The notes under the pieces: model-generated
What the model was told of the DNA's origin: nothing
What the model saw: the letters and a program-made list of their open reading frames with translations, nothing else
Databases searched by the model: none
Shown: positions 1-64,000 of the stretch, in pieces
Numbering within the stretch: position 1 is the first letter of the stretch
How the letters are laid out: each line of letters opens with the position of its first letter
Program-made: the position numbers and the translations under genes
Assembly (NCBI GenBank): GCA_963719465.1
Contig: OY970386.1
Coordinates: 789,789 to 853,788, forward strand
DNA: 64,000 bases
DNA from: an uncultured Chloroflexia bacterium
GTDB taxonomy: Bacteria > Chloroflexota > Dehalococcoidia > DSTF01 > JALHUB01
Reading direction: 5' to 3'

Positions 1-923
1 GTCACGTCACCGATGGCGTAGACGCCGGGGACGTTCGTCTTCATGCGATCGTCAACCTGCGCGAAGCCGCGCTCCGTCGCCACGCCCAGCGCTTCGATGC
101 CCATGCCGTCGCTCTTGCCGCCGAACCCGACCGCGATGAGCGCTTTCTCGGCGTTGACCTCTCGGTCGTCGCCGCCCGCGCTCACGGAAAGCCACGCTTT
201 TCCGCTCTCGACCCGCAGTTCCTTCACCTCCGCCCTCGTCATGAACTCAATGCCCTGTTGTTTGAACGACCGCTCGAGCTGGCGGGAGACATCCTCGTCC
301 TCGAGCGGCAGCAGGCGGTCCAGCAGCTCGACGATGGTGACTTTGGAGCCGTACGCCGCGTACAGATAGGCGAACTCGACTCCGACGGGGCCAGCGCCGA
401 CGATAGCGATGCTCTCCGGCGCCTGCCGCAGCTCCAGCGCCTCGCGGCTGGTCATGACGGTCGAGCCCTCGATTGCAATGCCGGGCAGCGTGCGGGCGAA
501 GCCGCCGCTGGCGATGATCACGTTCTTCGCCTGCACGACGGCGCCCGACGGCTCCACGGCGACTTCGCCGGCGCTCTTCAGCGCTCCCGCGCCTCTGATG
601 ATGTCGACGCCGTTCTTCTGGAGCAGGAACTCGACGCCGCTGACCATGCGGTCGACGACCTGGCGGCTGCGGTCGACGGCGGCGGCGAAGTCGAAGCGCG
701 GGTTATCGCAAGCCATGCCGAACTCCTGGCCGCGCCGGACGAGGCGGATAAGATCGGCGTTAGTCAGCAGGGCCTTGGAAGGGATGCAACCCCAGTTGAG
801 ACAGACGCCGCCGATGCGGTCCTTTTCGATAAGGGCGGTCTTGAGGTTGAGCTGTCCGGCCCGGATTGCGGCGACGTAGCCACCCGGCCCGCCCCCGATT
901 ATCGCTACATCGTACTCCGCCAT
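1..923 (-). CDS. lpd: dihydrolipoyl dehydrogenase (E3 component), N-terminal part; gene runs off the window start
   Basis: Reverse-strand translation from ATG at 923 gives MAEYDVAIIGGGPGGYVAAIRAG...GGVCLNWGCIPSKALL...VYAIGDVT. This shows the FAD GxGxxG fold and the redox-active CxxxxC disulfide. It is absent from the ORF track because there is no stop codon inside the window. Confidence 0.9.
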   Translation of the reverse strand, partial: MAEYDVAIIGGGPGGYVAAIRAGQLNLKTALIEKDRIGGVCLNWGCIPSKALLTNADLIRLVRRGQEFGMACDNPRFDFAAAVDRSRQVVDRMVSGVEFLLQKNGVDIIRGAGALKSAGEVAVEPSGAVVQAKNVIIASGGFARTLPGIAIEGSTVMTSREALELRQAPESIAIVGAGPVGVEFAYLYAAYGSKVTIVELLDRLLPLEDEDVSRQLERSFKQQGIEFMTRAEVKELRVESGKAWLSVSAGGDDREVNAEKALIAVGFGGKSDGMGIEALGVATERGFAQVDDRMKTNVPGVYAIGDV

Positions 924-1217
924 GAGGCTCCTTCCCCGCAGCGCCGGCGAAAGACGCTCGGCCTTGGGAACGACGTCGAGGTCTTGCGATCGCGGGCCTT
1001 ATCTTCATTGAACCATCGGCGGATCAGGTTGTCAACGCGACGTTCTGCGCATCAGGCTGACGGTGCTGCTAGCAGCGCTGCCGCTTCGGCAAAAGCTACG
1101 CTGATCTTCCCACCCACCCGCCTGCCTGCCGGCAGGCAGGCCCACACACGCGTTCCTGGAATCCGAAGATTCCCCGATCCGTCGGACAAGCGGAAGAGGA
1201 GCCTCGTTCCGACAGCT

Positions 1218-1551
1218 TCAGGGCTTGATCATGATGAGCAGCATCTTGAAGCGAGACGGCGCTTTCAAGGCGTGGGGCTCGTTGGCCAGGCATCAGGATC
1301 ATGTCGCCCGCGCGCAGTTGCGACAGCTTGTCGGAGATCGCGACCTCTGCGTCGCCGTCGAGAACGTAGACCAGGGCGTCGAACGGTGACGTATGCTCCG
1401 TCAGCCCTTCGCCTTCGTCGAAGGCGAACAGCGTCACGTTGCCGCCGCCTGCCTTGACCAGCTGGCGGCTCACAACCGAGCCCTCCTGATAGTCGACCAG
1501 CTCTGCCATTCGCTCGACCCGCGCTACCCGGCCTCCGTCGACTTGCCCCAT
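1218..1551 (-). CDS. cupin-domain protein (single-base frameshift near 1290)
   Basis: ORF 1096..1551 encodes ...NVTLFAFDEGEGLTEHTSPFDALVYVLDGDAEV...AGDMILMPG, then loses similarity. The adjacent frame continues NEPHALKAPSRFKMLLIMIKP*, the expected cupin C-terminus. One extra G in cctggccaacgag would explain it. Confidence 0.7.
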
Positions 1552-1568
1552 AATCCCGCTCCCCTCCG

Positions 1569-2930
1569 TCAGGGCGCCCTTTCGAGCTGGTAGACCATCT
1601 TGTCGAAGCTGAGCGCTACGAGCTCGCCGTCAGGCAGTACGCCAAAGGAGGTGATCGGATGACCGGAGTTCGTCAACAAGATCGGCGCGCCATACGACCT
1701 CGTATCCAGAGCCCACACCCGTCCGCTGCAGTAGTCGCCGTAGATGAAGCGGCCGTCGAGCTCCGGCATCTCAGAACCATAATAGACGAAGCCGCCGATG
1801 ATCGCGCAGCCAACGTCGTGGCCGTAGACCGCCCTGGGGAGCTTCAGCCCCGTCTTGTCGCAGTTCTGCGTCCCGTAGCAGTCGAAACCCTCCATGATGC
1901 TCCAGCCGTAGTTGCCACCGGGGTTGATCTCATCGACCTCCTCCCACTTGTCCTGGCCGACGTCGCCGACCCACAGCATCCCGGTCGACGGGTCGAAGCT
2001 GAAGCGCCAGGGATTACGCAGGCCGTAGGCGTACTTCTCCGGTCGGGCGCCGGGCACAGATACGAACGGGTTGTTGGGCGGGACCGTGTAGCCGTCGCCG
2101 GACACATCGAGGCGCAGAATGGACGAAAGAAGCGTGTCCAGCTTCTGGCCGTTTCCCTGCGGGTCACCCTCCGAGCCGCCGTCGCCGAGGCCCCAGTACA
2201 GGTAGCCGTCCGGCCCGAAGGCGATCTGACCGCCCTTGTGGTTATCGAACGGCTCCGGCACCTCCAGGATGACGCGCTCGCTCCCAGTGTCCATCACATC
2301 GTTGGTTGCGCTGAATCGCGCGAGCACGTCTCTCGTTGGATTGCCCGCGACGTAATCGACGAAGACGCGTTTGTCCGATTGGAAGTTCGGCGAGAAGGCG
2401 AGGCCGAGCAAGCCCTCCTCATTGCCCGGATTGGCGATGATCAATTTCGACAGGTCGCCAAAAACCGTCGGCGGTGCGCTGCCATCGAGCGGCACGTGGT
2501 AGATGACGCCGCCCTGCGTCAGTACGACTGCCGCGTTAGGGTTTTGCGGAATCGTCACGAAGCCGAGCATACGGTCGAAATTGGCCTGCGACAGTATCGG
2601 GACGAGCTGATAAGCCTCGGCGACAGGAGTATCGTCCTGAGAAGGCGTACCGACCGCGGGAGGTGGCGCCCCGGTGGGGACCGCCGTCGGCGTCGGCGTA
2701 GCCGAGCCGCCGCCGCTTCCACCACAGCCGGAAGCAAGCGCCGCCAGGCAGACCGCCGCGGCCACGGCCAATGGAAGCGTCAGCCCGACGCGGGGGAAAG
2801 GCCGTTTGCGACGGCTGCCAATGACTGGGGCATGAATTGGGCCGCACTTTCCGCCGGCAATCCATCTGCAGGCCAGGCCTTTCTCCAGCTTCACTATCCA
2901 TGTCCTTTTTCCCACAGTCCTTTCTCCCAA
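1569..2930 (-). CDS. PQQ-dependent sugar (glucose/sorbosone) dehydrogenase-like lipoprotein
   Basis: Six-bladed beta-propeller soluble aldose dehydrogenase motifs (GLLGLAFSP, DGYLYWGLGDGG, NYGWSIMEGF) follow a signal peptide with an LASGC lipobox. The true start may lie downstream of the annotated M. Confidence 0.8.
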   Translation of the reverse strand: MGERTVGKRTWIVKLEKGLACRWIAGGKCGPIHAPVIGSRRKRPFPRVGLTLPLAVAAAVCLAALASGCGGSGGGSATPTPTAVPTGAPPPAVGTPSQDDTPVAEAYQLVPILSQANFDRMLGFVTIPQNPNAAVVLTQGGVIYHVPLDGSAPPTVFGDLSKLIIANPGNEEGLLGLAFSPNFQSDKRVFVDYVAGNPTRDVLARFSATNDVMDTGSERVILEVPEPFDNHKGGQIAFGPDGYLYWGLGDGGSEGDPQGNGQKLDTLLSSILRLDVSGDGYTVPPNNPFVSVPGARPEKYAYGLRNPWRFSFDPSTGMLWVGDVGQDKWEEVDEINPGGNYGWSIMEGFDCYGTQNCDKTGLKLPRAVYGHDVGCAIIGGFVYYGSEMPELDGRFIYGDYCSGRVWALDTRSYGAPILLTNSGHPITSFGVLPDGELVALSFDKMVYQLERAP

Positions 2931-2936
2931 CTGACC

Positions 2937-3662
2937 TCACTGCTCGCTCGAGGCAGTCGTCCCAATCGCGACGAGCGAGATGTCGCCGAAAAGCTCCTCC
3001 TGCTGGCCCCAGACGCGGCCTTCCTTGATCAGCTCCAGAACCGCCAGGAAGGAAACGATGACCTCGACGCGCGAGCGGCAGGCCAGCACCAGCCGCCGAA
3101 AGCTCACCTGCCCCGACTCCCGCAGCGCCGACTCGATCTCCCGCACCTTCTCCTTCACCGAGACGATGTCGCGCGGGATCGCCGTCACCGGCTCCTGCGG
3201 CTGGCGCGTCATGGCGTCGCGGAAGAGCGCCATGAGCCTGTCCAGCGTCACCTTGTCGAGCCCGGCGGGAAGCGGCACGTCCGGTGGGGGCGCGTTGCGT
3301 CGATAGGCGCGCAGCCCTTCGTCTTCGATCTCACGCAGCGCCAGCGCCACGTCCTTGAAGCGCTTGTACTCCCGCAGCATCTCCGTCAGCTCGCGACCTA
3401 CGGCTTCCTCCTCCGCCTGCTCAGCCTCCGTCGGCGGACGCGGCAGCAGCGCGCGTGACTTCAGGTAGATGAGCTTCGCGCCGATGGAGACGAAATCAGC
3501 GAGGGCGTCCAGGTTGATCTGCTCCCAGGAGTGGAGCTGCGCCAGGTACTGGTCGGTCACCTGGACTAGGGAGACTGTCGTTATGTCGAGCTCATCCTTC
3601 TCGATCAGGTGGAGAAGAAGATCGAGCGGGCCTTCGAAATAGGGCAGCTTGAGCTCATACAT
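2937..3662 (-). CDS. scpA: segregation and condensation protein A
   Basis: MYELKLPYFEGPLDLLLHLIEKDELDI... is a typical ScpA N-terminus. The start is placed at the internal M of ORF 2937..3701. Confidence 0.85.
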   Translation of the reverse strand: MYELKLPYFEGPLDLLLHLIEKDELDITTVSLVQVTDQYLAQLHSWEQINLDALADFVSIGAKLIYLKSRALLPRPPTEAEQAEEEAVGRELTEMLREYKRFKDVALALREIEDEGLRAYRRNAPPPDVPLPAGLDKVTLDRLMALFRDAMTRQPQEPVTAIPRDIVSVKEKVREIESALRESGQVSFRRLVLACRSRVEVIVSFLAVLELIKEGRVWGQQEELFGDISLVAIGTTASSEQ

Positions 3663-3718
3663 AGCGATGAGGGCCTCGAACGGCTCTGCCGAGGCCCTCA
3701 TTCTCGCGCATTGCTCCG

Positions 3719-4744
3719 CTACACGCGAGCGAGCGGTCGCCGCACCGCGTCGCTCAGCGCTCGGACTCCATCCATGAGGTGTGCGAAGTTAGCGAAGGTC
3801 AGGCTTTGCGGCCCGTCCGAGAGGGCTCGGTCCGGGTCCGGATGGATCTCAATCATGAGGCCGTCCGCGCCCGCCGCGACGGCTGCCAGCGACATCGGCT
3901 CTACCAGGTACCAGCGGCCCGTCCCGTGGCTCGGATCGGCGATGACAGGGAGGTGGCTCAGCCGCTTGGCGAGCGGTATCGCCGCCACATCCAGAGTGAA
4001 GCGCGTGGCGGTCTCGAACGTGCGGATGCCGCGCTCGCAGAGGACGACCTGCGTGTTGCCGCGCGCCAGAACGTACTCCGCGGAAAGCAACCACTCCTCG
4101 ACCGAGCAGGCCATGCCGCGCTTCAGCAGCACCGGCTTGTTGCAGTCGCCCACCTCGTCCAGCAGGTAGTAGTTCTGGGCGTTCCGCGTGCCGATCTGCA
4201 GCATGTCAACGTGCTGTGCCACGGTCTCGACGTCGCGCGGGTCCATCACCTCGCTGACGGTGGGCAGGCCGACTTCACGACCGGCGTCCGCCAGTATGCG
4301 CAGCCCTTCTTCCACCAGCCCACGGAAGGTGTGCGGGCTGCTCCGCGGCTTGAAGGCGCCGCCGCGCAGGATGTGCCCACCGGCTGCTTTCACCGCCTGC
4401 GCCGTCTGCAGCATTTGCTCCGGCGTATCGACGGAGCACTGCCCGGCGATGACGACGGTCTCGCCGTTGCCGATCTCGACGTTGCCTACCTTGACGATCG
4501 TGTCCTGCGGCTTCAGCTCGCGGCTCGCCAGCTTGTACGGCTTCGATATGGGCACCGTCTGGTCGACACCCGGCATGGCGTGAAGCTCGTCCGCCAGCTC
4601 GGGGTAGATATGCCCGATAACGCCGACAACGGTCCGCTCGACCCCTACGCTCATGTGCGCGGAAAGCCCGCGTTCTCGCAGGTGGTCGAGCACCGCTTCA
4701 AGGTCTTGCTTGCTATGTTCTTTTTTCATCACGACCATCATCAC
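3719..4744 (-). CDS. aroF: 3-deoxy-7-phosphoheptulonate (DAHP) synthase, type I-beta with N-terminal regulatory domain
   Basis: The KDSA/AroG-like core (GAFKPRSSPHTFRGL, KRGMACSVEEW, IADPSHGTG) carries an approximately 70-aa N-terminal extension of the kind seen in Thermotoga/Bacillus-type DAHP synthases. Confidence 0.85.
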   Translation of the reverse strand: MMMVVMKKEHSKQDLEAVLDHLRERGLSAHMSVGVERTVVGVIGHIYPELADELHAMPGVDQTVPISKPYKLASRELKPQDTIVKVGNVEIGNGETVVIAGQCSVDTPEQMLQTAQAVKAAGGHILRGGAFKPRSSPHTFRGLVEEGLRILADAGREVGLPTVSEVMDPRDVETVAQHVDMLQIGTRNAQNYYLLDEVGDCNKPVLLKRGMACSVEEWLLSAEYVLARGNTQVVLCERGIRTFETATRFTLDVAAIPLAKRLSHLPVIADPSHGTGRWYLVEPMSLAAVAAGADGLMIEIHPDPDRALSDGPQSLTFANFAHLMDGVRALSDAVRRPLARV

Positions 4745-4760
4745 TTATCTGCTCCCTGCC

Positions 4761-5135
4761 TCATCCTTGCGGGTCGTATTCTCTATCGGGTCGGAGAACG
4801 CGGGCGTCCTTGAGGTAGACGTGAACGATCTCGTCGGCGCCCTTCTCCGTGTTGATGAGAAGGAGGATGCGAAGGCACTGTTGAACGCTTCCCGGGACCG
4901 CTATCTCGCTTGCGCAGATCAGCGGCGCATCCTTCCAGCCCATCTCGCGGGCGGCCCTGGCGGGGAACTCGGCGTTGAGGTCGCTTGTGGTGGTGAAGAG
5001 CGCTGCCGCGACGTCCTCAACGCGAACGTCATTCGCTGCGACCATATCTTCGAGAAGCTCTCGGCTGGCGGCCAGGATGCCGGGTGCGGTGTTGCTATCT
5101 ACGGTGATAGCGCCTCGGATACCTCGGCAGAGCAC
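4761..5135 (-). CDS. aroH: chorismate mutase, AroH class
   Basis: MLCRGIRGAITV...FTTTSDLNAEFPARAAREMGW...VYLKDARVLRPD matches the monofunctional AroH fold. It lies 16 nt downstream of the DAHP synthase. Confidence 0.8.
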   Translation of the reverse strand: MLCRGIRGAITVDSNTAPGILAASRELLEDMVAANDVRVEDVAAALFTTTSDLNAEFPARAAREMGWKDAPLICASEIAVPGSVQQCLRILLLINTEKGADEIVHVYLKDARVLRPDREYDPQG

Positions 5136-5437
5136 TGGAGTTACCAGCTCTCGAGCACGCCGGCTGCTCCCGTTTCAGAGAAGCCCTGCGTGAAGTGGGC
5201 CAAACAGGCCGGCCAGGAAGGCATACGGGCGGCTACGACGCGTTTCCGCCTCGACGCGGCTCGTCGTAGCCTTTGACCTTGTTCCTCCCATGGCCGGTGA
5301 GCACCTCGTAGTATGGTCTTGCGCTCTTCGCCTGATTATCGGACAAACGAAATCCCACAACAGCAAACGCTGCGGCGTGCTGATATTACCATAAACACCC
5401 GTCGCTGCACAGCCCCCGGCGAGTCGCGTTCGAAAAG

Positions 5438-6199
5438 CTAGCGATTCGCGAGCGTGGCGATGAAGCTGACGAGGTTGAAGAGGAAGTGGGCGGAGATCGT
5501 CGTCCAGATCGAGCCGGTGTAGGCGTAGCCGGCGGCGAACAGCATTCCGACGAAGGTGAAGGGGATAAGCGTCGTCGGCTGGCCGTGGGCGAGCGAAAAA
5601 AGGAAGCCGCTGATCAGCGCCGCCGTGAAAAAGGAGAACCGCTTCCGGAGGCCGCCGAAGACAAAGCCGCGGAAGAAGGTCTCCTCCATGAACGGCGCCA
5701 GGATGAGCGCGAGGACGCCCGCCAGCACGATGAACGCGGTCTGGTTCAGGACGTCCTCCTTGAGATTGCTCTGCGGCAGGAAGTTGCTGCCGCCTATCGC
5801 GTCGGCGATGACGGCGTACACTTCGACGGCGACGAAGGCACCGACGACAACCGCCGGCGTCACCCAGACGAGGTTCAGCGGCAATCGCCGGAATCCCAGC
5901 GAGCGCAGCTTCGCGCCCTTGGTGCCGACCGTCAGCCCCAGCGCGATGATGAGCAGCGTCACCTCGAACGGCAGGCTGGCCACCAGCGAGACCTGCTCCG
6001 CCGGCTCCGTCTCGGTCACGTCGATTCCGAAGATCGCGGCGATAACGAGCGCAATCGTCGGTATGACCAGGAGCGCCACAACGCCCAGGACAAGGCCGAT
6101 AATTATCTCGCGCGGTCCCCAGGTCACTTCTCGCCGCCAGTCTTCGCGAGGCGGCTCAGGCTCCAGATAGCTGTTCATCGTCGAGCTGTCTTCTTTCAA
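5438..6199 (-). CDS. CPBP (CAAX) family intramembrane metalloprotease
   Basis: Multi-TM protein with EETFFRGFVFGGLRK and FSLAHG...HFLFN motifs (Abi/CPBP family). Confidence 0.75.
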   Translation of the reverse strand: MKEDSSTMNSYLEPEPPREDWRREVTWGPREIIIGLVLGVVALLVIPTIALVIAAIFGIDVTETEPAEQVSLVASLPFEVTLLIIALGLTVGTKGAKLRSLGFRRLPLNLVWVTPAVVVGAFVAVEVYAVIADAIGGSNFLPQSNLKEDVLNQTAFIVLAGVLALILAPFMEETFFRGFVFGGLRKRFSFFTAALISGFLFSLAHGQPTTLIPFTFVGMLFAAGYAYTGSIWTTISAHFLFNLVSFIATLANR

Positions 6200-6281
6200 G
6201 AAACGACGACCTCAAGGCCGACACCTAATTATCGACGCATAGTGCCAGGGGAAGCAATCAAGGGGAGAACATCCCACTCGG

Positions 6282-7136
6282 TTAAACCATCAGCTCGCGC
6301 GCCTTGCGCTTCACGTCTCGGGCCAGAATCAGCTCTTCGCCGCAAAGGACAGCGTGGACGCCGCAGGCCGCCATCCGCTCGACTTCCGCCCGTTCGCCGA
6401 TGCCGTGCTCGCTTATGACGACGACGCTTCCGGGGATGAGCGGTCGCAGCCGCTCCGTCGTAGCCAGGTCCGACGCTTGCGTCCCATAATCCGTGTTCTC
6501 GATGCCGATCATCGTTGTCCCGGCGTCCAGCGCGCGCTGCACTTCGAACTCGTCGCGCACCTCCAACAGGCATTCCAGGTCGAGCTCCGCCGCCAGCGCC
6601 ATGAGCGACCGCAGCTCGCCGTCCGAAAGGATCGCCGGCAGCAGGGCGACGGCGTCGGCGCCGAAAGCGCGCGACTCCCAGATCTGGTACGGGTCGAACA
6701 GGAAGTCGCGCCTGAGGATCGCGGGCCGCCCGCCGGGGTAGTAGCCGTCGAGGATGTTGCGCGTCTGCAGCAGGTGGTCGATGTGCCCCATGTAGTGCTT
6801 CGCCTCAGTAACCACCGCGACACCGGTGACGCCGCTGTGAGTGTAGGCGCGCGGAAGCCCCTGTCGCTCCAGATCGTTGACCAGCCGGCCGCGGCCCGGC
6901 ACCGCCTTCTTGATCTCGCCGATCACCTGGACGCGCTTGCCGCCGTTCAGCGGGCCCCGCGGCCCTTCCAGGATCGCACGAATCAAGCTCCATTGCTCGG
7001 CGCGGCCTTCCTTCTGCTCGGTGAGTTGCTTGATCCGCCGCTTCAGCGATTCCAGCGGCTCCTTTTGCTGTCGATACGGCAGCTCTTCGCGCTTGGCGGC
7101 GACGACACCGTCGAGAAAGGCTTCTGCGGTCATCAT
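6282..7136 (-). CDS. trpC: indole-3-glycerol-phosphate synthase
   Basis: KKAVPGRGRL...FLFDPYQIWESRAFGADAVLL...LLEVRDEFE...IGIENTD are TrpC TIM-barrel motifs. No other trp biosynthesis genes are adjacent. Confidence 0.85.
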   Translation of the reverse strand: MMTAEAFLDGVVAAKREELPYRQQKEPLESLKRRIKQLTEQKEGRAEQWSLIRAILEGPRGPLNGGKRVQVIGEIKKAVPGRGRLVNDLERQGLPRAYTHSGVTGVAVVTEAKHYMGHIDHLLQTRNILDGYYPGGRPAILRRDFLFDPYQIWESRAFGADAVALLPAILSDGELRSLMALAAELDLECLLEVRDEFEVQRALDAGTTMIGIENTDYGTQASDLATTERLRPLIPGSVVVISEHGIGERAEVERMAACGVHAVLCGEELILARDVKRKARELMV

Positions 7137-7182
7137 GCGTCAGTATGGGGGAGAAGGGCGTTTCTGGTCGAGGGCGGCGGCG

Positions 7183-7449
7183 CTAGAGGTCGTACGTGTC
7201 TTCGGAACGGCGCCGGACGTTAAGAACGAGAACGAGCCGGGCGGCATCGGATACGGTGTAAAGCGCTCGAAATCGGCCGATGCGCAGCCGCCACGTGGCC
7301 ACCGACACGTTCTTCACCTTGAGAACGCCGCGCGGCCGCGGATCATCCCTCAGGGCGGCGAGAGCCCGCGCGATACGGGCGGCGTCTTTCTTCGGCAACC
7401 CGTCTAAGTTCCGCTGAGCCAGCTTTGTCAGGTCTACCCGGTACGGCAA
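7183..7449 (-). CDS. type II toxin, RelE/ParE family
   Basis: An 88-aa protein (MPYRVDLTKLAQRNLDGLPKKDAARIARALAAL...RIGRFRALYTV...LVLNVRRRSEDTY) with the classic RelE/ParE pattern, downstream of the antitoxin in the same orientation. Confidence 0.75.
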   Translation of the reverse strand: MPYRVDLTKLAQRNLDGLPKKDAARIARALAALRDDPRPRGVLKVKNVSVATWRLRIGRFRALYTVSDAARLVLVLNVRRRSEDTYDL

Positions 7450-7669
7450 TCCCGCGCCTCTGCATGTATTCCTCCAGCGTCACGGCCGCTTCGGGACTGG
7501 CGGCATACTCCGCCAGTGAGCGTTCGGCGATGACGCCGTCCAGTTCGTCTTCAAACGTCTTGTCGAGGGCCAGGCGGATCAGCGCGGCCATCGTCGTCCG
7601 CCGGCGGAACGCGAGGACGCGCAGCGCCTCATGAGTATCCTCGTCCAGGTAGATCATCAGCTTCTTCAT
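7343..7669 (-). CDS. RHH/Phd-like antitoxin paired with the RelE/ParE toxin
   Basis: MKKLMIYLDEDTHEALRVLAFRRRTTMAALIRLALDKTFE is a ribbon-helix-helix antitoxin N-terminus. The annotated 3' end overlaps the toxin by about 107 nt, so its C-terminus is probably mis-framed by another indel. Confidence 0.65.
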   Translation of the reverse strand: MKKLMIYLDEDTHEALRVLAFRRRTTMAALIRLALDKTFEDELDGVIAERSLAEYAASPEAAVTLEEYMQRRGIAVPGRPDKAGSAELRRVAEERRRPYRAGSRRPEG

Positions 7670-7685
7670 CGTTCTGCCAGCTTCT

Positions 7686-7745
7686 CTGCTATCTTTCTGC
7701 TATCTTTCTGCTATCTTTCTGCTATCTTCCTGCTATCTTCTCTGC
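7686..7745. repeat. 11-bp tandem direct repeat (ctgctatcttt x5, last copies degenerate) in the TA promoter region
   Basis: Read directly: ctgctatcttt ctgctatcttt ctgctatcttt ctgctatcttc ctgctatcttctctg. It is followed by an AT-rich stretch containing catatatatatg. Confidence 0.85.
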
Positions 7746-7823
7746 CAATGCCTCGATGACATCATGACATATATATATGTTGGTGTCAATATCCCAGTGT
7801 TTTTCTTAATCGTCCCACAGCTC

Positions 7824-7847
7824 GTAGGGGAGGTCTTTAGACCTCCC
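7824..7847. repeat. REP element copy (GTAGGGGAGGTCTTTAGACCTCCC, perfect 9-bp inverted repeat)
   Basis: An identical 24-mer recurs at 32361, 32425 and, inverted, at 32938, flanking the RAYT gene. Confidence 0.8.
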
Positions 7848-7926
7848 GTTGGGGACGGGAAGGGCGAAGACCGACGGCGGCCGGAATACGCCCGACCGCC
7901 GTCGTAGGTTCTGCCGTTCGATTCGA

Positions 7927-8931
7927 CTAGCCGAGGTAGTTCAGGCGCAGCGCCGCCCGCACCTCCGACATCGTCTGCTCGGCGACGCGCTTGCCAAAGC
8001 CGCTGCCCTCCGCGAGCGCCTCTCGAACAAGCTCCGGCCTGGCTTCGTAGCCGGCCCGGCGCTCCCGGATCGGCTCCAGCAGCGCGTTCAGCGCCCGCGC
8101 CAGCTTCTGCTTCACCTCGACGTTGCCTACTTTGCCGACGACGTAGCGCTCCTTGAGGTCCTGCACCTCTGGCTTATCGGGATTGAAGGCGTCGTGGTAC
8201 ATGAAGACCGGATTGCCCTCGACGTGGCCGGGGTCGTCGGCGTGGATGCGCGTCGGGTCGGTGAACATGCGCATCACTTTCTGCGTCACGGTCGCGGCGT
8301 CGTCCTTCAGGTAGATGGCGTTGTTCAGCGACTTGCTCATCTTCGCCTGACCGTCGATTCCGACCAGCCGTGGCACCCGTCCGACGAGCCCCTCCGGCTC
8401 CGGAAACACCTCGCCGAAAAGCCGGTTGAACCGCCGCGCGACCTCCCGCGTCATCTCCACGTGCGGCGCCTGGTCCTCGCCCGTCGGCACCAGGTTCGCC
8501 TTCGGCATCAGGATGTTCGCCACCTGCATGATGGGATAGGTGAAGAAGGCTACCGGCACCGCTTCCTTCGACCGCGACTCCAGCTCGTCCATCTCCGCCT
8601 TGAGCGTCGGATTGCGCTGCAGCCTGCCGAGCCCGACGTACCAGCTAAGCCAGACCGTCAGCTCGGCGTGCTCCGGTACCAGGCTCTCGATTACGAAGTG
8701 GCTGCGTTGCGGGTCCAGGCCGACCGCCAGCCAGTCCATCGCGATCTCGATGACGGACTGTCGCACGGTGTCGATGTCGTCGGCGTAGTCGGAGACCTGG
8801 TAGTCGGCGATCAGGAAGAAGCATTCGTACTCGTCCTGCAGCCGCACCCAGTTCTCGAGCGCGCCGGCGTAGTGCCCGAGGTGAAGCGGGCCGGTGGGCC
8901 GGATGCCGGTCAGAATGCGTTTCTTGGCCAT
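7927..8931 (-). CDS. trpS: tryptophan--tRNA ligase
   Basis: Class I aaRS motifs: TGIRPTGPLHLGHY (HIGH-like) and KMSKS. Confidence 0.9.
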   Translation of the reverse strand: MAKKRILTGIRPTGPLHLGHYAGALENWVRLQDEYECFFLIADYQVSDYADDIDTVRQSVIEIAMDWLAVGLDPQRSHFVIESLVPEHAELTVWLSWYVGLGRLQRNPTLKAEMDELESRSKEAVPVAFFTYPIMQVANILMPKANLVPTGEDQAPHVEMTREVARRFNRLFGEVFPEPEGLVGRVPRLVGIDGQAKMSKSLNNAIYLKDDAATVTQKVMRMFTDPTRIHADDPGHVEGNPVFMYHDAFNPDKPEVQDLKERYVVGKVGNVEVKQKLARALNALLEPIRERRAGYEARPELVREALAEGSGFGKRVAEQTMSEVRAALRLNYLG

Positions 8932-8956
8932 GCGTTGCTTACGATAGCATATCCTC

Positions 8957-10309
<1,353 letters not shown>

Positions 10310-10678
10310 GCTTTCTCCTTTCTCTTGGTCTAGCCCGTACGGGCTGCTTGGCATTTCCACCAAACAAAAAAGCCCCCGCCCGTAAGGGCGAGAGCGTTCT
10401 CGCGGTGCCACCTCACTTGCCCCGACGGACCGCGCGGGCGTCGAGACATCTCCTGTCAGGCACGGCCCGCCTAAGGCGGACGATACCCTGGGCTCTGCTA
10501 ACGGTGCCCTTCCGGCAAAGCCTACTTGAGTCGCCGAAGCGACCGGTTCGGTTTGCGGCTCCCAGGTCCATTTGGTCGCTGCGCTGGCGCCGGCTCTCAC
10601 CGCTTCCGGCTCTCTGCGGCCTCGCCTGCGACGTACTAGTCCTGCTCTCAGCCGTTCGCTATTCAGATGTGCGGCGAA
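10310..10678 (-). promoter_or_regulatory. T-box riboswitch leader (likely tRNA-Trp, candidate specifier UGG) for trpB2-trpS
   Basis: The minus strand carries the conserved T-box sequence GAGGUGGCACCGCG. It is followed by the terminator hairpin CGCCCUUACGGGCG plus GGGGCUUUUUUG, about 40 nt before the trpB2 RBS. An AGAGA box and AAAUGGA in a stem-I-like region lie upstream. Confidence 0.65.
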
Positions 10679-10685
10679 TATAGCA

Positions 10686-10714
10686 GCACGTCACTGCTAT
10701 GTCAAGCGGAGAAT
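10686..10714 (-). promoter_or_regulatory. sigma70-type promoter (TTGACA, 17-nt spacer, TATATT) driving the T-box leader
   Basis: Minus strand reads TTGACAtagcagtgacgtgctgcTATATT, consensus -35 with a near-consensus -10. Confidence 0.7.
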
Positions 10715-10747
10715 CGATGTTTGCGGCTCTCAGGTACGGGGCGAAGC

Positions 10748-11285
10748 TTACTTGCCCTTGGGACGCCGCTTCTCGAAGTCGTCCAGGTCCAGGCTCTCGA
10801 TGAAGTCGCGGAAGGCCGACATCTTCTCCAGCTCTTCCGGCTGCACCTCGCGAAGCTTCTCGCCGACGGCTTTCTCGCCGTCCTTGTCCAGCAAAACGCC
10901 CGCCTTCTCCAGCACCGACTCATCGGCGAAGATGGGGACGTTCGCGCGCACGGCAAGAGCGATCGCGTCGCTGGGGCGCGAGTCGATCTCCATGGAGTGC
11001 CCGTTCACGTAAAGGACGATGCGCGCGTAGAAGGTGTCGTTCGCCAGGTCGTTTACGATTATGCAGTTTATCTCGGCGCCGAGGGCATCGATGACGGAGC
11101 GCAGCAGGTCGTGGGTGAGCGGCCGAGCCACGGAGAACGTCCTGCAGCCGCACGGCTATGGCATCCGCCTCCGCTGGCCCGATCCAGATGGGGAGGTAGC
11201 GTTCCGCGTTCTTCTCTTTTAGTATTACCACCCGCTGGTAGTTCATAAGACTAACGCGGATGCTCTCTATGCTCATCTCGATCAT
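10748..11285 (-). CDS. bifunctional nuclease family protein (DUF151), frameshifted
   Basis: The N-terminal part is in ORF 10920..11285 (...[22 protein letters not shown]) and the C-terminal part in ORF 10748..11131 ([19 protein letters not shown]...). A one-nucleotide shift falls near 11120. Confidence 0.7.
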
Positions 11286-11326
11286 CCCACCACCTCCGGC
11301 TCCCGGCTCGGACTCGCGTAACCAGT

Positions 11327-12724
11327 CTAGCCGACCCCCTCTTCGGTGTCAATTGAAGCTGACACCGCTCCACCCGCTTCCGTCGCCCCGCTCGCTCTCG
11401 CCAAGGCTGCCTTCCGCTCGCGCTCCATCTCCCGCAGGCTGACCACTGCGAGCGCTGCCACGACGAGGGCGATGGCGAACAGGACGAAACTCACACCGTA
11501 TACGTCGGCCACGGCACCTACGAGCAGCAGTGGGACTATCGCAGCAAGGCTGGCCAGGGCGAGCTGCGCCCCGAAAACACGTCCCCGCATCTCCGGCGGC
11601 GCTCGCTCGTGTAAGACGGTCTGCGCCGGCGCGTTCACCATCGCGTACATCAGACCCAGCGGCCCGGCGAAGACCATCGTCAGCGCTACCAGCAGGGAAA
11701 GCCCGCCCAGGCGCTCGGGCCCGAAGGGGTTGAGGTCCTCCGTCTTCTGCAGGACATCCGCCAGGTTCTGTACGAGCCCCATCCCCACCAGGCAGACGGC
11801 CAGTCCGATCAGCCCGAAGGCGACGATCCGGTCCTTCCCGATCTTCTGCGCCAGGCGCGGCAGCATCCGCAGCCCCAGGATGGCACCGACGCCGGTAGGC
11901 GCGAAAACGTAGACGGCATCATCCGGGCGCACGGCAAGCACCTCCTGCATGAAGCGCGGCACCAGCACGGCGAAGAGGAGGACAAGCGAGCTGCTCATCG
12001 TTAGCTGCGCCATCGCCAGGCACGACGCCGGGTCCGAGCGGAGCAGGCGCAGCGCTTTCGCAAGCTCACGCGGCGCCGCCTGCGCCGGCCTGGGCTCGAC
12101 CGACTCCCCCGCCTTGTGCACCCCGACGTCCTTCGGCAGCCGCCGCGCCAGTAGCGACGCGGCGACGAACGACACAGCAGCCGCGAAGAACAGCACGTTC
12201 ACGCCGAACGTCTTGATGATGATCGGCGCGATAAAGACCATTCCGACGAACTGGGCGCCCGTCCAGGCCAGGCTGACCAGGCTGTTGGCGGCCATGAGCT
12301 GGTTCTTCGGCACCAGCGACGGCACTGTGGCCACCTCCGCCGTCGCGAAGAACTGGCCGACGGCGGAAAAAGCGATGTTGACGGCGAATATCGCCTCAAC
12401 GTAGTCCTTGCTCAGCAGGAAAGCCAGCGCAGCCAGCGAGCGGAACGCATTGGTGGCGATGAGGATATCGCGCTTTCGCCAGCGGTCGACCAGCACGCCG
12501 CCGACCATGCCGAACAGCAGCGACGGCACGACGTACGAGAGCACGAGAATGCTGGTGTCGGTCGTGGAGTTCGTCTTCGTGAGAACGACGATGAGGAGCG
12601 TGAAAAGGATGGCGTTCTGCGCCGTCTGCGACAAAAGCTGCGCCAGCCAGAGGCTGCGGAAGCGCCGGTTCGAGAGGACAGCCCGCTCCCGCTGCTGAAG
12701 CGACGCAGATTCGCTCTCACGCAT
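11327..12724 (-). CDS. MFS transporter (enterobactin-exporter EntS-like family)
   Basis: About 12 TM helices, with [16 protein letters not shown] and the conserved ...[12 protein letters not shown] loop. Confidence 0.8.
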
Positions 12725-14064
12725 TCGTGGCCTCCGGCGCGGCCGGAACGGAGCGGGCGCGCATCACTGCCCAGCCCACCAGCAGCGTTATGGTGACCGC
12801 CGTCCCTATCAGGACCGGCCGCACGCCCACCACCTCGGCGAACGCGCCTGCCACCAGTAGCGGCGCCACCGAGGCGACATTGATCAGCACGTTTTGCGCC
12901 GCAAACACGCGCCCCTGCATCTCCAAGGGTATACGTTCATTGATGATCGCGCGACTGGCGACGTTGAGCAGCGAGCTGCCGAATCCAGCCAGGATCGCCG
13001 CCACCATCGTTACGGCTATCCGAGCGCCCGTATTGTTCAGCGGCCCCGGGTGAGCAATCCCCAACGGATTCCAGCTCCGCAGGGTGTCCGCTTCATTGAC
13101 GACCAGGCCGAATACCAGCAGCGACACGACGAAAAACGCGAACCCCAGCGCCAGCGCCCAGCCCTTGCCTATAACGCGCGAAAGGGCGTTCACCAGTCGC
13201 AGCCCGAGGAAGATGCCGATGGCCCCGGGCGCGAAGATAAAGACGATGTTGTCGGGCGCGACGCCCAGCTCCTGCTTCGCATAGCGGGGAAGCACCGTAA
13301 TGCCGATGAGCAACGTCGTGGCGCCAACGACGCTGACGATCAGCGCCAGGTACGACTGCGGATCGCGTCGCAGCGTTTGCCAGGCCTGCGCAAATTGCAG
13401 TCGCACGCCCGACCGGACCGCCCGCTGCAACTGCTTTCCGGTCGCCCGCTCCGTCAGGCCGCGAATCGACGCCGCAAGGAACGCCGCCGCTCCGAACAGG
13501 CCGGCGAGCACCGCGAACAGCGGATAGCTGCCGACGGTCTTCAGCATCAGCGCCGCCAGGCCGACGATTCCCAGCGCCTCCGCCAGCAGCCCGCCCAGAT
13601 TGATGAGCGAATTAGCTGTCGTCAGCTGGTTCGGCTCCACAACGTGCGGCAGCGCGGCGCTGATAGCCCGGCGTGTTGAACTGCGACAGCGCCGAAAACG
13701 CCACCGCGAACAGATAGAGCGATCCAACGCTGTGCCCGGAGAGCACCAGGCCCAGGCAGAGGAGCATTCGCGCCGCGTTCGTCGCCGCCAGCACGAAGCC
13801 CCGCGACAGCCGGTCGACGATGACGCCCGATATGGGCCCGAGCGCGGCGGCAGGCAGCGTGTAGGCGATAATGAACAGCCCGGCGCGGATGCTCGACCCG
13901 CTGTTCCCGACAACCAGGATGAGCAGCGCGTAGTTGATCGCGTACTGGCCCATCTGGCCGAGAACGTGCTGCTCCAGCAGTCCCCGAAAGCGGTGCTCGT
14001 CGAGAAGCGTCCTGCCGCCGAGGAGCGTCCACCAGTCGAAACGCCGGGGCTGGGCCTCCGTCAT
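12717..14064 (-). CDS. second MFS transporter, paralog of the upstream one, frameshifted
   Basis: The N-terminal half is in ORF 13612..14643 from MTEAQPRRFDWW... and the C-terminal half in ORF 12717..13913 (...AALPHVVEPNQLTTANSLINLGG...). One extra G in ccggg near 13660 joins them. Confidence 0.7.
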
Positions 14065-14081
14065 GTGGGACGGGAGAAGCG

Positions 14082-14297
14082 CTAAGTCTCCTCCTCCTCC
14101 TCCCTGAACAGCAGTCGTTCCATGGCCGGGTCCAGCGGCTCGCCGCGCGACACGAACGACTTCAGCCGCTTCTCGAGCTCTCGCCGTTCGAGAAGCACGC
14201 GGCGATTGCACTTCAAGCAGCGCAGCCCGATGTCGGCGCCCAATCGCACGACACGCCAGTCGTAGCCGCCGCAGGGATGCACCTTGCGCAGCCGCAC
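14082..14297 (-). CDS. DUF951 family small zinc-ribbon-like protein
   Basis: A 71-aa protein (HPCGGYDWRVVRLGADIGLRCLKCNRRVLL) with the DUF951 signature. Confidence 0.65.
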   Translation of the reverse strand: MRLRKVHPCGGYDWRVVRLGADIGLRCLKCNRRVLLERRELEKRLKSFVSRGEPLDPAMERLLFREEEEET

Positions 14298-14329
14298 GAA
14301 CGTCGTTCATGCGCAGCTCTAGCGGCATC

Positions 14330-15161
14330 TCAGCCCTTCCTTCGCTCCAGGACGCGCTCCCGCTCGCCCGCGATCTCGTCTCGGAGCCGGCGCGCCGCTT
14401 CTCCAGCCGCCCTTGCGAAGTCGGAGCCGCGCGAGGCGTACAGAATCTGGCGAGAGGCGTTGATGACAAGGCCGCCGCCGTTCGCGTCCAGACCGTTTTC
14501 GAGCACCGCCAGCAACGTCGCCGCCCTGCGCCCCGACGCCCGGGACAAGAAGCGTCATCTCCGTGCATATCGAGCGTATGCGCCGAAGCTCGTCGGGGAA
14601 AGTAGCGCCGGCGACCAGGCCGACGTTGCCGCGGCTGTTCCACGTCCTCGCCTTCTCCGCGACGACCTCGAACAGCGGCCTCGAAGCCGCGCCGCTTGCA
14701 ATGGGCAGATCCTGCAGGTCCCGCGCGCCAGGATTCAACGTCCGGCAGAGGATGAAGACACCTTTGTCGTCCCGCGCCAGGAACGGCTCCAGGCTGTCAC
14801 CGCCCAGATAGGGGTTCACCGTGACGGCGTCGAAGCCGAGGTCGTCGAAGAGAGAGCGCGCGTACGCCTTCACCGTGTTACCGATGTCGCCGCGCTTGCC
14901 GTCGCCGATAACGGGAATTTCGCTCGGGACCGCTGCCAGCGTTTCGCGCAGGACGCGGTAACCTGCCTCACCCAGCGCCTCGTAGAAAGCCAGGTTCGGC
15001 TTGTAGGCGCAAACGAAGCCGGCCGTCGCCTCGATGACGGCGCGATTGAAGGCCGCAACGTCGGCGACGGGCAGGAGCGCGGGATCGGGGTCGAGCCCGA
15101 CGCAAAGAAGGCTGCCGCTCTTGCTGGCAGCCTGCTCGAGCTTCTCGAAAAAGCGCAACAT
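14330..15161 (-). CDS. pyrF: orotidine 5'-phosphate decarboxylase, frameshifted near 14540
   Basis: ORF 14319..15161 has the PyrF motifs (LLCVGLDP, KPNLAFYE, IGDGKRGDIGNT, LLVPGVGAQGGD). The C-terminus continues in ORF 14330..14548 (...ATLLAVLENGLDANGGGLVINASRQILYAS...). Confidence 0.8.
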
Positions 15162-15402
15162 CCACCTCGGCGAGAGACTCCACGAGGGTCAAGTCGATGG
15201 TATCGCCGCGAATGGGCCAAGTCAAGGAAGATGGCCCGGGATCGACGACGCGGCGTCGACGTGGCTTAGGGGCGCCGATGGTCGGGCGGCAGGCATTCCT
15301 GCTGCGCGGGGCCGCTCGGGGTTGCCGAGCGGCCCTCGTCGCCAAAGAACGTCGCATCTCCGCCGCTTGACAGCGTCTCGCCGCTGCCGTAAACGTGAAG
15401 GC

Positions 15403-16173
15403 GTGAGACTGGATGTCGCCCTCCTGCCGCGAGCGCTGCGCAAGCCCGATTCGACTGCCTGCCTGCTCATCGATGCCCTGCGGGCCAGCTCGTCGATTGT
15501 TACGCTCTTCGCCCAGGGGGCTGAGGAGGTCGTCGTTGCCGGCAGCATCGCGGCGGCAAGGCGCCTGGCCGCGAGCGAGCCACGCCGCTACCTCCTCTGC
15601 GGCGAGCGCTTCGGCCTGGCGCCGTCCGGCTTCGACTACGGCAACTCGCCCTCCGAGTTCGCCTCGCTCGACATGCGGGGCCGGCGAGTCATCCTCGCGA
15701 CCACCAACGGCACGAAAGCGCTCCTGACGCTAGCTATGTCCCCCGCCGTCATCGTCGGAGCGCTGCTGAACGCCACCGCCGCCGTTCGGGCGCTACTCGC
15801 GGATGCTCGCTCCCGCAACCTCGACGCCGCGCTCGTCTGCGCCGGCCTGGAAAGCGGCGCCGCCTTCAGCCTGGAAGACGCCTTCGTCGCCGGCGCGCTC
15901 GTCGAGATCGCCATCGAAGAGGCGCGAGGCCACGGCTCCGACCTGTCGCTAAGCGACCCCGCGTTGGCCGCCCGCCGCCTCTACCAGTCCTACTCCGGCG
16001 ACGCCCCCGCCTGCTTCCGCGAGGCGCAGCACGGCCGCTCCCTTGCCGGCATCGGCCTGGAGCGCGACCTCGAGTTCTGCGCCCAGACGGACCGCTTCCA
16101 CGTCGTCCCGCGACTCCGTCGCGACGCGTCGGGCCGGCTGTCACTCGTGGTTCCGACGAAAGGAGAGGCATGA
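15403..16173 (+). CDS. comB: 2-phosphosulfolactate phosphatase
   Basis: VRLDVALLPRAL...CLLIDALRASSSIV...ILATTNGTKALL matches the ComB family. The GTG start at 15403 is placed after the pyrF overlap; the earlier part of ORF 15034..16173 is out-of-frame shadow. Confidence 0.75.
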   Translation: MRLDVALLPRALRKPDSTACLLIDALRASSSIVTLFAQGAEEVVVAGSIAAARRLAASEPRRYLLCGERFGLAPSGFDYGNSPSEFASLDMRGRRVILATTNGTKALLTLAMSPAVIVGALLNATAAVRALLADARSRNLDAALVCAGLESGAAFSLEDAFVAGALVEIAIEEARGHGSDLSLSDPALAARRLYQSYSGDAPACFREAQHGRSLAGIGLERDLEFCAQTDRFHVVPRLRRDASGRLSLVVPTKGEA

Positions 16174-17408
16174 AGGCGGAGATTATCGCCGTCGGCACCG
16201 AGATCCTGCTCGGCGAGATCGTCGACACCGACTCCCAGTTCATTGCCTCTCGTCTGCCCTCCCTTGGCATCGACCTCCTCTGGGTGACGCAGGTCGGCGA
16301 CAACCTGGGCCGCGCCCGCGAGGCGCTTGACCGCGCCTGGCAGCGCAGCGACCTCATCATCACCTGCGGTGGCCTCGGCCCCACCGAGGACGACCTCACG
16401 CGCGAGGCCATCGCCGCCATGCTGGGCGAGGAGATGCGCGTCGATCCGTCGCTGGAAGAAGAGCTGCGCGCCTTCTTCGCCCGCCGCGGCCGCCCGATGC
16501 CGGAGCGCAACGTCAAGCAGGCCACCCTCATCCCGTCGGCAAGGGCCATTCGTAACGCCTACGGCACCGCCCCTGGTTGGTGGGTGGAGCGCGAAAGCCG
16601 CGTCATCATCGCCCTGCCCGGCCCGCCCGGCGAGCTGCGACGCATGTGGGAGGCAGAGGTCGAGCCGGAGCTGCGGCGCCGGTCCGTCGGCGTCGTGCTC
16701 GTCTCGCGGACGCTGAAGACGTCGGACCTGACAGAAGGCCTCGTCGACGAGCTGCTGGGTGACCTGAAGCACTCCGCCAACCCCAGCGTGAGCGTCTACT
16801 CCCGCGCCGACGGCATCCAGGTGAGAATCGCCGCCAAGGCCTCCGGCTCGCACGCCGCCGAATCGCTCATCGCGCCGGTCGAGGCGGAAGCGCGCCGGCG
16901 CCTGGGCCCTGAAGCCGTCTGGGGCGCCGACGACGACACGCTCGAAGCCGTCGTTGGCCGGCTGCTGCGAGAGCGCCGCCTGACGCTGGCAACCATGGAG
17001 TCGTGCACCGGCGGCCTGCTGGCAAGCACGATTACCAACGTCCCCGGCAGCTCCGACTACTTCAAGGGGGGCCTCGTGACCTACGCGACGGAGACGAAGC
17101 TGGCCTGGGGCGTCAGCCGCAACGTCGTAGAGAAACATGGCGTGATCAGCGCCGAATGCGCCCGCGAAATGGCGCGGGTCGCGCGCGAGCGCCTTTTGGC
17201 TGACATCGGCGTCGGCGTCACAGGCGTCGCCGGCCCCGACGAGCAGGAGGGCAAGCCGGTCGGAACCGTCCATATCGCACTCGACGACGGCTCCGCCAAG
17301 CCGCCGGTCGTCAGCTATCAGTTCGCTCAGAGCCGCGCCATGATTAAGCGTCGCGCCGTCACGACCGCCCTATCCCTCGTCCGCCGGGCGCTGCTTCGCA
17401 TCGAATAA
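16170..17408 (+). CDS. cinA: CinA family protein (MoCF-type domain plus nicotinamide-nucleotide amidohydrolase PncC domain)
   Basis: MKAEIIAVGTEILLGEIVDTDSQFIA...ITCGGLGPTEDDLTREA...ATMESCTGGLLAS... Confidence 0.85.
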   Translation: MKAEIIAVGTEILLGEIVDTDSQFIASRLPSLGIDLLWVTQVGDNLGRAREALDRAWQRSDLIITCGGLGPTEDDLTREAIAAMLGEEMRVDPSLEEELRAFFARRGRPMPERNVKQATLIPSARAIRNAYGTAPGWWVERESRVIIALPGPPGELRRMWEAEVEPELRRRSVGVVLVSRTLKTSDLTEGLVDELLGDLKHSANPSVSVYSRADGIQVRIAAKASGSHAAESLIAPVEAEARRRLGPEAVWGADDDTLEAVVGRLLRERRLTLATMESCTGGLLASTITNVPGSSDYFKGGLVTYATETKLAWGVSRNVVEKHGVISAECAREMARVARERLLADIGVGVTGVAGPDEQEGKPVGTVHIALDDGSAKPPVVSYQFAQSRAMIKRRAVTTALSLVRRALLRIE

Positions 17409-17478
17409 GCGCATCGACTTGACAGAACGCTTATAATCAAAACGCAAGTGTTCCCCCGCTTCTGAAAGCGACGCAGGA

Positions 17479-18867
17479 ATGAAGAGAGCGGCTTTCGCGT
17501 TCGCGCTGAGTCTGGCGACGGCATCATTCGCTCTGGCCGGTCCGCGTTACCCCGTCGCGGCCGCCGGTCCGTCCAGTTGCGGCGGCGACCAGCCCGGCAT
17601 GGCGAATCCCGCCGCCGTCTATTGCCGCGATCTAGGGTACAACTACGAAGTCGTGAACGGCGCCAGGGGAGAGCAAGGCGTCTGCGCCCTGCCGGATGGA
17701 AGCAGGTGCGACGAATGGGAGTTCCTCGAGGGCACGTGCGGCCAGGCCTACTCGTATTGCGCGAAGCAGGGCATGAACATGACAACCAGGACCGACGGCA
17801 ATGACCCGTTCACCCGGGAATACGGCGTTTGCGTCCGCGGCAAGCAGCAAGTCGGACCCGTAACCGGGCTGATGGGCTTGAGCCAGAAGGCCGCAGTGGG
17901 AACTCCACGACCGGCGCCAAGCGGCGCTGGCGCGGCTCCCCTTACCTCGACCGCTCCCCAGGCGGCTTCATCTGGTTCATTCGATTGGAGGAACGAGAAC
18001 GGGGAGGACTGGATGACCTCCGTCAAGAACCAGGGGATCTGCGGCGCCTGCTGGGCGTTCTCGGCCGTCGGCGTGGCGGAGGCGACAACGAAAATACGGC
18101 GGAGCGACCCGAACCTCTATATCGATCTGTCGGAAGAGTACCTGGTATCCGGCTGCTACGGGGGCCAGACCGGCTGTTGCGGCGGAGACCCCGCGGTGGC
18201 CCTGGATTCAATCGCCGCGTCAGGTATTCCGGACGAAGCCTGCCTTCCGTACGTCGACGGGGACGCCGACGGCTGCGCCTGCAACGGAGACGGCTCCTGC
18301 AACGCTTCCATGTGCACCTACGCCGTCGACGCCTGCAGCGACAAGACCTGCTCTGACAGATGCTCCAATTGGCAGTCGCGCATGGTGGGGACCGGCCCCG
18401 AAACGCTCGTCCCACCGGACGCGGACAGCATCAAGAATGTTCTCATCACCAACGGGCCGCTCTCAGCCGTTATGGGCATCGGTGGCGAAGTCGGCGGCCA
18501 CTTCGACGGCGATATCTACAGGTGCAGCGACGACTCGGATTCGAACCACGCGGTGGTTATCGTCGGCTTCGACGATGCCGGCGGCTACTGGATCGTGAAG
18601 AACAGCTGGGGCGCCACCTGGGGCCCCGAACTCGACGGCTACTTTAAGGTCGGCTACGGCGAGTGCGCCATCGAGAGCTACGTGCACGCCGTTTTGCCCG
18701 TTCCGGGGGTCGGCGGCCTCGCCGAAGCGCCGGACGTGATGGCCGCGACGCCGCAAACCGCCGGCCCGCCATGGACAGAAATCGCCGCTGTTCTCGCCGC
18801 AGGAGTCGTCGTCGTCGCGGCTGGCGGGTGGTACGCGCGGCGCCGCTACTCCGTCAGACGGCGGTAA
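17479..18867 (+). CDS. secreted papain-family (C1) cysteine protease with N-terminal DUF333 domain and C-terminal TM/GGWYARRR anchor
   Basis: Signal peptide; DUF333-like MANPAAVYCRDLGYNYEV...CALPDGSRCDEWEFLEGTCG; C1 catalytic motif QGICGACWAFSAV and a Cys-rich insert; C-terminal VGGLAEAPDV...hydrophobic helix...GGWYARRRYSVRRR. Confidence 0.8.
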   Translation: MKRAAFAFALSLATASFALAGPRYPVAAAGPSSCGGDQPGMANPAAVYCRDLGYNYEVVNGARGEQGVCALPDGSRCDEWEFLEGTCGQAYSYCAKQGMNMTTRTDGNDPFTREYGVCVRGKQQVGPVTGLMGLSQKAAVGTPRPAPSGAGAAPLTSTAPQAASSGSFDWRNENGEDWMTSVKNQGICGACWAFSAVGVAEATTKIRRSDPNLYIDLSEEYLVSGCYGGQTGCCGGDPAVALDSIAASGIPDEACLPYVDGDADGCACNGDGSCNASMCTYAVDACSDKTCSDRCSNWQSRMVGTGPETLVPPDADSIKNVLITNGPLSAVMGIGGEVGGHFDGDIYRCSDDSDSNHAVVIVGFDDAGGYWIVKNSWGATWGPELDGYFKVGYGECAIESYVHAVLPVPGVGGLAEAPDVMAATPQTAGPPWTEIAAVLAAGVVVVAAGGWYARRRYSVRRR

Positions 18868-21800
18868 AGCGTCGGCAGGCGGCCCGGCAGCGACTCGATG
18901 TCGCCCAGTATCTCGTAGCCGATGTCTTCGCACATCTGCCCCAGGTACTCGTGGCCCTCACGGTCGACCGTCAGGCAGAACGGCACGATCCCCTTCCGCT
19001 TCGCCTCCATCAGCGCCTCGTGCGTGTCGTGGATCGCATACTCGCGCTCCGTGCGGTCGCGACCATACCCGTGGTCCTGCGGCCGCCCGTCGGAAACGAG
19101 AAACAGGATGCGCACCTTGGCGTCGTGCTGCTCCAGCTTCGCCGTCGCGTGGCGGATCGCCGGCCCCATCCGCGTCGAGCGGATCGGCTCCGTCTTGTCA
19201 ATGCGCGCCTTCACCTCATCCGATAGCGGCTCGTCCAGGTCCTTCAGCACGTAGAACTCCACGTTGTCTCGACCGTAGCCGGAGAAGCCGTAGATGCCGT
19301 AGTCGTCGCCAATCGCCTCCAGCGCGCCGATGAGCAGCACCATGCTCTCCTTCTCCAGGTCGATGATGCGCTTCGGCGGACGCAGCGCCGCCTCCGCCTT
19401 CCGCTGGCTGAGCCACTCGTAGTAGCGGCGCGCGTCGTGGCCAAAGTCGGGACGTGTGTCGTCTTCGGCGTACTTCTGCTTGCGCTTTTCGATCTCCTCG
19501 TCCGTCGAGGCGCTCATGTCGAGCAGGAAAGCCACCGCCACCTGCCGCTCGACCTTGTTGCGCCGCCAGTAGACCTTGTCCGTGAAGTTGTAGCCGGCGC
19601 GCCTCTCCGTCAGGTACTCGATGACCAGGTCCAGGTCGAAGTCCTCGCCGTCGTGCAGGCGCTTGATCTTGCGAAATAGCTCCGGCCGGAGCTGCTCGAA
19701 CTGCTTGCGCGTCTGCGAAGCCAGCGTGCTGTAGCGACGCAGCGTCTCCTCGAAGAACTCGCGGTCGCCCTGCTCCAGCGGCCGCTGCACGACGCGACAC
19801 CAGCGCGGCTTGTAGTCGGCGGCGCGGAAGTCCCACTCGTCGTACCAGAACGACTGCGGCTCCGCGACGCTCTCCTTCTGCTCCTCCTCCACCTCCTGCA
19901 GGCGCTGCCCGTCCTGCAGCTCAATCGCCTGGTCCGGGATCGGCACGCCCGCTTCCTTCTCCAGGTTCGTCAGGAAGATTCCCATGGCGGAGGAAAGGTC
20001 GCCTTCGGCCATCCCGCCCACCACGATCTCGACGCTCTTCTCCATGAGCTCGCGCAGCTGTTCGGCCGTTAGCGGCGCCAGCCCCTCCGGCGCCTCGAGC
20101 CCCTCCTGGAGACGCAATCGCATGAGAAGCTGGACGAGCTCCGGCTTGAAATCGCCGCGAAAATCGACCGGCTGCGGGCTCTCGTAGGCCTGCTCCGACC
20201 CGCGCGGCAGCTCGCCGCCCTGCTGCGTTGCGGCACCGGTCTGCGGCTTCAGGTTCATCATGGCGAACAGCTCTTCGTCCAGCGGCTGCCAGTCCAGGAC
20301 GTCCAGGTCTTCCGGCGACACGTTGGGCAGCAACGTCGCCAGGTCGTAGAGGCGCAGCGCCGCTTCGGCAGCGTCCTCCACCGTCGCCTGCGACCGCTGG
20401 ACGGCGCGCAACAGTCGTAGCGCGGCCACCAGCGTGCCTCGCAGCTCCTGCGGCCACACGACGGCGTGCAGACCGTCCAGGCTGGCGCGGATGAGGTTCT
20501 CCAGGAAGGCCTCCCTTAGCGGCAGCCCGGGCAGACGCGGACGCCGCTCCAGCTCGCGGCCCTGGATCAGCCGCCAGGAGCGCCGGATTCCGCCGTACTC
20601 CCGCTTGACCAAAAAATCGACGCGGGCATCCTCGACGACCGTAAACAGGTCGGAGATAAGCTGGCGGTCGGCAAAAAGGTCGAAGAAGCGCTCCATGTCC
20701 GTCAGCGGCCCCTCGGCCTTGGCGGCCTGCCTCTTCAGCCGACGGCGTCGCGAGGCGAAGACGCGGCCGCGGCGCCCGAAGGCGAAGAGAAAGCTCCCGA
20801 ACTCCAGGTGGCCGGACTGATGCGTCGCGTAGACCTTGTAGACGGCAAAGTTGCGCGCCTTGTCGTCGAACTCCTCGGCAACGTCCGGCAGGTACACCGC
20901 CGTGCCCTCCGTCGAAGGCCGTCCGGCCGCCACCCAGCCGATGCCCTTCTCCGTCAGCGTGCTCGACGGATGGATTGAAACGTTTGCCCCTGTCAGCGCC
21001 TTGCAATAGAGGCGCAGGACCTCCGACACGCGCGAAAGCTCCACCCGCGGCGAAAGCTCCTCCAGCACCTGCTCGCCCTTGCCCGACTGCAGCCGGAAGA
21101 ACGCCTCCCCGCCCTCTGAGCTTTCCTTGAGGATGCGCCGGCCCGCTGCGTGCCAGCGCGACAGGTCGCGCAGCGACATTCGGGATAGCACTTCCGGCGC
21201 GCTCTTCAGGAACTCCATCGCCGCGGCGGGGGAGCCTATCGCGAGCTCCTCGGCGAGCGAAATCGAGATCCCCGTGACTGGCCGCCTCGACCTGCGCCAG
21301 AGCGCCCGCCGCCTCCGCGAAGAGCGAATAGGCTCGCGAACCGACGCGTCGAGAAATGCCGCTGGCGAGACGCAAGAAGCGCCCCCGCTCGGAAGGCTCC
21401 AGGCCGGCCAGTAAATCGGGGGCTTGCTCGAAGTAGAACCGCACCTCCGCCCAGCTCGCCGCCGCGATTCCCTCCGCCAGGTCGAGGAACGGGCCACGGT
21501 CATCCGGCTCCAGGCGGCCGAAGACGGCGGCGCCGGTCTCCAGGCAGTTGCTGGCAAGCTCGTAGGAGCGTTCCGCCAGCCGTTCCGCCAGGACCTCGAG
21601 CCGGCAGAGCTCCGCCGCGCCCAGGAGCGGCAGCAGCGTCGGGCTGACGACGAAGAACAGCGAGGCGAGGGAGATCGACTTCCAGTTGCCCTGGTAAAGC
21701 CGCTGGCCGGCGGCCGCCCACCGCTTCAACTCATCCGGCGACAGCAGGCCAACGCACTCGGGGCTGACGCGAAAGTAGGCCGCCGCGACTATCGACGACT

Positions 21801-22083
21801 GATCGGCGATGTCGCGCCCGAAGTGGCACCAGCGCAGCACATCGTCCAGAGGAAGGAGCTCGACTACCTGCGGGCTGGCGCGAAAGTACTCCGACGCCGC
21901 CTCCCACGACCGCAGCGACTGCCCGGCAAGCGCCACGCCCTCTTCCGCCCAGCTTCGCAGGCCGCTCGGTCCAAAGCGCGCGAGAACGGCCGGCGCGGCC
22001 CGGCGCAGCTCCGTCGAAACGCCCGGCGCCACGATGGCAAGGCGTCGGTCGTATTCTGAGAGATCTGAACTCTGCTTTGGCAC
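18846..22083 (-). CDS. NorD/CbbO-like von Willebrand factor A protein (about 1080 aa), frameshifted near 21275
   Basis: The N-terminal repeat region is in ORF 19921..22083 up to ...AGALAQVEAAS. The rest is in ORF 18846..21557 from ...ISISLAEELAIGSPAAAMEF..., with a C-terminal VWA/MIDAS (VAFLLDMSASTDEE...LVSDGRPQD). It is co-directional with the upstream CbbQ/NorQ ATPase. Confidence 0.75.
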
Positions 22084-22184
22084 GAATCCATTCTAAGCCA
22101 AAGCGATGATTGACGCCTTTCGACAGCGGCTGCCAACAGGATTTAGCAAGCGTCAGATGGGGAGCCGCCTCACTTCAACCGAGG

Positions 22185-22928
22185 CTAGTGCTCCTGGACA
22201 GTAATGCTCACGATCTTGTCGCCGGGCGTGGTTGCCGTACTGGGGTCGCGCGGCGTGATCTTGTTCAGCACGTCGAGGCCGTTGGTCACCTTCCCGAACA
22301 CGGTGTATCCGCCGCTCAGCTGCGGCTGCGGCGCCAGGGTGATGAAGAACTGGCTGCCGCCGGTATTGTGCTGGCCGGCGTTCGCCATCGCCACCGTGCC
22401 CGTGTCGAACGAAGAAGACGTGAACTCGTCTGGCAGATTATAGCCGGGCCCGCCATCTCCCTGACCCGTCGGATCACCTCCCTGCGCTACAAAGCCCGCG
22501 ATGACGCGGTGGAACGTGAGGCCATCGTAGAAGCCCCTGCAAGCAAGGAAGACGAAACTGTTGACCGTCACCGGCGCGAGGTTGGGCTCCAGCTCAATCG
22601 TGATGGCGCCGTTCGCCGTCGTCAGCGTCGCGGTGTACTGCTTGCTGGGGTCGATCACCGTCTCCGCCCCTGTGAAGCTCTTCTCCGCGCTCTTCGTGCA
22701 GAGCGACGCGAAGTCGCCCTGTCTCGGCGGCAGCTTGTTTGAAGGAACGGTCGCGGTGGCTCCGCTAATGGTTATCTGTCCTCCCTTCGCCACCATCGTT
22801 GGAACTCCGTTCGCCGACGATCCGGAGCTGTTGTTGCTGTTGCTGCCCCCGCCGCAGCTCGAAGCCACCAGAAGCAGCGCCGGCGCCATGGCAAGAACCA
22901 ACGACATCTTGAGTATAGACGATTTCAT
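22185..22928 (-). CDS. cyclophilin-type peptidyl-prolyl cis-trans isomerase lipoprotein
   Basis: Signal peptide with lipobox (LLVASSCGG), a Ser/Asn-rich linker, then the cyclophilin core: FHRVIAGFVAQGGDPTG, GGPGYNLPDEF, MANAGQHNTGGSQFFI. Confidence 0.85.
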   Translation of the reverse strand: MKSSILKMSLVLAMAPALLLVASSCGGGSNSNNSSGSSANGVPTMVAKGGQITISGATATVPSNKLPPRQGDFASLCTKSAEKSFTGAETVIDPSKQYTATLTTANGAITIELEPNLAPVTVNSFVFLACRGFYDGLTFHRVIAGFVAQGGDPTGQGDGGPGYNLPDEFTSSSFDTGTVAMANAGQHNTGGSQFFITLAPQPQLSGGYTVFGKVTNGLDVLNKITPRDPSTATTPGDKIVSITVQEH

Positions 22929-22941
22929 CTCTTCTCGCTCC

Positions 22942-23844
22942 TCACTCGAAAATGGACGATACGACCTCTTCGATGCTGCGCTGAAGCTCCGGGTCGTCCG
23001 TGAGGGACCAGACGACCGCGGACTGACAGGCCTGCCGCGGCGAAACGCCTTCGACGATAAGCTTGCCGGCGTAGATCAGCAACCGCGTGCTCACGCCTTC
23101 GGCAAGGCCGTGCTCTTTGAGGTTGCGGACCTTCTCGCCCAGCTTTGCCAGCTCCCCCGCGATCTCCAGCGCGACGCCCGACTCTCGCGCAATTATCTGC
23201 GCCTCCTGCTCACGATTCGGATAGCCAAACTCCATCGCCGCGAAGCGCTGGCGAGTGCTGTGCTTCAGGTCTTTCAGTGCGCTCTGGTAGCCGGGATTGT
23301 ACGAGATGACGAGCAGAAAGCCGGCCGCCGCCTCTAGGATCTGGCCGCGCTTTTCGATCGGCAGGATGCGCCGGTGGTCCGTCAGCGGATGAATCAACAC
23401 CGTCGTGTCCTTGCGCGCTTCCACCACCTCGTCCAGGTAGCAGATGGCGCCGGCCTTCACCGCTCGTGTTAGCGGTCCGTCGATCCAGCGTGTCGAGTCC
23501 CCCTCCAGCAGGTAGCGCCCGACGAGATCGCTTGCCGTCAGGTCTTCGTGGCAGGCGACGGTGACCAGCGGCAGGCCGTGCGTCTTCTCGCTGCCGCCAT
23601 CCGTGGCGTCCTTGATTATCGTGAGCGGCCGTCCCAGCTTCCAAGCCATGTACTCGATAAAGCGCGTCTTGCCGCAGCCGGTAGGGCCCTTGAGGAGGAC
23701 CGGTATCTGCTGGTCGAATGCGGCCGTAAAGAGCTCGACCTCGTCGCCGACAGGCAGATAGTAGGGCTCCTTCAGCGCGTAGTATTCTTCCACGGCGTAC
23801 TGCCGGAAATCGCCTTCGACCAGTCGAGCTCGTTTCGGCATCAC
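22942..23844 (-). CDS. MoxR-type AAA+ ATPase, CbbQ/NorQ/GvpN family
   Basis: Walker [19 protein letters not shown], Walker B ICYLDEV and the CbbQ-like C-terminal domain. Confidence 0.85.
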
Positions 23845-23874
23845 GATCTCATTAGGGGAAAACGACGTGGGGAA

Positions 23875-24492
23875 TCAATTGTTTCGTTGGACAATTCGAG
23901 CCTGGAGAGCCTCCCACAACGCCTGCACCCGCCCCTCTAGCTCTGCCAGCGTCCCGTTGTTCTCAATAACGACGTTGGACTGACGGCATCGCTCTTCATT
24001 GCTAAGCTGGGTCCGAATCCGCGCCTCCGTCTGCTCCCGCGGAATGCCCTTCGCCTCCAACCGCTGCGTGGCCACCTCTGCGCTGGCGACCACCACCCAT
24101 ATCTCGTCGACCAGCCACTGCCAGCCGGCCTCCAGCAAGACCGCCGCCTCCAGCACAGCCACCCGCTCGCTCTTACTGCGCAGCGTCTCCACGTCACGGG
24201 CCATGATCTCCGCCATGGCGGGCCAAACGATGTCATTCAGCCGCTGGCGGTCCGCCGGTTCCGCGAACACGCGCTTGCCCAGCGCCTGCCGGTCGACCTC
24301 GCCGTTGGCACCGACGATCTCCGGTCCGAACGCTTCCACGAGCCGGTCGTACGTCGGCGAGCCCCTCCGGTATGATCGGTGGCCGACGAGGTCGGCGTTT
24401 ACAAAGGCAGCCCCTCTGTCGAAGAGCATTCTCGCGACGGTCGACTTGCCGCTGCCGATGCCACCCGTAAGGCCGATAGTGATCATCGCCAC
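23875..24492 (-). CDS. coaE: dephospho-CoA kinase
   Basis: ITIGLTGGIGSGKST...NADLVGH... Confidence 0.85.
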   Translation of the reverse strand: MAMITIGLTGGIGSGKSTVARMLFDRGAAFVNADLVGHRSYRRGSPTYDRLVEAFGPEIVGANGEVDRQALGKRVFAEPADRQRLNDIVWPAMAEIMARDVETLRSKSERVAVLEAAVLLEAGWQWLVDEIWVVVASAEVATQRLEAKGIPREQTEARIRTQLSNEERCRQSNVVIENNGTLAELEGRVQALWEALQARIVQRNN

Positions 24493-24671
24493 GCCTGAGA
24501 GACGCGCCTGCCGCTCGCAGGCGGCGGGACGCGACCAAGTACAACCATTCTAAGAGCGGCCCACGGAGCGGTCAAGCGAAGTTGCCCATCGCTTCGAGGT
24601 TGCACGCCTCTCCCGTCGTTTCTTATTTCCGATAATCTCTAAGGAGAGGCTTATGCCTAGGATCACTAGGA

Positions 24672-25676
24672 ATGGCAGATTCTGCGCCCGAAAGCGCAGG
24701 GTCAACGGAGGCGGACCAGGGCGTCGCTTCCTGGGCGGTAGCGGAAGCTCTTCTCTCTCTGCACGCCGCCCAGGACCGCCAAGCGCTGGCGGAAGCGATC
24801 TCCTCGCTCACGACTGCCCTCGATGCTCAATCAGCTACCTGCGCTTTCCTCGACGACAACAGCGGCATGCTGGTGCCCTTCCTCAGCGAGCGAAGCGCTT
24901 CGGGCCAGGTCGTCGCAACCAAACTTCCTCTCGATGAGGGAGGACACCTGGCGCACGTGCTTGAAACCGGCGACGACCTCGTTCTCGACGACCTGCGGGA
25001 GCTGATGGGCGAGGAAGCGCCAGAGCTTCCGGTTCGTCGCGTCATCCTGGCACGGCTGCAGTGGCAGGAGGAACGGCTGGGCGTCGTCCTCTTCTTCGAC
25101 CAGGGGAGCACAGGTCTGGAGCTCTACCCGCGCCTGGCGGACCATATCGCCCTTGCGCTCGTCCGGCTGCGGGCGCTCGATCAGCACCTTCGCTTCGGCG
25201 GCATCGACCCATCGCGCTGGCTGTTCGACCGCGAGTGGCTGCTCCTGCGTCTCGAAGAGGAGGTGGAGCGGGCGCGGCGGTACCGGCATTCGCTCACGCT
25301 TCTGCTGTTCGTGTTCGACAACCTCGACGACATCGCTGGGAGCGCGGCAAGTCATCAAGCGCAAGTATTCCTCCGCAAGGCAGCCGCGGTCATTCGAAAC
25401 CAGGTGCGCGGTCCCGACGTCTTGGCCGGCTTTGGCGCGACGAGCATAGCGGTACTCATGACGGAGACGCCGAAAAGCAAGGCCTTCGACGTACAGCTCC
25501 GCATCGCCTCCCGCTTATCACAAATGCAGTTGACCGTCGATGGTCCACAGCCAGCGCTCCTCCTGGGCGCCGCGGGCTTCCCCGAGGACGGCGATTCGGC
25601 GGCAAGCCTCGTCGAAGCCGCGGAGGCGAGCCTAAGTCGGTACGAAGGCAGCGAGCGCCTGGAGCAGTCCGCGTAG
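24672..25676 (+). CDS. GAF-domain sensor with degenerate GGDEF-like domain
   Basis: N-terminal GAF-like region, then a GGDEF-fold region (RRYRHSLTLLLFVFDNLDDIAG...) in which the GGDEF motif is replaced by GFGAT. It is predicted to be non-catalytic. Confidence 0.6.
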   Translation: MADSAPESAGSTEADQGVASWAVAEALLSLHAAQDRQALAEAISSLTTALDAQSATCAFLDDNSGMLVPFLSERSASGQVVATKLPLDEGGHLAHVLETGDDLVLDDLRELMGEEAPELPVRRVILARLQWQEERLGVVLFFDQGSTGLELYPRLADHIALALVRLRALDQHLRFGGIDPSRWLFDREWLLLRLEEEVERARRYRHSLTLLLFVFDNLDDIAGSAASHQAQVFLRKAAAVIRNQVRGPDVLAGFGATSIAVLMTETPKSKAFDVQLRIASRLSQMQLTVDGPQPALLLGAAGFPEDGDSAASLVEAAEASLSRYEGSERLEQSA

Positions 25677-25798
25677 TTTCAGACGGTCTCTTGTCCTCCG
25701 GACAGCGCGTACGTCGCGCCACCCAACCCCTGCCTCCCAACCCTATCGACCGTTCCTTGCTATAATGCCCTTAGGGTCGGGGAAGCAATCCAGGGCTT

Positions 25799-27205
25799 TT
25801 GACGATGGAGCGACAGGCAAAGCGACTGCTCGTAATCGGTGGCGGAGCCGCCGGCATGAGCGCGGCAGCGGCGGCGCGCCGACGCCAGCCCGACGCCGAG
25901 ATCGTCGTCCTCGAACGTGGCCCGCGCGTCTCCTTCATGCTCTGCGGCCTGCCCTACTTCATCTCCAACGTCGTCGAGGACGAAAACAGCCTCGTCGTCT
26001 ACGAGCCCGACTACTTCCGCACCGAGCGCCAGATCGACGTCCGCACCAACTGCGAGGCAAAGTTCATCGACGCCCAGGAGCACACCGTCGAGTGCGTCGA
26101 CGTCGCAACGCGGCAACGGGACACCCTTGCCTACAAGAAGCTGGTCATCGCCGCGGGCGCGCAGCCCATCCTGCCCGGCATCCGCGGCCTCGAGCTTGGC
26201 GGCGTGTTCACCCTTCGGACGCTGGATAGCGCCATCGCCGTGAAGCAGTTCATCGCCGGACGAGAGGTCAAGCGGGCCGCCATCATCGGCGCCGGCTACA
26301 TCGGTCTGGAGATGGCGGAGGCCCTGACCACCGCCGGCGCGGCAACGACCATGATCGAGGCCAGCGACACCGTCCTGCCGATGAGCGAGCCCGAAATCGG
26401 CGAGCTAATCGAAGAAGAGCTTGGCGCCCGCGGCGTCGAGCTGCTCAAGCCCCGCCTGGCGCTCAGCTTCGAAGGCGCCTCCGCGACCGTCGAGCGCGTC
26501 GCAACCGACGGCGGCGACGTCGAGGCCGACATGGTGCTCCTCGCCGCCGGCGCCCGGCCCGACTCCGCCGTCGCCCGGGAGGCCGGCGTCGCGCTCGGTG
26601 AGCTCGGCGGCATCGCGACCGACGAGATGATGCGCACGAGCGTGCCGGACGTTTACGCCGCCGGCGATTGCGTCGAATCCCGCAACATCCTGACCGGCAG
26701 GGCCATCTTCCTGCCGCTCGGCACCACCGCGAACAAGCAGGGCCGCGTCGCCGGCGAGAACGCCATGGGCGGGCGCGCCACCTTCCCCGGCATAATGACG
26801 ACACTCGCCTTCAAAGTGTTCGACCTCGAGGTCGCCCGCACCGGCCTTTCCGTCGACCAGGCGCAGACGGCCGGCTTCATCCCCGTGAGCGCCGTCATCC
26901 GCTTTCCGTCGCGGTCACCGTTCTATCCCCGCGCCGAGACGCTCACGGTGAAGCTTATCGCCGACGAGCGCAGCGGCCGCCTGCTGGGGGCACAGATGGC
27001 CGGCCACGGCACCGTCGCCAAGCGGATCGATGTCGTTGCCGCCGCCCTCCACGCGAGGATGACTATCTCCGACCTGCTGCAGCTCAATCTCTCGCACGCG
27101 CCGCCCTTCGCCAACGAGTGGGAGGGGATCCAGCTCGCCGCCCAGGCCATCGCCCACCACAGGACACGCTCGCCTTCCACTGCTTCCGCCCGTCCTGTAA
27201 GATAG
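25799..27205 (+). CDS. CoA-disulfide reductase / NADH oxidase family FAD-dependent oxidoreductase
   Basis: LLVIGGGAAGMSAA (FAD); single redox-active Cys in SFMLCGLPY; second Rossmann AIIGAGYIGLEMAE. Confidence 0.85.
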   Translation: MTMERQAKRLLVIGGGAAGMSAAAAARRRQPDAEIVVLERGPRVSFMLCGLPYFISNVVEDENSLVVYEPDYFRTERQIDVRTNCEAKFIDAQEHTVECVDVATRQRDTLAYKKLVIAAGAQPILPGIRGLELGGVFTLRTLDSAIAVKQFIAGREVKRAAIIGAGYIGLEMAEALTTAGAATTMIEASDTVLPMSEPEIGELIEEELGARGVELLKPRLALSFEGASATVERVATDGGDVEADMVLLAAGARPDSAVAREAGVALGELGGIATDEMMRTSVPDVYAAGDCVESRNILTGRAIFLPLGTTANKQGRVAGENAMGGRATFPGIMTTLAFKVFDLEVARTGLSVDQAQTAGFIPVSAVIRFPSRSPFYPRAETLTVKLIADERSGRLLGAQMAGHGTVAKRIDVVAAALHARMTISDLLQLNLSHAPPFANEWEGIQLAAQAIAHHRTRSPSTASARPVR

Positions 27206-27209
27206 CTCT

Positions 27210-28352
27210 ATGACGTTCGCTCCCCGTCCGCGTCTGAGCTGGCTGGCGGGCCTTTTGTCCCTGGTGATAGCGGTCATCGTCGTCACGGCCGCCGGCGCCG
27301 CCTGCTCCCTGACCGCCGGCAGCTCCCCGAAGACGCCGACGCCGTCGCCGTCGCCCTCCCCGTCAATGACGCCTACGCTGACCGCTACGGCAACCGCCAC
27401 GCCTTCCCCCAGTCCGACGTCGACTCCCACCGCCACCTCGACGCCCGAGCCGACGACCGTTGTCTCGCCGCTTGAGGGCGAGCCGACGCAATCAGCCGTT
27501 GAGGCTCCTCCCGCCGATACGCCCACCCCCGAGCCTTCCGCGCCTCCCGCCCAGAGCGCGGATGTCCTCATGGTGCCGCCGGAGATCGCCCAGGGGCAGA
27601 TGTCGACGGTCGAGGTCGCCGGGAACGGCGCCGCCGGCGCGGTCGCCTTCGCCGACAACGTCCGCTACCCGCTCGTCTCGCACGGGTCCGATTTCTGGGG
27701 CGTCATCGCTGAGGCGGCAGACACGAACGTCGGCGTCCACTCGGTCACCGTCCAGCTGCTCGACGGCGGCGGCAACGTGATTTCGACCGCCTCGACCGAG
27801 CTGACCGTAGACGACGGCGACTACCCGTCGGAGAACGTCGACCTGCCTGCGGACGTCAACAACTCGCTCGACCCGGCTGCTGTTCAAGCGGAGGACGATG
27901 CCCGCGCGGCAACTTTTGCCGAGTTCACCAACGAGAAGCTTTGGTCGGGGCCGTTCATCTGGCCCGTGCCGCCGACCGTAATCACCGACCCCTTCGGCAT
28001 TCGGCGCGGCTATAACGGCGGCCCTGTGTCAAGCTTTCATCAGGGGATAGACATCGCCGCCGACGAAGGCACGCCCATAGTCGCCGGCAACAGCGGCCGC
28101 GTCGCCTACGTCGCCTTTGGCCCGACGCACGGCAACTGCGTGATCATCGACCACGGCGACGGCGTCTTCAGCGGCTACAGCCACATGTCCCGCTTCAACG
28201 TGCAGGTTGGGCAAATGGTGAACAAAGGCGACGTGATCGGCTGGGTTGGAAGCACCGGCATGGCCACCGGCCCCCACGTCCACTTCGAGATCGACGTTCG
28301 CGGTGTGCCGGTCGACCCATCGCTGTGGACGATGCAAACGATAGGCCCCTGA
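27210..28352 (+). CDS. secreted M23 (LytM-type) metallopeptidase with PT-rich linker
   Basis: Signal/TM anchor, a TPTPSPSPSPS linker, and an M23 catalytic core (HQGIDIAADEGTPIVA...GYSHMS...STGMATGPHVHFEI). Confidence 0.85.
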   Translation: MTFAPRPRLSWLAGLLSLVIAVIVVTAAGAACSLTAGSSPKTPTPSPSPSPSMTPTLTATATATPSPSPTSTPTATSTPEPTTVVSPLEGEPTQSAVEAPPADTPTPEPSAPPAQSADVLMVPPEIAQGQMSTVEVAGNGAAGAVAFADNVRYPLVSHGSDFWGVIAEAADTNVGVHSVTVQLLDGGGNVISTASTELTVDDGDYPSENVDLPADVNNSLDPAAVQAEDDARAATFAEFTNEKLWSGPFIWPVPPTVITDPFGIRRGYNGGPVSSFHQGIDIAADEGTPIVAGNSGRVAYVAFGPTHGNCVIIDHGDGVFSGYSHMSRFNVQVGQMVNKGDVIGWVGSTGMATGPHVHFEIDVRGVPVDPSLWTMQTIGP

Positions 28353-28355
28353 GGC

Positions 28356-29096
28356 CTAGGCTAGTCTCCCAGCTCGCCGAGCTCGTACATAAGCGCCGCC
28401 ACCGCTGCCATTCCCGCCGTCTCCGACCGCAGGATGCGCCGCCCCAGAGAGACGCGACGCGCTCCCGCCGCAACCGCTGCGTCCGCTTCTTCCTGCGTGA
28501 AGCCTCCCTCCGGCCCGACGAACAGCGACGCGACGTTCGAGCTGGCCTGCTTCGCCTGCTGCCTTCCGCAGCGTCTGCCGCAGCGACACCGCTTCTTCGC
28601 GCTCCCAGAGAAACAGCCGCAGTCCCGCCGCCGTCCCCAGCGCTTCCTCGAGCCGCGCCGGCGAATCGAGTTCCGGCAGCCGCGACCGTCCGCACTGCTC
28701 CGCCGCCTCGGTGACGATCCGGAGCCAACGCTCCCTTCGCTCTGAGCGCCCGGAACCGGGCCGCACGACGCGGCGGGCAGCCAGCAGCGGCACGAACCGC
28801 GCCACGCCCAGCTCCGTGCCCTTCTCCAGCAGCCAGTCGAACCGGTCGCCCTTGATGACCGCCTGGTAGAGGATCACCCGCGTCTTCGGCTCCGGCCTCC
28901 CCACGCGCCGTTCGACGACGGTCGCGCCCCGAGCGCCGTCCAGCGCCACCTCGTACTCGAAGCCGCTGCCGTCGAAAAGGATCACGCGGTCGCCGGCGCG
29001 CAGCCGCAGCACATGCCGCAGCCGGTGCGACAGCTCGTCGCCGAGCTCAACGTGCTCGCCCTGCACCGCCTCCGGAGCAACGTAAAACCTGTCCAT
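28356..29096 (-). CDS. rsmE: 16S rRNA (uracil1498-N3)-methyltransferase, frameshifted near 28560
   Basis: MDRFYVAPEAV...RVILFDGSGFEYEV...LYQAVIKGDRFDWLLEKGTELGV belongs to RsmE. The true C-terminus (SNVASLFVGPEGGFTQEEADAAVAAGARRVSLGRRILRSETAGMAAVAALMYELGELGD*) sits in a third frame ending at 28356. Confidence 0.8.
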   Translation of the reverse strand: MDRFYVAPEAVQGEHVELGDELSHRLRHVLRLRAGDRVILFDGSGFEYEVALDGARGATVVERRVGRPEPKTRVILYQAVIKGDRFDWLLEKGTELGVARFVPLLAARRVVRPGSGRSERRERWLRIVTEAAEQCGRSRLPELDSPARLEEALGTAAGLRLFLWEREEAVSLRQTLRKAAGEAGQLERRVAVRRAGGRLHAGRSGRSGCGGSASRLSGAAHPAVGDGGNGSGGGAYVRARRAGRLA

Positions 29097-29155
29097 CAAA
29101 TCCCTTCTGAGCGGCAGTGGTGCCCAACACGGAAACGCAATGCGAGCCCAAGGTA

Positions 29156-30000
29156 TCACGGGTCCGGGAGCAAGAACTCTATTCTTATCGGCTCGATCAC
29201 GCGATTCCGGACGTGATCCAAAATGGCGAATAGGATATCAGCCAATGGGCGATTCGTTGCTGATGGTCCTTCCTTCAAGACCACTTGCAAGGTAAAGACT
29301 GCATTCATGTTCGCTTTCGCAAAGTCTGCTGCGGCGGCGTTGTCAAATGTAGTATGGAGGATTTCTGTCCCGTCTTCCACAGGACCTGGTTCAATTTCCA
29401 AGGACAAAGGCCGGAGGACGGGATCAAGTGCGTACACCGCATCCCTGATGGTCGACTGGGTGATATGGAGCCGCCTGTGCTTGTCGATGTTCGTAAGCTC
29501 ATCGAGAATCCACAGGGGATGGCTGTGGGGGTCAAGGAGAGGATCTTCCTTCCGCATCTGATATGGTTGCAGCCCCTGGATCACCGCCTGCGCGTGAGGA
29601 TGAACTCCCCTCATTCTGTAAAGGCCGCTATGTGGAGCAGGGTCTCCCTTACGTTTTCCGTTACGTATCTTCTTAAGAAACTCGTCTTCGTCATCAAAAA
29701 TAGGGAAGGCCGTCTGCTTCAACTCCTTGCTGGAGTGCCTCACCGTCAGCGCCGTGATCAGATGGTCAAGGGCCAATCTAGTATTGTAGAGGAACTCACC
29801 GAGGATAACGTTCAGTCGAGGCGGCAGAGGTCGTCTAATCCTCGCTTGACAACTAGGTGCCCTACCTGCCCCACACCGTAGCTCTCGAATTCAATTGGGT
29901 TAGGGTTGTTGTCGCAGAAGGCGTTGATGGCCGCATCAGTCTCCGCCCAGTGCTCTTGCGCTCGATCGAGCTTGACGAGGTAGTCGGTCAAAATCGCCAT
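29156..30000 (-). CDS. hypothetical protein in a low-GC islet (possible HEPN-like Rx4H motif); probably one frameshifted gene
   Basis: ORF 29812..30000 (62 aa) and ORF 29156..29776 (206 aa) lie on the same strand. The latter frame stays open upstream to 29893 (...RLNVILGEFLYNTRLALDHLITAL...), so one indel probably splits one gene. GC here is about 50% versus about 66% in the flanks. I recognise no confident family. Confidence 0.45.
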
Positions 30001-30237
30001 GCGCTGTCCTCAGAACGTGAAGGACGCGGCAGTACAGGAAACCCCGAGGGGCACGAGATTCCTGCCGCCACGCGGGGAGACTTCATACGCCACCTGAAGA
30101 ATTCGGCGAAGCCCTCAACTCGGGCGCCCTCCCGGAGAGGCAGTTCCCCAGACTGGGCCCGCCCCTCCTTGAGGTGATTTTGGCGTTATGTGTAGCCTTC
30201 CTGGTAGCCCGCTGCCCGTCTAACGTCGCTTCCGCGA

Positions 30238-30266
30238 AGGCTGAGGGTTTCAACCCTCAGAACTGT
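30238..30266. repeat. palindromic element CAGTTCTGAGGGTTGAAACCCTCAG (inverted copy), downstream of prmA
   Basis: aaggCTGAGGGTTTCAACCCTCAGaactg is the reverse complement of the element at 59380 and a close relative of those at 59532 and 59682. Confidence 0.75.
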
Positions 30267-30283
30267 CTAATTATCCACATCGA

Positions 30284-31144
30284 TCAACCGGCCGCCTCGA
30301 AAACGACCGTCCGCCAATCTCCCTCAGCCATAACCTCGACGGCGCGGCCTCCGGCCCTTTCCAACGCCTCGCGGCAGTCCTCGACGCGCTCGCAGCCGAT
30401 GCCCGCCGCGATCCCGACGCCGCCGTGCTTCAAGACAGCGACGAGCTCGCCCGCCAGATCGATGACCGTCGTGCTGCTGATGTTGGCGACAACGCAATCG
30501 AAACGGGAACGCGGTACTACCGCCGGCCAGGCCTCACCCAGGCTTCCCTCCGCCACCGTCGCGCCTTCGACACCGTTGGCAACGACGTTCTCCGTCGCGA
30601 CCCCAACTGCCAGCGGGTCGTTGTCCAAAGCGACGACTTCGGCTCCCAAGAGCGCGCCGGCGATGGCGAGGATGCCCGAGCCGGTGCCAACGTCCAGCAA
30701 CCGCTGTCCCCACTTCAGGCGCTCAGCCAGCGCCAGTAGGCACATCCGCGTCGTTGCGTGCTGACCCGTTCCGAACGCCATGCCCGGGTCGAGCGTAATC
30801 ACCAGCTCGCCGGCTTTCCGTCGATGGTGCCGCCAGCGCGGCACGATCACGAACGGCCCGACCCGCTGCGCTCGAAAGTGCTTCTTCCAGGCGTTCGCCC
30901 AGTCCTCTTCGTGAACGGTGCGGCTCCGGACCGATGGCGCTCGCATGAGGGCAAGCCGCGACAGCTCGCGACGCAGGGCGCGGCGACGAGCAGGGAGACG
31001 GGAATCGCGCGGGAGATAAGCCTTGACGGTCGCCACGCCGTCGCTCGCTTCGATTGCGACGCCGCCGGCGCTGGCGCGCATCACGTCGCTTACGGCCTCT
31101 TCATCCTCCGGCGCGACGGCAACGGCGATCTCCAGCCAGTCCAA
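30284..31144 (-). CDS. prmA: ribosomal protein L11 methyltransferase
   Basis: LDVGTGSGILAIAGALLGA...VALDNDPLAV...VVANI are PrmA SAM-MTase motifs. It sits in conserved dnaJ-prmA-rsmE order. Confidence 0.85.
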   Translation of the reverse strand: MDWLEIAVAVAPEDEEAVSDVMRASAGGVAIEASDGVATVKAYLPRDSRLPARRRALRRELSRLALMRAPSVRSRTVHEEDWANAWKKHFRAQRVGPFVIVPRWRHHRRKAGELVITLDPGMAFGTGQHATTRMCLLALAERLKWGQRLLDVGTGSGILAIAGALLGAEVVALDNDPLAVGVATENVVANGVEGATVAEGSLGEAWPAVVPRSRFDCVVANISSTTVIDLAGELVAVLKHGGVGIAAGIGCERVEDCREALERAGGRAVEVMAEGDWRTVVFEAAG

Positions 31145-31157
31145 GTCGTGTCCTTCG

Positions 31158-32275
31158 CTAGCCGCCGAAGGTCTCTTTTACCTTGCCCATGAAGCCCTTG
31201 CCGTCGCGGTGCCCGCCGTCGTGCCCGCGCAGCGACTCGTCGAGCTCCTTCAGCAGCCGCTTCTGCTCTTCGCTCAAGTGCTTCGGCGTCACGACGTTCG
31301 CCGTAACGACCATGTCGCCGCGACCGCCGCCGCGCACGTGCGGCACGCCCTGCCGCTTCAGGACGAACTCGTGCCCCGACTGCGTGCCGGCGGGATCTTG
31401 AGCGGCTTGTCGCCGTCGAGCGTGGGAATCGTCTCTTCGTCGCCCAGAGTCGCCTGCGCGAAGCTCACATCCAGGTTCAGGAGAATGTCGTCGCCGTCGC
31501 GCTTGAACAGCGGGTGCTCCTGCACGGACAGCACGACGTAGAGGTTCCCGCGCCCGCCGCCGTACAGGCCCATCTCGCCCTCGCCGCTGATCCGTATCTG
31601 CGAGCCCTCGTCGACTCCGGCCGGTATCCGCACCTCCAGCTTGCGACTGCGCCGCTCCTGACCTGTACCCCGGCACTGCTCGCACGGCTTGTCGACGATC
31701 CGTCCCTCGCCGCCGCAGCGGTCGCAGGCCGTGACGTTGATGAACTGCCCGAAGATGCTGCGCTGCGTCCGCCGGATCTCCCCGCTGCCGTTGCAGACCG
31801 GGCACTTGCGCGGCTCGCTGCCCGGCTCGGCGCGCAGGCCGTTGCAGCGCGAGCAAGCCTCCTCGCGGCTGATTTCGACCTCTTTCGACGTGCCGAAGAC
31901 CGCCTCCTCGAACGTCAGGGTAAGGCGATAGCGCAGGTCGGAGCCTCGCTGCGGCTGGCGGCGTCTGGAGCGGGCGCCGCCGAAGAAAGCGTCGAAGATA
32001 TCGCCGAAGCCGCCAACGTCGAACCCCTCGAACGTGCGCGCGAAGGGGCTTTCGGCGCCGGCGTGCCCGAAGCGATCGTAAATAGCGCGACGCTCCGGGT
32101 CGGAGAGCACCTCGTAGGCCTCGTTTATCTCTTTGAAGCGCTCCTCCGCGCCGGGCTCCGGGTTGCGGTCCGGATGGAACTTCATCGCCAGGCGGCGGAA
32201 GGCGCGCTTTATATCGTCCTGGCTTGCGTTTCGCGGCACCCCCAGGACGTTGTAGTAATCGAGTTTAGTAGTCAT
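31158..32275 (-). CDS. dnaJ: chaperone DnaJ, frameshifted near 31375
   Basis: J-domain with HPD (KFHPDRNP), G/F region and four CxxCxGxG zinc-finger repeats in ORF 31358..32275. The C-terminal domain (...[38 protein letters not shown]) is in ORF 31158..31856. One G is missing in a ccggccggc run. Confidence 0.85.
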
Positions 32276-32360
32276 AGATAAGCATCGGTTGAATCGGCTT
32301 TCCCGCCGATCAACCTATGATAGCAGATTCGCGACGGTCTTTGGAGGTGCCACGGGAATG

Positions 32361-32384
32361 TAGGGGAGGTCTTTAGACCTCCCG
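32361..32384. repeat. REP element copy
   Basis: GTAGGGGAGGTCTTTAGACCTCCC, read directly. Confidence 0.8.
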
Positions 32385-32424
32385 CGTCTCTTTAGGCCTC
32401 CCACCCTAGGTGCGCCCCCAAATG

Positions 32425-32448
32425 TAGGGGAGGTCTTTAGACCTCCCG
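32425..32448. repeat. REP element copy overlapping the 3' end of the RAYT gene
   Basis: GTAGGGGAGGTCTTTAGACCTCCC. A degenerate half-site (ctctttaggcctccc) lies between this copy and the 32361 copy. Confidence 0.8.
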
Positions 32449-32988
32449 TGCATCCGCCGCATCCGACGCATCGTCGGCAAACGAACCAGAATATGGATAA
32501 GCGTCCGCCTCGTCCACCAGCCCAGCTCTAACTGGATTCTCTCTCACATACGTCCTCACATCCAGCAGGTCTTCTTCCCGTCGTAGCACGTGATCGTAGT
32601 AGCTCTTCTGCCAGAATGGACCGCTGCTGTCTAGCAACTGATTACAGAGGAATCCCGATCTCAGCTTGAAATGATGCACGAAACTCATCACGTCGACGCC
32701 CTCGGCAGCCATAACCACCAGATGCAGGTGGTCGGGCATGAAGCAATACTCCAGGACTTCAACGCCGGATCTCGTGGCACTGTCTGCCAAACAGCTAAGA
32801 CAGATTTCGACAGTTCCTGGGAATGAGAAGGCCCGTCGCCCGTCTTGCACGCGGGCGGTCAGGAAGAAGGCTCCGCCGCTTCGATATACTTCACGTGGCA
32901 GTCTGTTGGGCTTACGTCGACGGAATCCGCAAGAAGCGGGAGGTCTAAAGACCTCCCCTACATCACTCGGACCACCGCCGTCGCGCAT
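32437..32988 (-). CDS. REP-associated tyrosine transposase (RAYT, IS200/IS605-like TnpA_REP)
   Basis: ...GGAFFLTARV...EYCFMPDHLHLVVM (HuH motif) ...FWQKSYYDHVLRREEDL (catalytic Tyr region). The start codon is uncertain because a REP lies inside the 5' end. Its ORF-track start is 2 nt from the leuB stop. Confidence 0.75.
   Translation of the reverse strand: MRDGGGPSDVGEVFRPPASCGFRRRKPNRLPREVYRSGGAFFLTARVQDGRRAFSFPGTVEICLSCLADSATRSGVEVLEYCFMPDHLHLVVMAAEGVDVMSFVHHFKLRSGFLCNQLLDSSGPFWQKSYYDHVLRREEDLLDVRTYVRENPVRAGLVDEADAYPYSGSFADDASDAADAREV
32938..32961. repeat. REP element copy in inverted orientation inside the 5' end of the RAYT ORF
   Basis: GGGAGGTCTAAAGACCTCCCCTAC. Confidence 0.8.
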
Positions 32989-32989
32989 C

Positions 32990-34054
32990 TCAGACCAACG
33001 ACGCCACGAAATCGCCCATCTCCGACGTGCTCATCCCCATCCGGCCCGCGTTCAGCGACTTGATTCGCCCGCTGCCCAGCGCCTTCACCACCGCCTGCTC
33101 GATGCGGTCCGCCGCCTGCTCCTCGCCCAACTCGGCGACCAGCATCTGCACAGCGCCGATGGCCGCCAGCGGGCAGATGACGTCCTGGCCGGTGTACTTC
33201 GGCGCGCTGCCGCCGATCGGCTCGAACATCGATACGCCCTGCGGGTTGATGTTGCCGCCGGCCGCGATGCCCATGCCGCCCTGGATCATCGCCCCCAGGT
33301 CAGTGATGATGTCGCCGAACATGTTCTCGACGACGATGACATCGAACCACTCCGGGTTCTTCACGAACCACATGCACGTCGCGTCAACGTGCGCGTACTC
33401 GCGCCGGATGTCCGGGTAGTCCGCCTCGCCGACCTCGTTGAACGCGCGCCACCAGGTGTCGTGGACGAACGTCAGCACGTTCCTCTTGCCGACGAGGTGG
33501 AGCTGCTTCATCTTGTTGCGCTTTCGCGTCAGGTCGAAGGCGTAGCGGATCGCGCGCTCGGCCCCGAATCGCGTCGTCAGGTGCACCTGCGTCGACACCT
33601 CCTGCGGCGTCCCCTTGTACTGGAAGCCGCCCATGCCGCCGTACAGCCCCTCCGTGTTTTCGCGCACGACCACGAAGTCGATGTCCTCCGGCCCCTTGCC
33701 CTTCAGCGGGCAGTCGACGTTCGGATAAAGCTTGACCGGCCGCAGGTTGATGTACTGGTCGAGCTCGAAGCGCAGGCGAAGGAGGATGCCCTTCTCCAGA
33801 ATGCCGGGCGCGACGTCCGGGTGGCCGATGGCTCCCAGGAAGATCGTGTCGAAACGCCGCAGCTCATCGATGGCCCCATCGGGCAGCGTCTCGCCCGTGC
33901 GCATGTAGCGCTCGCCGCCGAAGTCGAAGGTTGTCGTCTCGTACTTGAAGCCGGTCGCCTGCGCTGCTGCCTCCAGCACCTTCAGCCCTTCCCGCACGAC
34001 TTCTGGGCCCGTCCCATCGCCTGGTATGACAGCTATTCGATGCAACTCCGTCAT
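32990..34054 (-). CDS. leuB: 3-isopropylmalate dehydrogenase
   Basis: IAVIPGDGTGPEV...NLRPV...VRENTEGLY...NMFGDIITD. These motifs and its position in the leu operon support the call. Confidence 0.85.
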   Translation of the reverse strand: MTELHRIAVIPGDGTGPEVVREGLKVLEAAAQATGFKYETTTFDFGGERYMRTGETLPDGAIDELRRFDTIFLGAIGHPDVAPGILEKGILLRLRFELDQYINLRPVKLYPNVDCPLKGKGPEDIDFVVVRENTEGLYGGMGGFQYKGTPQEVSTQVHLTTRFGAERAIRYAFDLTRKRNKMKQLHLVGKRNVLTFVHDTWWRAFNEVGEADYPDIRREYAHVDATCMWFVKNPEWFDVIVVENMFGDIITDLGAMIQGGMGIAAGGNINPQGVSMFEPIGGSAPKYTGQDVICPLAAIGAVQMLVAELGEEQAADRIEQAVVKALGSGRIKSLNAGRMGMSTSEMGDFVASLV

Positions 34055-34102
34055 TCCTCTCTAGTCGTCTCCTTCGCCCTCACGGGGCGACGGCGCCACC
34101 TG

Positions 34103-34270
34103 TCAGCAGCCGGGCTCGCCGAGGTGGCCGCAGCAGCCCTGGCGCGTCCGCAGCCTGATCCAGTAGTTGCGGAACGTCAGCGCCAGCTTCCGATGAACCG
34201 GCAGGTCCGATTCCCGCCAGTTGGTGAAAAAGGCCCCCAGGCTCGGTCGATTCCGCTGTCTCTCGTCCAT
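34103..34270 (-). CDS. small conserved-looking ORF (55 aa, Trp- and Cys-rich C-terminus) between leuD and leuB
   Basis: Translation: MDERQRNRPSLGAFFTNWRESDLPVHRKLALTFRNYWIRLRTRQGCCGHLGEPGC. It starts 7 nt after the leuD stop and third-codon-position GC is about 85%. It is not in the ORF track because it is under 60 aa. Confidence 0.4.
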   Translation of the reverse strand: MDERQRNRPSLGAFFTNWRESDLPVHRKLALTFRNYWIRLRTRQGCCGHLGEPGC

Positions 34271-34277
34271 CCGACCG

Positions 34278-34781
34278 TCACTTCGCTTTCCCGGCGAGTC
34301 GCTCCTTCGTGTACTGCACCAGCCCGCCGGCGCGCATCAGCTCCAGCATGAACGGCGGGTACGGCTTCGCCTGGAACGTCGTGCCCTTCGTCAGGTTGCG
34401 GATCGCCCCCGACTCCAGGTCGACCTCCAGCTCGTCGCCGGCGTTTGTTCCGTCGACAGCCTCGTCGCTCTCCAGGATCGGCAGCCCGATGTTGATGGCG
34501 TTGCGATAGAAGATCCGCGCGAAACTCTTCGCGATGACGCAGCTTACGCCCACCGCCTTGATGCAAAGGGGCGCGTGCTCCCGCGATGAGCCGCAGCCGA
34601 AGTTCGTCGTAGCGACGATCATATCGCCGGGCTGGACGCGCGTCACGAACTCGGGATCGATGTCCTCCATGCAGTGCTTCGCCAGCTCCTGCGGGTCGGT
34701 CAAGTTGAGATAGCGCGCGGGTATTATCGCATCAGTGTCGACGTTGGCGCCGTACTTGTGAACGTGTCCGCGTAGAGTCAT
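34278..34781 (-). CDS. leuD: 3-isopropylmalate dehydratase small subunit
   Basis: [20 protein letters not shown]... Confidence 0.85.
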
Positions 34782-35191
34782 GCCTGCGACTCCTTCTCCA
34801 GAAGCTCCCTGACTGCGGCAACGAATTCCCGTGCCCGCCTGAGTTGCTCGGCAGCCTCTTCGCGAGACACTTCATCCGATAGGGAATAATCGCCCCGCAG
34901 CCGTTCCTCAAAGCCTGCGGCGAGGTATTGCTGTAGCTGCGCGGGCAGAAGGTGATTCTTTACAAACTCATTACTGAAGCTCGCGATGACGGTGGCGTGC
35001 CGCTTAAAACGCATGCCCCGAGTCAGCAGGACGGCCGAAGCCATGTAGAACATGGCATAATAGGCTTGCGACACAGAAGCGGCAAGATACGAGTCCTCCA
35101 AGAGCCGCGCTGCTGCCCCCAGGCTCTGCTCGGCACGTCGAACCAGGATTGGAATCTCTGCCCTCAAGCGACCTTCCTGCCTTCTCTCCAA
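34778..35191 (-). CDS. HEPN-domain protein, partner of the upstream minimal nucleotidyltransferase
   Basis: A 137-aa protein with the motif [19 protein letters not shown] and an Rx4-6H-like signature. It overlaps the MNT gene by 28 nt and the leuD start by 4 nt. Confidence 0.7.
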
Positions 35192-35493
35192 ACCTCTTCA
35201 AGAAACAGCTCTTCACCCTTGCCGTAACGCTCTGAACTGATGGGCTGCGCCGAAACATAGACATTGTGCTTCAACGTTAGTTCGGACGATATCTCCACAA
35301 TCCGCCAGAGCTCCTTCGAGAAGCCTTCATAGCCGTCCAGCACGACGAGATAGTCGATATCCGACTCCGGGCCGGCGTCGCCGCGGGCCCACGAACCGTA
35401 CAGGATTAGCGATCGCAGCCGCGATCCGTAGACACGTCGCAGGCCGTCCGCCAGCTCCTTGCTGATCGCGTCTACGTCTTCTGCCGAGATCAC
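35164..35493 (-). CDS. minimal nucleotidyltransferase (MNT) of an MNT-HEPN module
   Basis: VISAEDVDAISKELADGLRRVYGSRLRSLILYGSWARGDAGPESDIDYLVVLD carries the GS...DxD nucleotidyltransferase motif. Its GTG start (35493..35491) overlaps the leuC TGA stop (GTGA). Confidence 0.7.
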   Translation of the reverse strand: MISAEDVDAISKELADGLRRVYGSRLRSLILYGSWARGDAGPESDIDYLVVLDGYEGFSKELWRIVEISSELTLKHNVYVSAQPISSERYGKGEELFLEEVWREGRKVA

Positions 35494-36752
35494 TTGATCA
35501 CCTCGTCCGGCCCGGCCAGCCGTCCGGCGACCGCGCTTGCCGCCGCAACCGCCGGATTCGCCAGATAGACTTCCGACCGCACGTGCCCCATCCGGCCCGG
35601 GAAGTTGCGATTGCTCGTGCTCACGCAGCGCTCGCCTTCCGCCAATATGCCCATATAGCCGCCCAGGCAGGGGCCGCAAGTGGTCGTCGAGACGGCGCAG
35701 CCCGCCTCCGCGAACGTCTCCAGCAGCCCTTCCCGCAGGGCGTCGAGGTAGACATCCGTCGAAGCGGGAACGACAATGCACCGCACGTTCTCGTGCACCC
35801 TTCGACCGCGCATTACCGACGCCGCCAGCCGCAGGTCCGCCAGGCGTCCGTTCGTGCAGCTGCCGATGAACACCTGGTCAATCTCCACGCGCGGCGCCTT
35901 GCTCAGCGGCACCGCGTTCGCCGGCGACGACGGCAGCGACACCATCGGCTCCAGCGCAGACACGTCGTACTCGTGAACGGCCTGATAGACGGCGTCGGCG
36001 TCAGGCTGGTACAGCTTCCATTCGCGCTTGGCCCGCGGCCGCACGTAGTCCAGCGTCACGTCGTCAGGCGTCATCAGACCGGCCTTGCCGCCGGCTTCGA
36101 TCGCCATGTTGGAGATCGTGAAGCGACCTTCCATGCCCAGCTCCGCCAGCGCCTCGCCGCCGAACTCCATCGCGCAGTAGAGCGCGCCGTCGACGCCGAT
36201 GTCGCCGATGGTGAACAGGATAACGTCCTTTCCTCCTACCCAGCGGCTCAGCTTGCCATAGTAGACGAACTTGATCGTCGGCGGGACGCGCATCCAGATG
36301 TCGCCGGTCGCCATCGCGCAGGCGATATCCGTGCTGCCCATCCCGGTCGCGAAGCAGCCGAGCGCGCCGTAAGTGCAGGTGTGCGAATCGGCGCCAACAA
36401 CAACGTCGCCGGGCAGCACCCAACCGTGATCGGGCAGGAGGACGTGGTCGACGCCGGCGCGCCCCTGCTCGTAGTAGACCGCGCCCTGGTCGAGGGCAAA
36501 GCGGCGCATGACCTTAGCGTTCTCGGCGCTCTGGATGTCCTTGTTCGGTATGAAGTGAGACGGTATGAAGGCCACCCGCTGCGGGTCGAAGACGCGCTCC
36601 ACACCAAGCTTGTGGAACTCCTGGATCGCCAGCGGCGCCGTCACGTCGTTCGCCATGACGAAGTCGACGCGCACGTTAACCAGCTCACCAGGCGAAACCG
36701 CGTCGCGGCCGCAGTGGGCAGCGATTATCTTTTCACCAAGCGTCATTCCCAT
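35490..36752 (-). CDS. leuC: 3-isopropylmalate dehydratase large subunit
   Basis: Aconitase-family motifs (VGADSHTCTYGALG, IGSCTNGR, CGPCLGG). Confidence 0.9.
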   Translation of the reverse strand: MGMTLGEKIIAAHCGRDAVSPGELVNVRVDFVMANDVTAPLAIQEFHKLGVERVFDPQRVAFIPSHFIPNKDIQSAENAKVMRRFALDQGAVYYEQGRAGVDHVLLPDHGWVLPGDVVVGADSHTCTYGALGCFATGMGSTDIACAMATGDIWMRVPPTIKFVYYGKLSRWVGGKDVILFTIGDIGVDGALYCAMEFGGEALAELGMEGRFTISNMAIEAGGKAGLMTPDDVTLDYVRPRAKREWKLYQPDADAVYQAVHEYDVSALEPMVSLPSSPANAVPLSKAPRVEIDQVFIGSCTNGRLADLRLAASVMRGRRVHENVRCIVVPASTDVYLDALREGLLETFAEAGCAVSTTTCGPCLGGYMGILAEGERCVSTSNRNFPGRMGHVRSEVYLANPAVAAASAVAGRLAGPDEVIK

Positions 36753-36767
36753 GTTCTTCCCCGTCCT

Positions 36768-37229
36768 CTAGCTCCCGACGTAGTCCTTCAGGCAGATGAC
36801 CCGCGGCATCGCCCTCGGCGTGCCGTCCCGAATGAGCGCGGGCCGTCGCCGCAACGCTTCAACGATGCGCTGCCAGTCGCCGTCGTTCGTGATCGTTGCG
36901 TCGCAGCCGGCCGCCGCGCCCGTCGCGACGATGAGCGCGTCCGGCACCGGTAACCCCTCCGCCCGGACCACTGCTGCCTGCAGGGCGACCGGGCGGGACA
37001 CTTCTAGCACCGCCAGGTTGGCCGTCTGCTCCAGGAACTCCATTATCTCATCAACCGCGTCGAGATCGTTTTCCCTGATCGGCTTGACCAGCAGCTCCAG
37101 CTGGCAGATTGACGATACGACCGCTTGCAGCTCTCCCTTGTCTATCAGCTCGAACGCCGCTTCCATGAGGTCCGCATACGGGCGGCGGTCCTCCAGGTAG
37201 TAGATGAGGGCGTTGGTGTCGAGGTTCAC
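36768..37229 (-). CDS. vapC: PIN-domain toxin (VapC-like)
   Basis: VNLDTNALIYYLE... is a PIN N-terminus, with acidic residues spaced as in VapC. The alternative upstream start at 37286 would overlap vapB. Confidence 0.65.
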   Translation of the reverse strand: MNLDTNALIYYLEDRRPYADLMEAAFELIDKGELQAVVSSICQLELLVKPIRENDLDAVDEIMEFLEQTANLAVLEVSRPVALQAAVVRAEGLPVPDALIVATGAAAGCDATITNDGDWQRIVEALRRRPALIRDGTPRAMPRVICLKDYVGS

Positions 37230-37252
37230 CCTCCCGCACCCTCTGAGAGCGT

Positions 37253-37597
37253 CTAGGAATTGAGCTTCCCCTCGCGGTCTTGCCAACTATCCCTCTCTTT
37301 ACGGACGTATTCGTCTATTTCTTCGACGTTTGCGCCGTAGACACCCCGCAGCCGCCCGCGGTAGTGCTGCACCCAGTTCCTGGGGCGCGGCTTCAGGACG
37401 ATCTTGCTGTCTTCGAGGCGCACAGTCAGCCTATCCCCGGGCCGCAGTCCGAGCTGGCGAACTGCCGCCACGGGCAGGGTGATCTGGTTCTTGCTGGATA
37501 TCTTTGTCACTGCCACTTCCGGCACCCCTTCAGCCGCCGTGGTCAGGTATTCCAGAACGGCCTCTCTTACTTTACTACCTCCGTGTTCCTTTGTCAA
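37253..37597 (-). CDS. vapB: AbrB/MazE/SpoVT-family antitoxin (VapB-like)
   Basis: [25 protein letters not shown] is a swapped-hairpin beta-barrel DNA-binding motif. It overlaps the leuA 3' end by 23 nt. Confidence 0.65.
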
Positions 37598-39188
37598 GGG
37601 GCCTTCTCCTTTGTTTCTTGCCAGATACCTTGGTTTTTCGCTCCATCGCCAATTGCGCCTGGCCCTGTACCTGTGGCATGCGGTTTAGGGCGTTCATCAG
37701 CGCCTTCGCCGCCGCCACGACGATGTCCGTGTCCGCGCCGCGCCCGACGTAGGTGTTGCCGTCCGCCTGGACCCGCACCAGCACCTCGCCCAGCGCGTCG
37801 ATCCCGGCCGTGATGCTCTTCACCGAGAACTCAAGCAGCTTGTTCGGCACGCCGACGACGCTGTCGATTGCCTTGAAAGCGGCGTCGACCGGTCCTGTGC
37901 CCGTCGACGTTCCGACGAGCTCGCGCTCGCCCGGCGCCTTGATGCGCACCGTCGCCGTCGCGACGAGCTGGTTGCCGCAGGAGACCTGCAGCAGGTCGAG
38001 GTGGTATGTCTCCTCGACCGTCCGCAGCTCGTCACCCATCAGCGCCTCGATGTCGCGGTCGTCGATCTCTGCCTTCTTGTCAGCCAGCTGCTTGAAGTCG
38101 GCGAAGGCGCGCGCCAGTTCCTCGCCGCTGACCTCGTAGCCGAGCGCCCGCAGCCGCTCCCGGAAAGCGTGCCGACCCGACAACTTTCCCAGGACGAGTT
38201 CCGCGCCGCCGGAGGGAAGGCCGATCTCCCGCGCGTCCATGATCTCGTACGTCTCGCGCATCTTCAGGACGCCGTCCTGGTGGATGCCCGACTGGTGCCG
38301 GAAGGCGTTGCCGCCGACGATGGCCTTGTTTGGCTGAATCACCATCCCGGTCAGGTCGGAGACGAGACGGCTCGTGCGGTAGAGCTCCTTGGTGTTGATG
38401 TTCGTCGTTACGCCGTAGGTGTCGCGGCGCGTCCTCAGCGCCATGACGATCTCCTCGAGCGATGCGTTGCCCGCCCGCTCGCCGATGCCGTTGACGCAGC
38501 ATTCGATCTGCCGGGCTCCGGCCCGAACCGCCGCCAGCGAGTTGGCCACCGCCATGCCCAGGTCGTCATGGCAGTGCACGGACACGACCGCCTTGCCGAT
38601 GTTCGGCACCCTCTCGAAGATGCTGCGGATGAATGCCGCAAACTCCTCCGGCGTGCTGTAGCCGACGGTATCGGGTATGTTCACCGTCGTCGCCCCCGCC
38701 TCGATAACCTGCTCGACCATCTGGTAGACGTACTCCGGGTCCGACCGGCTGGCGTCCATGGGGCTGAACTCCACGTCGGAGACGTACCCCTTCGCCCGCG
38801 CCACCTGGGTTCGCGCCATCTCCAGCACCTCGTCGCGGTTCTTGCGAAGCTGGTGCGCCATGTGGATGTCCGAGCTGGACAGGAATACGTGGACGCGCGG
38901 CTGCGCGGCGCCCTTGACCGCGTCCCAGGCGGCGTCGACGGCCGACGGCGTCGCGTGCGCCAGGCCGACGACGACCGAACGCTTTATCGCCCCCGCAATC
39001 GTGCTCACGCACTCGAAGTCGCCGGGCGACGCAATCGGAAACCCCGCTTCTATAACGTCTACCCGCAGCCGTTCGAGCTGGCGCGCTATCTCCAGCTTGT
39101 CGGCGATGTTCAGCGCCACGCCGGGCGACTGCTCGCCGTCGCGCAGCGTCGTATCGAAAATGATTACCTTGTCTGCCATTCTGCTCAA
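37575..39188 (-). CDS. leuA: 2-isopropylmalate synthase
   Basis: [16 protein letters not shown]...[17 protein letters not shown]... with a C-terminal regulatory domain. Confidence 0.9.
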
Positions 39189-39457
39189 CCTCCTTTATAT
39201 TCCTGCGATCTCGACAACTCGGCTCGGCCCTTCCCCTCGTTCAGAGGAAGGGCTATCGCAGGTTGAGCAAATACAGACTCCGTCTCACCATCTAAGTCCT
39301 CGTAGTCCCACTTTTCTCAACGCTCGCATCGCGCAACAACCGCTCCGCGTTCTGCCGCGAAGCCAACGTCTATCTTTCCCACCCGCCCGCCCGCAGCGGA
39401 TTTCTGCAATCCGGGGCACGGCCCCAGACCCCCAGCCGCCGAGCGGACAGGACGAAT

Positions 39458-40456
39458 CTATTTCTTCTTCTGGAGCCAGCTCATCATCCCACGAAGCTCC
39501 GCGCCCACCTCCTCGATGGGATGTTCCGCGTTCTGACGCTTCAGCGCCCGGTAGTGCGGCCGGCCCACCTGGTTCTCCAGCAGCCATTCGCGGGCGAAGC
39601 TGCCATCCTGTATCTCCGTCAGTATGTCCTCCATCGTCTCGCGCACGCAGTCGTCGATGACCCGCGGCCCGCGCGTGTAGTCGCCGTACTCCGCCGTGTC
39701 GCTGATCGAGTAGCGCATGTAGCCCATGCCGCCCTCGTACATCAGATCGACGATGAGCTTCAGCTCGTGCATGCACTCGAAGTAGGCGATCTCCGGCTGG
39801 TAGCCCGCCTCGACCAGCGTGTCGAAGCCGGCCTTCACCAGCTCCGTCACGCCGCCGCAGAGGACGCACTGCTCGCCGAAGAGGTCCGTCTCCGTCTCCT
39901 CTTCGAACGTCGTCTCCAGCACGCCGGCGCGCGTGCAACCGATGCCCTTGCCGTACGCCAGCGCCACCTCTTTCGCCTTGCCGCTGGCGTTCTGCTCGAC
40001 GGCGACGAGCGCCGGTGTGGCGCTGCCCTCCGTGTAGAGGCGGCGCACCAGGTGGCCCGGGCCTTTGGGCGCGATCATCGAAACGTCAACGTCCTTCGGC
40101 GCGACGATCTGACCGAAGTGGATGTTGAAGCCGTGCGCGAACATCAGCGTCTTGCCCGCCTTCATGCTCGGCGCTATCGCTTCGCGGTAGACGGCCGCCT
40201 GGTTCTGGTCCGGCACGAGCATCATGATAACGTCCGCGGCGGCAGCGACCTCGGCGGCCGTCTTGACCGTCATGCCTGCAGCTTCCGCCTGCTTCCACAT
40301 CTCGCTGCCCGGCAGCTCCGCGACCAGCACCTGGCAGCCGCTGTCACGCAGGTTCTGGGCATGGGCGTGCCCCTGGCTCCCGTAGCCGATAATGCCGATC
40401 ATCTTGCCCTGCAAAAGGCCGAGGTCCGCGTCCTTGTCGTAGTAGATTGTTGCCAT
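39458..40456 (-). CDS. ilvC: ketol-acid reductoisomerase
   Basis: From [12 protein letters not shown]...[18 protein letters not shown]. The ORF-track N-terminal extension of 34 aa was discarded. Confidence 0.9.
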
Positions 40457-40591
40457 TGAAGTTCCTTTCTTCAGTCGTTTGTCCAAATCACGTTCAGCGT
40501 TCTCGGCGGGCGGACCGAGGTCCTCCCTAACATTTGCTACATCCTTAGCAGATAACACATCAGCCTGTCGAGCGCGTACTGCTCGCGGTCA

Positions 40592-41008
40592 TCACTTTGC
40601 CGTCTTTTTCGCCCCTGCCTTTGCCTTCGCCTTCGCCTTCGCCAGATTGTAATCCACAGCGGAACGCACCAGATTCCTCAGTTCGATCTCCTTAATCTTT
40701 TCGTCTTTGACATAATCGATGGTCCGCCATTTTTTGCCCGCAAGCCCGTTGTTGTAGAGCTTGTCCGGGTCGGCGACACTCGCGCCTTCATAGAACGTCA
40801 ATTTCACTTTGTCTTTGAAAGCATTGGCGATACAGACTATTCCGCCGTGAGACCATACCGGCGTGCCCATCCATTTCCATTCCTCAACTATCTCTGGGTC
40901 AGCCTCACGGATAATCCGTCGAATGCCAGCGAACGTCTTGCCGCGCCAGTCGGTAAGTTCCGCCACCAGGCTGTCTATCAGTTCACTTGCACCCATGTTC
41001 TTCTCCAC
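40592..41008 (-). CDS. DUF1801 (YdhG-like) domain protein, low-GC insertion between ilvN and ilvC
   Basis: WKWMGTPVWSHGGIVCIANAFKDKVKLTFYEGASVADP matches DUF1801, with a KAKAKAKAGAKK tail. GC is about 50% against about 66% around it. Confidence 0.7.
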   Translation of the reverse strand: MEKNMGASELIDSLVAELTDWRGKTFAGIRRIIREADPEIVEEWKWMGTPVWSHGGIVCIANAFKDKVKLTFYEGASVADPDKLYNNGLAGKKWRTIDYVKDEKIKEIELRNLVRSAVDYNLAKAKAKAKAGAKKTAK

Positions 41009-41029
41009 TAGCGCGTTTCTTCTCCTTCC

Positions 41030-41598
41030 TCACATGAGGCTGCCGACACGCGGCTTCCCCTGCCCGGCCGGCCGGTAGCGACGCAATCCCGCGCCTTCCC
41101 CCTCGACGGTGATCGCGGCGCGACCCCGCGTTACGGCCACCCGTCCGGTGCGCGCCAGCTCGCGGATACCGTACGGCTTGAGCATCTCGAAAGCGGCGTC
41201 CACCTTATCCTCGGTGCCGGTGATCTCGACAACGACCGTGTCCGGCGAGGCGTCGATAATCTCGCCGTGGAAGATGTCGACGATCTCGATGATCGCGCCG
41301 CGGTTCTGGTCGTTCGCGTTCACCTTCATCAGCGCCAGCTCCCGCGTCACGATCTCGTCCTCCGCCAGGTCGCTGATCTTGACGATATCGACGACCTTGA
41401 AGAGCTGCTTCGTTACTTGCTCGACTTCGCTTGCCGCGCCGCCGAGCACGAACGTCATGCGCGACAGCCCCGCGATCTCGCTGTGCCCGACAGTCAGGCT
41501 CTCGATGTTGAAGCCGCGCTGCCGCCACTTGCTGACGATCCGATTCAGAACGCCGGGCTTGTTCTCGACGAGCGCGACTATCGTGTGTCGTTGGTCTT

Positions 41599-41602
<4 letters not shown>
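41030..41602 (-). CDS. ilvN: acetolactate synthase small (regulatory) subunit
   Basis: [39 protein letters not shown] is an ACT domain. The ATGA overlap with the ilvB stop sets the start; the upstream part of ORF 41030..42301 is shadow of ilvB. Confidence 0.85.
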
Positions 41603-43317
<1,715 letters not shown>

Positions 43318-43636
43318 AGTCGAAACCCCTTTAGCGTAATGCGTCCAAGGTGACGCGGTTCGAAACGAGTTGGGAGATTCTGGGTTTCCCGCCTGAGCGG
43401 TAGGGGCGCTGCCTACGATAGCGCGAGCAGCGCCGGCTCGCCGAGACCCAGGATCCCGCGGGCAAGCGAGCCTTCGCCCAGCGGAAGAGCGCGTAAGGGG
43501 AGCAATACGGCGCGGTCTCGCGCGACGAGATAGCCGACCACGCCGGCCCGCGTCGTCACCGAGACCGCTGACGCTCCTTGCAGAGGAAATGTCGCAGAGC
43601 TATGCATGCTTCTATTCTCGACTCTGAGTGGCTCTA

Positions 43637-43876
43637 AGAAAAGACCCGTCCCAAAGGGATCCCATGGGACGGGACCGTACCACCCTTCTTGTCGCCTGAG
43701 GCGACCGGTTTCAGCGCGTTAACGGTCGCTTTCCGGCCGGACCTGGCGAAATCGCTCAGTCCGGCGGCTCCGGGGCGAGTTCAGGCTCTTCGTGTCGCCG
43801 GCTCTCACCATTCCGCCGGCTCTCTGAGACAGGAAGCTGGCCTTACTACTCCCCATCACGGCCTTTGTCTTATGTG
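43637..43876 (-). promoter_or_regulatory. T-box riboswitch leader upstream of the ilv-leu operon (candidate Leu specifier CUC)
   Basis: Minus strand: a GA-motif start (GAUGGGGAGUAGUA), a CAGAGAG AG-box, GAACUCG in a specifier-like position, and the T-box sequence AAGGGUGGUACGG. It ends with the terminator CCCGUCCCA-UGGGAUCCCUU-UGGGACGGG plus UCUUUUCUU. About 330 nt remain before ilvB. Confidence 0.55.
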
Positions 43877-43882
43877 CGATCC

Positions 43883-43911
43883 AGTATACCGGCCGCGCAA
43901 CCCCTTGTCAA
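43883..43911 (-). promoter_or_regulatory. sigma70-type promoter (TTGACA, 17-nt spacer, TATACT) for the ilv-leu T-box leader
   Basis: Minus strand reads TTGACAaggggttgcgcggccggTATACT. Confidence 0.65.
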
Positions 43912-44132
43912 CGCGACGACGTGGGCCACCGTCCGGCGGCCTGCGCCTCAGCGGCGCTCGGGCGCGAGGATCATCGACTCGATGAGTTTCATGGCTTCCT
44001 GGCGCCCTCTCCTACCGCCGCAACCAACCCAATGACCGGCAGGATCGGGGCTCCGTACCCGACCAGCCCTCGCTCATCCCCTCCACTGCCCCCTCTGCTG
44101 GCATTCCAATAGCGCAACGTAGATGGTTACCG

Positions 44133-44441
44133 TCACGGGACCGTGGTAACCAGCAACTCACGGCTGCTCTCCCAGAAGCCAAACCCAAAACGTTCGAAGA
44201 TCTGCTCGCGTCCGAAGAGGCCGACGTAGAGAGGGTTGGATGGAAGCTGCTGGAGAATGACAGGGCAATCCACCACCACGCCCAGGAATTCGATTGTTGC
44301 CTGATACTTGTAACCCACGACGGGAGCTTTTCCTCCTGCCGTACCAAGCGAAACTGGCTGGCCCGAATCCCAGGACGTGAGGCCGAGAAGGGGGTAGAGA
44401 TCTTCTCTCAGGGTCAGATACGACGCACCCGTATCGAACAA
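44133..44441 (-). CDS. retropepsin-like (clan AA) aspartic protease domain protein
   Basis: MFDTGASYLTL... has the D-T-G-A-S catalytic motif. An in-frame stop lies only 16 codons upstream, so the N-terminus may be truncated or mis-framed. Confidence 0.55.
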   Translation of the reverse strand: MFDTGASYLTLREDLYPLLGLTSWDSGQPVSLGTAGGKAPVVGYKYQATIEFLGVVVDCPVILQQLPSNPLYVGLFGREQIFERFGFGFWESSRELLVTTVP

Positions 44442-44585
44442 GAGAGGAGTGAGACCTTGTTCCCACCCGACGCCAACAGGTTAATGGTTAGGAGGGGGAG
44501 CCATATAGGTTGACCGGAGACCTGAAAAAAACTGATAGCGCGTTCAAAGTCCTTCGAGGGCATATAACCCTTCTCGTGTAGACCT

Positions 44586-45035
44586 TTAGGGGTGGTCTCG
44601 GTTGGAGAACGCTGTGTGCCAAACGACAGGGTCTGCCGGAATCTGAGTAATGAAGGGAGTCACGCCCTCCAGATCTGCCGTTGCACAGATCAGGGTGACA
44701 ATATCGGGGGCCGAAGCAATAACCTGGTGATCGACGATCGCAACCCACTGGCCACTGTATCGAGCGCGAAGATCATCGAGGTTCGCGCTTAACCATTCCA
44801 GTACTCCCGCCGCAGCAGGTACAGATTGAGAGGCGCGTATATTCGCCACATGCTCCGGGGGGACCAGACCCTCAGCGCCAACCTGCCAGTATTTCACCAT
44901 CACATCGCCCTGCTCCGTCACGTACCATTCAACGCCGAACGACTCCAACTGTCGTAGGATATCTTTAACCGGTAGGCCGCTCGTGACTAGCGATTCGATG
45001 ATGTCTTGTGTGCTGGTGCTTGACGAGACGTTCAT
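44586..45035 (-). CDS. DUF5678-like domain protein
   Basis: C-terminal GQWVAIVDHQVIASAPDIVTLI resembles the DUF5678 core. It overlaps the upstream gene by 4 nt. Confidence 0.5.
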   Translation of the reverse strand: MNVSSSTSTQDIIESLVTSGLPVKDILRQLESFGVEWYVTEQGDVMVKYWQVGAEGLVPPEHVANIRASQSVPAAAGVLEWLSANLDDLRARYSGQWVAIVDHQVIASAPDIVTLICATADLEGVTPFITQIPADPVVWHTAFSNRDHP

Positions 45036-45376
45036 TTGGAGCCTTCCGGCCGAGCCTCAATAGCCCCCTGAGTGCGAGTCCTAAGAATCTCACCGATGTT
45101 AGCGGCGTGGGAGATGCTCACCGTGATGGTAGCCCGAAGGCGCGTTCGGACCAGAGTCATCGTCCCGGTTGGCCCCGGCGGGCCGGGGATGGTTTCGTAG
45201 AACTGGAGTACAATCTCGTTGCCAGTATTTAGGACTTGCGCAATGTCGGAATAAAGGGAGATGGCATCCGGCGGCTGTTCAAAGACCCGCTGAGCCTGGT
45301 GAAGCTCGGGCTGCTGGGTTTGAGCTGGCTGTTCACCCTGAGTCATGTGCTCCCTCCTCGGTGGAGAGCATAGCAT
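45032..45376 (-). CDS. DUF3467-like protein
   Basis: ...ISLYSDIAQVLNTGNEIVLQFYETIPGP... fits the DUF3467 pattern (YSN...EFxLDF). Confidence 0.5.
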   Translation of the reverse strand: MLCSPPRREHMTQGEQPAQTQQPELHQAQRVFEQPPDAISLYSDIAQVLNTGNEIVLQFYETIPGPPGPTGTMTLVRTRLRATITVSISHAANIGEILRTRTQGAIEARPEGSK

Positions 45377-45634
45377 CGATAATTAGGGCTAGCAAGTCCC
45401 ACTTAGACTTCAATCAGGCGTCATGAACACACAACGTCTCCCCAGGCCTCAATGATGTCAGATCTCTCCACCGGCGCACTGACCACACAAGTGTGCGCCA
45501 GCATAAATCGCCGCCGGTCCCTCCAGGACGTTTGGCTGTGATTCATTATCTCACCCCTGTCAACGCCGCATGACCCGCAACCCCCTCCTGCATTATGATG
45601 GGAGAGAACACCACTCTCGTCATCGGAGGGACCC

Positions 45635-46906
45635 ATGACCACCACCTGGCAGATCGACACCCTGGACAACGGACTCCGCGTCGTCACCACCCCCATGCCG
45701 ACCGCCCAGTCGGCCAACGTCTGCATCTTCGTCGGCGTCGGCTCCCGCATGGAGGACCGGCGCGTCAACGGCATCTGCCACTACCTGGAGCACATGCTCT
45801 TCAAGGGCAGCGCCAAACGGCCTACCGCCCAGGCCATCTCCGAGGCCATCGAAGGCGCCGGCGGCGCCCTCAACGCCTTCACCGACAAGGAGATGACCGG
45901 CTACTGGGCGCACGTCCCCTACGACCGCCTGGACCTCGCCATCGACGTCCTCGCCGACATGGTGCGCAACCCGCTGCTCGACAGCGCCGAGCTCGACCGC
46001 GAGCGCACCGTCGTCCAGCAGGAGATACGCCGCATCCACGACCAGCCCGCCGCCTGGACGTCCGAGCTCCTCTCCCGCGCCTGCTACGGCGACCAGCCCA
46101 TCGGCTGGCCCATCGCCGGCACCGAAGCGACGGTCGAAGGCATGCAGCGCGACGACTTCGTGCAGCACATGGGCCGCTGGTACCTGCCGGAGAACATCGT
46201 CGTCGCCGTCGCCGGCAACACGACGCCCGCGCAGGTGCTGGCGCTCATCCAGGAGCGGATGGCGACAATCGAGAGCCGCGCCCTGCCGCCCATCGCGCCG
46301 TCGAAGCCGGAGCTGCCGCCGGAGCGCGTCCAGGTCGAGTCCCGCGACACCGACCAGTCGAATCTCGCCTACGGCCTGCGCGCCCTCTCCCACACCGACC
46401 CCGATCGCTACGCCCTGACGGTCCTCAACACGCTGCTCGGCCGCGGCATGAGCTCCCGCCTGTTCAAGGAGGTGCGCGAGCGCCGCGGTCTCGCCTACTC
46501 CGTCGGCTCGTCCGTCAGCCGCCACCGCGACACGGGCTCCATGGCGGTCAGCGCCGGCGTCAGCCCGGAAAAGGCGGAGGAGGCCGGCAAGGTCATCCTG
46601 GAGCAGGTCTTCATTCTGGTCGACGAGCCGGTGCCGGAGGACGAGCTGACCCGCGCCCGCGACTTCACGATCGGCAACTTCCGCCTCGGCCTGGAGACGA
46701 CGATGGCGCTGACGCAGTGGACCGGCGAGAACCTGGTCTCCACCGGCGAGATCGATCAGATCGAGGACGCGGTGGCGAAGCTGCAGGCGATCACCAGCGA
46801 CGACGTTCAGCGGGTAGCGAAGCGCCTCTTCCGGCGCGACAACGTGGCAGTCGCGCTCGTCGGCCCCAACGCCGACCCGGGCTTGCTGGAAAAGACGTTG
46901 CCTTAG
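45635..46906 (+). CDS. M16-family (pitrilysin-like) zinc peptidase
   Basis: Inverted zincin motif HYLEHMLFKGS with the downstream E of the M16 family; about 420 aa. Confidence 0.85.
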   Translation: MTTTWQIDTLDNGLRVVTTPMPTAQSANVCIFVGVGSRMEDRRVNGICHYLEHMLFKGSAKRPTAQAISEAIEGAGGALNAFTDKEMTGYWAHVPYDRLDLAIDVLADMVRNPLLDSAELDRERTVVQQEIRRIHDQPAAWTSELLSRACYGDQPIGWPIAGTEATVEGMQRDDFVQHMGRWYLPENIVVAVAGNTTPAQVLALIQERMATIESRALPPIAPSKPELPPERVQVESRDTDQSNLAYGLRALSHTDPDRYALTVLNTLLGRGMSSRLFKEVRERRGLAYSVGSSVSRHRDTGSMAVSAGVSPEKAEEAGKVILEQVFILVDEPVPEDELTRARDFTIGNFRLGLETTMALTQWTGENLVSTGEIDQIEDAVAKLQAITSDDVQRVAKRLFRRDNVAVALVGPNADPGLLEKTLP

Positions 46907-46909
46907 CGG

Positions 46910-47677
46910 TCAGCGCTTGTCCGTCGCGACGTTGGCAAGCATCCACTGGTAGCGCTCCGGCGAGAGCTGCTGCAGCTTCTGCGGATCGTAGAAGAAGAGC
47001 GCGAAAGAATTGGCGTAGTCCTCCAGCGGGTCGTTGTTCGACATGTACTGCCACACCTGCGGCCCGTCGTAGGCGAATTTGAGCTGCGTCTGGTCGACGG
47101 CCGCCGCCACGTCGGCGTCGCTGCTCAGGAGACGCCAGCCGGTGGCGGCCATGAAGTCGCGCATCTCCTCCTGGAAGAAGACCCAGGCGTAGCGGCCCGG
47201 CGGCGTCATCCGGAGCTGATAGGCGTGACCGAGCTCGTGGAGGACGGTCAGCGTCCCCTGGTCGGGGTAGAGGACCAGCTCGTTGCGGCCGTCGTCGTTC
47301 GAGTAGAAGTTGGCGCCGCTCGAGTACACTTTGCTCCCCGACATGTCGCGCGAGTCGCTGTTCGACAGGATGTACAGCGGCCCGTAGATGCGGCTCCCCA
47401 GCTCGTTTACGACGTGCGTTGGCAGCTTCCCCAGCGCTTCAAGCACGGTGTTGAGGCTCAGATCGTCCCACGTCTGGCCGTCGGTAACGATTTCGACGCC
47501 GTAGGCATCGCGCGCCTGCTGAACCTGGCAAACCGGCTCCGCCGCCGTCAGCAGCGGCAGGAAGAGGAAGAGGGCAAAGGGAGCGAGGAAGCGCCGCCGC
47601 AGCGGAAGGCGCCGCACGAGCCGTCGCAAGTGCTGAATCGCAGCGCTGGGTCGTATCTCAGACATGAGAACCGGCAA
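46910..47677 (-). CDS. secreted HExxH zinc-metalloprotease-like protein
   Basis: Signal peptide (FALFLFLPLLTAA) and LTVLHELGHAY (HExxH), about 250 aa. The family is not recognised. Confidence 0.55.
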   Translation of the reverse strand: MPVLMSEIRPSAAIQHLRRLVRRLPLRRRFLAPFALFLFLPLLTAAEPVCQVQQARDAYGVEIVTDGQTWDDLSLNTVLEALGKLPTHVVNELGSRIYGPLYILSNSDSRDMSGSKVYSSGANFYSNDDGRNELVLYPDQGTLTVLHELGHAYQLRMTPPGRYAWVFFQEEMRDFMAATGWRLLSSDADVAAAVDQTQLKFAYDGPQVWQYMSNNDPLEDYANSFALFFYDPQKLQQLSPERYQWMLANVATDKR

Positions 47678-48026
47678 CCTCCGATCCGACTTCTCGAATC
47701 TGCCGTTGCCGGTTTCACCACTGGCTCGCCGAGGGCCTCGGTGACCATGCGACAGGCTCGAAGCCCATCGCCACGCCCCGCGGGGGGGACACGCCCTCGG
47801 TTCAACGCCTCAACAGACAGTAGCTTCTCTGGGAGACAATCTGCCTCCTCACACAGGAAAACGGCCGCCGCGAGCCGCCGTTACAGCCGCCGCGGCCGCC
47901 CGTCGAATCTACGGCAGCGTTTTTCACGCTTTCTTCACGTTCTTCGACTGCGATTCACGGCGACCGCACTTGGCGAACCTATGCTGAAGGGTCGGCGAGT
48001 CATCAAGAAACGAAGGAGTTAGAGAA

Positions 48027-48296
48027 ATGTCTGATTACCTGATAGAGTCCACCCATACGCCTGAGGAGTGCCTGCTCGAGCTAGACACGATAGTCCAGCA
48101 AGACCCGCAAGTGTTCGACACCCTCGAGTTTGGCTGTCTGGCCGGGGATCACCGCGCCGTGGCGATAGTGAAGGCGGAAAGCGAGTCGCAGGCGCTGGGC
48201 TTCGTGCCCGCCAGCCGGCGCAACCGGACGAAGGTCACGCCGCTGACGAGGTTCACCCCGGAGGACATCCGGAAGGCTCACGAACAGCACATGTAG
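48027..48296 (+). CDS. hypothetical small protein (89 aa)
   Basis: Good RBS (aaggagttagagaaATG) and high-GC codon usage. No family recognised. Confidence 0.45.
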   Translation: MSDYLIESTHTPEECLLELDTIVQQDPQVFDTLEFGCLAGDHRAVAIVKAESESQALGFVPASRRNRTKVTPLTRFTPEDIRKAHEQHM

Positions 48297-48371
48297 ATAC
48301 CGCGCCGGACGGCTGGTCGCTGCTCGTCGCGCTGACGCCGATTGCCGCTGGAAAGCTCCGGCGGCAATCGC

Positions 48372-50210
48372 CTACTTCTGCCGGCGCCTCTTCGCGTACC
48401 ACCCGCCGACGGCAACAGTCGCCAGAACCATCGCCACTATGGCCAAGCCGGTAAGCTGGGCGACCAGCCCCGGCACGTTGATTCCTAGGGGACCGATGCC
48501 TGAGGCGGCTGCCCCAAAGCCGGCAACGTCCGGCGCTTCCGCGATACCGCCGACGGCAGCCGGCCCCGGGGTGGGAGTGTCGGTCGGTGTAACCGTCGCA
48601 GTACTCGTACCCGTAGCCGTGGGGGTGGGCGTTGGGTTGGACGGGTCTTCAATCACCGATACGCTGTCATACCCCGAGTTCGTCACGTAGATGCGGTTCG
48701 TGTCGGGGTTGACGGCCACGCCCAAGGGGCCACCCCCGACCGCCACGGTGGCGACGACCGCGTTGCTGTCGCCGCCGATGACGGAGACGTTGTTGCCGTA
48801 GTAATTCGTCACATAGATGCGATTCGTGCTGGGGTTGACGGCCACGCCCCAGGGGTAACTGTAGCTCCCGACCGCCACAGCGGCCACGACCGTGCTACTG
48901 GCGCCGTCGATCACGGAGACGTTGTTGCTGGTGTAGTTCGCAACGTAGATTCGGTTCGTGTTGGGGTCGACGTCAACGCCGTCGGGGTAACTCCCAACCG
49001 CTACGGGGGTGGCGACGACCGTATTGCTGGCGCCGTCGATGACGCAGACGCTGTTCTCGTCATCGTTCGCCACGTAGATGAGGTTCGTGGTGGGGTTGAC
49101 AGCCATGCCCTGAACCGCCCCCCCAACCGCTACGTGGTCGACGACCGTGTTGTTGGTGCCGTCGATGACGGAGACGTTGCCACCGCCCGTCACGTAAATG
49201 CGGTTCGTGCTGGGGTTGACGGCCACGGCGCAGCCCCAGCCCGGTACGGTGGCGACGACGGTGTTCCTTGTGCCGTCGATGACGGAGACGTTGTTGTACG
49301 TCACGTAGATGAGGTTCGTGGTGGGGTTGACAGCCGCGCCGCAGGAGGCAGACCCCGCCTCTACGCTGGCGACGACGGTGTTGCTTGTGCCGTCGATGAC
49401 GGAGACGGTGCCGTCGCCCCAGTTCGTCACGTAGATGAGGTTCGTCTTGGGGTTCACGGCCACGCCCCAGGGCCAATGCCCGACCCCTACGGTGGCGACG
49501 ACCTTGTTGCTGGCGCCGTCGATGACGGAGACGTTGGGGCCGTTGGGGCTGTACCAGCACGGCACGTAGATGAGGTTCGTGTTGGGGTTAACGGTTACGA
49601 CCCCGGGGCCGCTCCCGACCGCTACAGTGGCGACGACCGCGTTGCTGGCGCCGTCGATGACGGAGACGTTGTTGTCGTTGAAGCTAGTGACGTAGATGCG
49701 GTCCGTGTTGGGGTTGACGGCCACGCCGTCGGGGTAACTCCCGACCGGTACGGTGGCAACGACCATGTCGCTGGCGCCGTCGATGACGGAGACGCTGTTG
49801 CCGCCATAGTTCGCCACGTAAATGCGGCCCGTGTCGGGGTTGACGGCTACAGCCCTGGGGCTACTCCCGACCGCCACGATGGCCACCACGGTGTTGCTGC
49901 CGCCGTCGATGACGGAGACGTTTCTGCTGCCCCAGTTCGCCACGTAGATGAGGCCGGTGTTGGGGTTGACGGCCACGCCCTCGGGACTGTGTCCGCCCGG
50001 GGCTGTTCCGATGGTGGCGATGACGGTTGGGTCGCCGGCGGCTGCGCGGGCGCCGGGTGCCGGCCCCCGCAGGGCAAGAGCGCCCACCACTATCGCAAGC
50101 GCCACTGCCCCGGCCAGTCCCGCAACCGCCAATCTGGGAACGATTTCAGAGCGCATCATGCACCTCCGGAGGATATGAGTGCCACCACCCTGGCGGGGAT
50201 GGCGCAACAT
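48372..50210 (-). CDS. YVTN-family beta-propeller repeat protein with PT-rich linker and C-terminal TM/GGWYAKRRRQK anchor
   Basis: About 11 tandem copies of the 40-residue unit (YV[AT]N.....VSVIDG.SNTVVATV.VG..P.GVAVNP.TNRIYV) follow a signal peptide. The C-terminus reads ...VGGIAEAPDV...TM helix...GGWYAKRRRQK. Confidence 0.85.
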   Translation of the reverse strand: MLRHPRQGGGTHILRRCMMRSEIVPRLAVAGLAGAVALAIVVGALALRGPAPGARAAAGDPTVIATIGTAPGGHSPEGVAVNPNTGLIYVANWGSRNVSVIDGGSNTVVAIVAVGSSPRAVAVNPDTGRIYVANYGGNSVSVIDGASDMVVATVPVGSYPDGVAVNPNTDRIYVTSFNDNNVSVIDGASNAVVATVAVGSGPGVVTVNPNTNLIYVPCWYSPNGPNVSVIDGASNKVVATVGVGHWPWGVAVNPKTNLIYVTNWGDGTVSVIDGTSNTVVASVEAGSASCGAAVNPTTNLIYVTYNNVSVIDGTRNTVVATVPGWGCAVAVNPSTNRIYVTGGGNVSVIDGTNNTVVDHVAVGGAVQGMAVNPTTNLIYVANDDENSVCVIDGASNTVVATPVAVGSYPDGVDVDPNTNRIYVANYTSNNVSVIDGASSTVVAAVAVGSYSYPWGVAVNPSTNRIYVTNYYGNNVSVIGGDSNAVVATVAVGGGPLGVAVNPDTNRIYVTNSGYDSVSVIEDPSNPTPTPTATGTSTATVTPTDTPTPGPAAVGGIAEAPDVAGFGAAASGIGPLGINVPGLVAQLTGLAIVAMVLATVAVGGWYAKRRRQK

Positions 50211-50675
50211 TACGCCGGCATCGAAGGTTTGTCAAGGGGCCAGCGACCCGCCGTTCGTTACTATCCTAGTTGCTCTGCCGCCTGCGCCGTCTCTCACCGT
50301 TCGGGGTGCCACCAGCCGCTTCCAATTCCCCCACTCCTCTGCTATCCTCACCTCCGCCTGCCCGTTTACCCGTCTGGACGTGCCCGTCTGGGACAGCTCC
50401 CGAAAGACCCCCGATGCCATGCTTTCGCCCATCTTTCGCCGACGCCGCCTGCCCGCCGTCGACCCGGTCTACCGCCCCTCCGAAAATCAATTCACAAAAC
50501 GCGCCCTTAACAGATTCGCCGGATCAATCTTTTTCAAAAACAACTCAATCAAAGCCTCCAGCCCGCACGACGCCCCCCGAATCGGCTCGCCTCGACACCT
50601 TGAAGTGCGTCTGCTATCATCGATGATGCCGCTGGCCTTCCGCCCAAGCGGCAAAGTGACGATGCTTCTCGAGAA

Positions 50676-50753
50676 CGGGGTGTAGCTCAGTTAGGCTAGA
50701 GCGCACGGTTCGGGACCGTGAGGTCGGCAGTTCAAATCTGCCCACCCCGACCA
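50676..50753 (+). tRNA. tRNA-Pro (anticodon CGG), CCA encoded
   Basis: CGGGGTG-TA-GCTC-AGTTAGGCTA-GAGC-G-CACGG-TTCGGGA-CCGTG-AGGTC-GGCAG-TTCAAAT-CTGCC-CACCCCG-A-CCA. The cloverleaf pairs cleanly; anticodon loop UUCGGGA. Confidence 0.85.
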
Positions 50754-50940
50754 GTCTCCTTACCATCACCTATGCTGCGCCCCCCGCTTGACACATCGCC
50801 TGAATTCCGGTATTTCTCGCTCTTGAATTGCTGTGTGGCGCAAAGGCGGCGAATACGACTCCTTTTTCTCACGGTTCTTGCAGAAACCCTCAAGTTCGGC
50901 GCCGCGCAGCCGAGCTAGAATAGGTAGATGAGATGAAGCG

Positions 50941-51780
50941 ATGGCTATGAACTACCAGACCGGCGAAACCACTCGCCTTCGGCGGCAACGCGTCGAGCAG
51001 GCGATTCAGCTGGCGCTGGAGAGTCGATGGAAAGAGGCGGCGGCGCTAAACCGCTCGCTCATCAGCATGTTTCCTTCGGATGTCGACGCTTACAACCGTC
51101 TCGGCAAGGCGCTCATGGAGATGGGCGAATACGACGATGCCCGGATGGCCTACGAGCGAGCGCTGGAACTGGAGCCTCTGAACAGCATAGCCCGCAAGAA
51201 TCTCGATAGGCTCGATGTGCGGGCGAAGGCGGCAGCGGCGCAGGGCGACATCCCTCACAAGATCGATCCCGCGCTGTTCATCGCCGAGACCGGCAAGACG
51301 GGCATCGCGAACCTTCGAGCGGTGGCCTCCGAAGCGATGGGGCGGCTCACGGCAGGCGACGCACTGGAGTTGAAGCCGCAAGACAACACGCTGGCGGTAG
51401 TGACGCCGGATGGCGACTACGTTGGGCAACTGGAGCCGAAGCTTGGCCTCCGGCTATTGCGTCTGATGGACGGCGGCAATCGCTATACGGTTGCCGTTGC
51501 CAGCCTGTCCGAGCAGCGAGTCATCATACGAGAGATATATCAGCATCCCAGCCAGCAGGGGCGCCCATCCTTCCCGGCGGTTGGCGGCGAGACGGTCCGT
51601 CCGTACGTTAAGGACCGCCTCGTGCGCCGAGAGCTGGAAGAAGAGGTCGCGCCGGAGGAGCCGGAGGAAGGCGAGGAGTGGGAATCCGAGGCCGTCGCAA
51701 CCGAAGGCGACATCACGCTGCAAGACTACCAGGACGCCACCGAGGGCGAGGACGACGTTGAGGAGGGATTTGAGGAGTAG
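50941..51780 (+). CDS. TPR-repeat protein with acidic C-terminal tail
   Basis: N-terminal TPR-like helices (AYNRLGKALMEMGEYDDARMAYERALELEP), a central unknown domain, and an EE-rich tail. Confidence 0.6.
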   Translation: MAMNYQTGETTRLRRQRVEQAIQLALESRWKEAAALNRSLISMFPSDVDAYNRLGKALMEMGEYDDARMAYERALELEPLNSIARKNLDRLDVRAKAAAAQGDIPHKIDPALFIAETGKTGIANLRAVASEAMGRLTAGDALELKPQDNTLAVVTPDGDYVGQLEPKLGLRLLRLMDGGNRYTVAVASLSEQRVIIREIYQHPSQQGRPSFPAVGGETVRPYVKDRLVRRELEEEVAPEEPEEGEEWESEAVATEGDITLQDYQDATEGEDDVEEGFEE

Positions 51781-51887
51781 CAAGCGACGAGAGTGCGGCC
51801 ATCGTGTGAACTTGCAGGGCCTGGAGTTGTCCAGGTTCTATGTTGCCGGAAAGCCCCCTTGATTTCAGCCATTAACCCAAAAAACAC

Positions 51888-51916
51888 TTGACAAATCTGA
51901 TCTCGGAGCCTATACT
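51888..51916 (+). promoter_or_regulatory. sigma70-type promoter (TTGACA, 17-nt spacer, TATACT) with about 150-nt 5' UTR for the large secreted protein gene
   Basis: TTGACAaatctgatctcggagccTATACT, read directly. Confidence 0.65.
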
Positions 51917-52069
51917 CGCGGCACTGGTGGTTCAGTTCTAGTTCCCCGCCTTGTTGCGAGAAGATCGGCAGGCCGGGCAGGTGTGTCCCGGCGTGGATTC
52001 TTGTATTTGCCAACGTATTGCTCGGGCCCCCGCACACTTGGCTGTTAGACGTTGCCGGAGGTGAGCGAA

Positions 52070-55000
52070 ATGAAGCGTTCGTTAATAGTGATAACCGCCC
52101 TGGCGGTCGTGGGCCTGGTCCTCGGTGGATACTCGCTCCTCGGCCACAGCGGCACAGCCAAAGCTGCCGGGCCCATCACGATCACGATGGCGTCCATCCC
52201 CGGCGCTGCGAACAGCGGCGTCAGTGGCTCCGTGACGATCATGGATTTGGGCGGCGCCGGCAGCCCCGTCATCGGCCAGGAAAACGTGAACGGCCTGCTG
52301 CCGTTTGAGGCCAATTTCCCGACCGTGTTCTACTTCACGAACTCGGACTGTTTGCAGAACCCTGACGGCTCCGGACTGGCCGGTATCGGCATCTACGACG
52401 CGGGATACCCGGACCAGAACGCGTTCCTGATCGAGGGTGAGGGTTTGGCGGGCGTGACCGGCTCCGGCGGCAACCTCCAGCTTGGTGACCTGGCTGGCGG
52501 TCACCCCATTGCCGTAATCGACACCGTCACGAGGGGCGCCTACACCGGTGGAGTGGCCGGCATCAAGAGCGTTGGCGTCTCCACGCTGCCCGGCTACCTG
52601 GACTACGTGAACGCAGGCGCGAATGGACAGGGCAACTACAACACCCTGGCGCGAGTCCAGCACCTGGCCTGTGGCGACGTGACCGGCTCAGTTTCGTCCT
52701 GGGGCGGCGCCCTCGACAGCACGTGGCGGATTCCGACCGCGCCCTGTGACCTGAACCAGGACTACGTCTGCAACGCCGGTGACGTCCACCTGGAACTCGA
52801 CATGGACGTTAGCGACGGCAACCCCTGCAACCCGGTCGACGCCTCAGCCACCCACATGGTGGGTGACACCTACAAAGTGGCTGTCTGTCTTACCAGCGCC
52901 GGCGTGAGCGATAATGGCAAGAACGGTCCGCCGGCGTCGTTCCAGTTCGACCTGGACTACGACAAGACGCTGAACCAGTGCATTGACCCGGCGGTTCTAT
53001 GCACTGACGACGCCTCTACCGACGCGCACTGCTTGGATGGTGACCCGGACATCAACGCCGGTACAACGACTTTCGGCGGGACGAGCCTGGGCGCGGGCTG
53101 GGACTGCACCGCATCGCAGACCACCCGACCCTACTGTGACACCGGGAACGGCACCGGAAACGAAGCTATCGCTCAGGCGGTCTGCTACACTACCAAGACT
53201 CCGACCCTGGCGACTGGCGACACCGTTTCCTCGGCTATAGCGGAAGTCACCTTCAAGGCTCTCAAAGTGGGCACCGACACCCTGGCCCTGAACAACGTAA
53301 CCGAGGGCGACGCGGCCGGGCTCGAGCCGATTATCTGCCCGCCGTCCAACCAGGGCGACTGGGTACGCTGCCTCAACGGCACCGACATCAAGGCAGTGCC
53401 AACGGCAACGTTCACGCCCACCAGCACGGCTACGCCGACGGTAACTAACACGCCAGTACCGGCGACCGCAACCTTCACGCCCACGGCAACCTTCACGTCT
53501 ACGCCAGTTCCGGCCGGCGTCAGGATGCAGAAGCTGATCAGCCCTGCTGACACGACCAACAACGGCGTTCTGTGGGTAACCAAGGCTGGCTGCTGGAAGA
53601 TAGATCCCGCCACCGGCAAGCCTGCCACCGACCCGATCACGAACCAGCCGATAATCGACCCGACCATAGCGGCTGCGAACAACGGCAAGGGTTGCCTGGT
53701 GATCGATGAGAAGATCTTCGGCATCCACGACCTCTGCAACCCGAACAACGTGAACGCGCAAGGGACCCCCGAAGCGCCGGGCTGCAGCACTCCGGAAGGT
53801 CTGGGCGCCTGGGAGCACCTGCTCACCTTCGACCACAACTTCGTGTACGTGCAAACGTCTCCGGAACGTCGGGCCCCACGACTGGCTCACCAGCGGTGGC
53901 CGCCTCGTCAACTCCAACGCTGCCGGTGGCTGCTTCGTCACCATCCAGAACGAGAACTCGATTCTCGAGGGCTGCGTGACCAAGGACGACCCGAACAACC
54001 CGGGCCGACTTGGACCTGAGGGCGACGGCGTGGTCGAGCAGATCTACATCGGGCTGAACATGACCAACATCATGACCACGGCCAACTTCCGCCCGACCAA
54101 GGACAACGGCATCCAGACGGTGATTGACGACCACAACTGCGAAGTCACGGACACCCAGGGCGAGCAGATTCCGGGCACTCTCCCCGGCCAGCTCACCACA
54201 GTCTGTGCCCCGGCCTACGTGACCATCCGCATGTTGGAGGGCGACCTGAACCTCGACTGCAAGGTCGACGTGCAGGACGACCAGGCAATCGCCTTCCTGT
54301 ACGGTGCCACCCAGGGCATGGCGATGTACCAGTCGTGGTACGACCTGGAGCCCAAGTGGACCGATGGCGACATCGACATCAAGGACCTCCAGTTCGTCTT
54401 CGGCCGCAACTACAGCAGTTGCGCCAACCCATCGCCCAACGACCAGGCTATCCCTATTGGGTCAACGCAGGCCCCGCCGACGCCGGGACCGCAAGGTACT
54501 TCGACCTCCACGTCGACTCCGCGTCCGCCGACGGCGACAGCAACCGCCACAGCCACACTATCGCCGACGGCGACTCCCACGGCCACGCCGACAAAGACAG
54601 CGACGCCCACGCCAACATCCACTTCAACTCCGGTTCCCTGGAACGAGAACTGGTTGTGCCTTCCCAGCATGACTGACGATCCCTGCAGGACCGACCAAAC
54701 GACCACCGCGATCTACGCGGACGGCTCGACCGCGGTTGAGCCGACACCGGCGCCGACGCCGGACCCGCCGATCGACTGCTTCTTCATCTACCCGACGGTA
54801 AGCAGCCAGTGGTCCGCCAATGCCAACCTGAACGTTGATCCAGAGGAGAAGGCGATCGCCTTTGAGTTCTCGCGCTTCTCCAGCGTGTGCAAGATGTACG
54901 CCCCCGTCTACCGGCAGTTCACTCTCGTCGCGATCAACACCGCCGGAATGCTTACGCCGGCGGTCTTCGACCTGGCGTACAGCAACGTCCTTGCGGCGTG

Positions 55001-55685
55001 GCAGAGCTACATGGCCAACTACAACCACGGACGCGGAGTCGTCATCATCGGCCACTCACAAGGGTCGTTCATGTTGAGGCGGCTGCTGGCCGAGCAAATC
55101 GACCCCAACCAGACGGTGCGCGCCAAGCTTGTCTCGGCAATAATCCCGGGAGCGAATGTCCTGATCCACACCGGCCAGGATGCCGGCGGCGACTTCCAGA
55201 ACATCCCCGCCTGCCGATCCAACAGTCAGACAGGCTGCGTGGTGGCTTTCTCCAGCTTCTACGACGAGCCGCCGCTTGATAGCTCGTTTGGGAGGGCGGA
55301 GGGCGGCCTCACGCCCTCGACGGACCCGAACATGGAGGTGCTGTGCAACAACCCGGCGTCGATTTCAGGAGGAAGCGGCACGCTGGTTCCCTACTTCGCA
55401 ACCCAGCCTTTTCCCGGGCTGCTTAGCTCCTACCTGCCAACTCCGACACCGGTAGAGACGACGCCGTGGGTAACGTTCCCCAATCGCTACACAGCCGAAT
55501 GCATGAGTGATGGCACCGCCCACTGGCTGCAGGTGAACCCTGCCCCTGCCCCGGGCGATACCAGGTGGACGGCACCCGAGACATTACCTCCCGAGTGGGG
55601 GATGCACCTCTATGACATCCCCTTCACGTTGGGCAACCTTGTCCAGCTTGTCGCCGACGAGTCGGCCGCCTACACGTCCCCGTAA
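52070..55685 (+). CDS. large secreted multidomain protein (about 1200 aa): N-terminal unknown domain, dockerin-like Ca-binding repeats, PT linkers, C-terminal DUF3089-type alpha/beta-hydrolase; frameshifted near 53873
   Basis: ORF 52052..54019 and ORF 53976..55685 join across ...FVYVQTSPE | VGPHDWLTSGG.... Its parts are a signal peptide (MKRSLIVITALAVVGLVLG), D-rich dockerin-like loops (CDLNQDYVCNAGDVH; GDLNLDCKVDVQDDQAIAFLYG), TPTATPT linkers and a C-terminal GVVIIGHSQGSFMLRRLL nucleophile-elbow domain. Confidence 0.7.
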
Positions 55686-55758
55686 GAGCCGACAATAACA
55701 AGTTAGAGCAAAGGGCGTCGCTTTCCAGCGGCGCCCTTTCTAGTGGCTGAAGTCTGTT

Positions 55759-56640
55759 CTATTCGAAATGCCCTTCGGCGGCAAGGACGGTGTTGTAAAG
55801 CAGCATGGTCACCGTCATGGGGCCGACGCCGCCGGGAACAGGCGTTATCGCCGCCGCCTTCTTGGCCACAGCGTCGTAGTCAACGTCCCCCACGAGCCGG
55901 TAGCCGCTCTTGCGCGAGGGGTCTTCGATCCTGTTGTTGCCCACGTCGATAACGACCGCGCCCGGGCTCACCATGTCGGCGGTAATGGCGCGGGCGGCGC
56001 CCATCGCGGCGATCAGGATGTCCGCCCGCCGCGTCACCTCCGGCAGATTGGGCGTGCGGGTATGGCAGACGGTGACGGTAGCGTTGGCACCGGGCGCCTT
56101 CTGCATGAGGATGGCCGCCAGCGGCTTCCCAACGATGTTGGACCGTCCGCAGATCATGACGTGCTTGCCTGCCGGGTCATAGCCGGAACGAAGGAGAAGT
56201 TGCTGCACGCCGGCTGGGGTCGCGGGCTTGAAGGTGGGCTCGCCGCGCAGCAGGCGGCCGATGTTGGCCGGATGACTGCCGTCAACGTCTTTGTCGACGG
56301 CGATGGCGTTGATGACGGCGTTTTCGCTCAGGCGCGACGGCAGCGGGAGCTGCACGAGGATGCCGTGCCATATCGGGTCGGCGTTGAGGCTTCGCACGAG
56401 GTCGACCACCTGGTCCTGGGGAGTGTCGGCGGAAATCTGGAACGTCGTCGAGTTGATGCCGACTTCGGCCGCGCCCTGATTCTTGGAAGCGACGTAGGCG
56501 AGAGAAGCGGGGTTGTCGCCAACGAGCACGAAGGCGAGCCCGGGCGTGACGCCGCGTCGTTTGAGGGCGTCGACGCGCTCCCGCAGTTCGGCCCGAATCT
56601 CCTGTGAGATGGCCCTTCCATCGATGATCTTTGCCGTCAT
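55759..56640 (-). CDS. folD: bifunctional methylenetetrahydrofolate dehydrogenase / methenyl-THF cyclohydrolase
   Basis: FVLVGDNPASLAYV...VQLPLP...GRSNIVGKP...PVPGGVGPMT. Confidence 0.9.
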   Translation of the reverse strand: MTAKIIDGRAISQEIRAELRERVDALKRRGVTPGLAFVLVGDNPASLAYVASKNQGAAEVGINSTTFQISADTPQDQVVDLVRSLNADPIWHGILVQLPLPSRLSENAVINAIAVDKDVDGSHPANIGRLLRGEPTFKPATPAGVQQLLLRSGYDPAGKHVMICGRSNIVGKPLAAILMQKAPGANATVTVCHTRTPNLPEVTRRADILIAAMGAARAITADMVSPGAVVIDVGNNRIEDPSRKSGYRLVGDVDYDAVAKKAAAITPVPGGVGPMTVTMLLYNTVLAAEGHFE

Positions 56641-56751
56641 GAGGCCTCCCTCGGCAGGAGTATAGCATCACTGCGGCGGATGCTGTCGAGAGACCGTTAG
56701 ATTCGATTGTGATATAATACTGCTGCCGAAAACCCACGTTAAGGAAGGAAA

Positions 56752-59352
56752 ATGACGACCGACAGCGGCATTGGCAACGTGCGCCCAATCAAGATTGAAG
56801 ACGAGATGCGCGCGTCTTACCTGGACTACGCGATGAGCGTTATCGTGTCGCGGGCGCTGCCAGACGTACGCGACGGACTGAAGCCCGTTCAGCGCCGCAT
56901 TCTCTACGGGATGTCGGAGCTGAACCTGCGTTCGAACGCAGCCTATCGCAAGTGCGCCACGACCGTCGGCGATGTCATGGGCAAGTATCACCCGCACGGC
57001 GACGCCGCCATCTACGAAACGCTCGTGCGGATGGCGCAGGATTTCTCATTGCGGTACCCGCTTGTCGATGGGCAGGGGAACTTCGGCAGCATGGACGGCG
57101 ACTCAGCGGCGGCGATGCGCTACACGGAGGCGCGACTGGCTGCCGTGGCCGAGGAGATGCTCGCCGACATCGACAAAGACACGGTCGATTTCGTCCCCAA
57201 CTTCGATGACAAGAACAAGGAGCCGGTTGTCCTGCCCTCCCGTCTGCCGAACATTCTCGCCAATGGCGCCTACGGTATCGCCGTCGGCATGGCGACGAAT
57301 ATCCCACCGCACAATCTCGGAGAGGTCTGCGACGCCATCTGCCAGCTGATAGACAAGCCGGATGCGACGACGGATGAGCTGGCCGAGATCATCAAGGGGC
57401 CAGACTTCCCAACCGGCGGCTTCATCTTCCGCTACGAGCAGGTGCGCAGGGACGGCACGGAAGCGCGAGAGGACTCTATTAGAGAGGCGTATCGTGACGG
57501 CCGCGGGCGGGTCATGATGCGGGCCTGCACCCACATCGAAGAATCAACCCGCGGCGGACGGCAGCATATCGTGGTGACGGAGCTGCCTTACATGACGAAC
57601 AAGGCTGCGCTGATCGAGCGGATCGCAGAGCTGGCGCGCACGAAGCGTGTCGAGGGCATAAGCGACCTGCGTGACGAGTCGGACCGGCACGGGATGCGCA
57701 TCGTGGTCGAGCTGAGCCGGGCCGGGCAGGCGCAGGAGGTGCTAAACCAGCTCTACCGCTTCACCAGCATGCAATCGTCATTCCCGATCAACATGCTGGC
57801 CCTTGTCGACGGGCAGCCGCGGACGCTGAGCCTGAAGCGAATACTGGAGCACTACGTCGCCTTCCGGCGAGAGGTCATCCGGCGGCGTTCGCAGTTCGAC
57901 CTGGACCGGGCTCGGGAGCGTGAGCACATCCTGCAGGGGCTGATGAAGGCGCTTCAGAACGTGGACGAGGTGATTCAGACGATCCGCAAGGCGCAGTCGG
58001 CGGAGAACGCCAAGGAACGGCTGATGAAGGCGCCGTTCAAGATGAGCGAGCGGCAGGCGCAGGCGGTGCTGGACATGCAGCTTCGTCGTCTGGCGCGGCT
58101 GGAGCGACAGAAGATCGAAGAGGAGTACAACGGCGTCATCCAGCAGATCGCCTACCTGGAGGACCTGCTGGGCAATCCGCGGAAGATCGACTTCCTCATC
58201 AAGGAGGAGGCGCAGGACATCAAGAAGCGTTTCGGCGACCCGCGCCGGACGCGGATCATCGACCAAGAGCTCGTGGAGCTGACGACGGAAGACCTGGTGC
58301 CACACCAGGAGACCGTCGTCACGCTGAGCAATCGTGGCTACATCAAACGCATCCCGCTGGACACGTACCGACTGCAGCGACGCGGCGGTCGCGGCATCAC
58401 GGGCATGACGACACGCGAGGCGGACGCCGTGCGGCGCCTGCTGGTCGCGGACACGCACGACAGCATGCTTTTCTTCACCGGCCGGGGCTGCGTCTTCCAG
58501 CTGCGGGCGTATGAGCTGCCGGACGCCAAGCGCCAGGCAAAAGGCGACGCGCTGGTGAACCTGATCGACATGCCGCAGGGTGACACGGTGACGGCTCTTG
58601 TCGGCGTGCGGAGTTTCGAGAAGGACTACCTGGTGCAGGCGACCCGGCGGGGCGAGGTGAAGAAGACGGCGCTCTCCGAGTTCGAGTCGGTGCGGCGCGC
58701 CGGGCTGATCTGCATGGACCTGGAGTCGGGCGACGAGCTGGTAACGGCGAAGCAGGTGGCGGAGGACGACGACGTGGTTCTCATCAGCAACCGGGGCAAG
58801 GCGGTGCGATTCTCGGTCAAGGAGCTGCGGGCGGCGTCGCGGGCGAGCGGCGGCGTGCGCGGGATACAGCTCGGGAAGGACGAGAAGGTGGTCGGGATGG
58901 AAGTGGTAACGCACAACACGCAGCTGCTGACGGTGACGGCCAACGGCTTCGGCAAACGGACGCCTTTCGAGGACTACCCGCGGCACCATCGCGGCGGCGG
59001 CGGCGTGGTGACGCATCAGATAACGGACAAGACAGGCCTCGTCGTGGCGGCGCGAACGGTGGACGAGATGCAGGAGCTGATGATCATCTCCTCCTCCGGC
59101 ATCATCCTGCGGACGCGGATCGACTCGATATCGATGGTGGGACGCGGGACGCAGGGCGTGCATCTGATGGGCGTCGGGCCGGGCGATGCGGTGGCGTCGA
59201 TATCGGTGTTCGAGGTCGGGCAGGCGCACAACAAGGCCGGGCCGGCCGAGGCGAAGAAGAAGGCGGCCGAGACGTCGAAGGGCGGCGACGGGAAGAGCCC
59301 AACGGTGGCGAAGGCGTCGAAGAAGCCGTCGTCGAAGGGCAAGAAGAGCTAG
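56752..59352 (+). CDS. gyrA: DNA gyrase subunit A
   Basis: [28 protein letters not shown]...[20 protein letters not shown], the active-site Tyr region, and a C-terminal beta-pinwheel with a KK-rich tail. A TGaTATAAT extended -10 lies about 25 nt upstream. Confidence 0.95.
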
Positions 59353-59379
59353 CTCATCTCACCGCGCGGGCCTGACAAG

Positions 59380-59408
59380 GCAGTTCTGAGGGTTGAAACC
59401 CTCAGCTT
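59380..59408 (+). terminator. intrinsic terminator-like hairpin after gyrA (palindromic element family 2)
   Basis: CAGTTCTGAGGGTTGAAACCCTCAGCTTTA, a 7-bp GC-rich stem followed by a T-tract on the plus strand. Confidence 0.6.
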
Positions 59409-59531
59409 TACGTGAAAGGCGTCAGCGCCAACAGCAACGCCTCGCTCCATCGTCGCAGCCCCGATCCCGCCACTCCTCGCTACTCTCCCAGACTAGGTTT
59501 TCGCGGGCTGCTGGGCGGCCTGCTGAAGGAC

Positions 59532-59560
59532 GGTTCTGAGGGATGAATCCCTCAGCTTTT
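59532..59560 (+). terminator. second copy of the terminator-like hairpin (inside tandem repeat copy 1)
   Basis: GGTTCTGAGGGATGAATCCCTCAGCTTTT. Confidence 0.55.
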
Positions 59561-59681
59561 CGTGAAGGACGCCCCTGCAGTTCTTTAGCATCTCGCCCCA
59601 AGAATCGAGCCGCCCCACGCCTCACCAGCGTTCCGAGACGGCCTACGTCGTCGCGGGCTGCTCAGCGGCCTGCTGAAGGAC

Positions 59682-59710
59682 GGTTCTGAGGGATGAATCC
59701 CTCAGCTTTT
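59682..59710 (+). terminator. third copy of the terminator-like hairpin (inside tandem repeat copy 2)
   Basis: GGTTCTGAGGGATGAATCCCTCAGCTTTT. Confidence 0.55.
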
Positions 59711-59793
59711 CGTGAAGGACGCTGGCGCGGTTGCTCCGGCATTTCGCCGCAAGAATCGAGCCACCCCACCCCTCACCAGCGTTCCGAGCTGGC

Positions 59794-60675
59794 CTACGTC
59801 GTCGCGGGCTGCTCAGCGGCCTGCTGGGCCTCGAGGGTTTTCTGGCGCTGGCGGAAGTCCTTGATGAAGCGGGCGCTATACTCGTCGAGGCCGTGGAGCA
59901 TGTCGGCGGCAAGGACGAGCGGGCGGGCTTTGGCGACGTCGATGATGGGGCAGTTGACGCCGGCGCCGATGAGCAGGGCGAGGAAGGTCGAGTTTATCAG
60001 GTCGCGGTCGGGCAGGCCGAAGGAGACGTTGCTGACGCCGGCGGTGACGTTCTGGCCGATCTCGGCGCGGACGCGGCGGACGGCTTCGAGGGTCTGAGCG
60101 GCGGCAGTGTGGTCGGTGCCGACGGTCATGACGAGGCAGTCGATGATGACGTCTTCCTGGGGGATGCCCATCTGGACGGCGCGGTCGACGATCTTGTGGG
60201 CGATGGCGACGCGCTTGTCGGCGGAGGTCGGGATGCCTTCGTCGTCCATGCAGAGGCCGATGAAGGCGGTGCCGTACTCTTTGACGAGGGGCATGAGGGC
60301 GGCCATGGCCTTCTCTTCGCCGGTGATGGAGTTGATGATGGGCTTGCCCTTGTAGACGGCGAGGGCAGCCCTCAAGGCCTCCGGGATGTTGCTGTCGATG
60401 CTGAGGGGGATGTCGACAGCGTCCATGACGGTCTGGAGGGCGATGGGGAGCGTCTTGACCTGGTCGAGGCCGGCGACGCCGATGTTGACGTCGAGGATGT
60501 CGGCGCCGGCCTGGACCTGGGCGATGGCGGAGGCGCGGACGAGGTCCATGTCGCCTTCGAGGAGGGCAGCGGCGAGCTTCTTCTTACCGGTGGGGTTTAT
60601 GCGCTCGCCGATGAGGACGGTTGCCTGAAGGCCGATGACGACTTCTCTGGTGGCGGATGACAGCCTTGTCAGCAT
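59794..60675 (-). CDS. pterin-binding domain methyltransferase (MtrH/AcsE/MetH-pterin-like; methyl-THF:corrinoid methyltransferase family)
   Basis: GERINPTGKKK, a DHPS-like TIM barrel (DILDVNIGVAG...IDSNIPEAL...VSNVSFGLP), about 293 aa. Confidence 0.75.
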   Translation of the reverse strand: MLTRLSSATREVVIGLQATVLIGERINPTGKKKLAAALLEGDMDLVRASAIAQVQAGADILDVNIGVAGLDQVKTLPIALQTVMDAVDIPLSIDSNIPEALRAALAVYKGKPIINSITGEEKAMAALMPLVKEYGTAFIGLCMDDEGIPTSADKRVAIAHKIVDRAVQMGIPQEDVIIDCLVMTVGTDHTAAAQTLEAVRRVRAEIGQNVTAGVSNVSFGLPDRDLINSTFLALLIGAGVNCPIIDVAKARPLVLAADMLHGLDEYSARFIKDFRQRQKTLEAQQAAEQPATT

Positions 60676-61006
60676 GGGTGCGGCCTCCTGTCGCTGGGGT
60701 GATGCCGCCGGAGCGGATAGGTTCAGTATAGGGCGGCGAGAGGCGGGATGGGAAGGCGGCGTTGATTGAATTGTTTTTAAAAAAGATCGAGCTAATGAAT
60801 CTGTTAAGGGCGCTTTTTGTGGATTGATTTTCGGACGGCCGGGTCGGCGAGTCGCCGGCGCAAGGCGGGTGGTTCGGGGTAAGCGGCGTCGATGGGCGAG
60901 AACACGGTGTCGGGAGCCTTTCGGGGGTTGTTGAACCGAGGATAGCAGAGGGGCGGGGGATTTGGAAGCGGCTGGTGACGCAGACTTGTTCTGCAGGCTT
61001 GAAAGG

Positions 61007-61633
61007 TTATTGCGGGTAGGGGCGCAGGTTCTGCATGACTTGGACGAGGAGGTCCGGGTTATTGATGAAGACGTTGAGTTGCGCGTCGAGGGCGCGGTCG
61101 GAAGTTACGATGTCGTCAACCTCAGCACGAACAACAACGGAGTCGAACGTTAAGACGACGTTTATGCGGTGAGCGGGCAGATCTCCTGCGGGATGCGTGA
61201 TTAGTTGTGCCTGCTGACCCTGAATATTCACCTCGCGCTTGGTGACCTTGTAGCGGCTCGGAACTCCGGGCAGCGGGAGGTTTAGGATTCCCTGCTTTAC
61301 CCGTTCCCAAGCAGCGGGGCTATAAACGGTTATGTCCAGTGACGGGTTTGAGCCCGCGAAGGGAGTCGCGAGCCACGCCGAATACCCTACTTGAGCTCCC
61401 CCACCCTCAACCTCGTCGCCACTGCCGTACGGGCCCTGAAATGCCAGCCCATTCGCAGTGAACCCATTTCCTAGCCAGTACACGGGCAGCTCCATGTCCT
61501 GCATCGTCTTCACGTCTCGGAGGAAGTATCCATAGAATTGGCGGTTCAGTTCCTGCTGGCTCAGGCACGAAGCAGCAAAAAGGCCGGCGGCCAAGACAAT
61601 TGAGAGGACCAGGAGTCTACGCAGTAACGTCAT
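61007..61633 (-). CDS. hypothetical lipoprotein
   Basis: MTLLRRLLVLSIVLAAGLFAASC is a lipobox signal peptide. No family recognised. Confidence 0.5.
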   Translation of the reverse strand: MTLLRRLLVLSIVLAAGLFAASCLSQQELNRQFYGYFLRDVKTMQDMELPVYWLGNGFTANGLAFQGPYGSGDEVEGGGAQVGYSAWLATPFAGSNPSLDITVYSPAAWERVKQGILNLPLPGVPSRYKVTKREVNIQGQQAQLITHPAGDLPAHRINVVLTFDSVVVRAEVDDIVTSDRALDAQLNVFINNPDLLVQVMQNLRPYPQ

Positions 61634-61731
61634 AGCAGCCTCCCTCTTGACACTCCGTATGTTCCGAGCATCATACGTCTGTTCCAAAGACTCGGCAAGA
61701 GCCGCCGTTCCCTAACGTCAAGGAGGACGCT

Positions 61732-63993
61732 ATGAAAGCGATCAGCCTCGGGTCGCGTGTCACCCTTTCTTTCGTGGTCCTCGCGGTGGCTTTGTTCATC
61801 AAGACGCCCGGCTCCCTTCCATCGCAAGCCGCAGAGGAGGGTTACTTAAAACCCTTCTCCGTACCAGCGCAACAGTATGGCCCTCCCTGGCTTGGTCACA
61901 TTGATTGGGGAGGGTTTGTCCGGTCCCCTTGCTGCGACTTGCCGGTGACGTTTCCGGATGACGAGATAGCGTTCAGAAGTGACCTGGCGGCCGGCGTTGC
62001 CATCCAGATAGACGGCGCCCAGGTCCACAATCGGTGGATTTGGCGCTATTACGAGCCGGACGGAACCCTCTATTCAGATGTCTGCTTCATGGACATACGG
62101 CAACCTGGAGAACCCGGGAATAACACCTCGTATGTCGCATTGGTGACGAACTGTGGTTGGTATAGCGGATGGCAGGTGCTGGAAACGTTCCCTGGAGGGT
62201 GCCCCTGCTCCCCTTCCAATGCCTGGATGCTGGCCCCGATCATTTCCGGTGGCCCTCTCTGGTCGATGCGTGGCATATGGGATTTTGATGTTGACTACAC
62301 CGATGATTACACGAATCCGAGCGGAGACACTATTCCCGTGACCTGGGGTGAAATGAACTTGATGTCCACACCGGCGGTCTTGCTGGTGCACGGCTGGGAG
62401 AGCGATTGCAGCAGCGTCAGTACTTTGCAGCAGAATCTCGCTTCCATTCTCGCCATCCCTTCGGATAATCTCAAGTGCTACGACTACGATTCCCGAGAGG
62501 GGGTCGAGGCGGGGGCGCAGCATCTCAAGCAGAACATCGAGGATTTCCGGCAGAGACTCGCGCTGCTTCCGGATGAAGAGATCGACATAGTTGCCCACAG
62601 CATGGGCGGATTGGTGGCTCGTTACTACCGGGAGAGCCGCGACGAGAATGGCAATTTACTTTTGTATAATCCGGCGACCGACGGGCCCATTGGCAGCATC
62701 ACCATGCTAGGCACACCCAACAATGGCGTATGGGCTGCCGATCTTGCCGATTGGATATGCGATTACAAGCATTTCGGTTTTCTAACTTGTCCCGTATTTG
62801 ATTGGGCGACCGCCAAGTACTTTGGCGTAGATCTCACTTCCCAAGCTGTGGTTGACATGGCCCCCATGTCTTGGGTTCTGCGGGAGTTGAACCAAGGCTT
62901 CACTCTCCCCCAGTGGCCGGATCTGCCACTGTATGCAGCGCACGCTGGCACTAATCATGGTCCCGTTGGGGACGTTGTCAGCAAAAGTCGGAACAACGAC
63001 TGCTTGGTCGCTGTAAGTAGCGTTGGTGGACCAAACAACATCTTCGACCCCCTACAGTACCAGGTAAGCCACAGCGAATACCTTCCCTTCCCAGGATGTG
63101 GTTCCCCGTCCCTCGTCGATGATATGGATGTCGCAGACCACGTGGCAGAAACCATCAAGGGGGAATCCATATTGCCGGATATGCCTGCCACCGCAGCGCC
63201 GCAGTCTCAGACGACGGGGCTGCTTGCCGGCGCTGGGCCGATGATCGGAAGTGCAGTCGACTACGTGACGCCTAACGCCTCGAAGACATATACGTTCACC
63301 GTCCCCAGCGGTCTCGGAGAAGCATCTTTTGTAGTGTATTGGCTAGACTCCAATACGCAGGAAGCTAATCTGGGAGTCACCCTCCGTCGGCCCAGTGGCC
63401 AGCTCGTCAACCCGACCGATCCCGACCTGGCCGAACAACCCCAAGTAACAAGCAACGGCCCGTTCTATGTGTTGTTCAGCGGGTATGTCATGAACGCGCC
63501 TGTCGCGGGTGATTGGCAGGTTACAGTGAACGGCGTGTCGGTCCCCGATCAAGGACAAGCGTTTGTTGTGGCCCTGATGCCTTTGGACAGCCAGGTTGCC
63601 CTTGGCGCTTCCGCTTCTGCCCCACGAGTGTTGCAAGATCAGGCGGAGGTCATCACGGGGGCGGTGTTCGATGGCAGCAGCGCGATAGCCCCAACTTCTA
63701 TTTCGGCGGTGGTAACGACGCCCTCCGGGGACCAGGAGCCAGTCACTTTGCAGGACGACGGGACCGGAGGAGACCAGGTAGCCGGGGATCAAGTCTACTC
63801 AGGCACCTTCACGTCTACAACTCAATGTGGCGGATATGCCGTAACGGTGAACGCCACGGCGAGCAGCAGCTCGGAGGGAACCGTAACGCGGCAACAGTTC
63901 GTTACCTTTCAATCACAGGTGATTGGCGATGCCGTAGAGATCCATGCAACCCGGACGAAGATGGTGATGGTCTTCCTGATGCGACTGAGCTGA
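61732..63993 (+). CDS. secreted alpha/beta-hydrolase (PGAP1/lipase-class-2-like triacylglycerol lipase) with C-terminal pre-peptidase/Ig-like domains
   Basis: Signal peptide; LLVHGWESDCSSV...DIVAHSMGGLVARYY (GxSxG nucleophile elbow) ...MLGTPNNGVWAAD; a C-terminal beta-rich region of about 300 aa. Local GC is about 55%. Confidence 0.7.
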   Translation: MKAISLGSRVTLSFVVLAVALFIKTPGSLPSQAAEEGYLKPFSVPAQQYGPPWLGHIDWGGFVRSPCCDLPVTFPDDEIAFRSDLAAGVAIQIDGAQVHNRWIWRYYEPDGTLYSDVCFMDIRQPGEPGNNTSYVALVTNCGWYSGWQVLETFPGGCPCSPSNAWMLAPIISGGPLWSMRGIWDFDVDYTDDYTNPSGDTIPVTWGEMNLMSTPAVLLVHGWESDCSSVSTLQQNLASILAIPSDNLKCYDYDSREGVEAGAQHLKQNIEDFRQRLALLPDEEIDIVAHSMGGLVARYYRESRDENGNLLLYNPATDGPIGSITMLGTPNNGVWAADLADWICDYKHFGFLTCPVFDWATAKYFGVDLTSQAVVDMAPMSWVLRELNQGFTLPQWPDLPLYAAHAGTNHGPVGDVVSKSRNNDCLVAVSSVGGPNNIFDPLQYQVSHSEYLPFPGCGSPSLVDDMDVADHVAETIKGESILPDMPATAAPQSQTTGLLAGAGPMIGSAVDYVTPNASKTYTFTVPSGLGEASFVVYWLDSNTQEANLGVTLRRPSGQLVNPTDPDLAEQPQVTSNGPFYVLFSGYVMNAPVAGDWQVTVNGVSVPDQGQAFVVALMPLDSQVALGASASAPRVLQDQAEVITGAVFDGSSAIAPTSISAVVTTPSGDQEPVTLQDDGTGGDQVAGDQVYSGTFTSTTQCGGYAVTVNATASSSSEGTVTRQQFVTFQSQVIGDAVEIHATRTKMVMVFLMRLS

Positions 63994-64000
63994 CCATCGG

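Follow-up and report, generated by a model that had tools for sequence, protein, structure and literature searches.

A horizontally acquired operon of DUF3467-like, DUF5678 and retropepsin-like protease genes, with a frameshifted protease gene, as a candidate tripartite toxin-antitoxin-like cassette in an uncultured Chloroflexia bacterium

What kind of unit do three small genes form, set at low GC content in an uncultured Chloroflexia genome, and what could a retropepsin-like protease be doing in it? Within the window, i.e., the whole 64,000-nt stretch of contig OY970386.1 that was analysed, the three listed open reading frames (45032–45376, 44586–45035 and 44133–44441) are all co-oriented on the minus strand within ~1.3 kb, and the first two overlap by 4 nt in an ATGA junction (45032–45035), as an earlier sequence-only reading of this DNA had described. 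Its placement of the genes between an ilv leader and an M16 peptidase also stands, with a T-box (RF00230) on one side and Peptidase_M16 on the other, and Pfam matches identify ilvB and ilvC downstream of the leader. The reduced GC that it had remarked upon is borne out by the composition of the cassette stretch, 56.6% against 64.3% for the window, a value as low being reached in just 2% of 1.3-kb segments, and by the GC3 of the cassette genes (0.61–0.65), which lies more than 5 SD under that of host genes (0.863 ± 0.040, n = 16), the M16 peptidase gene itself having a GC3 of 0.955. The cassette is a self-contained operon, A-B-C, that was acquired horizontally; it is foreign DNA that recently inserted itself ahead of the promoter of the ilv T-box. 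A search for insertion signatures around it (flanking repeats, tRNA) found none, and this copy lies outside any defence island, its neighbours being the T-box/ilv operon and the peptidase gene (Table 1).

Table 1. Positions of the cassette features and of the flanking genes in the window
Feature	Position	Strand	Basis and details
M16 peptidase gene, divergent (flank, outside cassette)	45635..46906	+	Peptidase_M16 2.5e-38, Peptidase_M16_C 7.3e-42
Candidate cassette promoter	45367..45395	-	-35 TTGCTA (45395-45390), 17-nt spacer, -10 TATGCT (45372-45367); read from sequence
Shine-Dalgarno GAGGAGGG, after candidate promoter	45359-45352	-	Read from sequence
Gene A, DUF3467-like, 104 aa	45032..45346	-	Shine-Dalgarno, homologues, source annotation
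Gene B, two domains, 149 aa	44586..45035	-	ATGA overlap with gene A; DUF5678 profile
Gene C, retropepsin-like aspartic protease, 143 codons with the missing base restored	44133..44563	-	Homologue alignment, Asp_protease_2
Site of the 1-nt deletion, three codons ahead of catalytic DTGAS	44442..44450	-	DNA alignment with L001 and L002
Promoter of the T-box leader, TTGACA-17-TATACT	43911-43883	-	Promoter scan, 11/12 positions
T-box leader of the ilvBNC operon (flank, outside cassette)	43662..43868	-	RF00230, 98.2 bits, E=8.6e-22

The hexamer pair TTGCTA-17-TATGCT probably functions as the cassette promoter, and both hexamers, together with the Shine-Dalgarno sequence behind them, are conserved in an alignment of the upstream regions of nine loci with unrelated flanks. 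A generic scan missed the pair because only 8 of its 12 positions match and the tool requires nine. The start of gene A is probably the ATG at 45346 and not the one at 45376 from which the first frame had originally been read, since the former is preceded by the Shine-Dalgarno sequence and is favoured by the homologues and by the source annotation (also 104 aa). The latter falls within the promoter spacer. The gene A product, for which 243 homologues were found, scores 16 bits against DUF3467 (PF11950; E=0.012), below the GA threshold of 25, and its homologue at locus L040 reaches 19.1 bits against the same threshold. The DUF3467 label first given to it stays below threshold for this protein itself, with weak support from its relatives, 7 of the 120 listed homologues having a precomputed PF11950 match and one being named a DUF3467 protein by NCBI, and from these profile data gene A is best read as a putative divergent DUF3467 branch. 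Its AF2 model (pLDDT 80) predicts three strands and a long helix, for which Foldseek returned no significant structural neighbour in the PDB or BFVD, the best fold matches, none of them significant, being COMMD, PC4, PUR and levivirus coat proteins (E of at least 0.2), and a PDB sequence search with the A profile found nothing. A SecB-like chaperone was considered and rejected: SecB is missing from the top 50 PDB matches of Foldseek (best E 0.2), and a comparison of the A profile with E. coli SecB in hhalign gave a probability of 1.5%.

Gene B couples two domains that keep different company, an N-terminal domain (residues ~1–72) co-occurring with gene A, and a C-terminal DUF5678 domain (Pfam match at residues 92–133) co-occurring with the protease. 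The DUF5678 call proposed for this protein clears its threshold (PF18929, 26.2 bits, GA 23.2), and the same family is matched by all 14 of the 14 gene B homologues, at best with 1.9e-10. Next to the DUF5678 fold the tail of the protein is invariant (T-Q-I-P...P..W.TA). Among 100 representative proteins the DUF5678-like domain is C-terminal in most, behind variable N-termini, an arrangement that may be likened to the C-terminal toxin-binding region of type II antitoxins. The structure model of B is confident in the DUF5678 part only, with low confidence for the N-domain; Foldseek found no significant structural neighbour for B, and a PDB sequence search with its profile yielded nothing.

The third gene is where this copy departs from its family. 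As originally described, the 102-aa frame has the DTGAS motif at its N-terminus, beginning MFDTGAS from a TTG start, with an in-frame TAA 14 codons before the start and 16 codons before the Asp. The aspartic protease call likewise holds, Asp_protease_2 (PF13650, GA 24.3) scoring 25.3 bits for this frame and, once the gene is repaired, 26.6 bits, with weak matches of the family to the Pfam entry gag-asp_proteas and, in an NCBIfam search, a sub-threshold match to clan AA family TIGR02281 only. The impression of a protease truncated at its N-terminus needs correction, as the gene extends over 143 codons and has been split in two: its true start is the ATG at 44563, and a 49-aa ORF at 44414–44563 is the protease N-terminus in another frame. 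The suspected indel was found as a single missing nucleotide, where the sequence reads ACTCCTCTC in place of the CTCCCTCTC-type sequence (V-S-L-P-L-L-F-D) of the homologues. With one base restored in CTCC(C)TCTC the product is 143 aa long and can be aligned over its full length to homologues of 143–146 aa at 73–75% identity (100% coverage and 73% identity against intact homologues of 143 aa). In 39 family sequences D44, T45, G46, A47 and S48, as well as G115, L116, G118 and R119, are invariant, the mean column identity across phyla is 67%, and an N-terminal region of ~43 residues and an invariant FGFGFWE C-terminus frame the fold; the conserved DTGAS and GLxGR motifs would be the signature of an active enzyme in the family. 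The present copy has no extra stops and preserves every one of the 33 invariant and the 19 nearly invariant positions, and yet this genome offers no uninterrupted reading frame for the whole fold. Gene C here is thus apparently a pseudogene inactivated by the 1-nt deletion, unless the latter is a sequencing error, while A and B are intact.

An error of sequencing or assembly, with a full 143-aa protease and an intact cassette in the true genome, is an unlikely explanation that nevertheless keeps some weight. The missing base is the sole visible defect in the protease and lies within a short C/T run, and hints of other indels in the assembly had been noted earlier. On the other hand, the C run, just two to three bases long, is unlike the homopolymers at which such errors typically arise, and the same deletion appears in a separately assembled Logan contig (L004) that is identical over 1550 bp (100%), although the underlying run, ERR10755942, and the genome assembly may have reads in common. 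In addition, two other family loci have disrupted proteases, so that real decay does occur in the family. Programmed −1 ribosomal frameshifting that expresses a split protease in the manner of retroviral gag-pro, for which the −1 direction of the needed frame change, the weak gag-asp_proteas matches and a hairpin-like element overlapping the site could speak, is hardly credible, since the protease is one uninterrupted ORF in 88 of 91 loci, the relatives nearest to this copy (73% identity) have the extra base, the required position lacks an X XXY YYZ heptamer in phase, other broken copies are disrupted at different sites, and the hairpin is placed at the site itself or upstream of it and not downstream.

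With constant order and strand, the A-B-C trio recurs at 91 distinct loci spread over many phyla, a recurrence that is not due to chance. Wherever the contig is long enough the trio is complete, both in the close genome loci (21 of 21) and in all metagenome loci found with gene A as the seed. The A/B junction is mostly of the ATGA type, and B and C overlap by 11–20 nt in most lineages. These are small, adjacent, co-oriented and translationally coupled genes that overlap or abut and are distributed in a patchy, mobile manner, as are those of type II toxin-antitoxin (TA) systems. Flanks are unrelated between loci, neighbours elsewhere including transposases of the IS200/IS605, DDE and DUF772 types, an integrase, and PIN, HicB and DUF433 genes; identical A proteins are found in different flanks, and in high-GC hosts the trio lies 5–20 GC points under its surroundings. 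Horizontal acquisition, which the sequence-only reading had proposed from composition, is supported by the GC3 gap, from the identical proteins in differing flanks and from the transposase and integrase genes nearby. No relatives were found among 2.9 million IMG/VR viral contigs or in the PLSDB plasmids. Broken genes among the 91 loci number three for C, one for A and none for B, a pattern of four events that has no statistical significance.

Strict as this linkage is, the components are exchanged between partners along the domain boundary of gene B. Protease relatives at 35–40% identity have only the DUF5678 domain upstream of them, and the B N-terminus and the first gene differ. The first gene of this distant variant (~295 aa) has no Pfam or PDB sequence match, and a resemblance to Ntn-hydrolases noted by eye was set aside, having support from neither. 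Conversely, in another lineage an A protein (68% identity to gene A) is followed by a 122-aa protein and then by a PIN gene (PF01850, 1.3e-14), the N-terminus of the 122-aa protein being homologous to the B N-domain (HMMER 4e-8; hhalign 84%, E 8e-6). This arrangement was seen in L040 and L130–L132, contigs from four sequencing/assembly datasets that represent a single lineage, so that the exchange of partner with an established toxin family, as seen in type II TA systems, is documented there in one lineage.

The reading preferred here, to which about an even chance is given, is that A-B-C forms a tripartite toxin-antitoxin or abortive-infection-like module, with C as effector, with the DUF5678 domain to neutralise it, and with A and the B N-domain as an accessory. 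C would be a cytoplasmic, homodimer-type retropepsin-like aspartic protease, presumably harmful when free, and B its cognate partner, whose DUF5678 domain most likely binds and neutralises the protease, whether as an inhibitor, as a pseudo-substrate or by blocking dimerisation. A and the B N-domain would then be an exchangeable accessory pair, most likely interacting so as to stabilise or control B as chaperone or adaptor, or alternatively acting as a co-repressor or sensor, and C may be released once B or A is lost or sequestered, e.g., when the element disappears or during phage infection. More tentatively, and with somewhat less than even confidence, the trio may represent an undescribed tripartite class of TA or abortive-infection systems, composed of a retropepsin-like toxin, a DUF5678 antitoxin domain and a portable control module. 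In such a class DUF3467 and the antitoxin N-extension could serve as an addiction or sensor module to be combined with toxins of unrelated families, PIN among them, and the whole would be an analogue, without SecB, of TA systems addicted to a chaperone.

One competitor, judged rather improbable, is an operon for proteolytic maturation or regulation, in which the protease cleaves B or A and nobody is poisoned. Cleavage would then set free an active fragment or switch off a regulator, as in ImmA/IrrE-type pairs or retroviral Gag-Pro. Mobile elements commonly carry a protease paired with a regulator, and the strict coupling of protease and partner, the invariant B tail, at which the protease could cut or dock, and the two-domain build of B, with domains that cleavage could separate, would all suit this alternative. 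It is countered by the failure of Pfam to detect a DNA-binding domain in A or B, by the absence of any obvious cargo in the cassette to regulate, and by the presence of the A and B N-domain pair on a gene of the classical PIN toxin family, which suggests that the position is one for a toxin rather than for a processing enzyme. A retroelement or prophage remnant with the protease as a viral relic, as the retropepsin-like fold, the foreign composition and the integrase or transposase genes near some copies might suggest, is very improbable, given that reverse transcriptase, capsid and integrase are not consistently linked, IMG/VR holds no relatives, flanking repeats are absent, and the conserved unit consists of the three genes alone.

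For the preferred toxin-antitoxin-like reading, known systems offer partial precedents. Reports on toxin-antitoxin-chaperone (TAC) systems trace the chaperone dependency to an antitoxin extension and describe phage defence as a possible role (PMC6377645, PMC5105189, bioRxiv 10.1101/2024.02.24.581848, PMC11618068). Like TAC systems (M. tuberculosis HigB1-HigA1-SecB(TA), CmdTAC), the trio consists of three small co-transcribed genes, has an extra segment on the protein in the antitoxin position that co-occurs with the third component, carries its accessory pair on more than one toxin family (protease and PIN in the case of the trio), and is patchily distributed and mobile. It differs from them in that A is not SecB-like by either comparison given above, the extension is N-terminal (B ~1–72) and not a C-terminal ChAD, the C-terminus of B being DUF5678, the accessory gene comes first in the operon and not last, and the effector is a putative aspartic protease. 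Type II systems with PIN toxins (VapBC-like) resemble the trio in their small overlapping genes, with an antitoxin-like gene followed by the toxin, in adjoining other TA genes and transposases, and in the one lineage in which PIN occupies the protease slot behind homologues of A and the B N-domain. They diverge from it in having an RNase as effector, a recognisable DNA-binding antitoxin domain and no additional first gene. A protease toxin is in itself unusual among type II TA systems, a point against a toxin-antitoxin assignment. In omega-epsilon-zeta systems a separate small first gene precedes the antitoxin and then the toxin, the same order as in the trio, so that A could act as a regulator; Omega is, however, a ribbon-helix-helix protein without similarity in sequence or fold to A and its predicted three-stranded sheet and long helix. 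Single-domain retropepsin-like proteases are exemplified by the RVP domain of Ddi1 and by rickettsial APRc. Gene C shares with them DTGAS, a downstream G-L-x-G-R-E/D and a size of ~140 aa, which imply a homodimeric active site, whereas the FGFGFWE C-terminus, the N-terminal region and the invariable operon linkage to DUF5678 set the trio family apart, as does its putatively soluble character, with no evident membrane segment.

The two-gene core of DUF5678 and protease also has counterparts among the candidate phage-defence families of PADLOC. PDC-M08B is matched by 24 of 39 protease family members (best 4.3e-6) and PDC-M52B by 13 of the 39, and a distant B-like protein (L028) matches PDC-M08A at 1.6e-3. 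PDC-M08 and PDC-M52 are two-gene cassettes whose second protein is homologous to the protease family, but the matches are remote, those of the window's own proteins being non-significant for the protease (E=0.072) and absent for A and B, and PDC-M08 comprises two genes without a DUF3467 partner. Such PDCs are candidates only, nominated for their embedding in BREX, DISARM or type I RM loci, the supplement giving family numbers without annotation (Payne et al., bioRxiv 10.1101/2024.01.29.577857). The trio copy described here, by contrast, lies outside defence systems, and no BREX, DISARM or type I RM system was found near the cassette in the window or in the sampled contexts. A literature search on DUF5678, DUF3467, retropepsin combined with antitoxin or defence, and PDC-M08 returned no relevant paper and no experimental work on any cassette component. 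The addiction or defence role suggested at the outset thus gains from the PIN pairing and from the PDC-M08B and PDC-M52B matches, and falls short of proof.

For the annotation of this genome, the 102-aa ‘aspartyl protease’ gene call covers just the end of a 143-codon gene that a frameshift has split. For the family, if the proposed function is true, the aspartic protease would join the short list of proteolytic toxins and effectors in prokaryotic conflict systems, and DUF5678 and DUF3467 would acquire their first functional contexts. The accessory pair would likewise be a second means, independent of SecB, by which an antitoxin comes to depend on a third protein, and the cassette as a whole would provide a rationale for testing the PADLOC candidates PDC-M08 and PDC-M52.

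The three-gene cassette, comprising a DUF3467-like gene (A), a DUF5678 gene (B) and a retropepsin-like protease gene (C), recurs as a unit well outside the window. A genome scan seeded with the protease recovered 28 loci, all in MAGs (Desulfobacterota, Spirochaetota, Nitrospinota, Brocadiaceae, Nitrospirae, Chloroflexota, Acidobacteriota, Methylomirabilia, Binatia, Gemmatimonadota), with the order A-B-C on one strand in 21/21 close loci, and in a metagenome scan seeded with gene A (80 loci) B and C followed on every contig long enough. The co-occurrence looked for by the sequence-only reading is thus found, in a total of 91 distinct trio sequences. A/B junctions are mostly of the ATGA type, as is the 4-nt overlap already proposed for the window and seen at 45032-45035, while B and C usually overlap by 11-20 nt, replaced in the window and its nearest relatives by a 22-25-nt gap.

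The trio is mobile. Its flanks vary by locus (sugar-phosphate isomerase and GcpE, xanthine-dehydrogenase-type genes, tRNA synthetases and others), and recurrent among them are IS200/IS605-type, DDE and DUF772 transposases, a tyrosine integrase, and other toxin-antitoxin (TA) genes (PIN, RHH, HicB, DUF433/DUF5615). In hosts above approximately 55% GC the trio lies 5-20 points below its surroundings. The reduced GC noticed in the window is borne out, the cassette region having 56.6% GC vs 64.3% for the window, a level as low being reached in just 2% of its 1.3-kb windows, and GC3 being 0.61-0.65 vs 0.863 ± 0.040 (minimum 0.789) in 16 long host genes. Horizontal acquisition, as first suggested, is therefore supported by GC deviation, transposase and integrase neighbours, and identical A proteins (P0151 and P0247) in differing flanks. 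Searches of IMG/VR and PLSDB found no relatives, and no tRNA, flanking direct repeat or terminator delimits the cassette. The expected neighbours, an ilv-leu leader (with its own promoter, TTGACA-17-TATACT) and an M16 peptidase, are both present.

Features of the cassette, its surroundings and variant loci (GA, Pfam gathering cutoff)
Feature	Position	Strand	Basis or remark
ORF A, extent as first read	45032-45376	minus	ORF call; gene A: DUF3467, 16 bits vs GA 25
ORF B	44586-45035	minus	ORF call; gene B: DUF5678, 26.2 bits vs GA 23.2
ORF C, 3' part	44133-44441	minus	ORF call; gene C: Asp_protease_2, 25.3-26.6 bits vs GA 24.3
T-box leader	43662-43868		RF00230, 98.2 bits; upstream of ilvB, ilvN, ilvC
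M16 peptidase	45635-46906		divergent to cassette
ilvN	41030-about 41600
ilvC	39458-40588
First gene of distant DUF5678 + protease variant	L025:2705-3604, L026:2735-3607, L027:2666-3574
A-family gene + 122-aa B-N-domain protein + PIN gene	L040:1977-2991, also L130-L132

Elsewhere in the window, a 138-aa ORF of low GC (approximately 0.53; 40592-41008, minus strand, starting MEKNMGASELIDSLVAELTDWRGKTF...) between ilvN and ilvC appears to be another small insert of foreign DNA, within the ilvBNC operon, and stretches at ~28900-30500 and ~60700-63900, with cassette-like GC (<= 0.58 in 1.3-kb windows), may be other acquired islands. A 255-aa ORF adjoining the M16 peptidase (46910-47677, minus strand), with a HELGH (HExxH-type) motif, a hydrophobic N-terminus and no match in a Pfam search, may be an unclassified metalloprotease.

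The start of gene A, initially placed at ATG 45376, more probably lies at ATG 45346, preceded by the Shine-Dalgarno sequence GAGGAGGG (45359-45352) and giving a 104-aa protein in agreement with the source annotation and homologues; ATG 45376 falls between the -35 and -10 hexamers of a predicted promoter, TTGCTA-17-TATGCT, and each hexamer is conserved ahead of trios whose flanks are unrelated. In close relatives (loci L001, L049-L056 and L068) another conserved stretch, cctattgcgtcaaacc...cagctatcatt, lies ~60-110 nt ahead of gene A, upstream of that promoter, and could be a second promoter, operator or small RNA; it is absent from the window, where the left boundary thus differs. The DUF5678 and protease assignments exceed their cutoffs, whereas DUF3467 falls below; PF11950 is found on 7 of the 120 A homologues listed, and one is named DUF3467 by NCBI. 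DUF5678 matches 14/14 B homologues (best 1.9e-10), and the like domain is C-terminal in most of 100 representative proteins, behind N-termini of 0 to ~200 residues; proteins P0273 (556 aa) and P0334 (607 aa) carry 5-7 tandem matches vs the usual single copy. The AlphaFold model of A (pLDDT 80) shows a three-stranded sheet followed by a long helix, and that of B is confident in the DUF5678 part alone, a helical hairpin plus beta-beta-alpha-beta. A structural search of PDB and BFVD with both models gave no significant neighbour, and sequence profiles of A and B found nothing in PDB.

Gene C of the window is frameshifted. A 49-aa ORF at 44414-44563 (MPSKDFERAISFFQVSGQPIWLPLLTINLLASGGNKVSL...) encodes the protease N-terminus in the neighbouring frame, and DNA alignment with the nearest relatives locates the loss of a single base to ACTCC(C)TCTC at 44442-44450, the kind of indel suspected near 44440-44520. 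Repaired, C has 143 aa, aligns over the full length of its 143-146-aa homologues (73-75% identical to the closest) and keeps 33/33 invariant family positions, with DTGAS and GLxGR invariant in the family; the frameshift is its sole defect. Since the gene is otherwise undamaged, either it was inactivated very recently or the missing base is a base-calling error. The window's trio is a recently acquired copy, probably already inactivated; sequencing error is the main rival, and a Logan contig that was assembled separately and is 100% identical across 1550 bp carries the same deletion. Programmed -1 frameshifting as the origin of the split is unlikely, since C is a single ORF in 88/91 loci, no slippery heptamer lies in phase at the site, and other broken copies (L023, L093) are disrupted at different places. 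The L093 protease is truncated beyond HMM position 84. A hairpin with a terminator-like flag within the window's gene (44447-44468, minus strand, GGGTGGGA...TCTCACTC) overlaps the frameshift site, probably by coincidence. Among the 91 loci C is broken in three, A in one (L111:1875-2150, a single in-frame stop) and B in none, a pattern compatible with a harmful effector but statistically not significant.

Distant protease loci and a second operon indicate that A with the B N-domain (residues ~1-72) and DUF5678 with the protease form two separable associations. In loci L025-L028 (protease 35-40% identical) the upstream gene retains the C-terminal DUF5678 domain alone behind an N-terminus unrelated to that of B, and A is replaced by a ~295-aa (L025-L027) or 109-aa (L028) protein, neither matching Pfam. 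The former, a conserved ~290-300-aa protein (MSIIVSLTVPDAVILGVDS...) whose gene overlaps the B-like gene, has no significant match in Pfam, PADLOC or PDB sequences; by eye, its N-terminus resembles Ntn-hydrolase/proteasome beta subunits. Conversely, downstream of P0205, an A protein 68% identical to that of the window, come first a 122-aa protein and then a PIN gene (PF01850, 1.3e-14). In the 122-aa protein, residues 21-64 share homology with B residues 15-58 (HMMER 4e-8; against the B N-domain, hhalign probability 84%, E 8e-6). This operon occurs on contigs from four sequencing/assembly datasets, apparently of one lineage; in L040 an Inhibitor_I42 (chagasin-like protease inhibitor) gene lies just upstream.

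In toxin-antitoxin-chaperone (TAC) systems, as described in PMC5105189 and PMC6377645, an antitoxin extension creates dependence on a third protein. The cassette likewise has an extended protein in the antitoxin position (B) and a third protein (A), but it lacks the defining TAC features, having no SecB-like protein and an N-terminal rather than C-terminal extension. PADLOC phage-defence candidates, nominated for their occurrence inside BREX, DISARM or type I RM loci, provide a second comparison: PDC-M08B is matched by 24/39 protease family members (best 4.3e-6), PDC-M52B by 13/39 (best 2.3e-5), and PDC-M08A by the L028 DUF5678 protein (1.6e-3), PDC-M08 having two genes and 381 listed instances. 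The window's own proteins score below significance against these models, so that this is remote kinship between families rather than PDC membership. A literature search found no paper on DUF5678, DUF3467 or a retropepsin-like toxin.

Retropepsin-like proteases must dimerise to build their active site. From the genetic architecture, which is observed directly, we infer every functional step that follows. C would be a cytoplasmic, dimerisation-dependent protease, and the DUF5678 domain of B its dedicated binding partner, most likely holding it inactive; A would bind the B N-domain and control the stability, folding or expression of B, so that loss or titration of B or A would release C. The main rival on function would make C a non-toxic protease with B as its substrate, serving in processing or regulation. 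For the toxin-like reading, modularity is the main functional clue: the two-layer architecture is that of modular TA systems, tripartite ones in particular. The classification that fits the cassette best is a tripartite TA or abortive-infection-like module built from new parts.

Follow-up and report, generated by a model that had tools for sequence, protein, structure and literature searches.

The spacer between gyrA and a convergently transcribed gene for a pterin-binding methyltransferase (MT, PF00809) in an uncultured Dehalococcoidia bacterium contains three short hairpins that alternate with non-coding copies of the end of the MT gene, and this arrangement raises the question of whether the hairpins were multiplied as terminators, as mobile elements, or as passengers in duplicated DNA. 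The locus was analysed within a 64-kb stretch of the chromosome (the window), for which an initial annotation had offered two readings, a triple terminator and a mobile REP-like element that promotes local duplication.

Layout of the repeat array

The gyrA gene (56752..59352, plus strand) and the MT gene (59794-60675, minus strand) are separated by 441 nt that hold three units. A search for CTGAGGG-N(3-9)-CCCTCAG gave four matches in the window, at 30241, 59386, 59536 and 59686 (shuffled sequence gave none), all four with a six-nucleotide spacing (CTGAGGG-N6-CCCTCAG), and a relaxed search of the window uncovered no further diverged copies. Every hairpin sequence quoted in the initial annotation is present, within 1 nt of where it had been placed. 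Copy A (CTGAGGGTTGAAACCCTCAG; 59386..59405, plus strand), 33 nt past the gyrA stop codon, has an 8-bp stem and a TGAA loop and belongs to the oldest, gyrA-proximal unit. Copy B1 (CTGAGGGATGAATCCCTCAG; 59536..59555, plus strand) has A-T as the eighth stem pair where copy A has T-A, and copy B2 (59686..59705, plus strand) matches B1 exactly, an identity that extends over the 10 nt preceding and the 17 nt following the hairpin. Copy D (30241..30260) is inverted: its minus strand reads as copy A, and it follows the stop codon of prmA (30284-31144, minus strand) at a distance of 23 nt, so that the window carries four copies at two extragenic loci in 64 kb.

Read on the MT (minus) strand, the tandem array (59493..59826) consists of the blocks T2, X2, REP, Y, T1, X1, REP, Y and T0 with a period of 150-151 nt, and the complete order from the gene onwards is T2-X2-REP-Y-T1-X1-REP-Y-T0-X0-REP(A)-flank-gyrA stop. 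Each T block is 33 nt long (the last 10 codons and the stop of MT), each X block is about 88 nt of 3' untranslated sequence, and Y is 10 nt. Tandem Repeats Finder reported 59501-59826 as 2.2 copies of a 151-nt period with 90% matches, in agreement with the earlier description of a repeat of about 150 bp whose unit includes the end of the MT gene. The genuine gene tail is T2 (59794..59826, minus strand), encoding QQAAEQPATT plus stop; T1 (59643..59675, minus strand) is a non-coding copy that matches it at 33 of 33 positions, and T0 (59493..59525, minus strand) is an older non-coding copy, identical at 28 of 33. The MT 3' untranslated spacer, X2 (59706..59793, minus strand), has a duplicate, X1 (59556..59642, minus strand), with 73 of 87 positions identical and the mismatches concentrated within some 20 nt.

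The third unit, U0 (59353..59492, minus strand), which the initial annotation had overlooked, is diverged and comprises X0, copy A and the ancestral gyrA-side flank. X0 is identical to X1 at 54 of 76 aligned positions, a score equalled by one of 500 shuffles, and this alignment, together with the tail and hairpin copies, indicates three units in total, of which the gyrA-proximal one is old. Units 1 and 2 differ by 10%, and U0 by about 30%. The block formed by Y, the REP and the next 17 nt has no differences between units 1 and 2 (0/47) while X differs by 16%, which may reflect either constraint on the element or its homogenisation. The C-terminus of MT, ...LEAQQAAEQPATT (...ALEAQQAAQQA), is conserved across homologues, which shows the downstream tail copies to be relics of the gene end and not its source; the converse idea, that the gene tail derived from the repeat, was rejected because the tail is conserved in MT homologues. 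Rfam searches, whether at the gathering threshold or at E<=1, had no hit in the array, and the whole spacer, folded as a 448-nt sequence, showed no larger structure (z = -0.3).

The hairpin family and its Y1 transposases

The palindrome of 20 nt folds on either strand into an 8-bp stem capped by a TGAA/UUCA tetraloop, with a centroid energy of about -12.6 kcal/mol, and with its flanks the element is approximately caGTT-CTGAGGG-WTGAAW-CCCTCAG-CTT. The pattern CTGAGGGNTGAANCCCTCAG was searched for in GTDB genomes, one for each species, and matched at least 109 stretches, most of them in Dehalococcoidia/Chloroflexota metagenome-assembled genomes (MAGs) from peat and soil; among the matches listed, the number of loci per related MAG ranges from at least 7 to at least 20. 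The family set excludes about 25 loci found in other taxa. The excluded loci include a conserved group in gut Clostridia that has the same 20-mer in a different sequence context. Covariation was scored at the two stem positions that the search pattern leaves free: the eighth pair is complementary in 87 of the 91 Chloroflexota copies among the matches listed (T-A in 63, A-T in 23, C-G in 1). In the same 91 listed copies the triplet after the stem is C in 97%, T in 77% and T in 75%, and read on the other strand this C-T-T is a RAAG tag abutting the stem.

Judged by the usual features of REPs, the family has the short palindrome that forms a stem-loop, and it has RAAG at the palindrome end instead of the GTAG/CGTC tetranucleotide. 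Many copies in relatives adjoin an inverted CTGCGGG-type palindrome, forming REPIN-like doublets, and in the MAG PFL44 a MITE-like repeat of about 120 nt is built around such a doublet. The PFL44 repeat in turn occupies the loop of a palindrome from a further family. The array in the window is not a REPIN or BIME, which consists of two inverted REPs with a short spacer, as its copies have the same orientation and lie 150 nt apart.

A Y1 gene bracketed by inverted palindromes defines REP/RAYT systems (PMC2817692), and this arrangement occurs in the related MAGs. In the REP-containing 8-kb chunks of MAGs that the count covers, five Y1_Tnp genes (PF01797, E 1e-22 to 1e-27) encoding proteins of 128-130 aa were found at one locus in each of four MAGs, the L031 locus having two diverged tandem paralogues. 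A forward/reverse pair of hairpins brackets each gene of L031 (two genes), L063 and L098 at a distance of 35 nt or less; the Y1 gene of L091 runs off the end of its contig, with a single flanking hairpin visible. No cognate Y1 gene of the RAAG-tagged family is present in the 64-kb window. The window does possess a RAYT gene at 32437-32988 (98 bits with NCBIfam NF047646), bracketed by a different, GTAG-tagged palindrome family. With 36.0 and 39.9 bits, the proteins associated with the RAAG-tagged family fall below the cut-off of 80 for the RAYT model NF047646, and they exceed the cut-off of 55 for IS200/IS605 TnpA (NF033573) with 69.3 and 85.8 bits.

An IS200 group with RAYT-like behaviour was described by Bertels et al. 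2017 (PMC5581495), and REP-like motifs without GT[AG]G in some Y1 subclasses by Quentin et al. 2018 (PMC6006769), so that the combination of a RAAG tag with an IS200-like partner appears, by analogy with these groups, to have precedents. Dispersal in many Dehalococcoidia MAGs, covariation of the stem and the inverted copies around Y1 genes support the initial suggestion of a REP-like element: the hairpin is probably a REP-type repeat, dispersed between the genes of a Dehalococcoidia lineage.

Origin of the tandem units

The folD/gyrA/MT gene order is kept in two relatives, L122 (MAG SPRUCE 654) and L115, and comparison of the repeat copy number at the gyrA 3' region, as the initial annotation had proposed, gave one in each of these and three in the window. 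L122, in which MT is 89% identical, has one homologous unit in a spacer of 149 nt: the MT tail, 97 nt homologous to X (GGCTGCGATTCTTGGGGCGA...TCCTTCACGAGAAG), one B-type hairpin, and a stretch of 33 nt homologous to the gyrA-side flank that the window retains in U0 (CTCATCTCACCGCGCGGGCCTGACAAGGCAGTT). It is to the single spacer of L122 that X2 is homologous. L115 (gyrA 88% and MT 89% identical) has a 56-nt spacer with one hairpin, CTGCGGACTGAAGCCCGCAG. A single unit in one relative and a single hairpin in the other, with the same gene order, indicate that the duplication is lineage-specific, and L122 appears from its sequence still to show the ancestral one-copy state. The earlier claim that the MT 3' end and its hairpin were duplicated twice agrees with these single-copy relatives and with the derivation of the copies from a conserved gene tail. 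Occurrence of the B form in the outgroup and in units 1 and 2 indicates that the A form of the oldest unit is derived; it arose either through two compensatory substitutions that together altered pair 8 or through conversion by another copy of the family. Four loci with MT homologues of 80-83% identity (L111-L114) were considered as empty sites and rejected because gyrA is not downstream; L112 and L113 have a related CTGCGGG-type hairpin after the MT gene. A 91% identical homologue (L001) has no hairpin in its 83 nt of downstream sequence.

Each tail copy ends in ...GGCCTGCTG, followed by AAGGACGGTT and the REP, and the ancestral flank kept in unit 0 reads ...CGCGGGCCTGACAAGGCAGTT-REP. The join-point falls on a microhomology of 3-6 nt, GGCCTG/CTG, common to the ancestral flank and the gene tail; the hexamer is found in the flank at 59369..59374 (plus strand) and also ends each tail copy at the join-point. 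The observed join is 2-3 nt off the simplest microhomology prediction. The units are thus head-to-tail, derived with respect to the relatives and joined at microhomology, as expected of tandem duplication, and template switching over short distances at microhomologies is a reviewed process (Slack et al. 2006, PMC1428787).

The array is probably the product of a REP-type hairpin, ancestrally present in one copy, that was tandemly duplicated twice in the window's lineage by slippage or template switching, with the hairpin favouring the events. The ancestor would have had one hairpin between the convergent gyrA and MT genes, and a stretch of roughly 150 nt (33 nt from the end of MT, the 3' UTR, the hairpin and 10 nt beyond) would have been duplicated in tandem, twice. 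To judge from the similarity of the units, about 70% for the first round and 90% for the second, the first would be old and the second more recent. Microhomology at the join would fit replication slippage or template switching within one fork, and for the second round unequal exchange between the 150-nt repeats would fit equally well. The hairpin probably favours duplication by stalling or destabilising the nascent strand.

Local duplications are enriched around the element. Direct repeats scoring at least 40 flank 16 of 116 REP sites and 7 of 919 random ones (Fisher p = 3e-11). When 613 kb of related loci were compared with themselves, 24 local direct-repeat events emerged, 14 of which include the element, which covers about 6% of the sequence (p = 9e-12); against a deliberately harsh intergenic null, with an assumed coverage of 30-40%, the enrichment is about 2-fold (p = 0.0006-0.012). 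Among the other events are three coding repeats, one tRNA duplication, and three that involve other palindromes (L054 at 261-537, L086, and the window at 32357-32448). Gene 3' ends were copied in L106, L011 and L045 and a 5' end in L078, and arrays comparable to that of the window occur in the independent MAGs L106, L037 and L058. When the events are oriented with RAAG first, the downstream duplicate begins 10-18 nt past the non-tag side of the hairpin in 8 of 13, the upstream gap ranging from 0 to 189 nt; this polarity of the junctions, drawn from 13 events, may be new. The initial statement that the element promotes local duplication therefore holds statistically (14 of the 24 local duplications, with a parallel in PMC3733652) but not mechanistically.

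Ordinary microhomology-mediated tandem duplication of non-coding DNA, with the palindrome as a mere passenger, is an unlikely explanation. It would account for the microhomology at the join and for the local duplications without the element in the same genomes (L052, L092, L096 and L107), and since the conservative intergenic null leaves only the 2-fold enrichment, the hairpin could be in part a passenger in duplication-prone non-coding DNA. However, 14 of the 21 non-coding local duplications hold this one element, and of the others three include palindromic repeats of different kinds. A passenger would not be expected to set the 10-18 nt polarity, and the same association has been reported for REPs in other phyla (PMC3733652).

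It is quite unlikely that the hairpin element, perhaps with an IS200-clade Y1 enzyme, triggers replication-coupled copying, the duplications being the footprint of its multiplication. Synthesis would then restart upstream and the new copy would be joined on the non-tag side of the hairpin, at a distance of 10-18 nt; as the element spread locally it would carry host DNA with it, the copying of gene ends being incidental. The junctions of eight duplication events, inspected for a shared motif of cleavage or target recognition, showed none, which argues against site-specific cleavage by a Y1 enzyme as the direct cause. A further idea, that a defined mobile unit had generated the flanking repeats as its long target-site duplications, was rejected as a rule, 21 aligned MITE-type copies being mostly without them. 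If true, replication-coupled copying would be a concrete, testable model for the dissemination of REPs and REPINs, the mechanism of which is so far unexplained.

Selection for a triple intrinsic terminator or 3'-end stabiliser, insulating the convergent gyrA and MT transcripts and fixing the duplication for better termination, is very unlikely. The array does sit between convergent genes, its hairpins are stable (about -12.6 kcal/mol), B1 and B2 conform, when read in the direction of gyrA, to a simple terminator pattern (8-bp stem, CTTTTCGTGA), and the unchanged block of Y, REP and 17 nt in units that otherwise differ by 16% could be taken as a sign of function. REPs of E. coli can stabilise upstream mRNA, which would favour the stabiliser version of this explanation, and 3'-end stabilisation by analogy with E. 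coli is possible. On the other hand, the initial annotation described three hairpins with T-tracts, and although the hairpins are there, the tracts are merely CTTTT in B1 and B2 and CTTT in copy A, and the terminator scan flagged B1 and B2 only; copy A, the first that transcription from gyrA would meet, was passed over. At least five T in the eight positions after the stem, on the strand corresponding to that of gyrA, were found in 3 of the 91 family copies among the matches listed, two of them being B1 and B2 of the window, and with T-tracts so rare in the family a triple terminator would be at most incidental. The MT strand has no U-tract, the stem there being followed by AACCGUCC, the relatives manage with a single hairpin, Rfam gives no match, and the functionless gene-tail copy in each unit looks like a mechanical by-product. 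As the primary reading, the triple terminator is not supported, given the scarcity of T-rich tails, the unflagged copy A and these functionless tails.

An assembly artefact in which units were stacked by mis-assembly is scarcely credible even though the source is evidently a metagenome-assembled genome and the exact MT protein is recorded on one 2.3-Mb contig only, because the divergence between units, 10% for U1/U2 and about 30% for U0 and clustered in its distribution, shows that they are not an artefact of identical repeats, short-read assemblers collapse repeats and do not invent diverged copies, and there are similar arrays in the independent MAGs L106, L037 and L058.

Relation to known repeats

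Tandem reiteration of REPs together with flanking DNA was described by Di Nocera, De Gregorio and Rocco 2013 (PMC3733652), and the growth of clusters by duplication of a REP and its flank is ordinary behaviour for such repeats. The present family resembles those clusters in being a short (20-30 nt), G+C-rich, dispersed extragenic palindrome at gene 3' ends that occurs as singletons, inverted doublets and clusters. GTAG repeats have already been reported in the phylum Chloroflexi (PMC3733652). In contrast to the GTAG/CGTC-tagged REPs of that study, the tag is RAAG, the hosts are uncultured Dehalococcoidia, and the copies of the array are head-to-tail and not inverted. REP/RAYT systems and REPINs (Nunvar 2010, PMC2817692; Bertels and Rainey 2011, PMC3116915; Ton-Hoang 2012) share with this family a Y1/HUH gene bracketed by an inverted dispersed palindrome, as well as the REPIN-like inverted doublets and the MITE-like doublet of about 120 nt seen in relatives, whereas the associated proteins score as IS200/IS605 TnpA and below the RAYT cut-off.

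Duplications formed by slippage at microhomologies (PMC1428787) are similar in having a direct repeat of a few hundred bp, a short G-rich homology at the join and secondary expansion; the events described here seem to differ, as far as their sequences indicate, by clustering at one hairpin family and by favouring a junction that lies 10-18 nt away on one side of the hairpin. Rho-independent terminators likewise have G+C-rich stems, here of 8 bp with a tetraloop after stop codons, and B1 and B2 add CTTTT, but the family as a whole is without a U-tract and, in contrast to ordinary terminators, keeps the same stem sequence at loci and in genomes that are unrelated.

For annotation, the gene-tail copies at 59493-59525 and 59643-59675 are non-coding relics of MT, and the hairpins are better labelled as members of a repeat family than as three terminators. 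Specialists in bacterial repeats should expect nothing surprising here, the departures worth recording being the RAAG tag and a partner of the IS200 clade instead of a canonical RAYT. The uncultured Dehalococcoidia clade is a host in which such elements are undescribed in the literature searched, which likewise yielded no description of REPINs in Dehalococcoidia. The family provides many independent, partly diverged duplications of a hairpin with its flank, for which relatives show single-unit states from before the duplication, and it is thus material for studies of how REP clusters grow.

Palindromes and other repeats of the window

The window contains a bona fide REP-associated tyrosine transposase (RAYT) gene (NF047646, 98 bits) at 32437-32988 on the reverse strand. 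Copies of a palindrome family, GTAGGGGAGGTCTTTAGACCTCCCG, distinct from the hairpin found between gyrA and the pterin-binding methyltransferase gene, bracket the RAYT gene: two are in forward orientation (32357 and 32421) and one is inverted (32931). Gene and palindromes together (32357-32988) make up a REP/RAYT locus of the classical GTAG-tagged kind. A lone copy of the same palindrome is located at 7821-7848.

A non-coding sequence of approximately 260 nt is present as two inverted copies with 79% identity (93% over a 40-nt core), one upstream of a tRNA gene at 50676-50750 (50290-50600, forward strand) and the other upstream of the methyltransferase gene start at 60675 (60715-61000, reverse strand). 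It includes an A+T-rich conserved block (...CCGAAAATCAAT.CACAAAA.GCGCCCTTAACAGATTC...ATCTTTTT.AAAAACAA.TCAATCAA), and neither copy has a match in Rfam. The two copies may represent duplication of a promoter or leader. Rfam matches at gathering level, both on the reverse strand, were a T-box leader (43662-43868, 98 bits) and the aptamer of a c-di-GMP-II-GAG riboswitch (47698-47821, 48 bits). At 48554-50055, eight to nine copies of a repeat with a period of 126 nt (60-83% identity) form a long array, which is probably a gene for a repeat-domain protein.

Repeats and duplications in other genomes

In the metagenome-assembled genome (MAG) PFL44, the hairpin and a partner sequence, CTGCGGGATTTATCCCGCAG, form a high-copy MITE-like unit of approximately 120 nt, found at loci L013, L014, L023, L038, L049, L073, L103, L108 and others. 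Because the ends of this unit fall within the loop of another palindrome family (CCCCAGCCT..AGGCTGGGG), the PFL44 repeats are nested palindromic repeats. Among related MAGs, locus L031 carries two paralogous Y1 transposase genes in tandem (4201-6003) that share 50% amino acid identity, each surrounded by a separate inverted hairpin pair, which suggests that the transposase was duplicated along with its flanking repeats and then diverged. A tRNA gene with a partial tandem duplication is present in MAG SPRUCE 654 (L107, 77-270).

A 20-mer identical to that of the hairpin, CTGAGGGATGAATCCCTCAG, is also found in MAGs of gut Clostridia (L020, L035, L061, L069, L079, L082, L087 and L089), but its conserved context, gcgaagcgaagaagggagt-...-gcggggtttggggcggcagcccc, is very unlike that of the hairpin family, and it looks like an unrelated conserved element.

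Hairpins beside the methyltransferase gene or gyrA

A related hairpin, gaagCTGCGGGATTCATCCCGCAGaac, is located 58 nt past the stop codon of the methyltransferase gene, which is 83% identical, in a relative (L112, 4932-4951; L113, 1938-1957). Its orientation is the same as in the window, yet the downstream gene is MTHFR rather than gyrA. In a more distant relative (L121, approximately 115-140), a degenerate copy of the hairpin type with A-T at stem pair 8, cATGAGGGATGAATCCCTCAGcc, is located 15 nt past the gyrA stop codon, and the gene downstream of gyrA is different. Occupation of the gyrA 3' end by the hairpin element may be recurrent or ancient.
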